A DNA stretch of 64,000 bases, taken from Paraphysomonas bandaiensis. Taxonomy: Eukaryota > Protista > Chrysophyceae. The DNA lies in contig CBFFRP010000236.1 in assembly GCA_965644295.1 (NCBI GenBank), forward strand, positions 1 through 64,000, written 5' to 3'. Below are positions 1 to 64,000 of this stretch, in pieces. The number at the start of each line of letters is the position of its first letter. Within the stretch, counting starts at the first letter, position 1. Position numbers and translations under genes: made by a program. The notes below the pieces were generated by a model. The model was given only the letters and a program-made list of their open reading frames with translations. It did not search any database and had not been told where the DNA came from.

Positions 1-865
1 TCCCTTATACAGTTGTGATGAGTTATTATGATCAACTGTGTTAGACTGATGTGTTTGGTATTGAATATGAATGATGTTCATTCCATTGATCACGGAATCG
101 TAGGTAGACATATTTATATTATTGATAATAAGATGCAATTTCCTTACTCTTGAAATTGCTGGTAGATAGCATTGTAGTTGTAGACATATATTTGTTCATT
201 GTGATTTGATTATATTGTTATTATTATGGAGGAGGAGACTCTTGATAGCGCACAAGAGTCTACTAAATTCGAGTCAGTGAGAAGGACCCTCAGGCTTATG
301 CTTGGAGGGTTAGACCCTTCCATTGCCAATGCCAGTGAGGATCAAATCCGGGATATAGGCTTGGCATTTGGGTTGTCTGAGATCGAATCAGAGACGTTGG
401 TGTCTCAATGGTTCGTATGCAAGGTTGACACGAAGTATTGAGAACTTTCATTATATTGTGCATGACTAACTTTTTAATTGCAATAATTAATTTAACATCA
501 ATTAATTGCAATTGCTACGCAATCTGTTGACAGAATTATTAGCGATTAACCCTTTATACGGTGCAAAGCTAAGTTTGATAATATCGTAAGCATTAGTATT
601 AGTTAAACGTGAGCACATATTCTGAAAGCACAAAAACCTATCTACATTGTTCGGTAAAAGTGCTTATTTCTCTCTACCATATACTTCCATACTACGTGAT
701 AGAGAACAAGAAATACTACTCATCATCAACTTCATCAGACCACGAGGCTAATATTTTAGAACGATAACTATTTTATGCTAACAATATACAATAAACGACA
801 TGCTAACAGTCATTAAACTAACTGATGATCACTGAACTGAGTCTAGGCATGCAACCTGTCAACGA

Positions 866-3234
866 TTACGATACAATGCATGCATCATCTGGGTCGTGGT
901 GGGCAGTTTCAGCAGCACTCATGTTGCTTTCTCCTACAGCAAAATTTAGAGCATACACACCAACAAAATCTGCATTGTGACTTATAATAAGAGAGTTGAA
1001 TGTGATCAATAGCTCTAGGTGAAGCAGTGTTACGGATAAAATCACTATTAAGTACCTGGTGGGTCTAAAATCTCATCCTGCTTCTGTCTCGCTTCAAAAC
1101 ATACATCACAGGCCTATATACACAATACTCAGAATACACATACACAACACGTTCTGCTTATATAACATATATAATTTACATTCAACAACAGCTAATCACA
1201 TGCAAAATTAAGAAATCTTACCCTGACAATGTCTCCTGACGAAATTGCGATCCTGTGATCCGAGCATACAGCACACACTACATTACCACATAATCTACAA
1301 TGGTGCTTCCGATGGGTCATTGTGAATTCCGTGTGACACCTGACGATACTCACACTTAGCGATAGCCATATTAAAAGCAGTACATTATATAGCACTGACT
1401 GTGACAAAATAACAGTCGATACAACACATGTGGATTCTACAATAATCCGAATACAGTTTGAAAGACTATACCGCGAACAGCTGTGTATCAGCTGAGAGTC
1501 TTGCCATTGTTCAGACTTCTCTGTCATTCCTTTGTGTAGCCGCTCCGCCTCTTTTCGAATTCTTTCATCTTCTTCAGCTTTTAGTCTACATGTTGTACAC
1601 GTGAGTCAGCACTCTTCAGTGTCCCGTCTAATATATATGCTACCGCAAATTTACTATCCCACGTTACAGATCATATACTCTATGCAACTAAATATACAAC
1701 TGTCTGACAAGCGTTTCCTTTTCATCACTCGTAATACTCTCTATATATATGATGCATAGCACAGACACCTGCGAATTTCATCTTGTTTGGCCTTCTCTCT
1801 GGCCTCATCTCTCAATTTAAGCTCTTCATACACCCACCACTGGTGAATATCCACACGAGCGATACGTACTGTTAGGATAGAAGTCGTGTGTGGACTATGA
1901 ATAGCTCCCCTAAACCCTTTACCTAGCAGGCGCTCTCTGAAAAAAACAATTAGGGAGTTGAATGTCCATTACAGTGAATGACAGAGTACAAAATAACACG
2001 GTACTTTATCATAAACCATACAGAACATATATAGTATATTCTCAACCGTACAAGCACCCACACTTTCTGATAATTCTAGCACGGCATACCTGTGGTGCAA
2101 CGGTATATTCAGTACAGGTGCCTCTGAATCATCAGTTTGAACTTTCAGCGACGCCAATGGTATCGCAACCTTGGCTAAAACATTTTCATCTAGTAAATTT
2201 TTATCCATCACTGTGAAGTATATATATCCTCCCATTCTGCTAAACTCTCTGGTCAGAGGGAAAATAAATGTGTCGTTTTCATCAAAAGTTGGATTGTGGT
2301 TGCGCTTGACGATTGCGGTATGTCGAATCTTATGGTCGACTTCAACACTGACATAAGCATTCACAGGACGTTCGACAAGTCTATTCAAGCGACTTTTCAA
2401 ATTCGTGCAGCTCAGTACAGTAACACTGACCACAGCGGGCATGTTAGGGGGTTTGGGACAAAGGTATGGGGGCTCCAAAACTTCACCACCGATATCGGTT
2501 GGAACTAGTGTCGGCCGTTTCTGCGCTGTATTCGGTGATTGTGTGTCATTGTTCTGAGAAGGAAGCTTACGTCCAACATACTTTCCAAAGTACCAGTTCT
2601 TTTCCTGCTTCTCTTTCTGTCGCTCTGATGAAGCGCTGTCCGAAACTGGCATTGTAGTCGTTGTTGGGGTAACATTACCGCTTCCATTATTTATACTTTC
2701 CGACGTATCTTCATCAACATCCGTATCGTCATCAGAATCCTTCTCATACGCCGAAACTTTCCTATCAGTTGAAGTTGGATCAGTTGCTTCAGATGTTACT
2801 GGCGGAGGCAAAGCTCGAGCGACAGTATCATCTTTCATAAAATCAGATTCTGAAACATTTTTTGCAATCACAATATGAGTTAATATCCCACATTGCCATT
2901 CTAATGCAAATCCAATTGATACAGATATAAATCCTACTTTACCAGTTAACATGAACCGCACTTGACACTCATTTCTCATTTGTTTCATATTACTGATTGG
3001 TTTTTTTAATAATCCATTTGATGACATTTTTTGTTGTGCTTCATTTAATTTCTCTAAACAATTATGCATCCCACTAACTCCTCGTCCACTATTTAATTGA
3101 TCTTGTAATCTACAGTCAGGTGAGAGAAGATCCTCAATAGCAGTCAAATCATTGGATATGAACTGTTCCCAGAAGGTATGTGTCGCATCTGTTATAGAGA
3201 CTGTATTAGGAGAAGTGGAATGGAATTCTGTCAT
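866..3234 (-). CDS. Multi-exon protein: SnoaL/NTF2-like N-terminus, C2 domain, coiled coil, FYVE finger, C-terminal CaaX (CIVS)
   Basis: ORF 1969-3234 contains a C2 domain (VSVTVLSCTNL...NAYVSV...TAIVKRNHNPTFDE..FIF...FTVMDK). Downstream GT-AG exons give FYVE WQD..C..C...F....RKHHCRLCGNVVCAVCS...RACDVC. The last exon ends DDACIVS* (stop 866-868). Confidence 0.85.
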
Positions 3235-3853
3235 TGTTTAATGAGGTTATATATCTGGATATGGGGGGGTTAAGAGACTGATATGACCGCTGAGTATGTA
3301 TGTATATATATGCGTGTAGATATCACTGCTGGCTGTACTGCTATGCTTTGTACCTGGTCATATACCGCCCTATATATAGCAGTACCAGAAGTACGATATA
3401 TAGTATGATAAAACTGACGTATGAGTACGATGGTACGATAGAAGTTAAGTACACAAGTACGTACCGAAGTTTGTTGTCCATAGTAATTTTAGTAGGAATT
3501 CATGCATATCAAAATAGGGAATATATTGCCAAAATTCACTTAAAAAGCAGAAATTTTAAGACAAAATTACAAATTTACAATCAGAATTCACTGAATTCTC
3601 AAAATAAATTTCCGCAACCCATTCACGCACTAGTACAAGTAGAAGATGTACGTATGTGTATGTATGTATGTATGTATGTACGTCTATATAGTAAGTACAT
3701 CACATGCCTCATCTCTCATATATATACAGTATGAACTCTCCTCTCTATCATATACATCTAACTCATGCCTAAATATTCATCAATCATATCCCTGACATCC
3801 TATTCATTCCTCTGAATATCCTCTGCTCTCTTTCATCTGATTTAACCGCCTCT

Positions 3854-5816
3854 ATGAACAGATATCCGCCCTCCTTCTCATGCTCTATTACAGGGATGGT
3901 AATGACCGATCCTGTTGTATTAGGGACCACAGGAGTATCATATGAACGATCAGCGATTGAGTATTGGTTGTCTCTTCATCAAACAAACCCCTGTACAGGG
4001 GCTCTATTGAATGATAACGAGCGTGTGTTGATTCCTAATAGAGCTCTGAAGGATACGATCGCATGTTACTGTTCGGATATACAGAGAGATATTCCGACGA
4101 TAGAGGTGAGTGATATAATTTTGTTGATGTGTAGTGATCGTGTATTAGACTCTTATATCTGCTAGCTGTAAGTTAGAAGAAAAGAATGATGAATTGACAT
4201 CGCAACTCTTTGAACTATGCCGCTGTGGCAGACTGGAGGCATGGGACGAATTGAATGAGTTGTCGTTAGGAGGAAACTTCACAGCTAAGGCCTTTGTAAG
4301 CGTAATGTTACATACTAGCGATACAACTGTGGTTCCTCGGGACTCAGCAACCGCCGCCGGTCTTGCGTCTGAGGTGTGCTTGTGGGTAGAGCAAGCTCGA
4401 TACAGGCTTAATAATTTCCACTTACGCGCTGCGTATGGACTTTTTTATCTGCACGGCGTGGGCATTATGGCCAACGAGGAAGAGGCAGTGATGCACTTTA
4501 GGATAGCTGCCGAGGAGGGAAGTTCTGTTGCAAGGTGTGCGTTGGGCTGGTGTTGTCTAACTGGGAAGGGCACTGCTAGAGACCCTTCTGAAGCAGCTCG
4601 GCATTTCTCTTTGGCAATTAACTGTAGCCCAGGTGCACAGCATGGACTTGGGCTGTGTTACCTTGAAGGTTTAGGTGTGGATAAAGATTGCCGGGAGGCG
4701 ACGAGGCTGCTACGACTTGCAGTAGATCAAGGATATGCTCCTGCCCAGTGTGCCCTAGGTGGATGCTATGAGGGAGGGAGAGGGGTGGAGACCAATACTG
4801 TGCAGGCTGTAGAGCTGTACAGGAAAGCTGCGGGACAAGGAGAACCAGTAGCACTCTCTCATTTACATAGGATGGGGGTAAGTGACGGCAAGGTTTCTGA
4901 GGAGGAGGTAGCAAAGCTCTACTGGGCATGTCGGTGCGGAAAATTAGAATCATGGAACCGACTCGAGCAGCATGCATTTTCTGGACACCCCACTGCCCAA
5001 GGCTATGCCAGCATAGTGCTTTGCTTAAGTGACATTGCATCCATTCCTAAAAACCTTCGTAAATCGAATTTTTTGGCCTCCAAGGTTGTAAGATGGGCGC
5101 AAGGCACAGCAGATAGAGACCACAGCAGTCATATTCTTTTCTGTTTGGGCTACTTTAGTTTCGAAGGAATAGGAAATCCTCGTGATGATAAAGAGGCTGT
5201 GCGTTATTTTAAGATGGCATCAGATCGAGGTAATGCTGCCGCTCAGTGCTCGTTGGGGTTCTGTTATATTATGGGTCGGGGGGTGGAGCAGGATGACAAT
5301 GAAGCGGTGAAGTTCAATATGCTAGCAGCAGAGCAAGGGTTCCCGGCTGCGCAGCACAACCTTGGGTGGTGCTATGATGCTGGGCGCGGAAAGCCACAAG
5401 ATCACTGCCAAGCTGCGAATTATTACCGAATGGCGGCTCTGCAGGGGTATGCGCGGTCCGTATGCAGTCTGGGTGTCTTCTACGAGTATGGCACAGGAGT
5501 GAGTCGGGATATGCAGCTAGCAGTTGAATATTATAAAGAGGCGGTAGAGCAGGGATATGCTGGTGGCCAAACCCATTTAGGATTGTGCTATGAAAACGCG
5601 AAGGGTGTGCCTCAGAATCAGGCTGAAGCTATTCGTCTCTACAGGTTGGCCTCAGAGCAGGGTGAGGAAGCGGCTTCATTCAACCTGGGATTATGTTATG
5701 AGCACGGCAAGGGCGTCGATAGAAGTATCTCCCTGGCCATACGATACTACCGACTCTCCGCTGATAAGGGGCTTGCCAAGGCGAGACAAAAGTTGATGTC
5801 TTTGGGGGAATCATGA
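3854..5816 (+). CDS. U-box E3 ligase with Sel1-like repeats (2 exons, intron 4106-4165)
   Basis: U-box motif PPSFSCSITGMVMTDPVVL..GVSYERSAIEYWL..HQTNPCTG..L....LIPNRALKDTI, then many Sel1 repeats (AQxxLGxCYxxGxGVxxDxxxAVxYYxxAAxQG). Confidence 0.92.
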
Positions 5817-6985
5817 CTCATGTGTCGATAAAAGTTGCAGTAGTTGCCGAGAAGCTTGAATAGAGTATTGTGTACACATGATCCACCGACACTTTTAGCA
5901 TCTACTTTGTACATGCATACATTCGATGTAGCCTATATTATATTTGGTATAATTATAGTGGCACCTTGTGCTAGAGTATATAGATTAGTTCCATATTATG
6001 AGCTATTTTCGCAATATTGATGAGTTGAAAGAGATACCATCCTCAGGAATTGTGATTTTGATTAAATCCGTGCCTCAGTATGATTAATTTTCTATTGTTT
6101 CTGAAGTCTTATATCTTACAACAGAGCACCTTGCAGAAAGTACTTTATGCAGAGGGTAGGTGTATTGTGTATTACGATATTGTTGTTTGATTTTTGAGGT
6201 TCAATCAATAGTATTGACTCAACAACGCTGATATACGATATACTCCTACTCTGCTAACTACTCTATGTACTATGACATGAAAAAATAGTGCTTTATTGAT
6301 AATATGAAGAATAACTAGTTATTCACATTGTAACTAATTTTGATATGAATGTAAGTGATGTGTCAAGGCCATTACTCCTAGAGTCAACCTATTATTCCAT
6401 GCAGTGTCCTAAATATTCTGGATACGCTTCGGTTGCACCATTCTACGTCAACATATTCTACTCTGCTAGCTGCTTCAACGAATCAAGCAACTACTGTTGC
6501 CAGAAGTTGCTAAAAGTTGAGTTTTAAAAGACGGAGTACTGACTTATTAGTTATCTTAGAGGAAGGAATAATATTATGATGTCATGACAATGTGATTGTT
6601 GCTACAATCATTATCAGAATATTCTCTAGATATCGTAATTTTATACTATATTATATATTATTAGTTTGTTGTTGTATTTATATTTTTATTCTTTTAGTAT
6701 ATTTAATACTTATTCTCCTTCTGTTGTAGATGTCCATCACATTATAGATGGACAAGATAAATATACAGGTGTAGAATTATGTACTCTCTACCTTTTCAAT
6801 ACTTTTTGTGAACTGTTGAATAATTAAATAATCACAGAATCGCAATACTACTGTCAATAACACGTTAGAATAAGTGCATATAAACAGTTGGGTGCTCTGG
6901 ATAGCAGGTGTATGACAAATATTATGTTGTACCCCATCTCTTGTTTACTTGTCTACTACTCTTCCTCTCACCGAAGATGATAATT

Positions 6986-7412
6986 TGTCCCTCAACGAAG
7001 TCGGACTCGCAACTTTTCGTGGTGTTCTGGGGGACAAGTACCGGAGAGATCCTCTCTGGGAAACTAACATGAGCCGTAAACATAGTCAGCAAATATTCTT
7101 CTGCCCACTCATAGCCGAATACTTGTGTGGTCCAAGGGATACCAACAATAAGTGTCACTTGTGTAGACGTCATTGGGCCCTGCTGAAGAATAAACAGACA
7201 TCAGGGAATGGACCCACCTCAAGGGCATCCGGGACACAGGGCCCACCTGAAGGGTTACCGGGGTATTGGGCTACCTGCTGAAGTAAAGCATCCGGGATGT
7301 TCACCTTAAGAACTCAGAGTGGAAGTGGTCGCACCTTGGTGCTTGCGGTGACGCACAAGCAGCTTCCGTAGCGTTAAATAGTAGGATAAAAAAAGTGTGT
7401 ACTGATTAGTTA
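6986..7412 (+). repeat. Copy of dispersed LTR-like repeat family (homologous to 49936-50497, reverse strand)
   Basis: Long colinear similarity to the reverse complement of 49936-50497, e.g. TTCTGCCCACTCATAGCCGAAT, CCCACCTCAAGGGCATCCGGGACA, GCTTGCGGTGACGCACAAGCAGC, GTTAAATAGTAGGATA. Confidence 0.85.
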
Positions 7413-7477
7413 GAGAATGAGCGACTTCCAACATACTCTCAATAAGGGATAAACGTATAAAGCCAGAGTATCTAGAA

Positions 7478-7640
7478 CAAGGCTGCGTAACAATTAATTG
7501 CAATTTAATTGCAAATGTTTTTTTTCAATTAAATTGCAATTATTAGTTATAGCTCGCGCAATTATAATTGTAATTATTGCAATTAATTGCAATTTAATTG
7601 TGCCAATTATTGTCTATAATTAACTTAGTTACGCATTGCA
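7478..7640. mobile_element. hAT-derived MITE copy
   Basis: Starts CAAGGCTGCGTAACAATTAATTG and ends ...GTTACGCA, with a CAATT/AATTG-rich interior. The same terminus occurs at 32196, at 51459 and (inverted) near 500-526. Confidence 0.7.
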
Positions 7641-8675
7641 AACTCGTATAGCATCTTCAACCGTATGATGATATAATTGACAAAGTATGACATTTACGAT
7701 GGTCAAATCTCTACATATCCATGCTTTCGTATGCAAAAACAGTAAAAAGCCCTGATAATCCATGTGTCCATACCGCTGCACATCCAGTTCGTAGTGAACT
7801 TCAACCCTACAGTGTCCTGTAAAGCATCCACGATCGGAAGGACATGATTGCCACACTACATATAGATATATATCTTCAACTAGAGGGGTATTGAGCATTA
7901 AATATACACTATGGATCGAGCTGAACTAAGTTTTGTAGCTCAAAATCAAGAGGAAAGAAACATAATCGACCGCTCAAAAAAACAGTACCTTTCTTAATGT
8001 AAAGAAAACGTTATAATGAGAGGCCAACCTTCCCACTATTGTAATAGCCATATTGTAATAGCCATTAGGGGCAATAAATGGCCATCGTGTAATGTGCCCT
8101 GATCTAGAATGTGTAATGCAGCTATTTGTAGTTTGCTGTAGGAAGAAATAAGTGTTCCCTGATAAACATAGCAGGGCTAGGAAACAATATATTGAATTGC
8201 AATACATTGTACAATATATTGCAATATATTGTAAAATATATTGATGTTTAACATAGATAAAAGAAATAAAAGAAATAAAAAATCGAATTATTGTACCATA
8301 GGTTAACTCAAAAAAGTAAATTCACAAAATTTCTATATTAGCGACATCCAATGTACCCCTACAATAGAAAGGTACTTAGGGCATCAATGTCCAGGCACGT
8401 ATATTTTCGATACAGTGGTTGACGAAAACGAAGTGTGCATTCTACAGCTAGGGAATGTAGCCTTTTGCAACTACCAGTATGGAAGAAAACGAATAGCAAA
8501 TGTACTGATTCTTATGTATAGTGCATAGTATAAATACCTAAAACCAGTCCACTTCACAAAAAACGCACCAGCATAAAACAGTATATCCAAAATAATATAT
8601 GGAATGGAAAGTGTAAAAAAACGATGAAAGCAAAATTTTATACAGTCCACACACAACCTGTCTGCAGGTGTATGA

Positions 8676-11600
8676 CTAACACTGGGAGACTAACTGGTTT
8701 AGAAGCTGTTGTTCTGCTACATCAAGAGAGTTTAGGCATTCCATAAGCATTCCTAGAGAAAAGTTAGCACATAGTACTGCGCAACTGTATCCACTTACCC
8801 TTCGGCTGCTGCTCTGCAAGAGACACAATAAGGCCAATCCTTGTCTTAACACTAACACCACACACTGGGTCTCTTTTCCATGGGAAGAAAACCATGTCAT
8901 TCGGGATATAAACGTGGCTCCCTTTCGCGCCAAGATTAGAATCCATGATATCAGATAGGTACATTTCGGCAGGAGCAAAAGGGGAGTTCTCATCGCATCC
9001 AGATATGTCAAAAGGATCGTAATCGCCGTCCAAGTCGTCATCACTACATCCAGAGTCATAGTCACTTCCCTCACAGCTAAAGTCCTCAGCACTATCGTCA
9101 TCACACAACTAAACAACATGATCAGCACCCATTTTATTCATTGCAACTAAATTAAAGTATTCACAGTCATGAAACCGTTCGCATGAATATAACTGCTGGA
9201 TGTACAATAGATACCTGTGCTGACGCCGAAGGGTCATTCAATAGTAAAGTCTGGAGGGTAGAGAGGAGCACCTTCAAAGTTCTTATGAGAAAGCCGGACG
9301 AACTTCCCTGCTGGCTGTACAGACGAGTGGCTTCAACTAAACCTGCAGTGCTCACGGCTAAACTATATGGGGACTCTAACTTCGGGTGTAGGCAATACCA
9401 TGCTTCAAAGAAATATTGCAGAGCTGTTTGTTGCGGCGACACTCTAACAGAATTCAATGCTCGCCCTACTAACACAGGGTTTCGACAGAATATATGCACA
9501 AGACCCATTATCACTATATTTCTGTGGTTATTACCACGACCAGTATTTAGGACAATATCTAAGGCACACTGAAGTAGTTTATGCAGAGTTTCTTCGCTGG
9601 TAAAATCTTTCAGTCGCGTGGCAATCTGGCACATCGTTCCCATTGCAGCAGAGTACATGTACTCATTGAACGACGCAAATATCTGTTGTACGCATTGAAG
9701 AGACACAGCGGACAACGACCTCTTCAGTTCCTCAGGGGCATTATTGAGGTTCAAAGTAGTAGTGCTCAAGAGACACAAAAGTGAAAACAGCGTGTCACCT
9801 ATATCTACGCATCCATCGCTTCGTACATACGTAGACATCACACCAACGATTGCCCGTAATGAGGGTACGACAAGTACATCGTTGGAGGAGTTCTCATCAT
9901 CATTTCTCCTTGCTGCGGCATCTACTAGAAGTTTGATAGCCATATCGCAAATAGACTTACTTCCCGACTCGCCGCTAGTTACCGAGTCAATGAGGTGTTC
10001 TAAAGGCGCCATGTAGTGTTCACAAAACACCGATAATTCTTCCTTACGACTCAAGCAATACTGCACAAGGTAAAGCATCATTTCTCGCGCAACTTCGAGT
10101 GCAAATGGGTCGTAGCAATAGTTCGACCAAACTGCAAGACCAACTTGCACTAAACTCGACACAGACTCATTGGACATGTATCGCGGCGCAGAAGACGAAT
10201 CATGCCTTTCGTCAGTTGCAGTATTCGCAACTCGAAGGAATACTGATACTGACTCTAAAGGAATATGAATTGTGGCATCGGTACAGTCGGTACACATACT
10301 TATACAACCTTGAATACACCGATCCAGTCCCTGCAAACCGTTCATAACTTGAACGGAACCAAAATGTTTTGCTGCTGCATTTAAGAGTTCTCCCAGAGCT
10401 CGACAATGCTCCAGACGGGCTGCGTGAGACTCCTGCTTGTAATTAGGGCTGACCAACTCCACTGTCGTCAGAATGAGGTGTGAAAGATCCACGTGAGGAG
10501 CCAGAAGGCACGCATAGGCAGTTACTGTTCGTGACACAGCACACCGAACGACACTAAACAGAGCATTTTGCTCTTCCGTACGGCCTGTAATCGGAGGTAC
10601 CACATTGAAGGTATCCGTGAGAACACGTAGCACTTCAACCACCCGACTGATATCATAATCTGTAATTTTCGACTTACTGACAGAAGAACGGGCCGAATCC
10701 ACAGCCCTCTGACTTCTGACGTGACGCTTTAAAAACGGGCGACTAATCGATATGAAGGCAAGGAGAACTGCCTCAAACCAGGTGGCCATTTCAAAGGACA
10801 CTTCCATCTTCTGGAAGCCCTGCAGCCCGACCTTTAGCTCTCGCTCTACCGTGTTCAAAAGAGAATCAAACACCGTCCTTGGAGACGATCCGTATACCTC
10901 AATTAAGAACAATCTGCCAGCGTGTCGCATGCTAAGCTCATAAGAGTCGTCTTGTTCGGAAGCTATGAACTCGTTGCCACTCGAGACAATCTGATTCAGT
11001 TGCTCAGGTGTAAGTCGAAAGTACTGCATTAGTACAAGTATAAGCTGAGACATGTCATCAGTGTTAAGCTTTCCAATCTTGCTTTGCTGGGTCGGAACAT
11101 TAAAGCAAGCCTTCAGCATTTCGAAGAGATGAATGACCAGAACATCAACTCCTAAACGGTCTCCGTCGTGTGCAATCTGGGACCAGTCAACACCACTGAG
11201 AGCCTCCGCTTCTTCATCTCCACGTAATCGTACTAAAACATGTAGAAACCTCCATGCAGAATGCATAGCTGATTGTACTGCTGAAGAATTCGCTCCACAC
11301 ATCAGCGGAAAAGTCTCCACAACCACACCGATAAATCGTGCGATTTCCACTAGTACCCCCAGACTAGTCATGATATCTTCTACTTCTACACAGGCAATAC
11401 TCCACAAACACACTGTGCTGAGCCATGACTCAAACACCCCCGTCACAGCATTGTCCACATCTGCAGTGAAGTCGTCTGCTAACTTGCAGTCTCTTACCTT
11501 GGTGGCCACCACACGGTACACCTTCCCAATACACCGGAGGAGCTCTACTTCCGAGCGATCTGCACTTTCAGCAATATACCGAAGTCGAGAATGCAGGCTA

Positions 11601-12242
11601 GTAAGAACATTTATCTGATCCATGAAAGAAGTATCCTCCACAATCTCGCATACACAGCGGCAGGCAAGGTGTATAGCATTTGTGTCTTCTGAACTCAGTG
11701 CAGAATACAATTTCGACATAATGCTCTCTTTTTCTTCACTACTACCATTGGAAAACAAGTATGCTAGTAGTAGGGTCTGTGAAACATTCATTTACATTAA
11801 AGGATATAACTAGAGCTTGACAGTACATAATACTCACCCCACACCCCAACAACAGCTGCTCCCCCCCTCCGAGGACACTGAACGCAAGCTCACGAAGATA
11901 GGCTCTATTTTGCACAGAAAATGATTGAAGTCTCCGTTGTACTTGCTGATTAATTAAAACTAAACTAAACTACAAGAAAAAGTATTAATATAATATATAT
12001 TATACTGTGTTACCATACCTGCCGCAGATGAAGAGGATACTGTGCATTCGACGACAGCTCACAGAGAGAGATCACGAACTCTGATATGTATATGCGAGAT
12101 ATGTGAGATGATTTGAGATGATGTGGTTTAAAAGATTCATACCATTATTACAAAGTGATTGTTGGATGTATTCTTCAGCTGTATGTCGTGTTTCTATACA
12201 AGGATTCAGAGATCTCTGTAGCACCTCAATTAGGGCTTCCAT
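8676..12242 (-). CDS. Importin-beta family karyopherin, importin-9-like (multi-exon)
   Basis: First exon MEALIEVLQRSLNPCIETRHTAEEYIQQ resembles the IBN_N helix. The 874-aa helical ORF has NEFIASEQDDSYELSMRHAGRLFL, WFEAVLLA and LESPYSLAVSTAGL, followed by an acidic DDD...YDPF loop as in IPO9. Confidence 0.75.
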
Positions 12243-13850
12243 TCACCCTTATAGTGCTATGAACCTCAAGGGTATTGATGAGGGTATAGAGAGGGATAAG
12301 GAGAGTGAGTTGGAAGATAATGAAGTGGAATTATAAAGCAGTTGTGACTATAGAGTCACTCCTCAGTGTTCTATACCGCATATCCATATACTGCCCTGTG
12401 CATATATACACACACATACACATACATATACATACATACACATACATACACCATACAGGGGAGGGTCTGCAGGTAGCTGTCTACTATATGGGCACAGGGG
12501 CGGTATACATCTACAGTATACGCTATACGCCTATATACACACTACATGTACACACCTGGACCATAGAAGTGTTTGTACTACTGCTGTACAGTAGGCACAG
12601 CAGTACATACATATACTCACACTCTGTATCTACACACGGAGAGTCTGTGGTACAGTTGTACAGCAGAGTAGCTATAGATGTATGTACATGTACATATATA
12701 CCGTATGTAGGGTGGCGGTGCAGAGGTGCAGTGGACACTCTTCGTACATATGCAACAGATGATGGTCCACAAGATACAAAACAGAAGTTGTGCTGTGTGC
12801 AATAGATATGAGGACTAAGATCCATATCTAGATAAGGGTGTTGTTATTAGTGCGATGGCGAGGATGGAATCATCAAGTAGGGTGCGCACTATGCTGTGCT
12901 ATGAGGGGTACGTCCCAGATCGATTTCTTATTCAGGGATTAAACTAGCCAATACAACAGGTCGTGGACTGATGATATACCCCTCATATTAGCAGAGTATC
13001 CGTTCAGTGTTAGATAGATGTGATTCATGATTGTTGCAGCGAGGCACAGGCTGTTCGTGTCACATAACTGCTCAGGTGATAGCTGATCGGTACGAAACGT
13101 TTACACATTCTACCAGATACTGATATCAGGTATTTTACATACCATATGGCAGTATGTATGTGTAGTATGTGAGGATTCTGTAACACATTGAAGAGTAGAG
13201 TGTGGCGGATGAATCCGAATAATAGATGTCATTGTACTAGCACCATAGCGTGGGAGACGGGTAAACTGCTAGTTTATGAAATATATGTAGATATCAGAGT
13301 GCTCAATATAATTAAGTAGACTAGAAGTGGTTAACAACATTTGGAAGCTAGCTTTCCAATAAACTTGGTCCACATGGTCGAGCAACATATACAATACACA
13401 ATACTAGAGATTGTGAGATTGTTTCCTCGCCCTGTTGTAGATGCGAAAATTAATGCTATGTTATATGTTATCTAATCACTTTAATTCCTCTACAGCTTCT
13501 GCCGATATTACGTCAGTATAAAGTACATGTCCGTGATATCTTTTTCGTTTACACATATATTTAACTGCATGTAGTATTATAGTGCAATTCTATATTGCTG
13601 ATGCAATATTTCACTATAAACTGTTAAGCAGTATCTGGTGTATGGCCAAGATAGAGAGCTACTCAAAAGCAACCAACAGGTGTTTACATACATTGGTATT
13701 TATTCAGATTAACATAGCGGAATAGCAATAATACAGGACTACTTTCCAAAACAAGCATGACAACAGATGAAACGACTTTCGTGAGGTTCTGAGACGAGTC
13801 AACCACAATCAGCCAGCTGGATATGGCAACTTGGAATAAAAATCAGTATT

Positions 13851-14528
13851 TTATATTCCTAGTTTCTTCCGTTCTCCTTGAAGCTGTAACAGTGTACTAA
13901 GTTACGTGTCTAAAAACCGCATTCAACTGCTTACCACTTTAGTAATTCGCGTGAGCCCAGCACTGGAACACATATCGTTCGGTACAATATTTTCAGCACA
14001 GTACGGTGGTTTGACGACACATTGATCTAGAATTACAATATCGTTTCCTTCCCAGCGACAAGGAAACCTGACCGAAAATGAACACGAATAACAAAGTTAC
14101 TGTAGCACACTCACAAGAAACTCAATCGATCATATAATGTTTGAATCTTATCAGAAACTCCAGTATTTATATGAGCAATGCTCTGCTCGGCACTCTCGAG
14201 AGATGACTGCTCACGCTTTTGAAGTGCCTGTACACTGTAGACATACATATAACTAACAAATAAATCATTACAAAATAGTCTTACTTTAGAGCAATAGCAT
14301 TCTCATCCTCTGGCATGCTCCATTGTAAGTCACCATCAATTGACGAAACTTGTCCAGGAAATACTAACTTAAAAGAATCATCATTCTCTGTATGCATATA
14401 AAAGTTATGAATACATGAGAGATAGAATAGAAACAGCAGTTACCAAGCACTAATACTTTGGAGACTGGGTCAACTGCAACAGCACTTCCCTCTAAAGAGG
14501 ATCCACCATTTAAATTGACCTTAATCAT
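13851..14528 (-). CDS. LSM12-like protein (Sm-like N-terminus plus AD domain), multi-exon
   Basis: Spliced reading MIKVNLNGGSSLEGSAVAVDPVSKVLVLE...INTGVSDKIQTLYDRL...PCRWEGNDIVILDQCVVKPPY...LTRITKVLQGERKKLGI*. It is not in the ORF track because the exons are short. Confidence 0.8.
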
Positions 14529-14723
14529 GGTACAATTAATGGTTAGTCAAGTGATGACAATGGCGTGTGTTGTATTGGCTTCTATATATATACAGTCACA
14601 GTCACATGTATCATGCGTGTACACTGCTGTATACAGACAGACGACCAATAAGACTGACCTAAATATGCCGATTTCTATAATTTTCTGTTATAAAATCGTT
14701 TCTAACGCTTCTCCTCCACACAA

Positions 14724-14732
14724 AAACCCTAA
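14724..14732 (+). promoter_or_regulatory. Telo-box-like motif AAACCCTAA in the LSM12/RPS3A bidirectional promoter
   Basis: Exact AAACCCTAA about 250 bp upstream of a ribosomal protein ATG. Telo-boxes are known from plant r-protein promoters; function here is inferred. Confidence 0.35.
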
Positions 14733-14979
14733 TTTTCAGGTTTAAATTATTCTCTATGTCCTCCAAGTAGGTTTGTATATTATGCCTACAGTACTGTATA
14801 TCATAATTGTGGAGATAAAACAATTTCAGTTTATAATTCCCCTATGACGATTGAAGATCTATTGTGTGAGTGGGGTGTAAAGGATGGTGTCTATACCATA
14901 CAGGACGACTGTGTATGTATGTATATGAGTGGAGTTAAGTAACATAGTTGTGAAGGTTATTTGCTTGTGATTATCTACT

Positions 14980-16156
14980 ATGGCTATTGGTAAGAGGGAT
15001 AATTGATTTTCTGATAGAGATGTGATTGATGTGATGTAGGTAAGAATAAGAGGCTCACAAAGAGCCGCAAAGGCGGAAAGAAGAAGGCGTAAGTTACATA
15101 CCACCTACACTCCTCTTATCTTATATATACACACAGTGTGGATCCATTCAGCCGTAAGGAGACATACAGTGTCAAGGCTCCTTCCATGTTTTCTACCCGT
15201 AACGCTGGAAGAACCATTATCACTAAGACTATCGGCACAAGTATGTATATCGTCAGGTCGTGTCATAGTAGATCATCTTATTGCTATTATAGAAATCGCT
15301 TCTGAGGGATTGAAGGGCCGTGTGTTTGAAATCTCTCTTGCTGATCTCAATGGTGGTGATGAGGCCCAGGGATACCGCAAGATCAAGCTTGTGTGCGAGG
15401 ATGTCAATGGATATGATGTGCTAACCAACTTCCACGGCATGGACATCACCCGTGACAAACTCTGCTCCCTTATCAGAAAATGGCAGACCCTTATTGAGGC
15501 TTTTGTTGACGTCCGCACCACGGATGGATACTACCTCCGCCTTTTCTGCATTGGCTTCACCAAGAAGCAGAGCAACCAGCAGGCAAAGTCCACCTGTTAC
15601 GCACAGTCTGGCCAGGTCCGCGCTATCCGCAGAAAGATGTTTGACATCATGACTGAGGAGGCTTCTAAGTGCGACCTCAAGGAGCTTGTTCAGAAATTGT
15701 AAGTTCATTGTTACATTTTATACTTTATCCACCTGCCTATTGCAGTCTATTCTGCCACAGATGTCATCTGTATGTGATGATTACTTCTATTTGCCATGGA
15801 CTGCAGACATTATACGATATTTAAGGAACCTAGTAGTGATTTATATGATCTACCGAGGGCCAAAAATATCATACATTTTTACATATATCACTATTTATAT
15901 TTTTCTAACGATATGTGGTCGTAGCATTTCTATGCCCGAGTCTATTGGATTAGAAATCGAGAAGGCTTGCCAGTCTATTTTCCCTCTGCAGAATGTGTGC
16001 ATTCGCAAGGTTAAGGTGCTTAGAAAGCCCAAGTTCGACTTGGTTAAGTTGATGGAGCTACATGGCGATTCTGGCGAGGACACTGGTGCTGCTCTGGATA
16101 AGGCCGCTGCTGAGACCACAGTTCAGGCTCTTTCCGGTGCTGGAGGCAGACTTTAA
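14980..16156 (+). CDS. RPS3A: 40S ribosomal protein eS1 (S3a); introns 14990-15039, 15089-15136, 15241-15292, 15699-15924
   Basis: Spliced [28 protein letters not shown]...[14 protein letters not shown]...[27 protein letters not shown]...[14 protein letters not shown]. Confidence 0.97.
15739..15878 (+). ncRNA. Intronic box H/ACA snoRNA, snR34/U65 (SNORA65)-type
   Basis: Hairpin 1 TGCAGTC...GACTGCA, box H ACATTA (15807-15812), hairpin 2 GATATTT...AAATATC, ACA (15873-15875). Pockets CTGCCAC/GCCA and AGGAA/GCC complement conserved LSU UGGC-U-U-GUGGCAG and GGC-U-C-UUCCU. Each 3' pocket strand starts 14 nt before its box. Confidence 0.88.
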
Positions 16157-16646
16157 GCTCTTTAGAGTGCTACTATTGTCACATACACTTTTTGGAATCT
16201 AGATTTCGAGCACAGCCGTAATTAATCACAACACCTTCAACGATATATTTAATGGCTTCTGTAATAGTTATGTAGATTGAGTGATTATAAGATGAACAGA
16301 CTGATAGGTATATTTGCTTACTCTACGCTATCAATTACAACGTGACGACTTCATTCAGTTGCACTCTTTTCTATTTAGTGTTATCTTACTAGTCGTTGCA
16401 ATTGTATGGGCCGTATAATTATAAATTGAAAGCAGTAAATTGCTTCTCCCCCCTCAATTTTCAGCTTTTCAATTATGTCTTTATATCTTTACATAGTCCA
16501 TATTACACTTTACACTTACTCCAACGAGTTTATATAGGTAAACATGGTACACTGTTGTAGGCTGAGGTGAAGTACAGCAAAAAGTTTCAAGTCATAATAT
16601 ATCGATTAAGTAATATTAAAACGAATATTGTTCTCTCAAATCTATT

Positions 16647-19600
16647 TTATCTTTTCCATATACTCCAACTACTCGACACAGGTTTTTCCGACTCCTTCGG
16701 TTCTTCACGGAAGACTTTCATCAACAAATCAGTGGTATAGTCAGGCATATATCGGCATATCGCTGCAAAAACTCCAACAGCAGGCACTTCAGCCCTGGCC
16801 ACCTCTACATAACGATGTCTGTCCATTGCCTTCAGATACTTTACGCTTTTCACAGCAGTGATTCTAGTGTGCACTTTTTCCTTTGATATGTGCTCATTAG
16901 ATTCCATTGGAACCTGCCCAGACACGAGACTAAACTTATCAAAGCGCTTCTGCCAACCCTGATTGGATTGGAAAAGTGCCTCTATCAGAGCGTTGGCGAG
17001 GTCTGATGCCGTGCCCGGAGAAAGCGAAGCCATCACTTTACCATACGAGTGGTGGTCCGTACCATGATCTAATGTGTTGTCTTTCTGCATAGTTGCTTTC
17101 TCAAGAGCATTATATGCCAGAATAATAATTCGACATACAACACTGACTAATTGCAAAGTATTCATAAACTCCTCCGTCTCGGCAACACTCACGTGGAATT
17201 CGCTGTTTCCACTAGAGTTTAGAATTGGTGTATAATGCGCGTTTAGGTCAGAGCCACCTCTAGCACGCACATGTGTGCCGTTCTCACCTTTAGAAAGGTC
17301 CTTCCAATCTACCGCTAATAATAGCGACCTGGCACCCCTCAGGCATTCCACCGCTTCTTCCTTGCGGATTGGAATTGTCATATCACTGGGGAGATTACGG
17401 GCACCCATAAGAGACCATACGATCCCCTCTATGCGTGCCATATCTTCACCAGATGCAACCACACGTCTCTGAGAAGCAGACTCACTCAACGGGACACTTC
17501 CACAGAGCAAATCCAAAATTGCTCCTCGAAGTTTGTCCTCCCTGGGGTGTTCCCTAGCCGAGAAATTACGAAAGAGTAGGAGGTTAAGCGTAGGACGAAG
17601 CAAAGAGTGGTCATCAAGGTGGACGCGACCGAGAATGTCTTGGAAGGCCTCCAGATTCCAACATGCGCCTGCATGAAGATAGCACATGTGCTTTGATAAA
17701 ATTAGCTATTGTCATTCAAATAAAACAAAAGAGTCTACCTACCTTGAAAAGAATCATGGGATAGAAGAAATCTGCATCTGACATAGCGGGAAGCATACAT
17801 AATGTAGAACCATGCGCCTGAGCTGCGCATAGCAACAGAAGTATGAAAATACAAATCCTTCAATACAAACGACACACTACCTTGTCTTGCCTTTACCGTC
17901 ACTTGTTTGGCCATGACCTGAGAACTTGTTATTGGCCTCGACAGTAGGCGGGAAGATATAAACTGAGCGAGTGGGTAGAATTGCACAGTTACTCCTACAT
18001 GAAGTGCCAGAGCCTACAAATAACATCATATGTGAGTATAAAACAATTACGATGCTTAAAGTCTCACTTCTAAGTCATCCAATAGCATAGTAGTGATCCA
18101 ATCACTGTGTGCGACGATTACATTGCGATGGCCCGAGGATAGTACATCGCGGAACATGTCTTCGCATGAAGAGAAGCATTCCTTGGCAAAGACGTCTTCA
18201 TCTTCATCTTGAGGACAATAATTAAGTATCACAGTAACACAGGGAGCCGAGAAATTTCTAAGAATATTCAGTGGAAGCCTACGAATGTAACTAAGACAAC
18301 ACCACATGAATAATAGTTTTGAAAAAACTTACATCTGCCTGGGATGCAGAAGGGTAACAGTGGGGATTAACTCAACGCAATGTCTTCGACACACTTCATC
18401 TAATGAGCATATCTTTGTACCGAACATTATCTGGGTGCATTTCTATTATAAAATACAACGTGGTCTTATATATCTACCTCATCACAAGACTCCATCGACG
18501 TGGAGTCATCCTGGCAGTGTGGCACATCTACGGACAAAAATAGCTGGTTCACTCGTAGCACGGACAGCAAGCGAACCAAACTCTTCATGCCGGAAGACGA
18601 CGTACGAGTTGTACAACGGTATGACCACATCACTCCTCTATTGGGGATATCTGGCCAGTCTAGAACTGTCATCGGGGGAATGCGAATAGATTTCATGTTT
18701 TTAGGTGTGCTAGCACTAGTACCAGAGTTCACAAAATCTGCGTGGAGCTGAAGTATTTGCACAAACGTATGAACCGCATACATAATGCCCGTCGGATCAG
18801 AAGCAGTCAGTCTGGCCATTGATGAGTCTGATATCAGTGTATATTAGCCCAATATATATAATGTATAATCTATATAAGAAACAAGCCAGACTCACCAACG
18901 CGTATTTCAAATCTATGCCGCCCTGGACAAATATTCTGATCTATAGCCAATCTAATATCAGCTGTGGTACTTGATCTTTGTATTTGGGAGTACACTCCTA
19001 CGGTTTCTAGTGTTTCTATGAGACCAGACCATGTAAGTAGGGCGTATATGTCAATGTCTGGACTTGCAGTAGAGACGATAACGGGCTGTGTAGTAGATAA
19101 AACTAACGGTTGCGGACCGACGCCATCAGGGCGAAGAGTGTACTGTACTTGTCTCTGCGCGGGAGGCCAGAGAATGAGGTGCTTGGATGGATGAGACTCT
19201 CCTACGCCCTCAGCATCGGAGTCCGTTTCGTATCCACTCTCAGAGGGAAGGGAGTCCGAAGTTTCCAGCTCACTACTTCTTCCTTCCTCATCATTTCCAG
19301 CAGACGAAACACTTATACTATTAGTTGGATTAAACGAAGTTTGCTTTGGTTCATTAGTATCGGAGCATTGTAGCATAGCTGCTAATTCACCGTATTCACC
19401 ATGCTCTAAAGGGAGGAGATCCAGAGGTAGGCGATTCCTTGCATCCCGCAAAGAACGATCAGCTCCGTGATTCAGAAGTAATTCGATAAACTCCTTGTTT
19501 CCAGCTTTGCAGGCAATATGCAAACAAGTTTCACTCTCTGTATTGGCGATATTTACATCTATCCCTAGCTTCAGCAGTAGTTCCCCTACTGACTGATTGC

Positions 19601-20198
19601 CGAAAGAGCAAGCCCAATGTAGGGTTGAATCCTTGAGTTTTGTATCGTCCGTCAGGTCGACTGGAACACGTCCCCGCAGAAGACTTTCAATACCACTAAT
19701 ATTTCCCATGGCAATTTGCTCAAATGTGTAAACACGAAAGGCTTGCGTCGCGCCACCAGTTGAGACTTCATATGCAGTCTTCCCTTTGAACTCACCTTCA
19801 CGGGGCACTAGTGTTGGATCAGCACCCATATTCTACACAGTCATATGATAAGATAAGATTGAATGAAAGAAAGAAACATAAGGAGGATTACCAGAAGGGC
19901 TCGAACAGCATCAGAGTGCCCGTTAAATGAGGCAATATGCAGTGCAGTCTTTCCCTCATCATCAGCAGTTGATACAAACTCAGCTATATTAGCTCCATCA
20001 TTCTGTGATCGTAATGATGCTAATGCATGCTATAGAAGCCAATCATATGAATGAGATGGATAGATGATAGGATACGAGGGAATGTACCTGAATTATATCT
20101 GTACGGCCTAATTTTGATGCATGATACAACACTTGCATCTCCTCGCTTGATTCAAGAGGGCTGGATCGACCATTGCTTAATGATTGAATGTCTGTCAT
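16647..20198 (-). CDS. Ankyrin-repeat protein fused to a degenerate GH20 (beta-hexosaminidase)-like domain, multi-exon
   Basis: Ankyrin repeats (GKTALHIASFNGH, STLHWACSFGN, TCLHIACKAGN). GH20 domain-2/barrel entry ILWPPAQ...LTASDPTGIMYAVHTFVQIL...IPPMTVLDWPDIPNRGVMW...LSVLRVNQLFL. Confidence 0.75.
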
Positions 20199-20282
20199 GT
20201 CGGGAGAATGGAATTGATCCCGATAAAGTGGTTTATGTAGTGTATAGTGGAGTAGATATGAGAGGTATCATTAACACTTGTG

Positions 20283-20528
20283 ATGTATGTATGTATGTAT
20301 GTATGTATGTATGTATGTATGTATGTATGTATGTATGTATGTATGTATGTATGTATGTATGTATGTATGTATGTATGTATGTATGTATGTATGTATGTAT
20401 GTATGTATGTATGTATGTATGTATGTATGTATGTATGTATGTATGTATGTATGTATGTATGTATGTATGTATGTATGTATGTATGTATGTATGTATGTAT
20501 GTATGTATGTATGTATGTATGTATGTAT
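20283..20528. repeat. (TATG)n microsatellite, about 61 units
   Basis: Direct reading; perfect tract about 85 bp upstream of the ATG at 20198. Confidence 0.98.
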
Positions 20529-21298
20529 ATATGACTGTGTGTGTATGTATGTATATACCATACTGCTGTACATATATACGTGTATGTAGAGAGGAACTTG
20601 ATGGGCGGTATGTGCGGTGCAAGTGTACTCATCCACTGACATATATGTACTGCTGTACTACTGTGTAGTAGTACACTACACTTATACATACGATATCTAC
20701 ATATAAATTAACTGTATTTCTATGTACTAAACCAGTTCGACTCAGCATGGACGGTCATACAATGCAAACCGCACCCGCTCTCGTTCCGCTCGCGGAAGTT
20801 AAGTTGCATCTGGCCCGGTTAGTAGTACGGTGGGTGACCACGTGCGAAGTCCGGGTACTGTCCGTTTTTGCAGTATTTTTTATTATTATCGTTTTTTCAT
20901 TAGGATAGTGGTAAAAACCCCAAGTTTTGTCACTCTTCTTTGGATATCCGGTACATCATATACTGCTGTAGACCAACGACAGAATATAACAGCCAGTCTC
21001 CCAATATACGGGCTACATAACAGTACATCATAAGGGTGCAGTACAGTGTACTCACTATGTACACCAACTACAAGGTACATGTCGACCTCCAGTCCTACTC
21101 TATGATGCTGTACCAGTCATATATAACCACACCAGACATGATCACACTCCATATACACATAGAATGATCAACACTTAAATATATCTATACCCTCCTATCA
21201 CAATCGAACCCATAATTAACACTGAATTCAAAGGAATGAACAAATAGATTACACTACACTACAATTCACGGATTAGTTACATATAATTAGAGTATATT

Positions 21299-22853
21299 AT
21301 GGGAAGCTCAGCGAGTCAACTAACATCACTTCAAAGAGCTGAAATTACACGTGTTTTAAAGAAAGAATATGAAGCATGTAAAGAACAGAATATGAGTGAT
21401 GAAGCCGTTACAGTTTTATTAGTTCAAATGTTTGAAAGGAAAGTACAAGAAGTACAAAAGAATCCACTGACGATAGTGACTGCTAATGCTCGTCGATTGA
21501 AACGTGGTACGTCGAAAGCTGTACCGAAAACTCCTCAGCGACGTTCATATGATGATAAACCGACACCTACGCGGAAAGTGGATACAGCGAAGCCGACACC
21601 GACGAGGAAAGTGAGTACTATGGTATCCCGGTCACTCTCGGATACAACAGATGGATCAGTTGCTTTAGCACAATCTGCATCTGCTCCCGCTCTTGCCACC
21701 ACGTCAGAGGGAAACGAAGAGGAGGAAAAAACTGGTATGAAGTTTTGCTGTATAGTAATTAAACTTATTGAATATTTCAATTGTTAGACTCGTGGGATTC
21801 CGTGAAGGCCCAGCCTGCGTGCATGATATGCGGAATGGTTTTTCCCACCACCTCAAAACTAGATACTCATGTGAAGTATTCGGTGAGTATATTTTAAACA
21901 TGTCACGACGTTGAACTGTTTTGTTTGTTTACTTTTACTTCCCCGTAAATTGCTTCCTGTTGTGCTATTACGTCACTACTGCTGTAACAATAATTAATAC
22001 CGTGTAGTCGTTGCATGCCTCAAACCTGAAGAAAATGGAGGAACAACAGAAGGCTGAGGCTGAGAAAGCTGCTGCGGCAGAAGCTGGCGCTTCTTCCGAG
22101 CCGGAGGTGGTACAACAGGAACCAACTTCTAGGTGCCGTGTTCTCTACACCGGCAACAAATTTTTCTGGCGCACTAAGGACAACATCGATATCCACATAT
22201 ATCTCCACCTCAAACAAAGATGCTTGGAGGTTGTGGCGTATGAAGGAATTGCGAATGCAGAATTGCCGCGTCTATATTTGGATGAAACAAAACTATTCTC
22301 ATTGATTGGAGATTCCACTGTGAGACAGAAGGTGGCCGAGAGAAAGGAAAAAGAAAAATCAAAGAAGTTTCGCGAGAAATTACCGCCGGACAATATTCTG
22401 TTCGAGGACGAGAAGCGTTTGGCAATCTCCTCTCATATTATGTCTAAGCTTCAACTGTCCAATGATACCTCAAGAACGACCATCTACTCTAAGTACCTGA
22501 CTTATGCAGGTGATGCAGAAGGCGTGCTGCTTTCCGCCATGCCGAAGGATGTTATTCCTGTACACATACCAAGGCGCAGACACTCGTCGGAGGAAGAGTT
22601 CAATGAGTCATTGAAATCTCTTCAAAGTATGCAGGATGACCTCAAAGGGCTAACTGAACAAGCTGAGAAGATGGCAAATCTTATGACTCAGAGTGTTGGT
22701 GGATTTTCGAATGCCACGAAGAAGAAGAAACGACTCGAAAGTTTCTCCGTCCCCCGTCGCCGCTGGCTAATTGCAATCGATCGGGTATTGCTTCAGAATC
22801 AAGTTGCAAAGATCACCAAGCTCCTTGAATCATATGGTGACAAATACTTGTAA
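21299..22853 (+). CDS. Unknown protein with N-myristoylation-like start (MGSSAS) and one C2H2 zinc finger, 3 exons
   Basis: ORFs 21299-21787 and 22011-22853 are joined by a small exon encoding CMICGMVFPTTSKLDTHVKYS|SLH. Confidence 0.75.
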
Positions 22854-23416
22854 TTGAATTGTTTTATACCTGCCTGAACATGGTAGAGTGCACAGAACTT
22901 TTCTTTGTACTTCACCGTAGGTTGGTATTTCAGATGTATCATGAAAAGAAACTGCTTTTAATCTGAAAGGATATATGGTTGTACACCAATGGACTATTTA
23001 TACAGAGCACGAGTTATGGCTATGATTGATTATGTGATGAATTTAAATTTAAATATTATTAAATTTCGCATCCAATAAATATCTATATGCAGTATATTCG
23101 TACTAAAATCGAACCGTCTCATTGCTACAATACACAAAATATATTGCAACACTTCTAGAATGTAATTGCAAGATCCCATATTTCGAATGGAAACTACAAT
23201 CAACATTCTATTTGCTACTCACTAATATATTTGTTAGCTGCTCCATAAATATAATCTTGTCGGTGGTATGTTCGAGAAAATAAATTGCGACTTGTAGTAT
23301 ACTTTTGGGTGAAAAGGCGGTGGCTTGGGGTTTGCGGTAAATGATACATAAATAGATTTTAGTATTCAATGATTAAAAATTCACTTCAGTACTATGCATG
23401 ATTTAAACAATTCGTG

Positions 23417-23575
23417 TGAAAGTCTTATTATTAGCAGTAGGCGTCGAGAATCGTCACCAGATAAGGATAAGTAGTTAGATGAAGACTAGTCAAGCTAGAT
23501 CAACCTCTACCAGTAACTAACTAGTGTAAATTCTCATATCCTACTATTTAACGCTACAGAAGCTGCTTGTGCGTC
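23417..23575 (-). repeat. 3' fragment of the dispersed LTR-like repeat
   Basis: Reverse complement reads GACGCACAAGCAGCTTCTGTAGCGTTAAATAGTAGGATA...CTGCTAATAATAAGACTTTCA. Confidence 0.8.
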
Positions 23576-23804
23576 TTATATAAGTTGCGATTGTATATAG
23601 TAGTATAGTTTATTATGTATAAATTAGCGATAAGTTGTTGTGGAGGATAAGTTTACAAAGTACTATTTAGTGTTATACAATATACTTTTGTTTCTTTACA
23701 AGAATGCTACATATTACATATATGATATCAATATATATTTAGCTTTTCTCCAGAGTTGCAGCTAATAACACCATCTAATATACTCGAAAGGTCGTCATAT
23801 ATTG

Positions 23805-25286
23805 TCAGTTATCTTCCAAAACACCAGATTCACTTAACTCAATTTCTGAGGTAGACTGAATTTGTTTCCGCCGATACATCAGCATATACGCCTCACATGC
23901 AAGGACATCTTTTAGGTTAGCCTTGCGTGTTACCGTGTCAGAGGTGTAGTGCCAATCATCACCATGCAAAACATAAGCAGTGTAATGGCCGCCTAATGCC
24001 CCACCTTGATGAACTATCACTGCTCTGAGGGAATAAATACTTCTGTCTACTATATGTGACTTCTCGTCTGATTCGTTCTCCAAGTTATCTGGCACGCTAC
24101 CCTCAGCTGGACTCGCTGCAGCATTATTTTCACGGCCACAAAATTCAACTGTGGTTCGATTACTCTCTTGTAGATCCGCGGAGCTATTCGTCTTCCTACG
24201 TCCCGTAAAGGGAGTCATATCTAGCTCCAAAGGAAATGAAATATGCGTTGTACACTTTCCACCAGGTAGGAGACGTTTCAGATGAAGCACGAGGAGCTCT
24301 GGACTATCCACCACAAGCAGCCGTTTCGTGGCATCCTGTAATTGTCCCGAGCTTCTTGTTCGGGCACACGCTGTACAGCGGTATCCATTCCCTCCATCGG
24401 CATGTAGCAGTTCTCGACTGAAGAAGTTATATAGACAACCATATAAGGAGGGTGTATGAATATTGATACTATCACATAGATCACATTCTGGCTCTACAAT
24501 ATCAATTTGTTCTCCAACCTCTTCGGCAGATTCAGTTTGCACATTCAACGTATCGTTACTATCAGTCGTATCTATATTCACGCTTGACGAATCACCAGCA
24601 GCAAGTTCACTACAGCATTCATTCGTATCCGTTTTGATATCGTTTTCAGTACTCTGTTCTATTGTCAACTTTGCAAGATCATCTGTCACGGATGTTTTCT
24701 TTGGTGGAGGTTTATACCGATAGCCTTTAGGATGGTTTAAATGTGAGCTGCCCGGAATTTCAAGACTTAAATCAATAAAATCATTCAGTGAACACGATCT
24801 CTTACCACAACAACAGCATACAATCACACTCCCTAATAATCCATTAAAAAATTGTTTAAGAATTCCTTTACAATCCTCTTCTTCCTGTTGTTGTAACTCA
24901 TCTAACATACTTGATAATAAACATACAAGAAGCTCATGTGCATCATGTTGTTGTTTATTTTTAAATCGTTTTGATTGTATTGAAATCATACTAAGAAGAT
25001 ATGATGGATTCACTGATTTTGGATTGGATTTATAGAGTGATTTGAATGTATCTATGAATGATGTGTATATATGAGCATTAGGCACATCACTCATATGTAT
25101 AATCTCCCCTATAGATGCATACAGTGCTTGTATAGTACTATTTAAGAAGCATGTATTCCCTATATTAATAAGACCACGTATACCACTGTACTCTATAGAA
25201 TCAGATTTTATCCTATGAGAACCTTTGCAGGGACCTACTCCTCGATGAGATGGCTTGCGATTGACATGTCGCTTTTTTTTTCCCAT
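23805..25286 (-). CDS. Ubiquitin-specific protease (peptidase C19), single exon
   Basis: Cys box GLINIGNTCFLNSTIQAL, QQHDAHELL, LVLHLKR, His box YSLRAVIVHQGGALGGHYTAYV...WHYTSD...AYMLMY. Confidence 0.95.
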   Translation of the reverse strand: MGKKKRHVNRKPSHRGVGPCKGSHRIKSDSIEYSGIRGLINIGNTCFLNSTIQALYASIGEIIHMSDVPNAHIYTSFIDTFKSLYKSNPKSVNPSYLLSMISIQSKRFKNKQQHDAHELLVCLLSSMLDELQQQEEEDCKGILKQFFNGLLGSVIVCCCCGKRSCSLNDFIDLSLEIPGSSHLNHPKGYRYKPPPKKTSVTDDLAKLTIEQSTENDIKTDTNECCSELAAGDSSSVNIDTTDSNDTLNVQTESAEEVGEQIDIVEPECDLCDSINIHTPSLYGCLYNFFSRELLHADGGNGYRCTACARTRSSGQLQDATKRLLVVDSPELLVLHLKRLLPGGKCTTHISFPLELDMTPFTGRRKTNSSADLQESNRTTVEFCGRENNAAASPAEGSVPDNLENESDEKSHIVDRSIYSLRAVIVHQGGALGGHYTAYVLHGDDWHYTSDTVTRKANLKDVLACEAYMLMYRRKQIQSTSEIELSESGVLEDN

Positions 25287-25399
25287 GAAGTATGTGAATT
25301 TTGAGAAGTGAAGAGTGGGGTAAGTGGAGTATAGAGAGTATAGGGAATAGTTAATGTGACTATCTGATTATGTCCTATACTAAACCAGCCACTATATTG

Positions 25400-26004
25400 A
25401 CATACATACATACATACATACATACATACATACATACATACATACATACATACATACATACATACATACATACATACATACATACATACATACATACATA
25501 CATACATACATACATACATACATACATACATACATACATACATACATACATACATACATACATACATACATACATACATACATACATACATACATACATA
25601 CATACATACATACATACATACATACATACATACATACATACATACATACATACATACATGCATACATACATACATACATACATACATACATACATACATA
25701 CATACATACATACATACATACATACATACATACATACATACATACATACATACATACATACATACATACATACATACATACATACATACATACATACATA
25801 CATACATACATACATACATACATACATACATACATACATACATACATACATACATACATACATACATACATACATACATACATACATACATACATACATA
25901 CATACATACATACATACATACATACATACATACATACATACATACATACATACATACATACATACATACATACATACATACATGCATACATACATACATA
26001 CATA
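25400..26004. repeat. (CATA)n microsatellite, about 150 units, filling a divergent promoter
   Basis: Direct reading; two CATG variants; lies between the USP and metalloprotease starts. Confidence 0.98.
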
Positions 26005-26156
26005 TCATACAACACCGTATTATGAGGTATACTTCACAAATCACAAGTCGAGAAATGTCATTCTAGCGGTTTGGTTGGATGCTTCATATCACATTCATTG
26101 ACTTCTTCCAGTTCTTCACAGTCGAGGTGTGCTTGTATCATAATCAGGTTGATACT

Positions 26157-26975
26157 ATGGAATGGGAAGCCTTTGAATCCGCCGTAACTAATTGGCTTGA
26201 AAATAGAAAGAATGATGTTGGTAGTTTTGCATCAGATGCAAGGGAAGATGAGAAGTACTGGAGGTTAACTCGTGAGATCCCAATGCCTCCAATGGAGACC
26301 GCCCCAGTCCTCATCCTACCCCTCAATATACATATTGCTCGTGGTGATTATATCGGATGTTCTCTTACTAATGAAGAATGCTATGAAGAGCTATGTCCAC
26401 GAATTAATGAATTATGGGCCCAAGCAGGGATAGCGTTTGACTTGAATGAAATCATAGAGCACGAATGGCCGTCAGAAATTAAAAACAAAAGTATGAGTGA
26501 TATCAGGAAAGATATATGGGGGTTACATAGAGACCCTGTGACTAGAAAAATGACAGGCAAAGAACTTCGGCGTGATTTATTTATGAATCATATCATTGGA
26601 AGTGAGAGGCATAGTGTAGATACGTACGACATATGGGTGTTTGACTTTGTAGGGCAAGAATCTCAGGGGTGCTGTATAGATAGATCTAGCCATACTGTTA
26701 TTGTTGGCAGACGTTCAACAAAGGGATATCTTGAGCCAACCGAACGCCCTTTAAATTGTTTGGGGAAAACCTGCGCTCATGAGCTTGGTCATGCCCTTGG
26801 ACTCAACCACCCAAGGGGAATGAGATTTAGCGATGGAACTCCTTGTGATGTTGAGACAGGTAGGAACAATCTAATGACTGGAGGGAAAGATATATCCGGT
26901 GGTGGAGGAGAACTTCTCTCAGCGTGGCAAATTATGATAGCCAGAAAACACGCCGTTACATTTCTACAGTGTTGA
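26157..26975 (+). CDS. Metzincin zinc metalloprotease (M43/reprolysin-like)
   Basis: HELGHALGLNH (HExxHxxGxxH) and Met-turn NNLM; also LPLNIHI and INELWAQAGIAF. The start could be 26079 or 26157. Confidence 0.85.
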   Translation: MEWEAFESAVTNWLENRKNDVGSFASDAREDEKYWRLTREIPMPPMETAPVLILPLNIHIARGDYIGCSLTNEECYEELCPRINELWAQAGIAFDLNEIIEHEWPSEIKNKSMSDIRKDIWGLHRDPVTRKMTGKELRRDLFMNHIIGSERHSVDTYDIWVFDFVGQESQGCCIDRSSHTVIVGRRSTKGYLEPTERPLNCLGKTCAHELGHALGLNHPRGMRFSDGTPCDVETGRNNLMTGGKDISGGGGELLSAWQIMIARKHAVTFLQC

Positions 26976-27336
26976 CTTAATGACTCATTGGCAGTACAGC
27001 TTATGTGCTCATTACATTGTATGTTAACTTTAAAGAAGACTTGATAGTTTGATGAGACCAACATAATTATAGAAATCGAGCAACATGAACGTAGTGTAAA
27101 TTTTGTTTTTTAATGCGTACGGTTGGTAAAACAATAAGTATATCACAATGCAAAATGCAATAAGATGGCGTAGAATAGGCTTTGTATGAACGTAAGAACT
27201 AACCAGAGAACGTAGCAAGCATTCATCGAAAACTCTGGTTTTCATCACAATGGCATCAATCACTCCTTGTATCTTGGATCATATTGAACTCATATGTTAG
27301 CAGTAGTTGTTATAATAAGAAGAATGGAATAAACAA

Positions 27337-28620
27337 TGAAGCGGCGTCGTGAGCCAGAAAGCAGGAAGTCACGAACACTTAAAGATCAATCAGAGCTATG
27401 TGTGAAATAACGGTGACAAAGATGAAACGATGCGTGGTTATCTGAAGGATGATCGGAATGGACGTTGTACAAACTTTCGTGATAATAATGCTAAGAGGTG
27501 GAAGATGCCACAGTATTTTGAAGTAGAAAACGACTGGTAGAATATCTCAGTCTTAGAGCAAAGCATTCCCGTGACAAATTGGTAATTGCTCTAGATAACC
27601 TTGATGTCATCAATCTTGAAGTAGATGGACTCACACACAGACTTATGTCTGATGCGCACGTGATGGAGGAACACGTTGAAGTTAATGAAAGTACATATAG
27701 GTGAGTTTCCATATAAGATTAACTAACATTATACTGGATGTATCTCCACGCTTCTATAACCACTACTACATAAACACCCAGGGCTCATACAGCATCACTA
27801 TAGTCATATATTACACGAGTGCTCTGATGCATTGAAGAGTGTCCACACAAGCAAGGCTAACCACATGGGACACACAACAAGTTGCCTGCCTAAGCCGTAT
27901 CATACTGCCTCTCCAGCCCACAATGGAGATCCTCTTGCAATGTTAGGTATGTCTCTATGTTGTTTGCTTGCTACATAATCTATGTCTAAGAGATAGATTA
28001 TCGACAGGTATAGTCGTAACTCATGCCGACTTACAGGCCCATCCATTTGGCCCTGACTGTCCAAAGAATGGTGTCGTACCAAAAAGTTAGATTACATATG
28101 GATTGCTACTGCACTCCAAGTTTGAATTCCACCTCTGAGAGTGTCGAGTAGAATGAAAAGGTACTGAGAAGAGTTGCATTAGTTATTAGAGATAGACATG
28201 CTACTGATTTACATGCTACTGGTGTTGAACGTAAAAATTTCGTGGATGTAGAAGAGGTGCTGCCTATCAAGTGTAAAAAATAAATTTCTTTTTTAACCAT
28301 TTAAAGTTTTTTTGGTATTGGAAGATCAATTTCATTTCCCATGACAAGAAAGACTCAGAGGATAGCAAAATGGTTTGATCAGATAGAAATATCGACTTAG
28401 TGATAATGTGGCGGGATCACTCGTTGGCTTTACGGTCCTCCACGAATTTACGCTTTCATAACTTGGATAATCCAACCGTTGTATTCGATCAATACAAAGG
28501 GCACTCGTTACGAAAGGTGGAGGTTACTATCCTCGTCATGCTGTAGTCCCAACGATGCTCGTCCTTATATGGTCAAACACAACAGTTGGATCCAGTAGTC
28601 TCGGCATAAGGCTCTTGATA
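27337..28620 (+). pseudogene. Degraded intron-containing gene of unknown family
   Basis: Protein-like frames (RKRLVEYLSLRAKHSRDKLVIALDNLDVINLEVDGL...; DPLAML|GIVVTHADLQAHPFGPDCPKNGVVP) are separated by GT-AG introns but broken by several stops and frameshifts. Confidence 0.5.
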
Positions 28621-29048
28621 ACATGCGGTCATGTTAGTGAGACTGTGTAAGGAAAACTGTTCTCTTAATTAATCTTAGCATGTTGTACTTTACTCCGTTA
28701 TGTCTGTCAGTGTCTCATAGCCTGCCAGTGTCTCAGTGTCGGTCTTGACGGCCTGGTCTAAAAAATGCTGGACCAGGCCTACAATTTTGCGGACTTGGAT
28801 GAAAACAAACGACTGTTTATTTTGGGGCGGTGTGTGTGAGCTTTTTTTTTGTATGGAAACCAATGGGAAGAATTGACTTGGTCCGTCTGTATGGATGTGG
28901 ACATAAGTGTACATGTATGGGGTTGTATTCTGTGTGTATTATGTATGGTGTAGAGGAGGTCATATAGATATACATACAGCAGTGTATGTATGTATATGTA
29001 TATGTATGTGTACATATATGTGTTGAGGTGTTTACTATTAACAGCATC

Positions 29049-30700
29049 ATGAACACGCTCGCCTCTCCTTCCATCACACTATCTCAATTCCTCTTATCCC
29101 TCAGTAAGGTTCCCTTAACCCTCCAATACAATAACACTGATCTCTCAGTCTCTGTATGGCGAGATAAGGTGTGTGTAGCTCGAGGAGTAGAGAGCATCGT
29201 TCAGTGGATATCTCTACACTCACACTGTCATATCTCTCGTTATATATGTGGTAATAATAAGATTGAACGTAGGGCAGTATACAGAGGTATACAGAGAGTA
29301 TCAGAGTGGTCAGATGGATGGATGGGATCTGTTAAAGTGTCTATACAAGAGACACTCACAGGCTCTCAGTGTCCACAGCTCTTATTCGATAAACTATTAA
29401 GACACAGAAATGTGAAATATATGATGGAATACTTTTCTACATTACAAAATATTCCAAAACACACAACACCTGTTTATCATATATCTGCTGTAGATGTGTA
29501 TCTGGTTTTGATTATATGTCAGTGGTTAAAAGCGTATTCTGTGCATGAAGAACTGCTACGAGAGTCCATACCTGCAGTGTTGAATTATGTACTGTCAATT
29601 CGAAACGAGCTGCGCACTCTTCAGGAAATCAAAGATGGTGATTATAATTTGTGTTTAGAAAATGAATGGTTTGACAAGCCACCACTGTTACCGTATGTAC
29701 ACCAAACTATTAACTTCTCGCAGCGAAAGAAGTCCAGCTGCTCCCTAGATATGAACTTCTCCCCTCTTGAGCTAAGTAAGATTGATACAGCCGTCGATTC
29801 TGCTATTTCCAAGATTGACTGGCCTGAGGAGAGTAATTGTTGTGTTGAAGCTTGCGAACCATCTCTACATGATTCTGCAGTTTCCGGTACCACTAGCGAT
29901 AGAGTAGCTTACAACAGGTTAGTCTATATGAATCTGTACGTCATCATGTATTTGACTTTTTGATTTGAAGCGATGAGTTCTGGTCTTTAATGGACCTTCC
30001 TCTAGGTAGAGCTGATCGGAAGCGGCAACAAATAATTTCAATTGTAAATGCAGCTTCAGCTGTTCTGCCCCCACATGGCAGAGCGGTAGAGTTCTGCGCC
30101 GGAGGAGGATATGTGGGTATTGCACTAGCTGTTCTCCGACCGGATGCAGTCGTTGAACTCACAGATATGAACTCGATATCTCTTGCTCTTGCTCAGCAGC
30201 GTGCTGTAGCACTCCAGCTGACCAATGTCACAATGAGACGATGTGAATTAGACTACTTTGAACAAACTTTTGGAAGTGATACCATGCCTCCCTTCGACTT
30301 AGGGATATCTCTTCACGCATGTGGACCTGCCACTGACTCTGTTCTACGAATATGTGATCGATTCCGAGCTTCCTTTGTAGTCTCCCCCTGTTGTTATGGG
30401 TTCATTCAACATGCTGTGCAGTCGAACAATGAAAACGATAGCTATCCCCTGTCGATGGCGTATCGAGAAATGGGTTGGTGTGTGCGATGGATGATTGGGT
30501 TGTGCAGCCGCGCAGACAGGACGTTTTGGGGGCATGATAGCCGTGCAGAGACGAATAACTCCAGCGGCAAGACTGCCATGAGAGTAATTGATATAGATCG
30601 ACTACTTCATGCTAAGGAAAAGGGATATAATGTGACCGCTAAAGTCATGACACCTGCAAATTGCACTCCAAAAAATCATATACTTGTGGGCTGTATATGA
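29049..30700 (+). CDS. GSTCD-like class I SAM methyltransferase (Methyltransf_32), 2 exons
   Basis: RADRKRQQI, AVEFCAGGGYVGIALA, FDLGISLHACGPATD, SPCCYG, IDIDRL, MTPANCTPKNHILVG. Confidence 0.88.
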
Positions 30701-31582
30701 TAGATTAATGGGAATCAAATATGTAATGTTTCCTTTTGTGTAGTGGTGTTGAAAGACGAGGATACCACATGTAAATATCAAGCATGTAAGTAATTTAAAT
30801 GTACATATTTTAGTCTCAGTTATTTTGTTGGCGCTTGGCGTTAAGAGTATATTTTCATGTATATAGTATTTAGTGAAGTAATATTGGAATACGTAACTGT
30901 AGATGGTTAGAATACGAGTAGCACTTTAAGATAAATGAAGTATCCTAACTCTTTAATATACTTTAGTGTTTTAGTAGCTTATATCATCATAATAAAATAT
31001 TGGTTGTGATTCGTATGTATTATGTATCATATTTAATTTAACTTATTAGCAGACAACATAACTTCTCTTCAAAGATAAAATGCAAATAGCAGGAAGAAAT
31101 TACGATAGATAGTTATCTGTTATCTCAAACCAACATCACTCAGGTAAAATATTCTGTGGGATGTACGATAATTAAATGGAATTCACTAATACTTCTCAGT
31201 TTGCAATGTAAGCGAAAACTTTTTGACTTTCTTGATACTACCTATAACCCTATTCTCCAATATTTCATACAACCATAGCGGTTAGCCTCATTCCTCATTC
31301 AATTCGGTTATGCTAGTTGCTAGTCCAATCAATCTCTCATCAAAGTCTAAAGTATCCTGCACATACGTGCTATCTATAATAAACTTATTGTAGTCTACTA
31401 TAAACTGCATGTAGTAATCTACAAATTAGAAACTTAGCGGGTACTCTAATATTCATTGATAGTTTTAACAGAGATGGGGAGTATAGAGTTTTGCTTATTT
31501 AGTTGAGTTCTGCTATATGACAGCAATTGAAAGCTGTAGTTATAAAGTATTTAAAGTATAACCTTTACGAGTAGTATACGTT

Positions 31583-31739
31583 GTGGTTGCACCTTGGTGT
31601 TTGCGGTGACTTACAAGTAACTTTCGTAGCGTTAAATAATAGTAGGATATCGGAGTTAAGCACTAGTTAGTTAAATTATTTTGCTGCTACATTAGTTCTG
31701 ACTCTTACACCTTGCACGCCTATTGCTAATAATCAGACA
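31583..31739 (+). repeat. Degenerate copy of the dispersed LTR-like repeat
   Basis: GTGGTTGCACCTTGGTGTTTGCGGTGAC...CGTAGCGTTAAATAATAGTAGGATA...CCTATTGCTAATAATCAGAC. Confidence 0.75.
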
Positions 31740-31809
31740 TGCACTACTGCACTACAGTTGTGGTTAATCGTACGATGATAATAAATAATGACGATGAGTA
31801 TATATATAG

Positions 31810-31926
31810 CGTGAAACAGTATATAGTGACAAAGTAAGATCGTACGAGAAATGAGTGGTAGTAGAGATAACATGAAATTGATGAATGATAAGAGATAATA
31901 TTCATTATATTTTATAATTCTCAACA
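31810..31926 (+). mobile_element. Diverged solo-LTR fragment related to the adjacent copia LTR
   Basis: ATAGTGACAAAGTAAGATCGTACGAGAAATG...GTAGTAGAGATAA aligns to LTR ATAGTGACGATGTAAGATCGTACTAGAAATG...GTAGCAGAGATAA; it ends TCAACA. No TSD found. Confidence 0.6.
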
Positions 31927-32553
31927 TTTATTTGAATGAAGCCCTTGGACTTCACACACGTCTATCTATCGAGGATCAGAAGTGTGGGAGGAGTAGTGAG
32001 AAATATGAAGCACCGCCTAGAGTATTATCATTTTGGGTGGGGAATGGGGATAAACCTGTGGAATAAACAATTTCTCAACAGCAAGTTCGGCACTAAGCAT
32101 AACCTGGAGTTCGGCAGACAAAGACCACGTTGTCGTGATGTGTGTGCTGTGTCTGTCGAAAAACAGATAACCTCATGATGATTAGGAGCTAGGAGCAGGA
32201 CTGCGTAACAATTAATTGTCAATTGACGCAGGTTTGTTGAGTTTTGCTGTTTGTGAGCAATTAAAAGCTGTAGATTCTAAGATATTTGAATTATATCCGT
32301 TACACAAAGAATACAGTAGTAGCTAGCTGTAGTATGAGAACCAATAATATGATAGCCATTGTAGTGATGAAACTGAAATATACTGACTGTACAAGATAGT
32401 GACGATGTAAGATCGTACTAGAAATGGTTGGTGTAGCAGAGATAAAAAGAGTTGGTGAATGTCAATGAATGAAGTATGGTAACTCTTATAATTATATAAT
32501 ATTCCATATAAGTGTTAACGAAGGTCTTATTACTAAAAATGTCTATTTCTAAC

Positions 32554-35500
32554 ATGGTAGCAGACAGTAGTTCGGAGTGGAAACTTCTTCCCAAATTTGA
32601 TCAGTTCGGTGTAGTGAATTGGTCAAAGAATCTGAAAGTGTGGTTGATGAGGAAGAACAGGAACCATCTGGGTCTAGAGGACCGTCCAGTAAGACCAGCA
32701 AATAATGCGCCAGTGACAGTCCGAAATAAGTACAAGGAGGATCTGGACAAGTGGCTGGAGAGGAAAGACACGTGCATCAGTTCGATATTTGAAGCTGTTC
32801 AACCAGTCGCTGAAGCCCTTGAGATCGTGGATCAGTACTTCCGGGAAAAGGATATGCTCCCGCAGGACCATCCTGATAAAGAGCAGTTAGCGAGTGAACT
32901 CATCTCTAGGTTAATTGTTCGGTTTCGAGGGGAAATCCAATATGAATTAGTTGAATTGAATAAGAAGTTTGCAGGATTCAAAATTCTACCGGGGGAACTC
33001 GTGTGCGCAGCAATCGATCGACTAAACGGCATCTATCAAAAAATGTCCGAGTTGGGGGAACCACCCACTGACATCGCTAAAAAAACGAAGTTACAGACTG
33101 CCCTCGAAACACGAAGCGATTTGGAGCAATTGTACACCAATCTCTACCTACAAGGTGACATAACCTTTATTGATATGATCACCATATGCAGGAGATACGA
33201 TCAGGCAAAAGGTGTCCCGAAAGAAGGCACCGACGAAGTAAACATGAATTCCACTGCTGATGAAAATGAGGTGTGCAGCTATTTCTTAATTTCGCAATCT
33301 TAAGATCTCTCTTCTTCTTCCAGCACGATTTCTGTAAGTGACCCCGTTTTGCCACATTTGGGATTCGTGCTGGAAGAAGAAGAGAGACCTTAAGATCGCG
33401 AAATTAAGAAGGCAGGGAAAGAGTCGTGGCGCTAGGAATCGTTCTGAGAGTCGCAGAGACAACAACGAGAAGAAAAAATCAGATGGCTGCTATGTATGTG
33501 GAGACACCAGACATCGTGCGTATAAGTGCAAATTTCGTGCTCAAGTACGTAGTGACTCTGCTCAAGGTGACAAAAACCGGCCATTTTTGGACGAAAAGCC
33601 TGCAAAACGCACAGATTGGAATCGTTTTTTGCGGAGAGAGGAGCAAGAGGAAGATTCGGACTCTGTGAATATGATACGTATCGGCAGTCAGCATCTCATT
33701 TTTCGGAAATAAATGGAAGCAAAATTCATCTATATTACTGAACTACAACTACGGCTGGAATACATATAATTGTTATCTCAATATTAGAGGCATCTTGGAA
33801 CAAAAATAAACGAAGGATGCCGATACGAATATGATTATGTATGAGGAACCGCATGATGATTCATGTGTCTCTGAAGAGGTGCTACACACTTCCGATGAAC
33901 CCGTGTATTTAGACAGCTGTGCCTCTAATAAACTGTTCATTGTTAAGGACAGAAATTTCCTTCATACGGTCAAGAAGGAGGATGGAGATATACAGACAAC
34001 CAGAGCTGAATCCAGTTTACACTATGAGGAAACTGGAGGCTTTGGCGATTGGACTGACATCAAGATCTGCCCTGGATCAGTCAAGAATATCTCCTCTGGA
34101 GGAATACTCCGTTCTCACGGGTATGGATTGCAGTTGTTGAACAACCCCACTGTTGTGCGACTTGATACTGGGGAGACTGTATTGGAGGCAACCTACTCAA
34201 GCAACGGAATGCCTTATGTAAACTTACAGGAAATACTTGATCTTCCAAATTTGACAATGCTGGAGGAAGTATATTTGTCCGACAAGGTGCATGAAGATCC
34301 GTTAGAGATGTTACACAAGCGCTGTGGACACGTCAGCAAACATATAAGCTGATTGAAGCGTTTAAACACAGACTTTTTACCGGGAGCGGATTAACCCGAC
34401 GACATCTCAGCAAGAAGAGTTTACGAAAAATGAAAGGTATTTGTAAAGCTTGCGCAAAATCAAAGATGACAAGGAAATCATTCACCGCAAAGAGAGATGA
34501 CGAACTGCAAGCTACAGAGTTCCTTGAGAAGGTTTCTGTGGACATTGCTGTATATTTCAATTGCCCATCCAGACAAGGATATAAATATGTTCTGACATTA
34601 TCAGATATAGCCACCAAGGAGTTTTGGGAATATCCGTTGGAGACACGGTCTGCGAATGAGGTGTTGAGTTGCGTGAAGGACTGGGTTGAGCGTAAACTCC
34701 CTACATATCCCGGATCACACCGGTTGATACAGTACCATTCGGATGGGGGGGCTGAGTTGATCGACAAGTCCATTCAGCAATACTTAATGAGCAAGTTTGG
34801 AACTAGCATCACTTGGAGCTCCACAGACAGCCCTGAGATGAATGGTGTATCTGAGCGAAGGAATCGAACATTGGGAGAAATGACTCTGGCTCTGTTAATG
34901 GACTCAGGATTACCCGTAATTTTTTGGTGGGATGCTTATGTATATGCATGCATGATCGTTCAACGAATGCCTACACGTACATATCGAGGTTGGATGTCTC
35001 CAATGGAGTGCGTCCCAGGAGGTTCAGTCCCTGACTTATCGAGATTTCGACGCTGGGGGTGCAAGGCTTATGTGCTTATTCCCAAAGGTGATCGTCGAAA
35101 GGACTGGCAGGAGAAGTCGCAGACTGGGTATTTCATAGGTCTATCCAATACGAAAAAGGGATCCCGTGTGTGGCTTGGTGACAAAGAAGTCGTATCAGTA
35201 CATGTTCTGTATGATGAAAGTATACCTCCAAGAGATAAGGAGTACTATGCAGAGCTTGAAGAGGCCTTAGTCAAAACTGACCCATTAGATCGATCAGTTG
35301 AAGAGTTTAAACATCTGATTGGTTCGTATCATGTGGATGACGGGTTTCTCTTCAAGACTACGAGAGTTGTGGTGCGAAAAGGACTAATTGTGGCGTTTAG
35401 GGCGCTAGTAACTGCTGGGAAAGAGCAGATAGAAGAAAAAGTCCCTATTCACGTACGTGATATTGCCGAGTTGACTGGTGACTATAACCGCAGGCTGTAC

Positions 35501-37507
35501 TCAAAACCTCGTTCTTGTGACGACAAGAGAGGTGGATCGTCATCTACGCCGGCTTCGGGTGACACGCCCAATAAGTCTACGGCGGATGAGATTCCAGGGA
35601 AGAGAATGTCCCTTCGTACTTTGCCGGAGAGTAGTGCGGGTGCTGTACCGAGTGGGGTCAGCGCGAATCGTGTCTTTGAGAATGTACCTTCTTGTGTGCC
35701 CAGTGAGAATAGTGATACTGTACATGCTGAGTCAAGGGAGACCAGTGGTAAACGTACGCGAACCCGAAGGGTGTTGACTAATGTGTCCACCCTGGGTGAG
35801 GTAAACCTTCTCCATGACGAGGAGATTGTTAACTTGTGTGATGAGAGTGATTGCGCACTTATGTCTAACTCGTCTACTTATAGAGAGCCTGAGACGTATG
35901 AAGAGTCATTGACTTGTCCTGAAGCTTCAAATTGGAAGGAAGCTAGACGATTAGAACGGAATGCATTATTCAAGCGGGAAGTGTTTAATGTCGTTGAGAC
36001 GCCACCTGGTGTTAGACCTCTAAAGTCCAGATATGTGTTCAAACGAAAATACAATAAAGATGGATCAATAAAAAAGCATAACGCTCGTCTGGTCGCTCTG
36101 GGATATGGTCAAAGGACAGGTATAGACGTCGAAAATACATTTGCTCCTGTGGTGAAATCGATTACGGTTAGACTAATCATTTCCCTTGCTTTCATGTTTA
36201 GTATGCACATCCATCAACTTGACGTGTCGAATGCATTCTGTTATGCTAAAATCGAAGGAGACGTGTACATGGACCCTCCTCCCGATTTTCAGTTGCCACC
36301 AGGACACTGTTTCAAACTATATCGCTCAATATATGGCCTTCGGAGTTCTCCACGTTCATGGTGGAAGACCATACATGGATTTATAAAGTCTTTGGGATTC
36401 AAACCCTGCATTTTAGAACCATGTCTATATTATATGATGTACAAAGGTCATCGTGTGTACTTAACCATATACGTTGATGATATAGTAATCGCTTATGCGG
36501 ATTTTGACAGAAATCAAGAAACGGTTTTGTGAAAGATTTGACATGTCAGACATGGGAGAATTAGAGCATTTTCTCAACGTTCGAGTTACAAGGACCAAGA
36601 ATTATATTCAACTTGACCAATCGACATACGCTGAAAAAATTCTCACCAAATATGCAGCATTCCTTGGACCTTCAAACAAAGTTCGCAAATCTCCACTACC
36701 TGTAGATGCCATGGACAGGATTAATTGCACTGATAGTGAGAACTCATCTCAGGAGGAAGAGGGAGTCGACAATTATCCCTATCGTAGCTTACTAGGTGCC
36801 ATGCTATATCTATCAATGAATACGCGTCCAGATATTGCGTATGCTGTTGGCCTATTGTCACGATATGCTTCGAAACCTACAAAGGCTACATGCAAGTTGA
36901 TGACTTATTTGTTACAATACATCAGGGGTACTGTGCGGAAAGGTATTCGGTTCAGTGGTAAGAGAGCTTTGACATGCATATTTTCACAGATGCTGACTGG
37001 GCAGGCGATACTGTGTCACGAAGGTCGACAACTGGATACATTGTGTTTGCAGCAGGTGGACCACTCACCTGGCAATCAATCTTACAAGTTACTGTGTCTA
37101 CGTCTTCAATGCAGAGTGAGTACCAAGCTATGTACGCTGGCATGCAAGAACTGGTGTGGCTTCGGGGGGTGTTGGCCGAATTGGGACTTCGACTGTACGA
37201 ACCCACTCCATTCTTTCTAGATAGCCAGAGTGCTCGTGATCTAACATTAAATCCAGTGTTCCACAAAAGATCAAAACACATTGAAATCAAATACCACTGG
37301 GTGCGTGAACATGTAGATCCAGAAGGACGTTTTAACACTGCGATATTGTATCACGTTGGAACTGATAACCAGACTGCAGACATATTTACGAAATCTTTGT
37401 GTGGCGTTATATATGAGAAGCATAGAAAGAGATGTCTAGGAGAAGATCAGAAGTCATCTGTGGACGTCATCAGAGAGAATTCATACAAACGAAACAGAGG
37501 CTCATAA
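32554..37507 (+). pseudogene. Copia gag-pol polyprotein, fragmented
   Basis: The frame is broken by an inversion (33283-33364), a MITE (33677-33827) and frameshifts near 34343, 36508 and 36965. Confidence 0.92.
33677..33827. mobile_element. 151-bp MITE inserted in copia pol
   Basis: Perfect 10-bp TIR CGTATCGGCA/TGCCGATACG, flanked by AATATGATA/AATATGATT. Removing it and one flank restores ...DSVNMIMYEEPHDD. Confidence 0.85.
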
Positions 37508-38362
37508 ACGTCTTGTCTACGGAGAGGCTAGCTGAAACGTCGGAGCCATACGTCCACCTGTTTGTCCTATATGGTTTCGGTGGTTGCGTATCCGTCAGTT
37601 ATGCCATGTTTTACAGCTTTGAATTGAGAGGGAGTGTTGAGTTTTGCTGTTTGTGAGCAATTAAAAGCTGTAGATTCTAAGATATTTGAAGTATATCCGT
37701 TACACAAAAAGAATACAGTAGTAGCTAGCTGTAGTATGAGAACCAATAATATGATAGCCATTGTAGTGATGAAACTGAAATATACTGACTGTACAAGATA
37801 GTGACGATGTAAGATCGTACTAGAAATGGTTGGTGTAGCAGAGATAAAAAGAGTTGGTAAATGTCAATGAATGAAGTATGGTAACTCTTATAATTATATA
37901 ATATTCCATATAAGTGTTAACGAAGGTCTTATTACTAAAAATGTCTATTTCTAACAAGGTTGTAGTCAATTATAATTACAATAATTGGCTATTAATTGAT
38001 ACAAATCCCTGATAAGGAGATACTTCTCATTTACTCTCCAGTTTTGAAGCTACGTACTAAGAAAATGACAGACGAGGTGATTGGGTTCTGATCATCTACT
38101 ATTTTACAATGCTAACCGTTACTATTAAACAGTCAATGCCAAAAAGTGTATATCATAGACATGTGCATCAAAACTGAAAATAATACTTTTAGACTGCTTT
38201 ATTAAGTGCATAATATGAATAGCCCAACTAACTCGGCACGTCTTAGTAAATGGAAGTGGTACATATTTCTACGCAATCCATTATACCACTCGTTGCAGCG
38301 AATGCATTGACTCCTTAAAAAAAGTCTTTCATCTAGAGAGACTACTTTCAGCAGATCCCAAT

Positions 38363-41300
38363 CTAACGTTCTTCCCAGTTGACATACTTCAGAGCAATGA
38401 GCACAGCAGCAGCAAAGAATGCTGTGAAAATAGGAATAACGGAAAGACAGTAGTCTCTGCTGTAAGAGTCGAATCCCAATTCGTCGATAAAGTAGTCACT
38501 GTTCTCAAGATCCTCATTACCACTGAATTCATTAAGAACCATGGCCTGGAAAGCGAAGCGCATGAAAGACACGTAAGGAGCCCAGCACCTTAACCACAGA
38601 GGGAAGGTTGGGATGTATACAATGAAACCCGCAAACACAACAGTAATGAAAAGACTGACTGGGAAGAAGTTGATAGCTGCCTGTCCAGTAGGGGCTAATG
38701 CAGCGATCGTCTGACAACAGAAGAGCCCAGTCCATGAACTCAACAATAGGGCTAAGAAAAAGGGCCCAAAGTGACCCTCCACAAACCCACACATGTAGTA
38801 TGCAATCGCACTGAAAACGAGCACATTGAGAATTCCCTGTGGTAGCTGTAGATAGAATGATGACACCCAGTAAGGAAATGCTCCATAGGCTTTCGCCCCT
38901 CGCTCTCTGTAAAAGAGAAGCCTGTCTTCGAAGAGGGCAGGAATAGCCTGCTGATGACCGAGAATCATAAACATAATGGCAAAAAACATAACTGCCAGAC
39001 GCTCAGTATAGTCCTCATCGCCCAATTTCCAAAATATGGAACCATAGAATAAAGCGACAAATATGTGACTGTAAAAGATTATGTTAAGCAAAACACAAAT
39101 CCTACTAATATACTTACCGCATAAACGTGGCCACAGTGGTTCTTGGCTGCTTAATGGTCTTGATAAACACTCTCTCCATGAGGACGTACAGCTGATGCTG
39201 AGTTGAAGTCGGATATTCACTCACTTCTTCATCCTGATTTCCTCCAGCGTCCCCAACAGCAGCAATATCCATAGCAATCATGGTATCAATATTCTCCATG
39301 AACACGCGGCAAAGTTCACCCCCAGCGTAGTACGATGCTAGCTCTGCTCCAGTGATGTACTTTCCGTTACCCGCAGCAGTGAAGGACCCACCAACAGAAA
39401 TCACGAAGTCAGCAGGGTTAGTGCCACGGACGTATGGGAACTGATAGGGAGAAGTCGTGAAATAATTCACTACGTCTCTGGCAGGACCAAAATAGATTAC
39501 ACGGCCTTCAGCAAGTAGCAGGAGCTTATCAAAAAGGAAGTAAGTAATCGGGGACGGCTGGTGGATAGTACATATAATTGTTCGGTTCTGGTTAGCGAGG
39601 TTTCTCACAGCTGCCATAACTTCATATGCGATTGAACTGTCCAACCCTGTGGTAGGCTCTAAAGGTGGATGTCAGTTACAGCAGTGCATATCATATCAAT
39701 CAAATCTCACCGTCCAAAAATATCAAATCAGGCAGATTAATAATCTCAACACCAATGGATAAACGCTTCATCTGGCCTCCTGAAATACCACGAATATATT
39801 CATTGCCGACAATTGTACCAGCATGCTCAGTCAGGCCAAGCATGTCCATGATCTTGTTCACGCGAGCGTTGCGCTTTTTCGTGTCGAATTTCTTTTCGTC
39901 CATGCGGAGTCGTGCAGCGTAGGTTAAAGTCTGGCGGACCGTCAACACTCCAATGTGGACATTGTCCTGCATGACATAGGCCGATGAACGCATGATAGCA
40001 GTAGTCACTTCAGCGCCATTAAATAATATATCACCCCCAATTTCACCAGTGGTTTTACGATACGCAAGAACGTCAAGAAGCGTGCTACATTCAGAACAGT
40101 CAGAACAAAACTACAACGAATATAAACTAAATACCTTTTTCCGGCACCAGACGCCCCCATAAGTGCACACATCTCTCCCGGATGAGCGCGACCAGAAACT
40201 CCCTTCAGTAGCTGCGTGCGAATCTTCGGGTTCTGTTTGTTCACAACTGTGTACGTTAAATTGCGGAATACAAGACGACACCCTCGGGACTGCTGAACTT
40301 CGCCAGTATTAGACCTGTACCAGGCGACATCATACGTAGATCGTGTTGGAAATGCCACTGCATATGGGTCGACAGGCTTTTCATCCTCGACGATCAACTT
40401 CTCTTTAAGGCCAGCACCTCCTCCAAGTTTCTTCTTTGGCTTCTTGGTACGCGCCTCAGGAGGAAGATCTTCGAATCTAACTAGCTTTGATGCGGCAGGA
40501 CGAAGTGCAAAGTAGGCAGCGATCATCATACCGAACATGAACATAATGGTAATCCAGATTGCATCTCCTTTATTGAAGTCATCGAAGTAAAACTCCTCAA
40601 GCACCTGATCACCATCGTCATACTGTTCGAACTCGTTTACCATTAGGCCTTCATACACCCACCGAGCATAACTGACATACGGCGCCCAGATCCATCCCGC
40701 AGGAACATCTTCCACTGGGATAGTGTAGCCAGCGAACATAGAAAAGAACAAGAATGTCACAGGGAAGATAGCAAATGCCAGTTGAGCGCTACCCGTCGCA
40801 GCTGCAAGGTAGAGGGCAAAATAATATGAGACGAAATTCGTCAAGAGCAAGAGGAAGTAAAAGTAGAAGAAATACCCGCCGTCTGAAGGGAAACCTGTAG
40901 TCGTGTACACCATCACTATAAATATCGTATGTGTAAGAACCACCATTGGGATATGGGATAAACACGATGCTAGCCAGTACGGAGAGGCGCTGTACCCGAA
41001 GGAAGCCAGGTCGCGACGATAGATAAGATCCTTCGTGCAAAGGGCAGGGATCGCTTGGAGATTGGCCATAAGACAGTACATCATAACGAAAAATAGAAGA
41101 GATGTCATGTTGGTATTATCAGTGGTCGGGAGACCGGTTTCCTCATCATAAAATGGCTCATCAATATCGGCCTGCTTCCAGAAGACAATACCAATAAGCA
41201 CTCCTACTATCAAGTTCTTCGCAACTCCTGCCCTTGTATCTGCCTTGTCTCGAATGAGCGACATCCACCCTCGGTGCATAAGCATCTTAAACTGTGTTAG

Positions 41301-42382
41301 CTTAGTAGTGGCATGTCTACGGGTATAAATTAAAGGTTCAGGTGCCGTCGATAGTCTCTCGGCGGGCTTTTGGCAGTACTCGGACTGCTCGAATAAGTCA
41401 ACCAGTTCCTCCGGCAGACGGGGAAAGTCATGGCCCTCAGGATTGACAAGTCCTCCGCACACGTCAATAATAAACTCGGCGGGGTTCTGATCTGGATCAT
41501 ACTTATATCCCAAAGCAGGGCGTGTAAAGTAAGTGACAGCCTCATCTGCGGCACCAGCGTAGAGGAGTCGACCGTTCGACAAGAGTACTGTTTTGTCGAA
41601 CAATGCAAACACCTCAGGAGAAGGCTGGTGGATGGTGCTCACACATGTTCGATTTTGATTGGCCAAGTTGCGGACAGAAGACATAACCTCCAGAGCGATA
41701 GCACTATCCAGTCCGGAGGTGGGCTCGTCCAAAAATATGAGGTTGGGAAGAGCGACGATTTCCACGGCAATGGAAAGACGTTTCAGTTGCCCACCAGAAA
41801 TTCCTTTGTGCATGGCATCTCCAACAATGCTGTCTTTTACGTGGCTAATCCCCATCATATCCAACAAGAACTTTACGCGTTGCTCTCGCTGATCTATGGT
41901 GGTTCCCTCTTGCATACGAGTCCACGCCGCGTAACGGATGGTTTCTTCCACAGTCAAGGTGGCAATATGGATATCATCCTGCAACACATACGCACTGTCC
42001 CGATTGAAGAACGGAGAACGAGGACGTTGGTTGATGAGAATTTCACCAGACCAAGCACCAATATGCTTCCGATTAGCGATAAGGTCAAGAAGAGTACTGT
42101 GTGTTAAAATAATAAGAAATACTCGCAATGATTGATATATTCCCACCTTTTTCCTGCTCCAGAGGCTCCCATGAGTGCACACATGTCCCCAGGTTCCAAA
42201 TGAAAGCTTACATTCTGTAGGAGCTTGCGTTCTTCCCCATTAACAAACACACTGTAGCATACATCTGCTACATCCAATTGCACTCCTACTGCATCCATTG
42301 CATTCCCACTTGCTTTCCCATTGGACTTCTGGGGTCCATCTGGCGCCCAGGAATACAGCTCAGTGACACCAGGTTCGGTCAT
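38363..42382 (-). CDS. Full-size ABCG (NBD-TMD-NBD-TMD) transporter, multi-exon
   Basis: Two Walker A GASGAGK, two signatures ISGGQ, two FLDEPT, TIHQPS, and two ABC2 membrane domains. Confidence 0.96.
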
Positions 42383-43059
42383 TTTGAGCTATATGCCTTT
42401 AAAGACCTCTCTAAATAATTATGAGGATATGGCTGTTAACTTGCTACTTATACACACTCCTTACCACCAAAGATTACCTAAATTCACGTACTCTGTTGCT
42501 GTGTGTAGACTTCGTCTTCGCCGGTTGGATGTGAAGGAGAGTGATATCTTTAGTAGACATCATGACCGAATGAAAACTGAAAATAGATGATACTTTACAA
42601 CAGTCATTTTAAAAACTGAAAAGTAGAGAAAGTATGAAGTTATAGGAAAATATTAAATATGTGAATTTGATTTCTAGACATGAAAAAAGTGGAAATATGA
42701 ATAAAAAAGCAGGTTTCCCAGTTTGAAAAACCTAAAATTACCTTTCAGTAGTTATCTATGTGGTCATATGGACGATCAGTCCAAGTTCATTAAACTCTTT
42801 CATAGTGATATGAATCCCCCCATAACACTATCAACACAACCGTATATACCATAATGTGAAAATGACAGTTGATTATGTAACAATAAATGTTGTGATCATG
42901 ACATTAATGTTTCAAAGGATGTATACATATGATGTTATAGTGTTTCCTTGATGACATAGTGTCAATCGGGTCATACATATATTGACTCGACATAATGTCA
43001 TTATTAACTCATATCTCTATCAGTGGACATCTCTTGTAATCATTTTCAATTGAAATACA

Positions 43060-45370
43060 ATGGATTCTACATCCAGTGGTAGCCTGAATAGATCCTCATG
43101 TCAGACTAAAGACTCAGTCCACCCAGTTAAATATGTCGCTGATATGAATTCAGAAGAGTTAGAAGATTGGATATTTGGACTTGAATGTCTTGGTTCACGT
43201 TCTGTAACATGTGCTGCGATTGTTGCACGAGAATGCCTGGACGGTCACTGTTTTGTTCGAATGGAAAAGCATGAGCTGGTAGAGCTGGGATTTGATGAAG
43301 ATATCAGTAAGTGGTTAACCTCAATTTGTACATATTCTGGAATGAATATGGCACCCCCTCGGAGAATTGCAAGAGAGAGTTCTACACACAGCAGTAGTAG
43401 TTTCGTATCTGTTCACAGCAGTTTCGATCAAGCTCCTGATGTTGGTTCGGAGGCAACAGCTCAAGTTTTATACGGTCAACTGGTGACTCTCGGATATAAG
43501 TCGTACAGGGTGTCTGATGGACATGTTTGTACACCAGTGGGCACCGCTAATGACAAATTTTTACTTGTTCAGCGCAGTAAAGGCAACGGTCTCCGAAGAT
43601 GTTCTAGCTCATCTGAAATTCAAGATAATTACGTTGTACAATTGCGACCTCAAGACGGCGTTTCACAGGTAAAGCATGGTAAAGCGTTGTACATTTTGTA
43701 AATGCCGCCCAATTTGAATGGTATTTTGTTTTGAAACGCTCTGTTGGTTTCAGGATGTGTGTGAGCAGTACGTTCCGGATACAGGGTCTGATATGTTTCA
43801 ATTCGGGAGATGTGACTCCGGATGTAACGATTGGGTTGCACGGGGTACTGTACCAGAGGGTTATTTATGCGAGGGCGGAGGTCGTCCAGGATCGGTTAGT
43901 CGATACGCTTGCCGGATAGTCTGCGACCGATCCAATCTCACAGTTCGGGTCTATGCAGGTGGTTTCAATGAGAAGAGAATATTGGAGTTGTCAGACCTGG
44001 CACCACAGTGGAGAGATGACGATGGGGCAGATGGGGTTACTACCCATGGCGTGAGAGTGTGGAGTCCTTCGCGGGAGCAGTGGTTTGAAGTCACAGTCAA
44101 AGGGCATATGCTTTATACTCGCACTTCAAAACCCGATGCATCTCACCCAGTCTCTGCCAATGGCGCTATTTCGATCCTCCGCCCTGGTCTTAAAGTTAGA
44201 GGCGTGAGTAATGAACTTGAGGACGGAAGTATATTAGATATAGGTGGTGTTTTTCTTCTTTTTCAAAAGTCTTCTGTAAGCAGCCTCGCAAGATCGCCTG
44301 TGCCAATGCACACTTGTCTACAAGATAACAGTGCTTGTGACTTTTCCCGACAGTTGACAAGCTCCTCTGATCCGGACCTGGAGATTCCTTCAGCTATTGT
44401 TGAATCAATGAATCGCCGGCGTCCTCAATGTCCGGTGCTATTGGAAACTATTACTTTTCCAGAATGCTTGCCTCTCCGCGAAAGAGGTCTCCGCTTATGG
44501 GAGCTTTTGAAAGGCTCACAAGACAATGCGGTGTGTTCACGTAATTTGTTTGAGGTTCCATGTGCGGACTATTTGGTGGTAGAGGAAAACAGAAGGCCCT
44601 ATGTATTTGCTGCATGCGGTCACGTACATGGATTTTCGAGAGAACTTCAGGGGAGGTTAGATACGTTGTTGTATTGTTGTAATCAATGACCTTACATAGC
44701 CAGTTTTAATCCATGCATTTACCTGAATCTTTCCTTTTTTTAACTGCCATTAATATTTGAGCAGGCCGTGCCCATTGTGCCGTACCCCTGGCCCGTATGT
44801 GCCACTTATTTTGCCATCTGAACCTTCTTTGTGCGCAGAAACTCCGACACATGTTTTTAATCCATGCGGACACGCAGCGTCTGAAGAGGTAGGGTATTCC
44901 TTCGGCGTATCTTATCTTGCATCACATGCGTTAGGTGTGCGCCAAATGGGCGGCTATCCCTTTACCCGAAATTGCTCCTTCGTCTCCACTACATACTAAT
45001 GACCCTTCCCGATACAGACCTGGTTGTCCCTTCTGTCTCAGGTACTTAATATTAAATCAAATCACTGACCATTAAGGATTAATATCACATTTAAGTGTTT
45101 CCATAATTTATAAGTGTAGTGACATTTGTGAGCAGGAAGCTTGAGTTGAAAGGAAGTAATGGGGGACCGTATACTCGTATAATTCTTCAATGCGAAGCCA
45201 GTGATGACGAGGAAATGGATTGCATTGTGTCTGAAAGCATGATGAGTGCTGACCATGTGGAGGGGACGTCCACAAAGGAGTTGAGTGAGAGAGCATCGAT
45301 TTTAACGAGGAGAATATGCGTGGACGTAAACATAGATAGCAATCCCATCGCGAATCAAATCCATTTCTAA
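43060..45370 (+). CDS. Pellino-family E3 ubiquitin ligase with an N-terminal SAM-like domain, multi-exon
   Basis: YGQLVTLGY, DMFQFGR, SVSRYACRIVCDRS, DGVTTHGV, NELEDGSILDIGG, RPQCPV, PYVFAACGHVHG, CPLCR, THVFNPCGH, CPFC. N-terminus VADMNSEELEDWI...LDGHCFVRMEKHELVELGF. Confidence 0.9.
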
Positions 45371-46029
45371 CATGGAAGTGCTCTAAAACGCATCTAATCA
45401 GTGTGTATATAGTCTTCTCATGCCCTCATACTAAGTAGATGTACTTGTTGGTGGAGACAAAAGAATCTATTTCCGGTTTATGTTTTTGCGGTGGTATAGA
45501 GCATCGTTTTCTCGTCTTACAATGTCTGTAAATCATGTATATATACAATTTCTGAGTACTGGAGCCGATTTCGCCTGATTTAGTTAGATCATTACATTAC
45601 TAAGTAAGTTTATCGGAATTAGTACTCCTTTTCAGTATGCTTCTTTAATACTACACTGCCGCTCACTCATTTATTAAAACACATGACCTCAGTAATATTT
45701 ATATATCAACTAGAGTATTATGATGAATCATCGCTAAGATATATATATTATAAAGGTAAAATTACAGACACGTACTATAAAATAATAACTACCTAAACTA
45801 TTATAACTGACTCTACAAAGCTGTGACTCTGTACAAGATATTATGTTATTGTAAATATAATTGGTTTTAGCACTAGTTGTGGTAATTACTGCCAACTAAC
45901 TGCATAAATAATTGAATTTAGTATTATTCGATACCTCTCACCAACTAACTGCCAAGTAAAATTGTCATGCAAGCCTGGTAATTGTGTATTGCTATTATTG
46001 CATATGCGGTTTTTTGTCTTTTTTCTTAC

Positions 46030-46162
46030 TACAAGACTGTGCAAGCTCGCTACTACCGAGTTATCTTGTTCCACTTCACTGCGACGTTGATCTTCGCAAG
46101 AGTGCCGTATGCTGTCACCATTTAATCCACTTGTTCATTGAGAAACAGTATTGCAGTCCGTC
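46030..46162 (-). pseudogene. Duplicated fragment of the AlkB last exon (copy of about 46627-46758)
   Basis: Shared GTGCAAGCTCGCTACTA, ACTTCACTGCGA, TTGATCTTCGCAAG and GCTGTCACCATTTAATCCACTTGT; the copy has a stop and a deletion. Confidence 0.8.
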
Positions 46163-46499
46163 TACCGTATAAGACTTAATAGGCATGATTGATATCTCTA
46201 TCGATAATTTCCTTTTATTGATTTAAATCCCTCGCTTCAACGTAGTACATACCCCACAATATGACTAGACTTCACAAACGGCTCGGACATGCAATGTTGT
46301 GGCATGCATGGTTCACAAGCTACTCAATGACAACAGTATATTCTTGCGATTACACCATTCAGTTGCAATTCTACTCGAACTGTATATAGTGATCTACCCG
46401 AACTGTACCAATAAGAATGCAAGAAAATTCCAAAAAACGAGGATAATTATAAAATTTTTCGATTTATGACTCATTACCACTAAAGGTCGCAATTATTTT

Positions 46500-47672
46500 C
46501 TACTTATCACGGGTATAGTTATTCATAAACGAAAAATTAACTATGTCAAAGCCACAGCCATAGTGCTCGTCCCAGTCAAAAGTGGATGTTTTGTTCTCGG
46601 CGCTAAACGCATGTAAAAGTTTGTGAGATTGTGCAAGCTCGCTACTATCCTCCGAATTCTCTTGCTCTACTTCACTGCGATATTGATCTTCGCAAGTGTG
46701 TGACACGCTGTCACCATTTAATCCACTTGTCCCTTGAGAAAAAGTATTGTAGTTCGTACTTACGACCATTTCCAGTGTCTTACACTTTCCGCCTTGGCCA
46801 TATATCCTACCATTCGGTAATATATATGTGCTCACTAACCTGTACGTTAGGCTAATTCTCTGTTCATCGTACGCCAGTTCTTCAGGCGTTTTAAGACTGG
46901 CCATGCGTTTATCCTGGCGTATACTATGAAGAAAATCACGATTAGATTGCCAGCCCAGGACAAAAACCGAGTTGTGGGGTAGCGTGATCTTGTGGTAAAT
47001 ACGGGATGTGCTATCACCAGGAGGTGAGTAGTCTGCTTTTGACTTGAGAATCAGTACACGACTGGCTCCTAAGGATAAATTCACTATCATACTTCCTGTT
47101 GTGCAAATATAAATGCAGTACGCGAAAATTAGTTGTGGTATAAGTACAGTAATAAAGTAAACCTTTATCAATGTCAAGAGTTTTGTCCGCATGTTCTCCT
47201 ATGTTATCTCGCCCATTGCGGTACTTCTGAATGAGAGCGTGATTCAGTCGTTGACCAATAGTATCTGAAACTATATCCCTGCAGGTAGCGGCCAAAGGTG
47301 TCCAATGAACAAGAGATGGTTGCTCATCTGCAGGATGACGATAGAGTGGTTGTGCACCATTTGAATCTATGTCTCCTTGTATAGCTATCAAACGAGGCAC
47401 CTGACTGCCTTTATGATTCATAATATTCCAATCCACTTCATTATCCATAGTTTCAAAAGCTGATGATGCTAATTCACTTGGTAGTACATCCAGATATAAT
47501 GCTGAATCACCTGCAGCATATCAGTGACGAGATCTTCATATATATATACGTATATCTATATACCTGAGCCCAGGCCCAGTATAGGCCGGTCTCTACCATG
47601 CCCATGTGCTATAAAATACTCCGTATCATATATCTTATATACACGATTATCAGTTCTATCATTCTGTGCCAT
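46500..47672 (-). CDS. AlkB-like 2OG-Fe(II) dioxygenase, 3 exons
   Basis: VPRL, PLYRHPAD, NHALIQKYRNGRDNIGEHADKTLD (HxD), NLSLGASR, LPHNS, HSI, RISLTYR. Confidence 0.92.
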
Positions 47673-48400
47673 ATACTTATATATATATGAGTCAAAGATA
47701 TGCTTAAGGAGACATACACACTAATGGCAATCACAGTGTTTGGAGCGAGGAGGTTATTATGGGATGAAAATAGAGAGATTTTGTACAAATTAGATATAAA
47801 ATTTTCTACTTTCTAGAAAAATTACTGATTTCATAAGAAGATTAGGAGAATCTTTTTGCTATTTCTTGTGGTTTTCGATTTTTCCGTGATGTACAGCAGA
47901 ACTCTGCACTTGTACACACACACATGCATCACTGTCGTATCGGTCTCCTTGGTATATTTTTGTTCAAAGATGCCTCTAATATTGAGACAATAATTATCTG
48001 TATTCCAGCCGTAGTTGTTTGTTAATAATATAGACGATATTTGCTTCAATTTATTTCCGAAAAATAAGATGCTGACTGCCGGTACGGTGTGTCTTTGCAG
48101 CGTACTACATGTCTGGATATGTGTATAGGGGAATTATACCGCAATATACTGCTGTATTCATGAGTGTGTGGTTGCCCTGCTCCCTCCACCCTCCACTATA
48201 CCACGGCTACATACTAGTGTATGGGAAGATACACACATAGATATGAGGATATGTGGCCACAGGCTGCTCTGCATATGCATGCAGCTGTTGCATGTATCTT
48301 CATGCATATCTATCTTTTCCATCCGTTGCATATGTCAGATCGCATATAACATAAGCAAGTATCAATAATAGACAAGTAAATCATCTTCATATCTTCTATA

Positions 48401-49429
48401 ATGACGTTTTCAGTATTCGCGCTTCTTCTGATTATTGTTATTGGTCTTGGTTTGGGTGCCACTACCACTGCAGATGATTTCAAATCAGCACTCAGAAAAC
48501 CTAAAGCTGTGATCATTGGATTTGCAAGTCAATATATCTTTATGCCACTAGTTGCATTTGCATTATCACATATATTTAATATGCGTGAAGAATATGCTAT
48601 TGGTTTAATACTTACAGGTGCTTCACCTGGAGGTACAACTAGTAACATATTTACATATTGGAGCAAGGGAAATGTTGCATTGTCAATTACGATGTCATTT
48701 TTCTCCAATGTTGCTGCTTTTGGAATGCTCCCATTCCTGATATTCGTTCTGATAAAAACTGCGTATAACTCATCTATTGTTATTCCATGGGGAAATATCT
48801 TCACTTCTCTGGTACTTATTATAGTTCCTTGTCTCATTGGCCTGTCGGTACGACACTACAACAAGTCTTACAAACTATTTGGGAAATTTTTGTGGGAGTG
48901 GATGGAGAAGCTAACAACGATATTTGGTGTTCTCTTTTTCGTTGGGGCTCTAGTTTTTGGGTTAATAACTTACTATGCCGACATGGCTAGCGCTCCTCTT
49001 TCCTTGTGGGTGTGTGCAATCATCATGGAACCTTGCGGGGCCCTGTTTGGCTATGGGTCTGGTCATATTCTGGGGCTAAACCGAAAAGATTGTCGGACGA
49101 TTGCACTCGAAACAGGCGTGCAGAGCTTCACGCTCACCCTGGCCATCATTGCTTTGTCATTTGAAGGTGAAGAACGAGATCGTGTAATCCTTTTCCCTCT
49201 TCTGTATGGTATGATGTACATCGTCAACTCTGTGTGGATAATTTTATTCCTTCGCTTAATTGTGGCCCCTCATGATGAGAAGGTGTCCCAAGATGTATAC
49301 GTCAAGGCGCCCGCTGCAAGAGATGTAGAAGACCCTAATGACGACGTAGTAAAGGGGGTAGCCGCGACACCTACCGACGTTACCGAAATCGCTTCTTTAG
49401 AAGAACTTTCGTCTATCGAATTGGCTTAA
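48401..49429 (+). CDS. Bile acid:sodium symporter (SLC10/BASS) family
   Basis: QYIFMPL, GASPGGTTSNIFTYWSKGNVALSITMS, RTIALETGVQS, FPLLYG. Confidence 0.93.
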   Translation: MTFSVFALLLIIVIGLGLGATTTADDFKSALRKPKAVIIGFASQYIFMPLVAFALSHIFNMREEYAIGLILTGASPGGTTSNIFTYWSKGNVALSITMSFFSNVAAFGMLPFLIFVLIKTAYNSSIVIPWGNIFTSLVLIIVPCLIGLSVRHYNKSYKLFGKFLWEWMEKLTTIFGVLFFVGALVFGLITYYADMASAPLSLWVCAIIMEPCGALFGYGSGHILGLNRKDCRTIALETGVQSFTLTLAIIALSFEGEERDRVILFPLLYGMMYIVNSVWIILFLRLIVAPHDEKVSQDVYVKAPAARDVEDPNDDVVKGVAATPTDVTEIASLEELSSIELA

Positions 49430-49935
49430 TGAAATTTAAGTGTGCCTTATTACACTACCAGTAATTTTTATGCTATCAAGTGTTTTTTCAATATGAAAAT
49501 CCGTATTCGTTCTCGGCATCTTGCTGATCTGAGTGTCTGTTTTATCTGTGTTTAATATTATCTCATCCTATATCATTCAATGCAAATTTATATGGTAAGT
49601 TTTTCTAATACAAATAGTAAGGGTTAATGTGGAATGCGTAAAACTGTATTGTATACGAACTAGTTGGAATGATAATTGCATGGTGCACTGCTGCAAGTAT
49701 TAGTCCCTTCTCCTACGTTGTGTCATTGGCAATTGGTGCAGCCGTCACACCTACTTATGATGTTATCTGAATATCATCAAAACGTGAGAAAGAGTAGTGT
49801 GTACGAAAAAGTGCCGTGCTTTTTTCTCAAAGCTTCATTTCCATTGCAGCTGTAGGTCGTGGGAAAGGTATATAATCGATACAATACGACAATTGTTGTA
49901 AAAAATATATTGATTTGGTGGACCAGGCCATATAT

Positions 49936-50497
49936 TGAAAGTCTTATTATTAGCAATAGGAGTAGTTAAGTAGCTAGAAGAAAACTAGTCAAGCTAAATA
50001 GATGTCTACCTGTTACTAACTGGTACAAACTCTATTATCCTACTATTTAACCCTACGGTGGCTGCTTGTGCGTCGCCGCAAGCACCAAGCTGCAACCATC
50101 TCCGCTCTATCGCTCAAAGCAAGCGCCGTGAACAAGCAAAATGTTGATATACCTGACATCTGCTAACTTCAGGTTTTTGAGTTCTTAAGATGAACATCCC
50201 GGATGCTTGACTTCAGCAGGAAGTCCAATACCCCGGTTATCCTTCAGGTGGTCCCTGTCCCGGATGCCCTTGAGGTGGGGCCATTCCCTGATGCCTGTTT
50301 ATTCGTCAAGGCCCAAAGACGTCTACACAACTGACACTTATTGGTGTCCCTTGTACCACACAAGCATTCGGCTATGAGTGGGCAGAACAATATCTGCTGT
50401 CTATGATTGCAGCTCACGTTAGTTTCCCGGAGAAATATCTCCGGCAATTATCCCCCAGAACACCACGAAAAGGTGCGAGTAAGACTTTGTTGAGGGG
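49936..50497 (-). repeat. Longest copy of the dispersed LTR-like repeat
   Basis: Homologous to 6986-7412; ends sharply at ...GCTAATAATAAGACTTTCA. Confidence 0.85.
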
Positions 50498-51458
50498 GAC
50501 GGGTCAAAAATTCTATCAATATGTTTCTGTTAATATGCAAAAATATTTCTTCAGTCAGCGAACGCCTGTTCAGCGCATCAAAACTTATTTTATCAGTATT
50601 GCGCAAACGTATGCATCCTACTATACACTTAATATGATCTTGTTTCTGAAACCAAATTTACAGTTGCAGCCGTGTGCATGCATATTTCAATTAATTTTGA
50701 ATGAGTATGGTGATGCTGGTGTCGCCTATATGATGGATCAGAAGATGAGGAAAATTGTGATTAGCTAAGCAGTAGCCAGAAAAATGGGTTCGGTTGTCAT
50801 GACTAGTACTAAAAATGGAATATACGGCTGTATTTACTTACAAATCAATGATACTACTATTATATTTCAATATATTGCTATAGTATTGTAGGGTCAGTTC
50901 AAAAACCTCTATCAATACTATTGATAGAACGCTATTTAACAATATTACTGCAATACATTGTATTAATGTTTTATTAACAAAAGGCTAAAGAAATAAACTC
51001 AAATTTAGGGATGCATAAGATTGTGACTTCACTAATACTATGAACTGTAAACTCTCTGCTTGACAGTGAACCAATCTAGAAGCTTTCAAAGAACGGTGAA
51101 AAATATTTAATTAAAATTGAGTGTTGTGTTCTCTGAGTTTTTGATAAATTTTACTTCCACAGATAAGTAGTACAATTCAATTTTATATTCTCTGTACGAT
51201 GTGATAAATTGATAATATTGTATAGAAACTATATTTTCACATAAAGTAGACAGCATATGACTAAAGGTTATTCATGGGTCCATAATATCGAACAAACAGT
51301 AGTAGAATGTTCTATTTTAGTATAGATAAGTTGTGATAATAGATAATATGAAGATAAGAATGTGTGCGTAATAACTGCGTAATTACTACGTATTGGCCGT
51401 CCAGGATGGGGAGCTGAGGGGCTGAAACACATACATTACAAGGAAGGCGCGTGCGTGT

Positions 51459-52110
51459 TAGGGCTGCGTATCGATTAATTGTCTATATGGTTGTAGTCAA
51501 TTCCAATTGCAATTATTGCTACTTGTTGTTGTCTCAATACCAATTATTTAGTACTAGACTACATTAGCTGCCAATATATAGCTACCTCAACAGCTCTAAA
51601 TGTCGAGGAGTCATACTTTTGCGCTAATCCGTCATAAAAATCTTAGCTCTACTGCACAATCTTTCAACCTTTTTGATTGTGTGGCGTTTAAGCTCTTCAT
51701 TCTGCGGTAAGGAGTTTTCTGATTTAAGTCTTGCTCGCTTCCCCTTCCTGCCACCATCTATCAAACGTTGCGCTGCGTCGTCATTCTGAACTAGGCTCTA
51801 ACTGTCATCATCTCCTTCATCCTCACCGAGCAAATATATTTTAATTCGTTCCTTTTCTGTGTTAAGTCTGTAATATTATAGACAATAAAATATTCCAAAT
51901 CCTCAATGAGCTTGGCATGCTCCATTTCACTTGGTATTATTGGTATTAGACTTAACACGTCGAAACACAAGCTCGCATGATCGCTAATGATTAGATAGAA
52001 ACAAGTAGCGGTCAATCATGGCAAATATGGAGCCTCTTTTCCTGCAGGATTCTCCCGGCATTGCCAAGTCTCTATAATAATTTGCAACCTCTTCGTTATT
52101 AGCATTTATT
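51459..52110 (-). mobile_element. hAT DNA transposon relic (transposase pseudogene plus terminus)
   Basis: Minus-strand frames give GSIFAMIDRYLFL (TRWxS-like block) and VERLCSRAKIFMTD*RKSMTPRHLELL (hAT dimerisation domain). Terminus TAGGGCTGCGTATCGATTAATTG at 51459. Confidence 0.75.
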
Positions 52111-52261
52111 TTCTACACGGTGAAAGTCTTATTATTGTAACAGTGCCAATAATATATCATATACAAATCAGCGAGTAGCGTGTGAACAATAAATAACTGC
52201 TATCGGTCGGTAACAAAAGCAAAAAATATAATACGGTGAAATAAACATACAAGGTTGACTT

Positions 52262-54205
52262 TTATGATATCAAAATTGATCGAGATCTCATTGGTCTAGG
52301 GGAATCTAAGGAATCATCTGGGTCGCCATGGTTCATTGCATCCAAATCCATATCAGCGTTTCGGTCTACGCCTTCGACCGCCGCATCGGCCTGACGAATC
52401 AATTCCTCGATCTTTTTCTTTGGCATTGCTACGATCGTTATATTATGACGCGCAATGTCGAGGCCGATCATCTCATGCTCCTTAGGTACTCTGAACCCAC
52501 CCAAACACTTGTCAACGAACAGATATATGAGTGACGTCACCACTGCTGTCCATCCAGTAGTGAAGAGAATACCAAAGAGCTGCACATATATCTATTGAAA
52601 AAACAGACGAAATTAATAACAAGGAGTATCAAGCTCCGACGCTAACAAGACCTGCTCAACATTTCCATAAAATGCTCCATTTGGATGATCAAATACGCCC
52701 CGGTCATTGGCAAAAAATCCTAACAAAAATCCGCCCACTAGACCACCAATACAATTTAGGGCGAACGTCCCTAGCGGGTCCTCGAATCGGAAATAAGAAT
52801 CTTCTCTGTTCTCAGTACCGAAGTAACAGGCAACTCCTAGCATGGCGGCAACAATAAGTTAGATTCGCATTTGAAAAAGAAAGCGAGAGGTCACACCTGC
52901 TACAGCACTGATAACTATCGCCCCCGTAGGATCAATGTACCCCACCCCTATATGTACACAACGTAACCGCAAAAAACATCAATCCTGCATCCTACCTGCT
53001 GATATGCTCACTAGGCCAGCAATTGAGCCGCTCAGCATTCCTAAACATATTCTCATATAAGGCCGTAATGAAATAATGATATCTGCAATACAGAAAACAA
53101 CGAGCCCGTAGGAAAATTTTCTTATAAGGCTAATATCTATCTCCCTGTCCATGAAAATATACGTATATACAGATATCAACACTATCATTTTCAATATTAT
53201 AGAAACGACTTCTAAATTACCTAAAATACTCGGTCGACCAGTAATAATCCACTCAGTGGCCGTCCAAGAAGCAGCAGCGCCTGTAGCACCCACCATGGTA
53301 ATTACCACAGTTTGTCCAGAATCAATCCCTGCGAACTATATTACAGAACGAATGCAGATGGAAACTACAAGTGCAACTAATATAACTAACAACTACATGT
53401 GTTACTTGCCTGAAGAATATCCAGAGCCCATGTTGAATCCAAACCAACCGACCCACACGAAACATGCGCCCCACACCGACAACAGCATGTTACGACTCTC
53501 AAATCGCTCCTCTGTATCTATTCTGGGACCGATATAAAACGAGGCTAGAAAAGCAGAGACTCCAGCTGATATGTGAACAACATTACCCCCAGCAAAGTCA
53601 AGGACATCAATTTTGGCTAAAAATCCATCTGGATGACTGTGACTGTGGCTTAGTGGACAGTATATTAGAAGAAGCCAGAGAGACATGAATATAAGGAGCT
53701 GAAGAATCTTCGCCCGGCACGCAAACCCCCCCACGATCAACGCACATGATATTATGGCGTTTGACAGCTTGAACATGCAGAAGACGGACTCCGGGATATT
53801 AGGTGCCAACTGATGACTTGTATCAATCCGTAACCCATCAAACCAAAATCTGGAGGCGTCTCCGAATACACTCGGTCGATCATAGTTATCACTTTCATTA
53901 ACTGGAGCAAGTGCTAAGCTATAACCGAATAGCATCCATACAACTGTTATGGTACTTGCAATGGCTATACACTCCACGAATGTTGAGAGGACATGACGTA
54001 CTTTAACAGCACCTGAATAAAATAATGCAATACCCGGTAGAGTCATAAATACAACTAAAACAGCTGATCCTAATACTAATGCAGTATCACCATGATCATA
54101 ATCACTATGTAAACGTCTGTTCATAACACTCTCTTGTATAGATTGAAACTCTTGAGATAATTCCAAGAATTCTCTATGAAGATCATTGAAATTAGGGGCT
54201 GTCAT
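52262..54205 (-). CDS. Ammonium transporter (Amt/Mep) family, divergent pore residues, multi-exon
   Basis: LVVFMTLPGIALFYSG, GYSLAL, LDFAGGNVVHISAG, WVGWFGFN, GLVSISAG, QLFGIL, GFRV...EMIGLD. Confidence 0.93.
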
Positions 54206-54814
54206 GATATCGTTATGAAGTAATGCAAGTAATCATTTGGTTTCTATGGAGATGAAGTGATTGTATTGATAGAGTGATGTGGGCAGGAGGGTGATGGAGT
54301 GCTGCAGATTAGAGTTGAGATGGCCAAATATTTATGTATGTATGTATATGTATGTACAGTATGTATATGTATGTGTGTATGTATATGTATACCGAGAGGA
54401 GGGTCATGTACTCTAGTGTACGTCCACTTGGATATGGGTGACCATCATGCATGAGTGTCGGCCTATGTACTTGCATGTACTTCTTGGTGTGGCAGGGTGT
54501 ACCCATGTACTTGCATGATATACTAGCAATTCCTAGTCGACTGTACCCATGTACAGTGCAGCCGATGTACCAACATACTCACATACTATATGTGGTGGTG
54601 TACCCATGTACTTGTATGATGTGGTCGGATGTACTCATATACTTTTATGACATAGTCGATGTACTTGTCAGTGTCGAGAGGTGTACCTACATACATACTC
54701 ATATGAGCGATCTGGCAATGCATCCATCTACATAGATCACAGATTAGATTAGAGTCCTTACAATGACCTCCACTTACTTCCACTCTCTACTCCCAACACA
54801 ATGAATCGTAAACA

Positions 54815-55762
54815 ATGCAAATGAGCAGATCTCAGGAGAGTAATGCATCAAATAAACGGTTGAAGCCATCACCAGAGATCAGTTTCAGAGTAATATATGA
54901 GCACAGAGCACTCGCAATGCGTATCACTCATTTTATCGAAGCTGAGGATGCTGCCAAGTTGGCATTAGCATCGAATAGCACTTTGAGTATGGTAAACACT
55001 CTAAATGAAGTATGGAAGTTTCATATTGAAAGATATTTTTGTCTCCATCTCCCTGACTGTCAATGCAGCCTACATCAGTTTAGTCTCTTAGCGGAGCAAC
55101 GAATTATTAATTGGAATGTCGTCTTATCTACTCACCTGTTTTGGGCTCGATTGGGCTACTCAATAAGCTCTGAATTTGAGGATTTAGAAGTGTTCGGTGA
55201 GTCTTTTTGTGCTTCGTTTCCGTGTAACGAGTCATCGAAACTGGAGAACTCTTTTCCTGACTGGAATGATGGACATCGACTACATTTTACACTTCCTGGG
55301 GGATATTTTCTATCATTTGAAGTGAATGATCACACAATGAGTACCTGGCGCATTGGTTTAACCAAAGAGAACGGTGAAGTAAGTGAATCATATGTGCTAT
55401 GTCGGGTGGATGGCCATCCCATTGGTACCTTTAAGGCAATTTCTTTCAAGGAGGCCAAAGTTCTGGTTGCATATATCACTCAGCACTGCACCCTGCCTCC
55501 AAAATTTAGTTCAGAGTTTCTATGGCCTCTTCTGTTCCCGGCCGTAGCATGCACCCACGATCTCTTGCCGCATCTAGACGAATATATGGGCCTTCTTAAA
55601 TGCAGCGGCTTGGAGCGATTGGAACTTGACGATGGAAACTGGTGTGATTTTGAAATGATTCTTATGTCTAAGATTGAAGGGTCTAATATAAAGCTCAGGA
55701 ATTGGGATGAGAATGTAAAAGATGTGTTTGATAGTGCATATCGGTACCTAGAAAACGTGTGA
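54815..55762 (+). CDS. F-box-like protein of unknown function, single exon
   Basis: 315-aa ORF; RITHFIEAEDAAKLALASNSTLSMVNTLNEVWKFHIERYF resembles an F-box. Confidence 0.6.
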   Translation: MQMSRSQESNASNKRLKPSPEISFRVIYEHRALAMRITHFIEAEDAAKLALASNSTLSMVNTLNEVWKFHIERYFCLHLPDCQCSLHQFSLLAEQRIINWNVVLSTHLFWARLGYSISSEFEDLEVFGESFCASFPCNESSKLENSFPDWNDGHRLHFTLPGGYFLSFEVNDHTMSTWRIGLTKENGEVSESYVLCRVDGHPIGTFKAISFKEAKVLVAYITQHCTLPPKFSSEFLWPLLFPAVACTHDLLPHLDEYMGLLKCSGLERLELDDGNWCDFEMILMSKIEGSNIKLRNWDENVKDVFDSAYRYLENV

Positions 55763-56374
55763 GTTGTGAGTTTAATATGCACTGTGAATATGTCTGTAAA
55801 TTATTGCTATTATCTGAGATGTACCGTGGAGAATTTCGCAACATCAATGTTATTAAAAATATAAAACATCCTAAATTTAATTATCACAGTAGATTATCTA
55901 AGTATGTAAACAAAGGTCGTAGAGCAATAGAGAAGACTATTTCTTTATTTACTATTTATGTTATTCCATCTAGTATATGAGCAGTTCAGAAATAACCGGC
56001 ACGTAATGACTTGAATGGTGAGTGGTATTTGCTACTGTGCTACACGTATGATAAGTACAGTGTGAAAACTGACAATACTATCCTTAATCCGTAAGTGTAA
56101 GAAAATATGAATAGGAGGTAATCCAATACCTATTAACTACTTGGGGATATTAGTGATATAGGCGATAATAGCGAATATGTAGTTTTCAGTTACATTTTTG
56201 CATCTGAGACCACACTCTAGGTAGTACTAACAAACTATTAACGACATATATACTCGCTATGTCCAGCCGAATTGGCAAATACAGCCAGATACATTGGGAC
56301 ATGTGCAAGCGATAAAGTACAATAAAACGTAAAACCTGCATTGCCCTTGAACAGTGCAACACCTATTACTATTG

Positions 56375-57630
56375 CTACTCAAACTCTTGCCTTTTTCGGT
56401 AAGATATATCCCAGTACGGGTCCACCACTTCAAGACTCCATCGGTATAACTCCCTAGATATGGCATCTGGACACCTGGACTTGGGGTGCTCAATGTGAAT
56501 ACCATAGTTAATATGCTGAAATAATGCCTTAAAAGGGCAAACTACTATCTTAATGAACCACATTTTCAACCCAAAAAAGGCTAGTAATTGCAAGAATAAC
56601 CTCCCAAGATAAGTGTGTAGCCAGAAACTCCAGGAGTTTGACAGGTGCTCTCCGCCACAAAGGGTTGGGTCAAAGAGTGCATGTAGCGGGGACAGACACG
56701 CCGCCTCTGGAGTGTACAGCATAACGCCCAGAAGCGCCCTCGCTAAGGGGTGTCTAGGAACCATTGATGTATCTGTCAGTCCTGGTGACACGGAAATAAC
56801 TTTCAAGTCTGTCTCTAAATCTGCGTCTAGCGCTCGCTGCAGCTCTTTCGTGTGCATCACCTGAGCCAACTTGCTGTTGCGATAGGCGTTCATCCAATGA
56901 TGCCGAGTGTTGATATCACCATTCGATGCTACTGGTGAATAGCTTTTGGCCCCAGTGTTTGATGCAGTCTCAGCAGATAAGCAGGAGAGTTCGGACCCAT
57001 CTACTAGCATGTGGGATGTGCTAGAAACATTGACTACGCGTGCCTTACATGTCCGCTTCAGAACAGGTAGAAGGAGCTCGGTGAGGAGAAAAGGACCTAA
57101 ATAGTTAGTAGCAAACGCAAGGTCGTATCCTTGTTTGCTTCTTAGATACTCAGTTGATGTACACTTAGAACTGCAACTCATATAGTTTATTCCTACATTG
57201 TTGATCAACGCATCCAAACGGTTGAAGTGACTGCGAAACCAGGCGACAAATGCGGCCACGTCCTCCAGATCAGACATATTAACAGATTTCACGTGGACAA
57301 CTCCACTGGAGTCAGTGAACTGCTTCCTTAAGTATTCCGCAGTCTCTATGCATCTTTTCGAACTGTGAGCAGCTATTATAACAGTGGCACCCATCTGTAG
57401 TATATAACAGAGTCATACATCTAATCCTACAATAAGATTATAATTACCTTATAGAGCTGAACAGCTAGTGCTTTACCAATACCGGATGTAGATCCCGTGA
57501 TAATGATAACCTTACTAGTCATGGGATGAGACCCTGACGATGAGAAATACTCCCTTGCCATTGAATGAATACTGTCCACTGGTAACACAGCGGGTTGTCC
57601 AAATGACAGACCTTCCAAGTAAGCTGACAT
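56375..57630 (-). CDS. Short-chain dehydrogenase/reductase (retinol-DH/WWOX-like), 2 exons
   Basis: IITGSTSGIGKALA, LINNVG, FATNYLGPFLLT, VVNVSS, YRNSK, VSPGLTDT. Confidence 0.93.
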
Positions 57631-57685
57631 ATTTTGGGATTGGAGATTAGTTCCAGGGATAGTTATGGAACAAATCAACATCATT

Positions 57686-57998
57686 TATGTATGTATGTAT
57701 GTATGTATGTATGTATGTATGTATGTATGTATGTATGTATGTATGTATGTATGTATGTATGTATGTATGTAGGTATGTATGTATGTATGTATGTATGTAT
57801 GTATGTATGTATGTATGTATGTATGTATGTAGGTAGGTAGGTAGGTAGGTAGGTAGTAGGTAGGTATGTATGTATGTATGTATGTATGTATGTACGTATG
57901 TATGTATGTATGTATGTATGTATGTATGTATGTATGTATGTATGTATGTATGTATGTATGTATGTATGTATGTATGTATGTATGTATGTATGTATGTA
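57686..57998. repeat. (TATG)n microsatellite with an internal (TAGG)n block
   Basis: Direct reading; lies between the divergent starts at 57630 and 58114. Confidence 0.98.
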
Positions 57999-58113
57999 GG
58001 GGGTATGAAAATGCCAGTTTACAGCGCAGTTGAACGTAATTTACAGTGCACACCAACAGTGTGCGCGCACTTATTTATCTGTGCTTGGGAATCGGTCAAA
58101 TTGACCCCCGAGA

Positions 58114-59838
58114 ATGTTTTCAGAAGATAGGAAGAGAAGATTTCACGATAGTTGTGAAGATGACAGATATGAAGGTGGTCCTCCACAGTTCAAAAGGCGA
58201 GCTAGTCTAGGATACTCCCATGACAGTAGACCACATGAAAGGTTCTTGATATGTGTGAATTAGTACTCTTATAATATATGTGGTCGTGATAGGCATGCTA
58301 GTGAGTATCAAGGTCACTCATCGTCCCATCGCAACGAATATACAACTCACAATAGAGATAGAAGGATAAGTAAAGGCCGCGGGGCTTCTGGTACTCCTGG
58401 GAGGTATAATAGGAGCAGGAGCCCATCTCCTGGACCGCCTCCACATATGCAGCGACGATGGTCGGATCATGGTATTGCGGATTGATGAAGTATATACCAT
58501 GTAATATGACTTACTTACAGGAAATTACGGGCATGCTGACGATAGAGGGGACTTTAGAAGAGGTAGTCGAGGGCCTTCGGGTGAATAAATAATTTGTATA
58601 TATATGAACATGGTTGTCGTATCGAATATGAGTGTCGTGTAGCATAGTAATTGGACTGCTCTTCTTGATAATATCGGCTCTTGTCTGTTCAGGTCAAGGA
58701 CAGAGTTATCGCTCAGTCACAACACCTCGTCCCATGCCTTCACAAGGACTTGGACAAAGAGAGGGTAGATATGTTACCCCATCTCACACCACTCCTGCCA
58801 CTAGTCATCCCCCTGATATAGGTATAACCACTATCATTTCCACACCATCGATCCCTGTTATGTCTAGTGTGTATCTCGACAAGGCACAATTCTAATTGCT
58901 GTCCATTCAGACCCTAGCCTGCGTCGTATTGCTAATATAGAGTGTGCCCTATTGGACTGTGCATTCTCCCGTGCACTTCTTCGGATTGGAATGTCCCCCC
59001 GTGAAGGTGGCTACAAACGCCAGGCCTCAGCTACTGACAAGTCCGTTGTTACCCCTCAAACACCTGGAGTGGTTGATGTAAATGAAAGCGCAAGGGATAT
59101 GGCCCGTCGGGTCCCTCCAGTAACACCGAGTGAAGGGCTTGGCACGCCTGCCAGTAGTACCCCACTTATCACGCCGACACCCGGTCGAAGAGGAAACCGC
59201 CCTTCCCGGTTCTCCTCCGGCCCACCAGTCCCGCCCAGTAATGCTACTCCAGTGCCTACCCCTCCAACTGTGTATCGCCCACCGTCTGGCGATGATGTTG
59301 TTATGGAAGACGTTGGCAATCCTGAAAGACCTCTCGGTGCATCGGCCCCAGGTATGGCGTTGCTCATTTGTACCTGAAGTATTACTTATTTCACTTGAAC
59401 TTGCGATTAGGTATTGTTGTTGGAGCCAATGCTACTATGTTGCGAACAACTTCCAATAGTTTTGGCCACAGTAATGTCAGTAACAATTCCCCTTCACTGC
59501 ACCGGGTGCAACCTGATTCTGCACCTCGTAAGCTAAGTACTCCGCTGAGTACACATCGCGAGGCGAACGCTGTTCCGCCAGGTGTGCATGGTAATTACCG
59601 TCCACATACGTCAGGGAGAGGGCCTTCTCCCCAAGTACATAGTGGACAACGCGGATATAGTCATGGAAGTCGGGAGAGCCGAGGAGATGGATGGGGGCCT
59701 GGGTGGAATCAGCAGCAGCCTCCAGGAGGGGGGCGTGGAGGTGCTGGTTATTATAATAGAGGAGGGGGGAGGGGAGGTAGAAACTTTAGAGGGGGTGGAG
59801 GCATGGGTAGAGGTCCACCACCACAAGGAAGATATTGA
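58114..59838 (+). CDS. Disordered Pro/Gly/Arg-rich protein with C-terminal RGG repeats, multi-exon
   Basis: MFSEDRKRRFHDSCEDDRYEGGPPQFKRRAS..., TP-rich middle, ...GGGRGGAGYYNRGGGRGGRNFRGGGGMGRGPPPQGRY*; short GT-AG introns. Confidence 0.65.
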
Positions 59839-60886
59839 TTGCTAGTCCGTGCCATATTTTTTGTATTTACTATTGTGTTGCGATTGTTGTTGAACTTTGA
59901 TCACTTGCTTGCTTGCTTGCATATAAACGTTTGCCATATATTGGTATAATAATTAATATTTTATAGTACACACACAGCTCTACGTTTTGTCGATGACGAA
60001 ACAAGAAACGTATAAAACAATATAACTCTGGACAAACTTATCAGAAAACACATATGAGTGGTATAATGTAAAACATGTTCTTTGGCATAAATCGTAGTTG
60101 GACTTATCTAGTCTGGATGCATATAGTAGCAACAAAGCTAACCACAGCACATTAATAAAAGCGTTCCCAAAGGTCGATTGTGGTAAGTTAATCAACAACA
60201 ATAATAAAATATGGGCAAATGGTACTATATTCTATATTCTATATAAAACATACTTTGTTACGTCTTATGCTATGATATATGGCCACAGTCGTATGCACTG
60301 TCATATGAGTTACTCTTTCAAATAGCGTTTACTTTCTATTAGTGTAAATAACAATGAAATGAACCGGTAGGTTGATACTCAATCAACTACTACTCTTGGT
60401 GGAGTGATATCCGGTGCATAACAATGCCCGTAAACACACAGAGTGTCATGTCCCAGTGCACATCTTTGGACCGTTGAGATGGTAGTTTAGGAGCGTATTT
60501 CACGTATATTTCCTCGAAAGTATACAGTCCGTATTCTACGTATAACAAACTGTATTAGATGTATGTATAGTGTTGTATATGTTATGGTCAGTTGCACACT
60601 CTAATTATATGATGGATTTTTTACTATAGAAATAACACGTAGAGAGATAACATATACAAGTCTGCGTATGTATGTATGTGTAGGTGTGTATATACGGGTA
60701 GCATCCTATACATACATAGAGTTTGATTATAAGAATTACAATACACTATGACATTAACTCTATCCCCCCCCCTTGTAGTACATACAGAGTATGATTAGTT
60801 TAACCCTTATGTCAATGACAATACAGTGTGTGTATTAGACCGATACATAAGTTCACAGTAGTGAATTATCGGTCATTTGAAGGAGA

Positions 60887-63800
60887 ATGCTCTCCTCATT
60901 AGTATATCAGCACTCACTTCGTGAATCTGCAGCATTTATAGAGGTAATCATATATACAATACACTAAATATGATAGAGATTATATATGAACAATACATAC
61001 AGGGTATCGAACACTCCTCTGTATCAAAAACATTTCTTACTGCTGATTCAAAAGCGATTCGATTGTGGTCCGCTACAAGACAGATACGTGCGTCTCATAT
61101 TGATGCCGACTTTAAACTGATCAAGCTCGAATATTTGGACTACTTTGATGTCTACTTGGTTGTGTATTTTAAGCCTAGCGCTAAGCGGGGTTTTGTAGAG
61201 CTATGGAACTCTTTATTGGATCGGGTTCAAAAGGTAATCAAAGATTATTGTACTTCCTTGGTAAATCCACTTTATTTTAGTGTGTAATTCCTATAAAGTG
61301 CACCGTGGATATGCACTGTGTAGTGAGCCCAAGCAAGTCTTTTCTTGTCATCACAGGTGCGTTTCGGTATAATGTTAGAATGTGCACAGAAACTGAGGCT
61401 GTGTAAACAGATGAAAACTCTGATATTGCGGTATTAACTATTGAAGCTAGCCAAGCAGAGAAGCCACCACAAGGTCCATGGTTTCCCAAGGCTTCAGATT
61501 TCGTAGATATGACTAGGCCAGGCACTTCCCGTACAAAAGGGTGTACGACGTCCAGAGATCCCGCGGAGTACAAGCAGACGATCAAGCTTATTAGGAGTCA
61601 AATCATTCGAGCGTGTGATGTAGACCTCGAGAGTGTTCAGGTGCAGTTGTAACATGTCAGCATGTAGTTTTGACACTATGATGGATTAGGCAATGCAAAT
61701 ATTCAACGATCACTTTTTTGCGGTTGCATGCGGAACATCACTTCTTGTCTTCAAGAGATCCAAGCCACCAGTGTTTAAAGTGACTCGTGCAGAAGTGTCA
61801 ATCGATTTCACACTGTCACTTAGTGTCCCTCCTTCTACAAATGAAGTACAAGAGAGCTTTGAGGCAACGCCTCAAACTACTGAGACGTATGATGATGGGT
61901 CGCTATTTAATCTTGCTTTCAACTATAGCTCGATGCTTAGCCCGAGTGCTGCTGTGGTGAGTATCGAGCTCATCGGAGATAACCAACCAATGCTTCTAGT
62001 GGGATATGATGACGGGAACATATCTGTCTTTGAACCTGGAGAGAGGTTTCGTGCGGTAGATTCGAAGGAAGCCGACAATTCTGAAGACTTGTCAGACGTG
62101 CCCTCTCTTGTCTTGCTCTTTCAAGCACACTACCCCAAAAACGAAAAGTCTCCATATGCCCCGATGCAGGTAGTGGCGTGTCCATGGAAAACAATTCCGG
62201 GAAGTGTTTATGTATTAGAATTTTTTTCTCTTGGCAGCGACTATAAGCTGGTTCACTGGGGATTGCGATGCAAGATTAATGGGCCCACTGACTCTAGTGT
62301 GTCGAATAGCGGCACTGTTGACTTCAATAAATCCGCTTTTGACATCGATATTCTTGGGGTGAGATTTCGTTGTGTTGGATTACTGTATAACTGTTGTCGT
62401 TATTGCAGTCATACCAGTTTTCTGTTGATTCTAAAGAGGAAGAGAGACTAGAGCTTGCTGCAAAACAGTACAAGCGTCGTAAAATCAAACAGGCTATCGT
62501 TCCGTTCGAGATATCTGCGAACGTGCCGAATGAGAGGTTTTCTCGCCATTCCAGTAGACGAGCTCTTATGTGCTCTATGGGTGGCATGCTTGCCGTATTC
62601 ATGCTTCAGCAGCCGGGTAAACTATTGCTATCCTATCAGTCTGCTCAGAAGAATATTTTGTCCTATTGTGTTGGACAGTTTAGTACCCCAACTACTGTAT
62701 ATAATAGTAGTGCTAACTCGGAATCTGAATCAATACCCGACTTAGGTTCTGATTCTACTGAAGGTTTGTCGCCTGTTTCGCTTTGTACAATTCCTATATT
62801 CACATTTGATCTATTTACTATAGCATATTCTTGTACGAAGAAAACTACGCTGGAAGACACTGTGTTGCTACTCTGTGATGGCATTATCAATGCGTATTCG
62901 CTTAAATCTGGAATGAGTAGATTTCAAATGTCTGTTCATCGTGTCCCCGTGGATCTTAACGAAGACAACATTAACAATGGGAAGTCATCTGACCCTATGG
63001 CTGTCACTAGACCACTCAAGGAATCAACTGGCTACAGGAGCCTGAAGGGTGTCGTTGTGCCGCTTAAGCAGGGGGACCCATGTTGTGTGCACTTTTCGAA
63101 ATATTCTCAGCACGTTATTGTTGGGTATTCAGACGGAAATGTGAGTCTATTTACGATGGATGTTCCTCATGCGCCTCACTCGCCCAGTAAACCGATGAAG
63201 TCGGTGATTCCATCGCACTGCTATCGACTAAATACGCAGAGTGTGCACAGTTCTCCTGTGACAGTGCTAACTTCTATACCCAAAGAGCATGAAGTACGTG
63301 ATGCCACACAAGACTCTATTTCCAATCAGCATTCCTGGATTGTTGTTGCTGATAACGATGGAATTATGTCGTCCTGGAAAATTTTTCATAAAGATAGTTC
63401 AAGGTAAAACTCGTCATTGTGTGAGATATTTCCTTAATTTGTACTAGGTCAAAATCGGGAGCAAAATTAAGCAGCTCAGTTCAAGCACACAAAAATGGAA
63501 TTGTTCAGATTGAGACTGTTAATATTATACATGCCGTTGCCAACGCTTCAGTGCCTCCCCTTGATGTTAAAGTAGGATATTCCCTCCTTATAACCGCTTG
63601 TGTGGCTGGAGAGATAAAGGTTTGGAGCATTTGTGGAATAACAGGAGAGTTGGCTTGGGTGGGCGGATTGGATAGTAGAGTAAAACTTTCGAGTATTTCT
63701 GCCATTTCTCTTCAATCTGTCAGTCATCAAAATAATGATAGCAATATGAAGAGTAACTGTGACACTAATGGCGATAGAAATGATAAGAATGAGGAGGAAT

Positions 63801-64000
63801 CAGACCAACAAGCCGAAGAATTTAATGTTATGTGTACCTCCGGTCATAGCAATGGTAGATTAATAGCCTGGATATTCTCAAGCAACATTAAGAACACCCG
63901 TGATAGTCCGACTTCTGTAATAGATGCACATTCTGGGCCCGTGATAGCTATTCATGCCCTCAGCAATGTACCTCAGTTCAATTCGTTTGCTGACACTGGC
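60887..64000 (+). CDS. Large WD40/beta-propeller protein, runs off the window end
   Basis: Spliced ORFs with LVGYDDGNISVF, VGYSDGNVSLF, HSSPVTVL...ADNDGIMSSW, TACVAGEIKVWS, SGHSNGRLIAWI, AHSGPV. Confidence 0.75.

Follow-up and report, generated by a model that had tools for sequence, protein, structure and literature searches.

A box H/ACA snoRNA of the snR34/U65 type predicted within RPS3A intron 4 of a chrysophyte

Within the window, that is, the whole stretch of 64,000 nt of Paraphysomonas bandaiensis DNA that was analysed, a gene for the ribosomal protein RPS3A (eS1) carries a single long intron, raising the question of whether this intron encodes an RNA of its own and, if so, to which family that RNA belongs and what it may target. 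The initial annotation had singled out this intron as the only long one of the gene (226 nt versus about 50), in agreement with the gene structure obtained here, in which the other introns measure 48-52 nt (Table 1). Matches to the Pfam family Ribosomal_S3Ae were detected in exon 4 (15295-15696, in frame, E 7e-50) and exon 5 (15926-16153, E 3.8e-8), and the closest named RPS3A sequences were those of chrysophytes, namely Mallomonas (90% identity), Spumella (87%), and Dinobryon (85%). Intron 4 is considered real because transcript-derived relatives (P0001, P0002, and P0019) read through the predicted exon 4/5 junction peptide; P0001 comprises 267 aa on a 912-nt contig, and contigs of ~0.9 kb with full-length relatives were taken to be transcripts. 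Elsewhere in the window, a 5S rRNA gene (Rfam RF00001, 100.7 bits) was located at 20747-20866 (+), ~5 kb downstream of RPS3A, and 5S rRNA alone was found when the whole 64 kb was searched with Rfam at gathering thresholds.

The fold put forward in the initial annotation, a hairpin, an H box, a second hairpin, and an ACA, was recovered by MFE folding, by constrained folding, and by covariation, with the element delimited to 15738-15878. The unconstrained MFE structure consisted of hairpin, hinge, hairpin, and tail (-34.8 kcal/mol), and constraining the guide bases to remain open yielded the canonical two-pocket fold (-28.7 kcal/mol), which was also recovered for ten relatives. The single-sequence fold had a z-score of -2.2, which is weak when taken alone, with 5 of 200 shuffles folding equally well, and therefore the case was built on comparative data. 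The anticipated guide strands (CTGCCAC + GCCA and AGGAA + GCC, each with a 14-nt spacing) could both be read directly in the sequence, and the distance from pocket top to box was exactly 14 nt in both pockets (15793-15806 and 15859-15872). Besides this spacing, which agrees with the 14-16 nt that characterise the bipartite guide pockets of H/ACA RNAs, the hairpin-hinge-hairpin-tail architecture, the ANANNA H box, and the ACA are features of the H/ACA class. The register of the H box is ambiguous, in that ACAUUA fits both ANANNA and the 14-nt rule and the homologue-invariant motif AGAnA (15805-15809) starts 2 nt earlier. No UGAG CAB box was present in the terminal loops UGUAUGU and UUAU/UUUAUAUG, and the targets found, in a scan confined to rRNA, were rRNA, arguing against a Cajal-body scaRNA. 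In addition, contig C177 of the same genome was found to contain an open frame of 484 aa with a dyskerin DKCLD domain.

Table 1. Coordinates of the host gene, the predicted snoRNA with its parts, the further genomic copies, and the elements of relatives carrying an AAA box. Positions without a prefix refer to the window.
Feature	Position	Strand	Remarks
RPS3A (eS1) host gene	14980..16156	+	stop codon 16154-16156
RPS3A exons	14980-14989, 15040-15088, 15137-15240, 15293-15698, 15925-16156	+	tblastn with P0001 plus splice-site read-out
RPS3A introns	14990-15039 (50 nt), 15089-15136 (48), 15241-15292 (52), 15699-15924 (226)	+	
RPS3A intron 4	15699..15924	+	226 nt, GTAAGT...TAG; the gene's sole long intron; snoRNA host
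Box H/ACA snoRNA	15738..15878	+	~141 nt; end set 3 nt past the ACA box (predicted)
5' hairpin	15741..15805	+	constrained fold
5' hairpin, lower stem	15741-15749 (UGCAGUCUA) pairs 15797-15805 (UGGACUGCA)	+	
5' hairpin, upper stem	15759-15762 (AGAU) pairs 15789-15792 (AUUU); 15764-15768 pairs 15776-15780	+	
Pocket 1, 5' guide strand CUGCCAC	15752..15758	+	pairs LSU GUGGCAG, on the 3' side of the UU target dinucleotide
Pocket 1, 3' guide strand GCCA	15793..15796	+	pairs LSU UGGC, on the 5' side of the target U (equivalent of yeast Psi2826)
H box ACAUUA (ANANNA)	15807..15812	+	14 nt after top of pocket 1
3' hairpin	15816..15870	+	constrained fold
3' hairpin, lower stem	15816-15822 (GAUAUUU) pairs 15864-15870 (AAAUAUC)	+	
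3' hairpin, upper stem	15829-15831 (CCU) pairs 15856-15858 (AGG); 15833-15836 (GUAG) pairs 15850-15853 (CUAC)	+	
Pocket 2, 5' guide strand AGGAA	15824..15828	+	pairs LSU UUCCU
Pocket 2, 3' guide strand GCC	15859..15861	+	pairs LSU GGC, on the 5' side of the target U (equivalent of yeast Psi2880)
ACA box	15873..15875	+	14 nt after top of pocket 2
Second genomic copy	C129:19051-19193 (L030:1501-1643)		same intron (234 nt) of the second RPS3A gene
Third genomic copy	C319:121710-121852 (L031:1501-1643)		232-nt GTGAGT...CACAG intron
AAA-box element	L009:2523-2667		
AAA-box element	L019:2512-2657		
AAA-box element	L020:2569-2715		
AAA-box element	L023:2028-2186		
AAA-box element	L026:2491-2655		
AAA-box element	L041:1697-1892		

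For comparison, RPS3A loci of relatives with exon-4 identities of 75-96% were gathered from metagenome and SRA assemblies and one NCBI assembly. Inspection of their introns, a check proposed in the initial annotation, revealed the same element in the same intron (after ...VQK-L/F) of 13 distinct lineages, or about 15 by another count; the intron flanks were unalignable among these relatives, and the snoRNA element was conserved. A MAFFT-only alignment of the first 11 homologues misaligned L024 and L026, which have long inserts or are remodelled, and hence a covariance model was built from 8 homologues and then used to realign, giving a final alignment of 16 sequences. Because of their remodelled 5' hairpin, L026/27 and L041/42 did not enter the covariation count. 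Across the 16 sequences, 92.3% of the cells were paired and changes on both sides occurred in 14 of 26 pairs, a score reached by none of 500 shuffles, and partner-slid controls paired at 24-44%; an earlier set of homologues behaved similarly. Helices 1-3, belonging to the 5' hairpin, were 93-95% paired with both-side changes in 8 of 18 pairs, and the lower stem of the 3' hairpin showed such changes in all five counted pairs. The guide strands CUGCCAC, (G)CCA, AGGAAC, and GGCC were nearly invariant and the stems varied, with CUGCCAC identical in 15 of the 16 homologues and AGGAAC invariant in all of them. The AGAnA motif was likewise invariant (16/16), and the sixth H-box base was variable (A in 10/16). 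Near-invariant guides combined with varying, covarying stems are the pattern expected of a guide RNA, and purifying selection acts on the predicted snoRNA element rather than on the intron. Within intron 4, the element is separated from the 5' splice site by 39 nt and from the 3' splice site by 46 nt.

Regarding the targets, the initial annotation had claimed that both pockets bracket sites in LSU rRNA, and the two strings were indeed found in the LSU rDNA of the organism itself. Pocket 1 matches UGGC[U]UGUGGCAG (7+4 bp) and pocket 2 matches GGC[U]CUUCCU (5+3 bp), both duplexes being wholly Watson-Crick with no G-U pairs. A bipartite scan with H/ACA geometry over 2271 uridines returned these two LSU sites as its sole matches, the scan covering SSU and the assembled LSU pieces of an rDNA that is fragmented in the assembly and lacks part of the 5' LSU there. 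On the LSU rDNA contigs C545 and C516 the sites read GGGAUAACUGGC[U]UGUGGCAGCC and, 54 nt downstream, GAUGUCGGC[U]CUUCCUAUC. The duplex of pocket 2 in the window copy has 8 bp only, at the low end for H/ACA guides, compared with 9 bp in the two paralogous copies. The sequence context of the first site, GGGAUAAC-UGGCU, corresponds to the A2451 region of E. coli, in accord with the identity of the sites given below.

As for the rDNA assembly itself, the LSU fragment of C516 (from 1026 upward) departs from C545 just upstream of the Psi2826-equivalent target (GGGAUGG|UGGCUUG versus GGGAUAAC|UGGCUUG) and aligns in Rfam with model positions 2391-3399 over 542 nt, as a truncated LSU. Probably this rDNA copy is broken or the assembly has a join here; a group I intron at this place was considered and rejected, since Rfam gave the truncated LSU match alone. 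On contig C525 (7957-10317), a complete SSU gene is immediately preceded on the same strand by LSU-like pieces (model positions 818-1347), an odd order for an rDNA unit that may reflect an assembly artefact or rearranged rDNA. The 13-nt target string of pocket 1, TGGCTTGTGGCAG, occurs once outside rDNA (C373:168447-168459), and by chance it would be expected ~2 times in 62.5 Mb.

These two sites point to a known family. Yeast snR34, a homologue of human U65, directs U2826 and U2880 of 25S rRNA (PMC5778458), Psi2826 being the equivalent of E. coli Psi2457 in the peptidyl-transferase centre (PMC11121408), and in the chicken U65 orthologue the 5' pocket is assigned to 28S-3858 and the 3' pocket to 28S-3912 (PMC2653536). 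The identification of the present sites with this pair (25S Psi2826/Psi2880), suggested in the initial annotation, was supported by the 54-nt spacing and the pocket order (PMC5778458, PMC11121408, PMC2653536): both LSU uridines are complementary to the pockets, and the 5' pocket falls on the upstream site. Yeast snR34 and the window snoRNA therefore share the design of a two-pocket H/ACA guide and an equivalent pair of LSU uridines 54 nt apart (PMC5778458, PMC11121408). No snR34-type family was present among the Rfam matches to a 331-nt scan at E<=10. The two RNAs differ in that yeast snR34 is an independently transcribed gene, whereas the window snoRNA is intronic.

Vertebrate U65/SNORA65 (Rfam RF00302) resembles the window snoRNA in its target pair 54 nt apart, its pocket order, and its location in an intron of a ribosomal protein gene (PMC2653536). 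The host is a different one, as the initial annotation had stated: chicken U65 resides in RPL12 intron 4, and vertebrate RPS3A hosts the box C/D snoRNA U73, with chicken U73b in RPS3A intron 5 (PMC2653536). Duplex lengths also differ, being 7+3 and 6+5 in chicken U65 and 7+4 and 5+3 in the window snoRNA. A match to the SNORA65 model (gathering score 70 bits), proposed earlier as a check, did not materialise, either in the whole genome or in the 331-nt scan at E<=10. The top Rfam match on the 331 nt was plasmodium_snoR27 (RF01602; 23.0 bits, E 0.28), which lies below its gathering score of 50, and the window RNA therefore falls short of Rfam membership in that family. This match nonetheless aligned over its full length (model 1-143) at exactly 15738-15878, and the snoR27 consensus shares GCCAC, AGGAACC, GGGCC, and the terminal ACA with the window snoRNA. 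The guide elements of the Rfam consensus alone suggest that snoR27 may have the same targets; a literature search found no paper stating the targets of Plasmodium snoR27. In microsporidia, a U65/snR34 orthologue was assigned by a similar logic, through pockets 14-15 nt from the H/ACA boxes and shared targets, and this guide is retained even in minimal eukaryotic snoRNA sets (PMC5499648); that RNA belongs to another lineage and another genomic context and is likened here by assignment logic. Since Rfam models give no above-threshold match, the window snoRNA is placed in the snR34/U65 family on the strength of its architecture and of the targets it has in common with those RNAs.

The covariance model built here detected exactly three matches in the genome (133-148 bits), of which the window copy scored highest (147.5 bits, E 1.5e-30 genome-wide), and Rfam at E<=1 gave no match on either of the other two loci. 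The second copy belongs to another RPS3A gene (C129), whose exon 4 protein is 99% identical to that of the window gene and whose DNA is 84% identical over the gene. The third copy (C319) lies in an intron whose surroundings contain stops in every one of the three frames, because of which its host is probably non-coding; no canonical C/D or H/ACA boxes were seen by eye in a neighbouring putative intron of this host (L031:1208-1394). The three snoRNA copies are 91-92% identical, and their intron flanks align at only 57-66%. The window copy can be told from the others by A15823 and the lower stem GAUAUUU/AAAUAUC. Its pocket-2 guide is AGGAA, compared with UAGGAA in both paralogues and UAGGAA or AUAGGAA in most relatives, and its pocket-2 duplex is therefore the shortest.

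With a probability of roughly 0.9, we consider that 15738-15878 (+) of the window encodes a canonical two-hairpin H/ACA snoRNA in RPS3A intron 4, one of three copies in the genome, and that it is a functional equivalent of snR34 and U65/SNORA65 (and, by consensus, of snoR27), because its pockets fit the sites equivalent to Psi2826 and Psi2880. The presence of three copies also admits the reading that the window copy is a redundant or decaying paralogue, with the active guide supplied mainly from C129 or C319, and both the short pocket-2 duplex (AGGAA versus UAGGAA) and the decay of the 5' guide in L026/27 and L041/42, which kept the rest of the element, are in line with it. However, the boxes, both pockets, and all stems of the window copy are intact, it tops the family model at 147.5 bits, and its host gene is of a highly expressed class, making such redundancy unlikely.

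Residence of the snoRNA in the RPS3A intron was common to a clade of relatives and absent outside that clade among the loci compared. L044-46 (77-78% identity) and L085 have an intron at the same RPS3A position without the snoRNA, and more distant RPS3A loci have no intron there; the intron position seems to be older than the residence of the snoRNA in it. L085 is a ciliate-like contig ending in GGGGTTTT repeats, and in it, as in L044-46, the RPS3A intron is short and placed at exactly the same codon position.

Some ribosomal protein genes regulate their own splicing through intronic structures. The conserved structure might accordingly be a cis-regulatory element of the RPS3A pre-mRNA, acting for example in autoregulatory splicing or protein binding rather than as a trans-acting guide, and such a role would suit an element that occupies one and the same site within this intron in about 15 related lineages as well as in the two RPS3A paralogues. 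This is very improbable, given that the third copy, 92% identical, sits in an unrelated intron surrounded by stops in all frames, that the invariant bases are the unpaired rRNA-complementary pocket strands and the H/ACA boxes at their 14-nt spacing, and that L044-46 and L085 have the same intron without the element. Chance resemblance, with two hairpins and short matches to rRNA arising by accident in an AT-rich intron, to which the modest z-score, the well-folding shuffles, and the stray 13-mer on C373 might be ascribed, is effectively refuted by the compensatory changes across 16 sequences, the exactly three genome-wide model matches, and the fit of both pockets to the documented snR34/U65 site pair and to nothing else in the scanned rRNA.

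Relatives with the same snoRNA vary in two respects. First, AAA was found in place of ACA, at the same 14-nt spacing, in six lineages, of which four (L009, L019, L020, and L023) are within the aligned 16 and the others are L026/27 and L041/42; AAA is a recurrent non-canonical ANA box in these relatives. Second, the 5' guide CUGCCAC/GCCA is gone in L026/27 and L041/42 through substitution or remodelling: in L041 (and identically in L042) the former guide strands now read CUACUUUU and GUCA, and in L026 (and identically in L027) the 5' hairpin is remodelled. Both lineages retain the 3' hairpin with its AGGAA/GCC guide, which points to decay or re-targeting confined to their 5' pocket.

At about even odds, the snR34/U65 guide moved into RPS3A intron 4 in a clade of chrysophyte-like stramenopiles and stayed there down to ~75% RPS3A exon identity, with extra copies, one of them in a non-coding host, providing a redundancy that may have permitted the loss or re-targeting of the 5' pocket in L026/27 and L041/42 and the repeated use of AAA. 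If true, this clade would lend itself, as a compact natural series, to the study of how snoRNAs switch hosts, how guides decay, and how far the boxes tolerate change.

As is established for H/ACA snoRNAs encoded in introns, the predicted snoRNA would be transcribed within the RPS3A pre-mRNA, dyskerin/Cbf5, Nop10, Nhp2, and Gar1 would assemble on it, and exonucleases would digest the rest of the spliced intron to leave the snoRNP. The 5' pocket (CUGCCAC + GCCA) would then clamp LSU UGGC-UU-GUGGCAG and present the first U for isomerisation, at the equivalent of yeast Psi2826 and E. coli Psi2457, and the 3' pocket (AGGAA + GCC) would act likewise at GGC-UC-UUCCU, the equivalent of yeast Psi2880.

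The window snoRNA belongs to a known, near-universal family and has a lineage-specific host, and it does not represent a new mechanism. Among the papers searched there was no snoRNA paper for chrysophytes and nothing usable on stramenopile snoRNAs, and the present analysis adds to this lineage a confidently assigned orthologue of a guide that is among the most conserved in rRNA modification and that Rfam thresholds miss. The new covariance model detects this snoRNA cleanly and could be reused for the annotation of stramenopile genomes. The hosts, RPL12 in vertebrates, RPS3A here, and a probably non-coding gene for the third copy, fit the known movement of snoRNAs between highly expressed hosts, and the recurrent AAA 3' box together with the decay of a single pocket in relatives provides small but concrete data on the design tolerance of H/ACA RNAs. 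The value of the finding thus lies chiefly in annotation and in a small evolutionary series comprising a host switch, multi-copy redundancy, pocket loss, and the AAA box.
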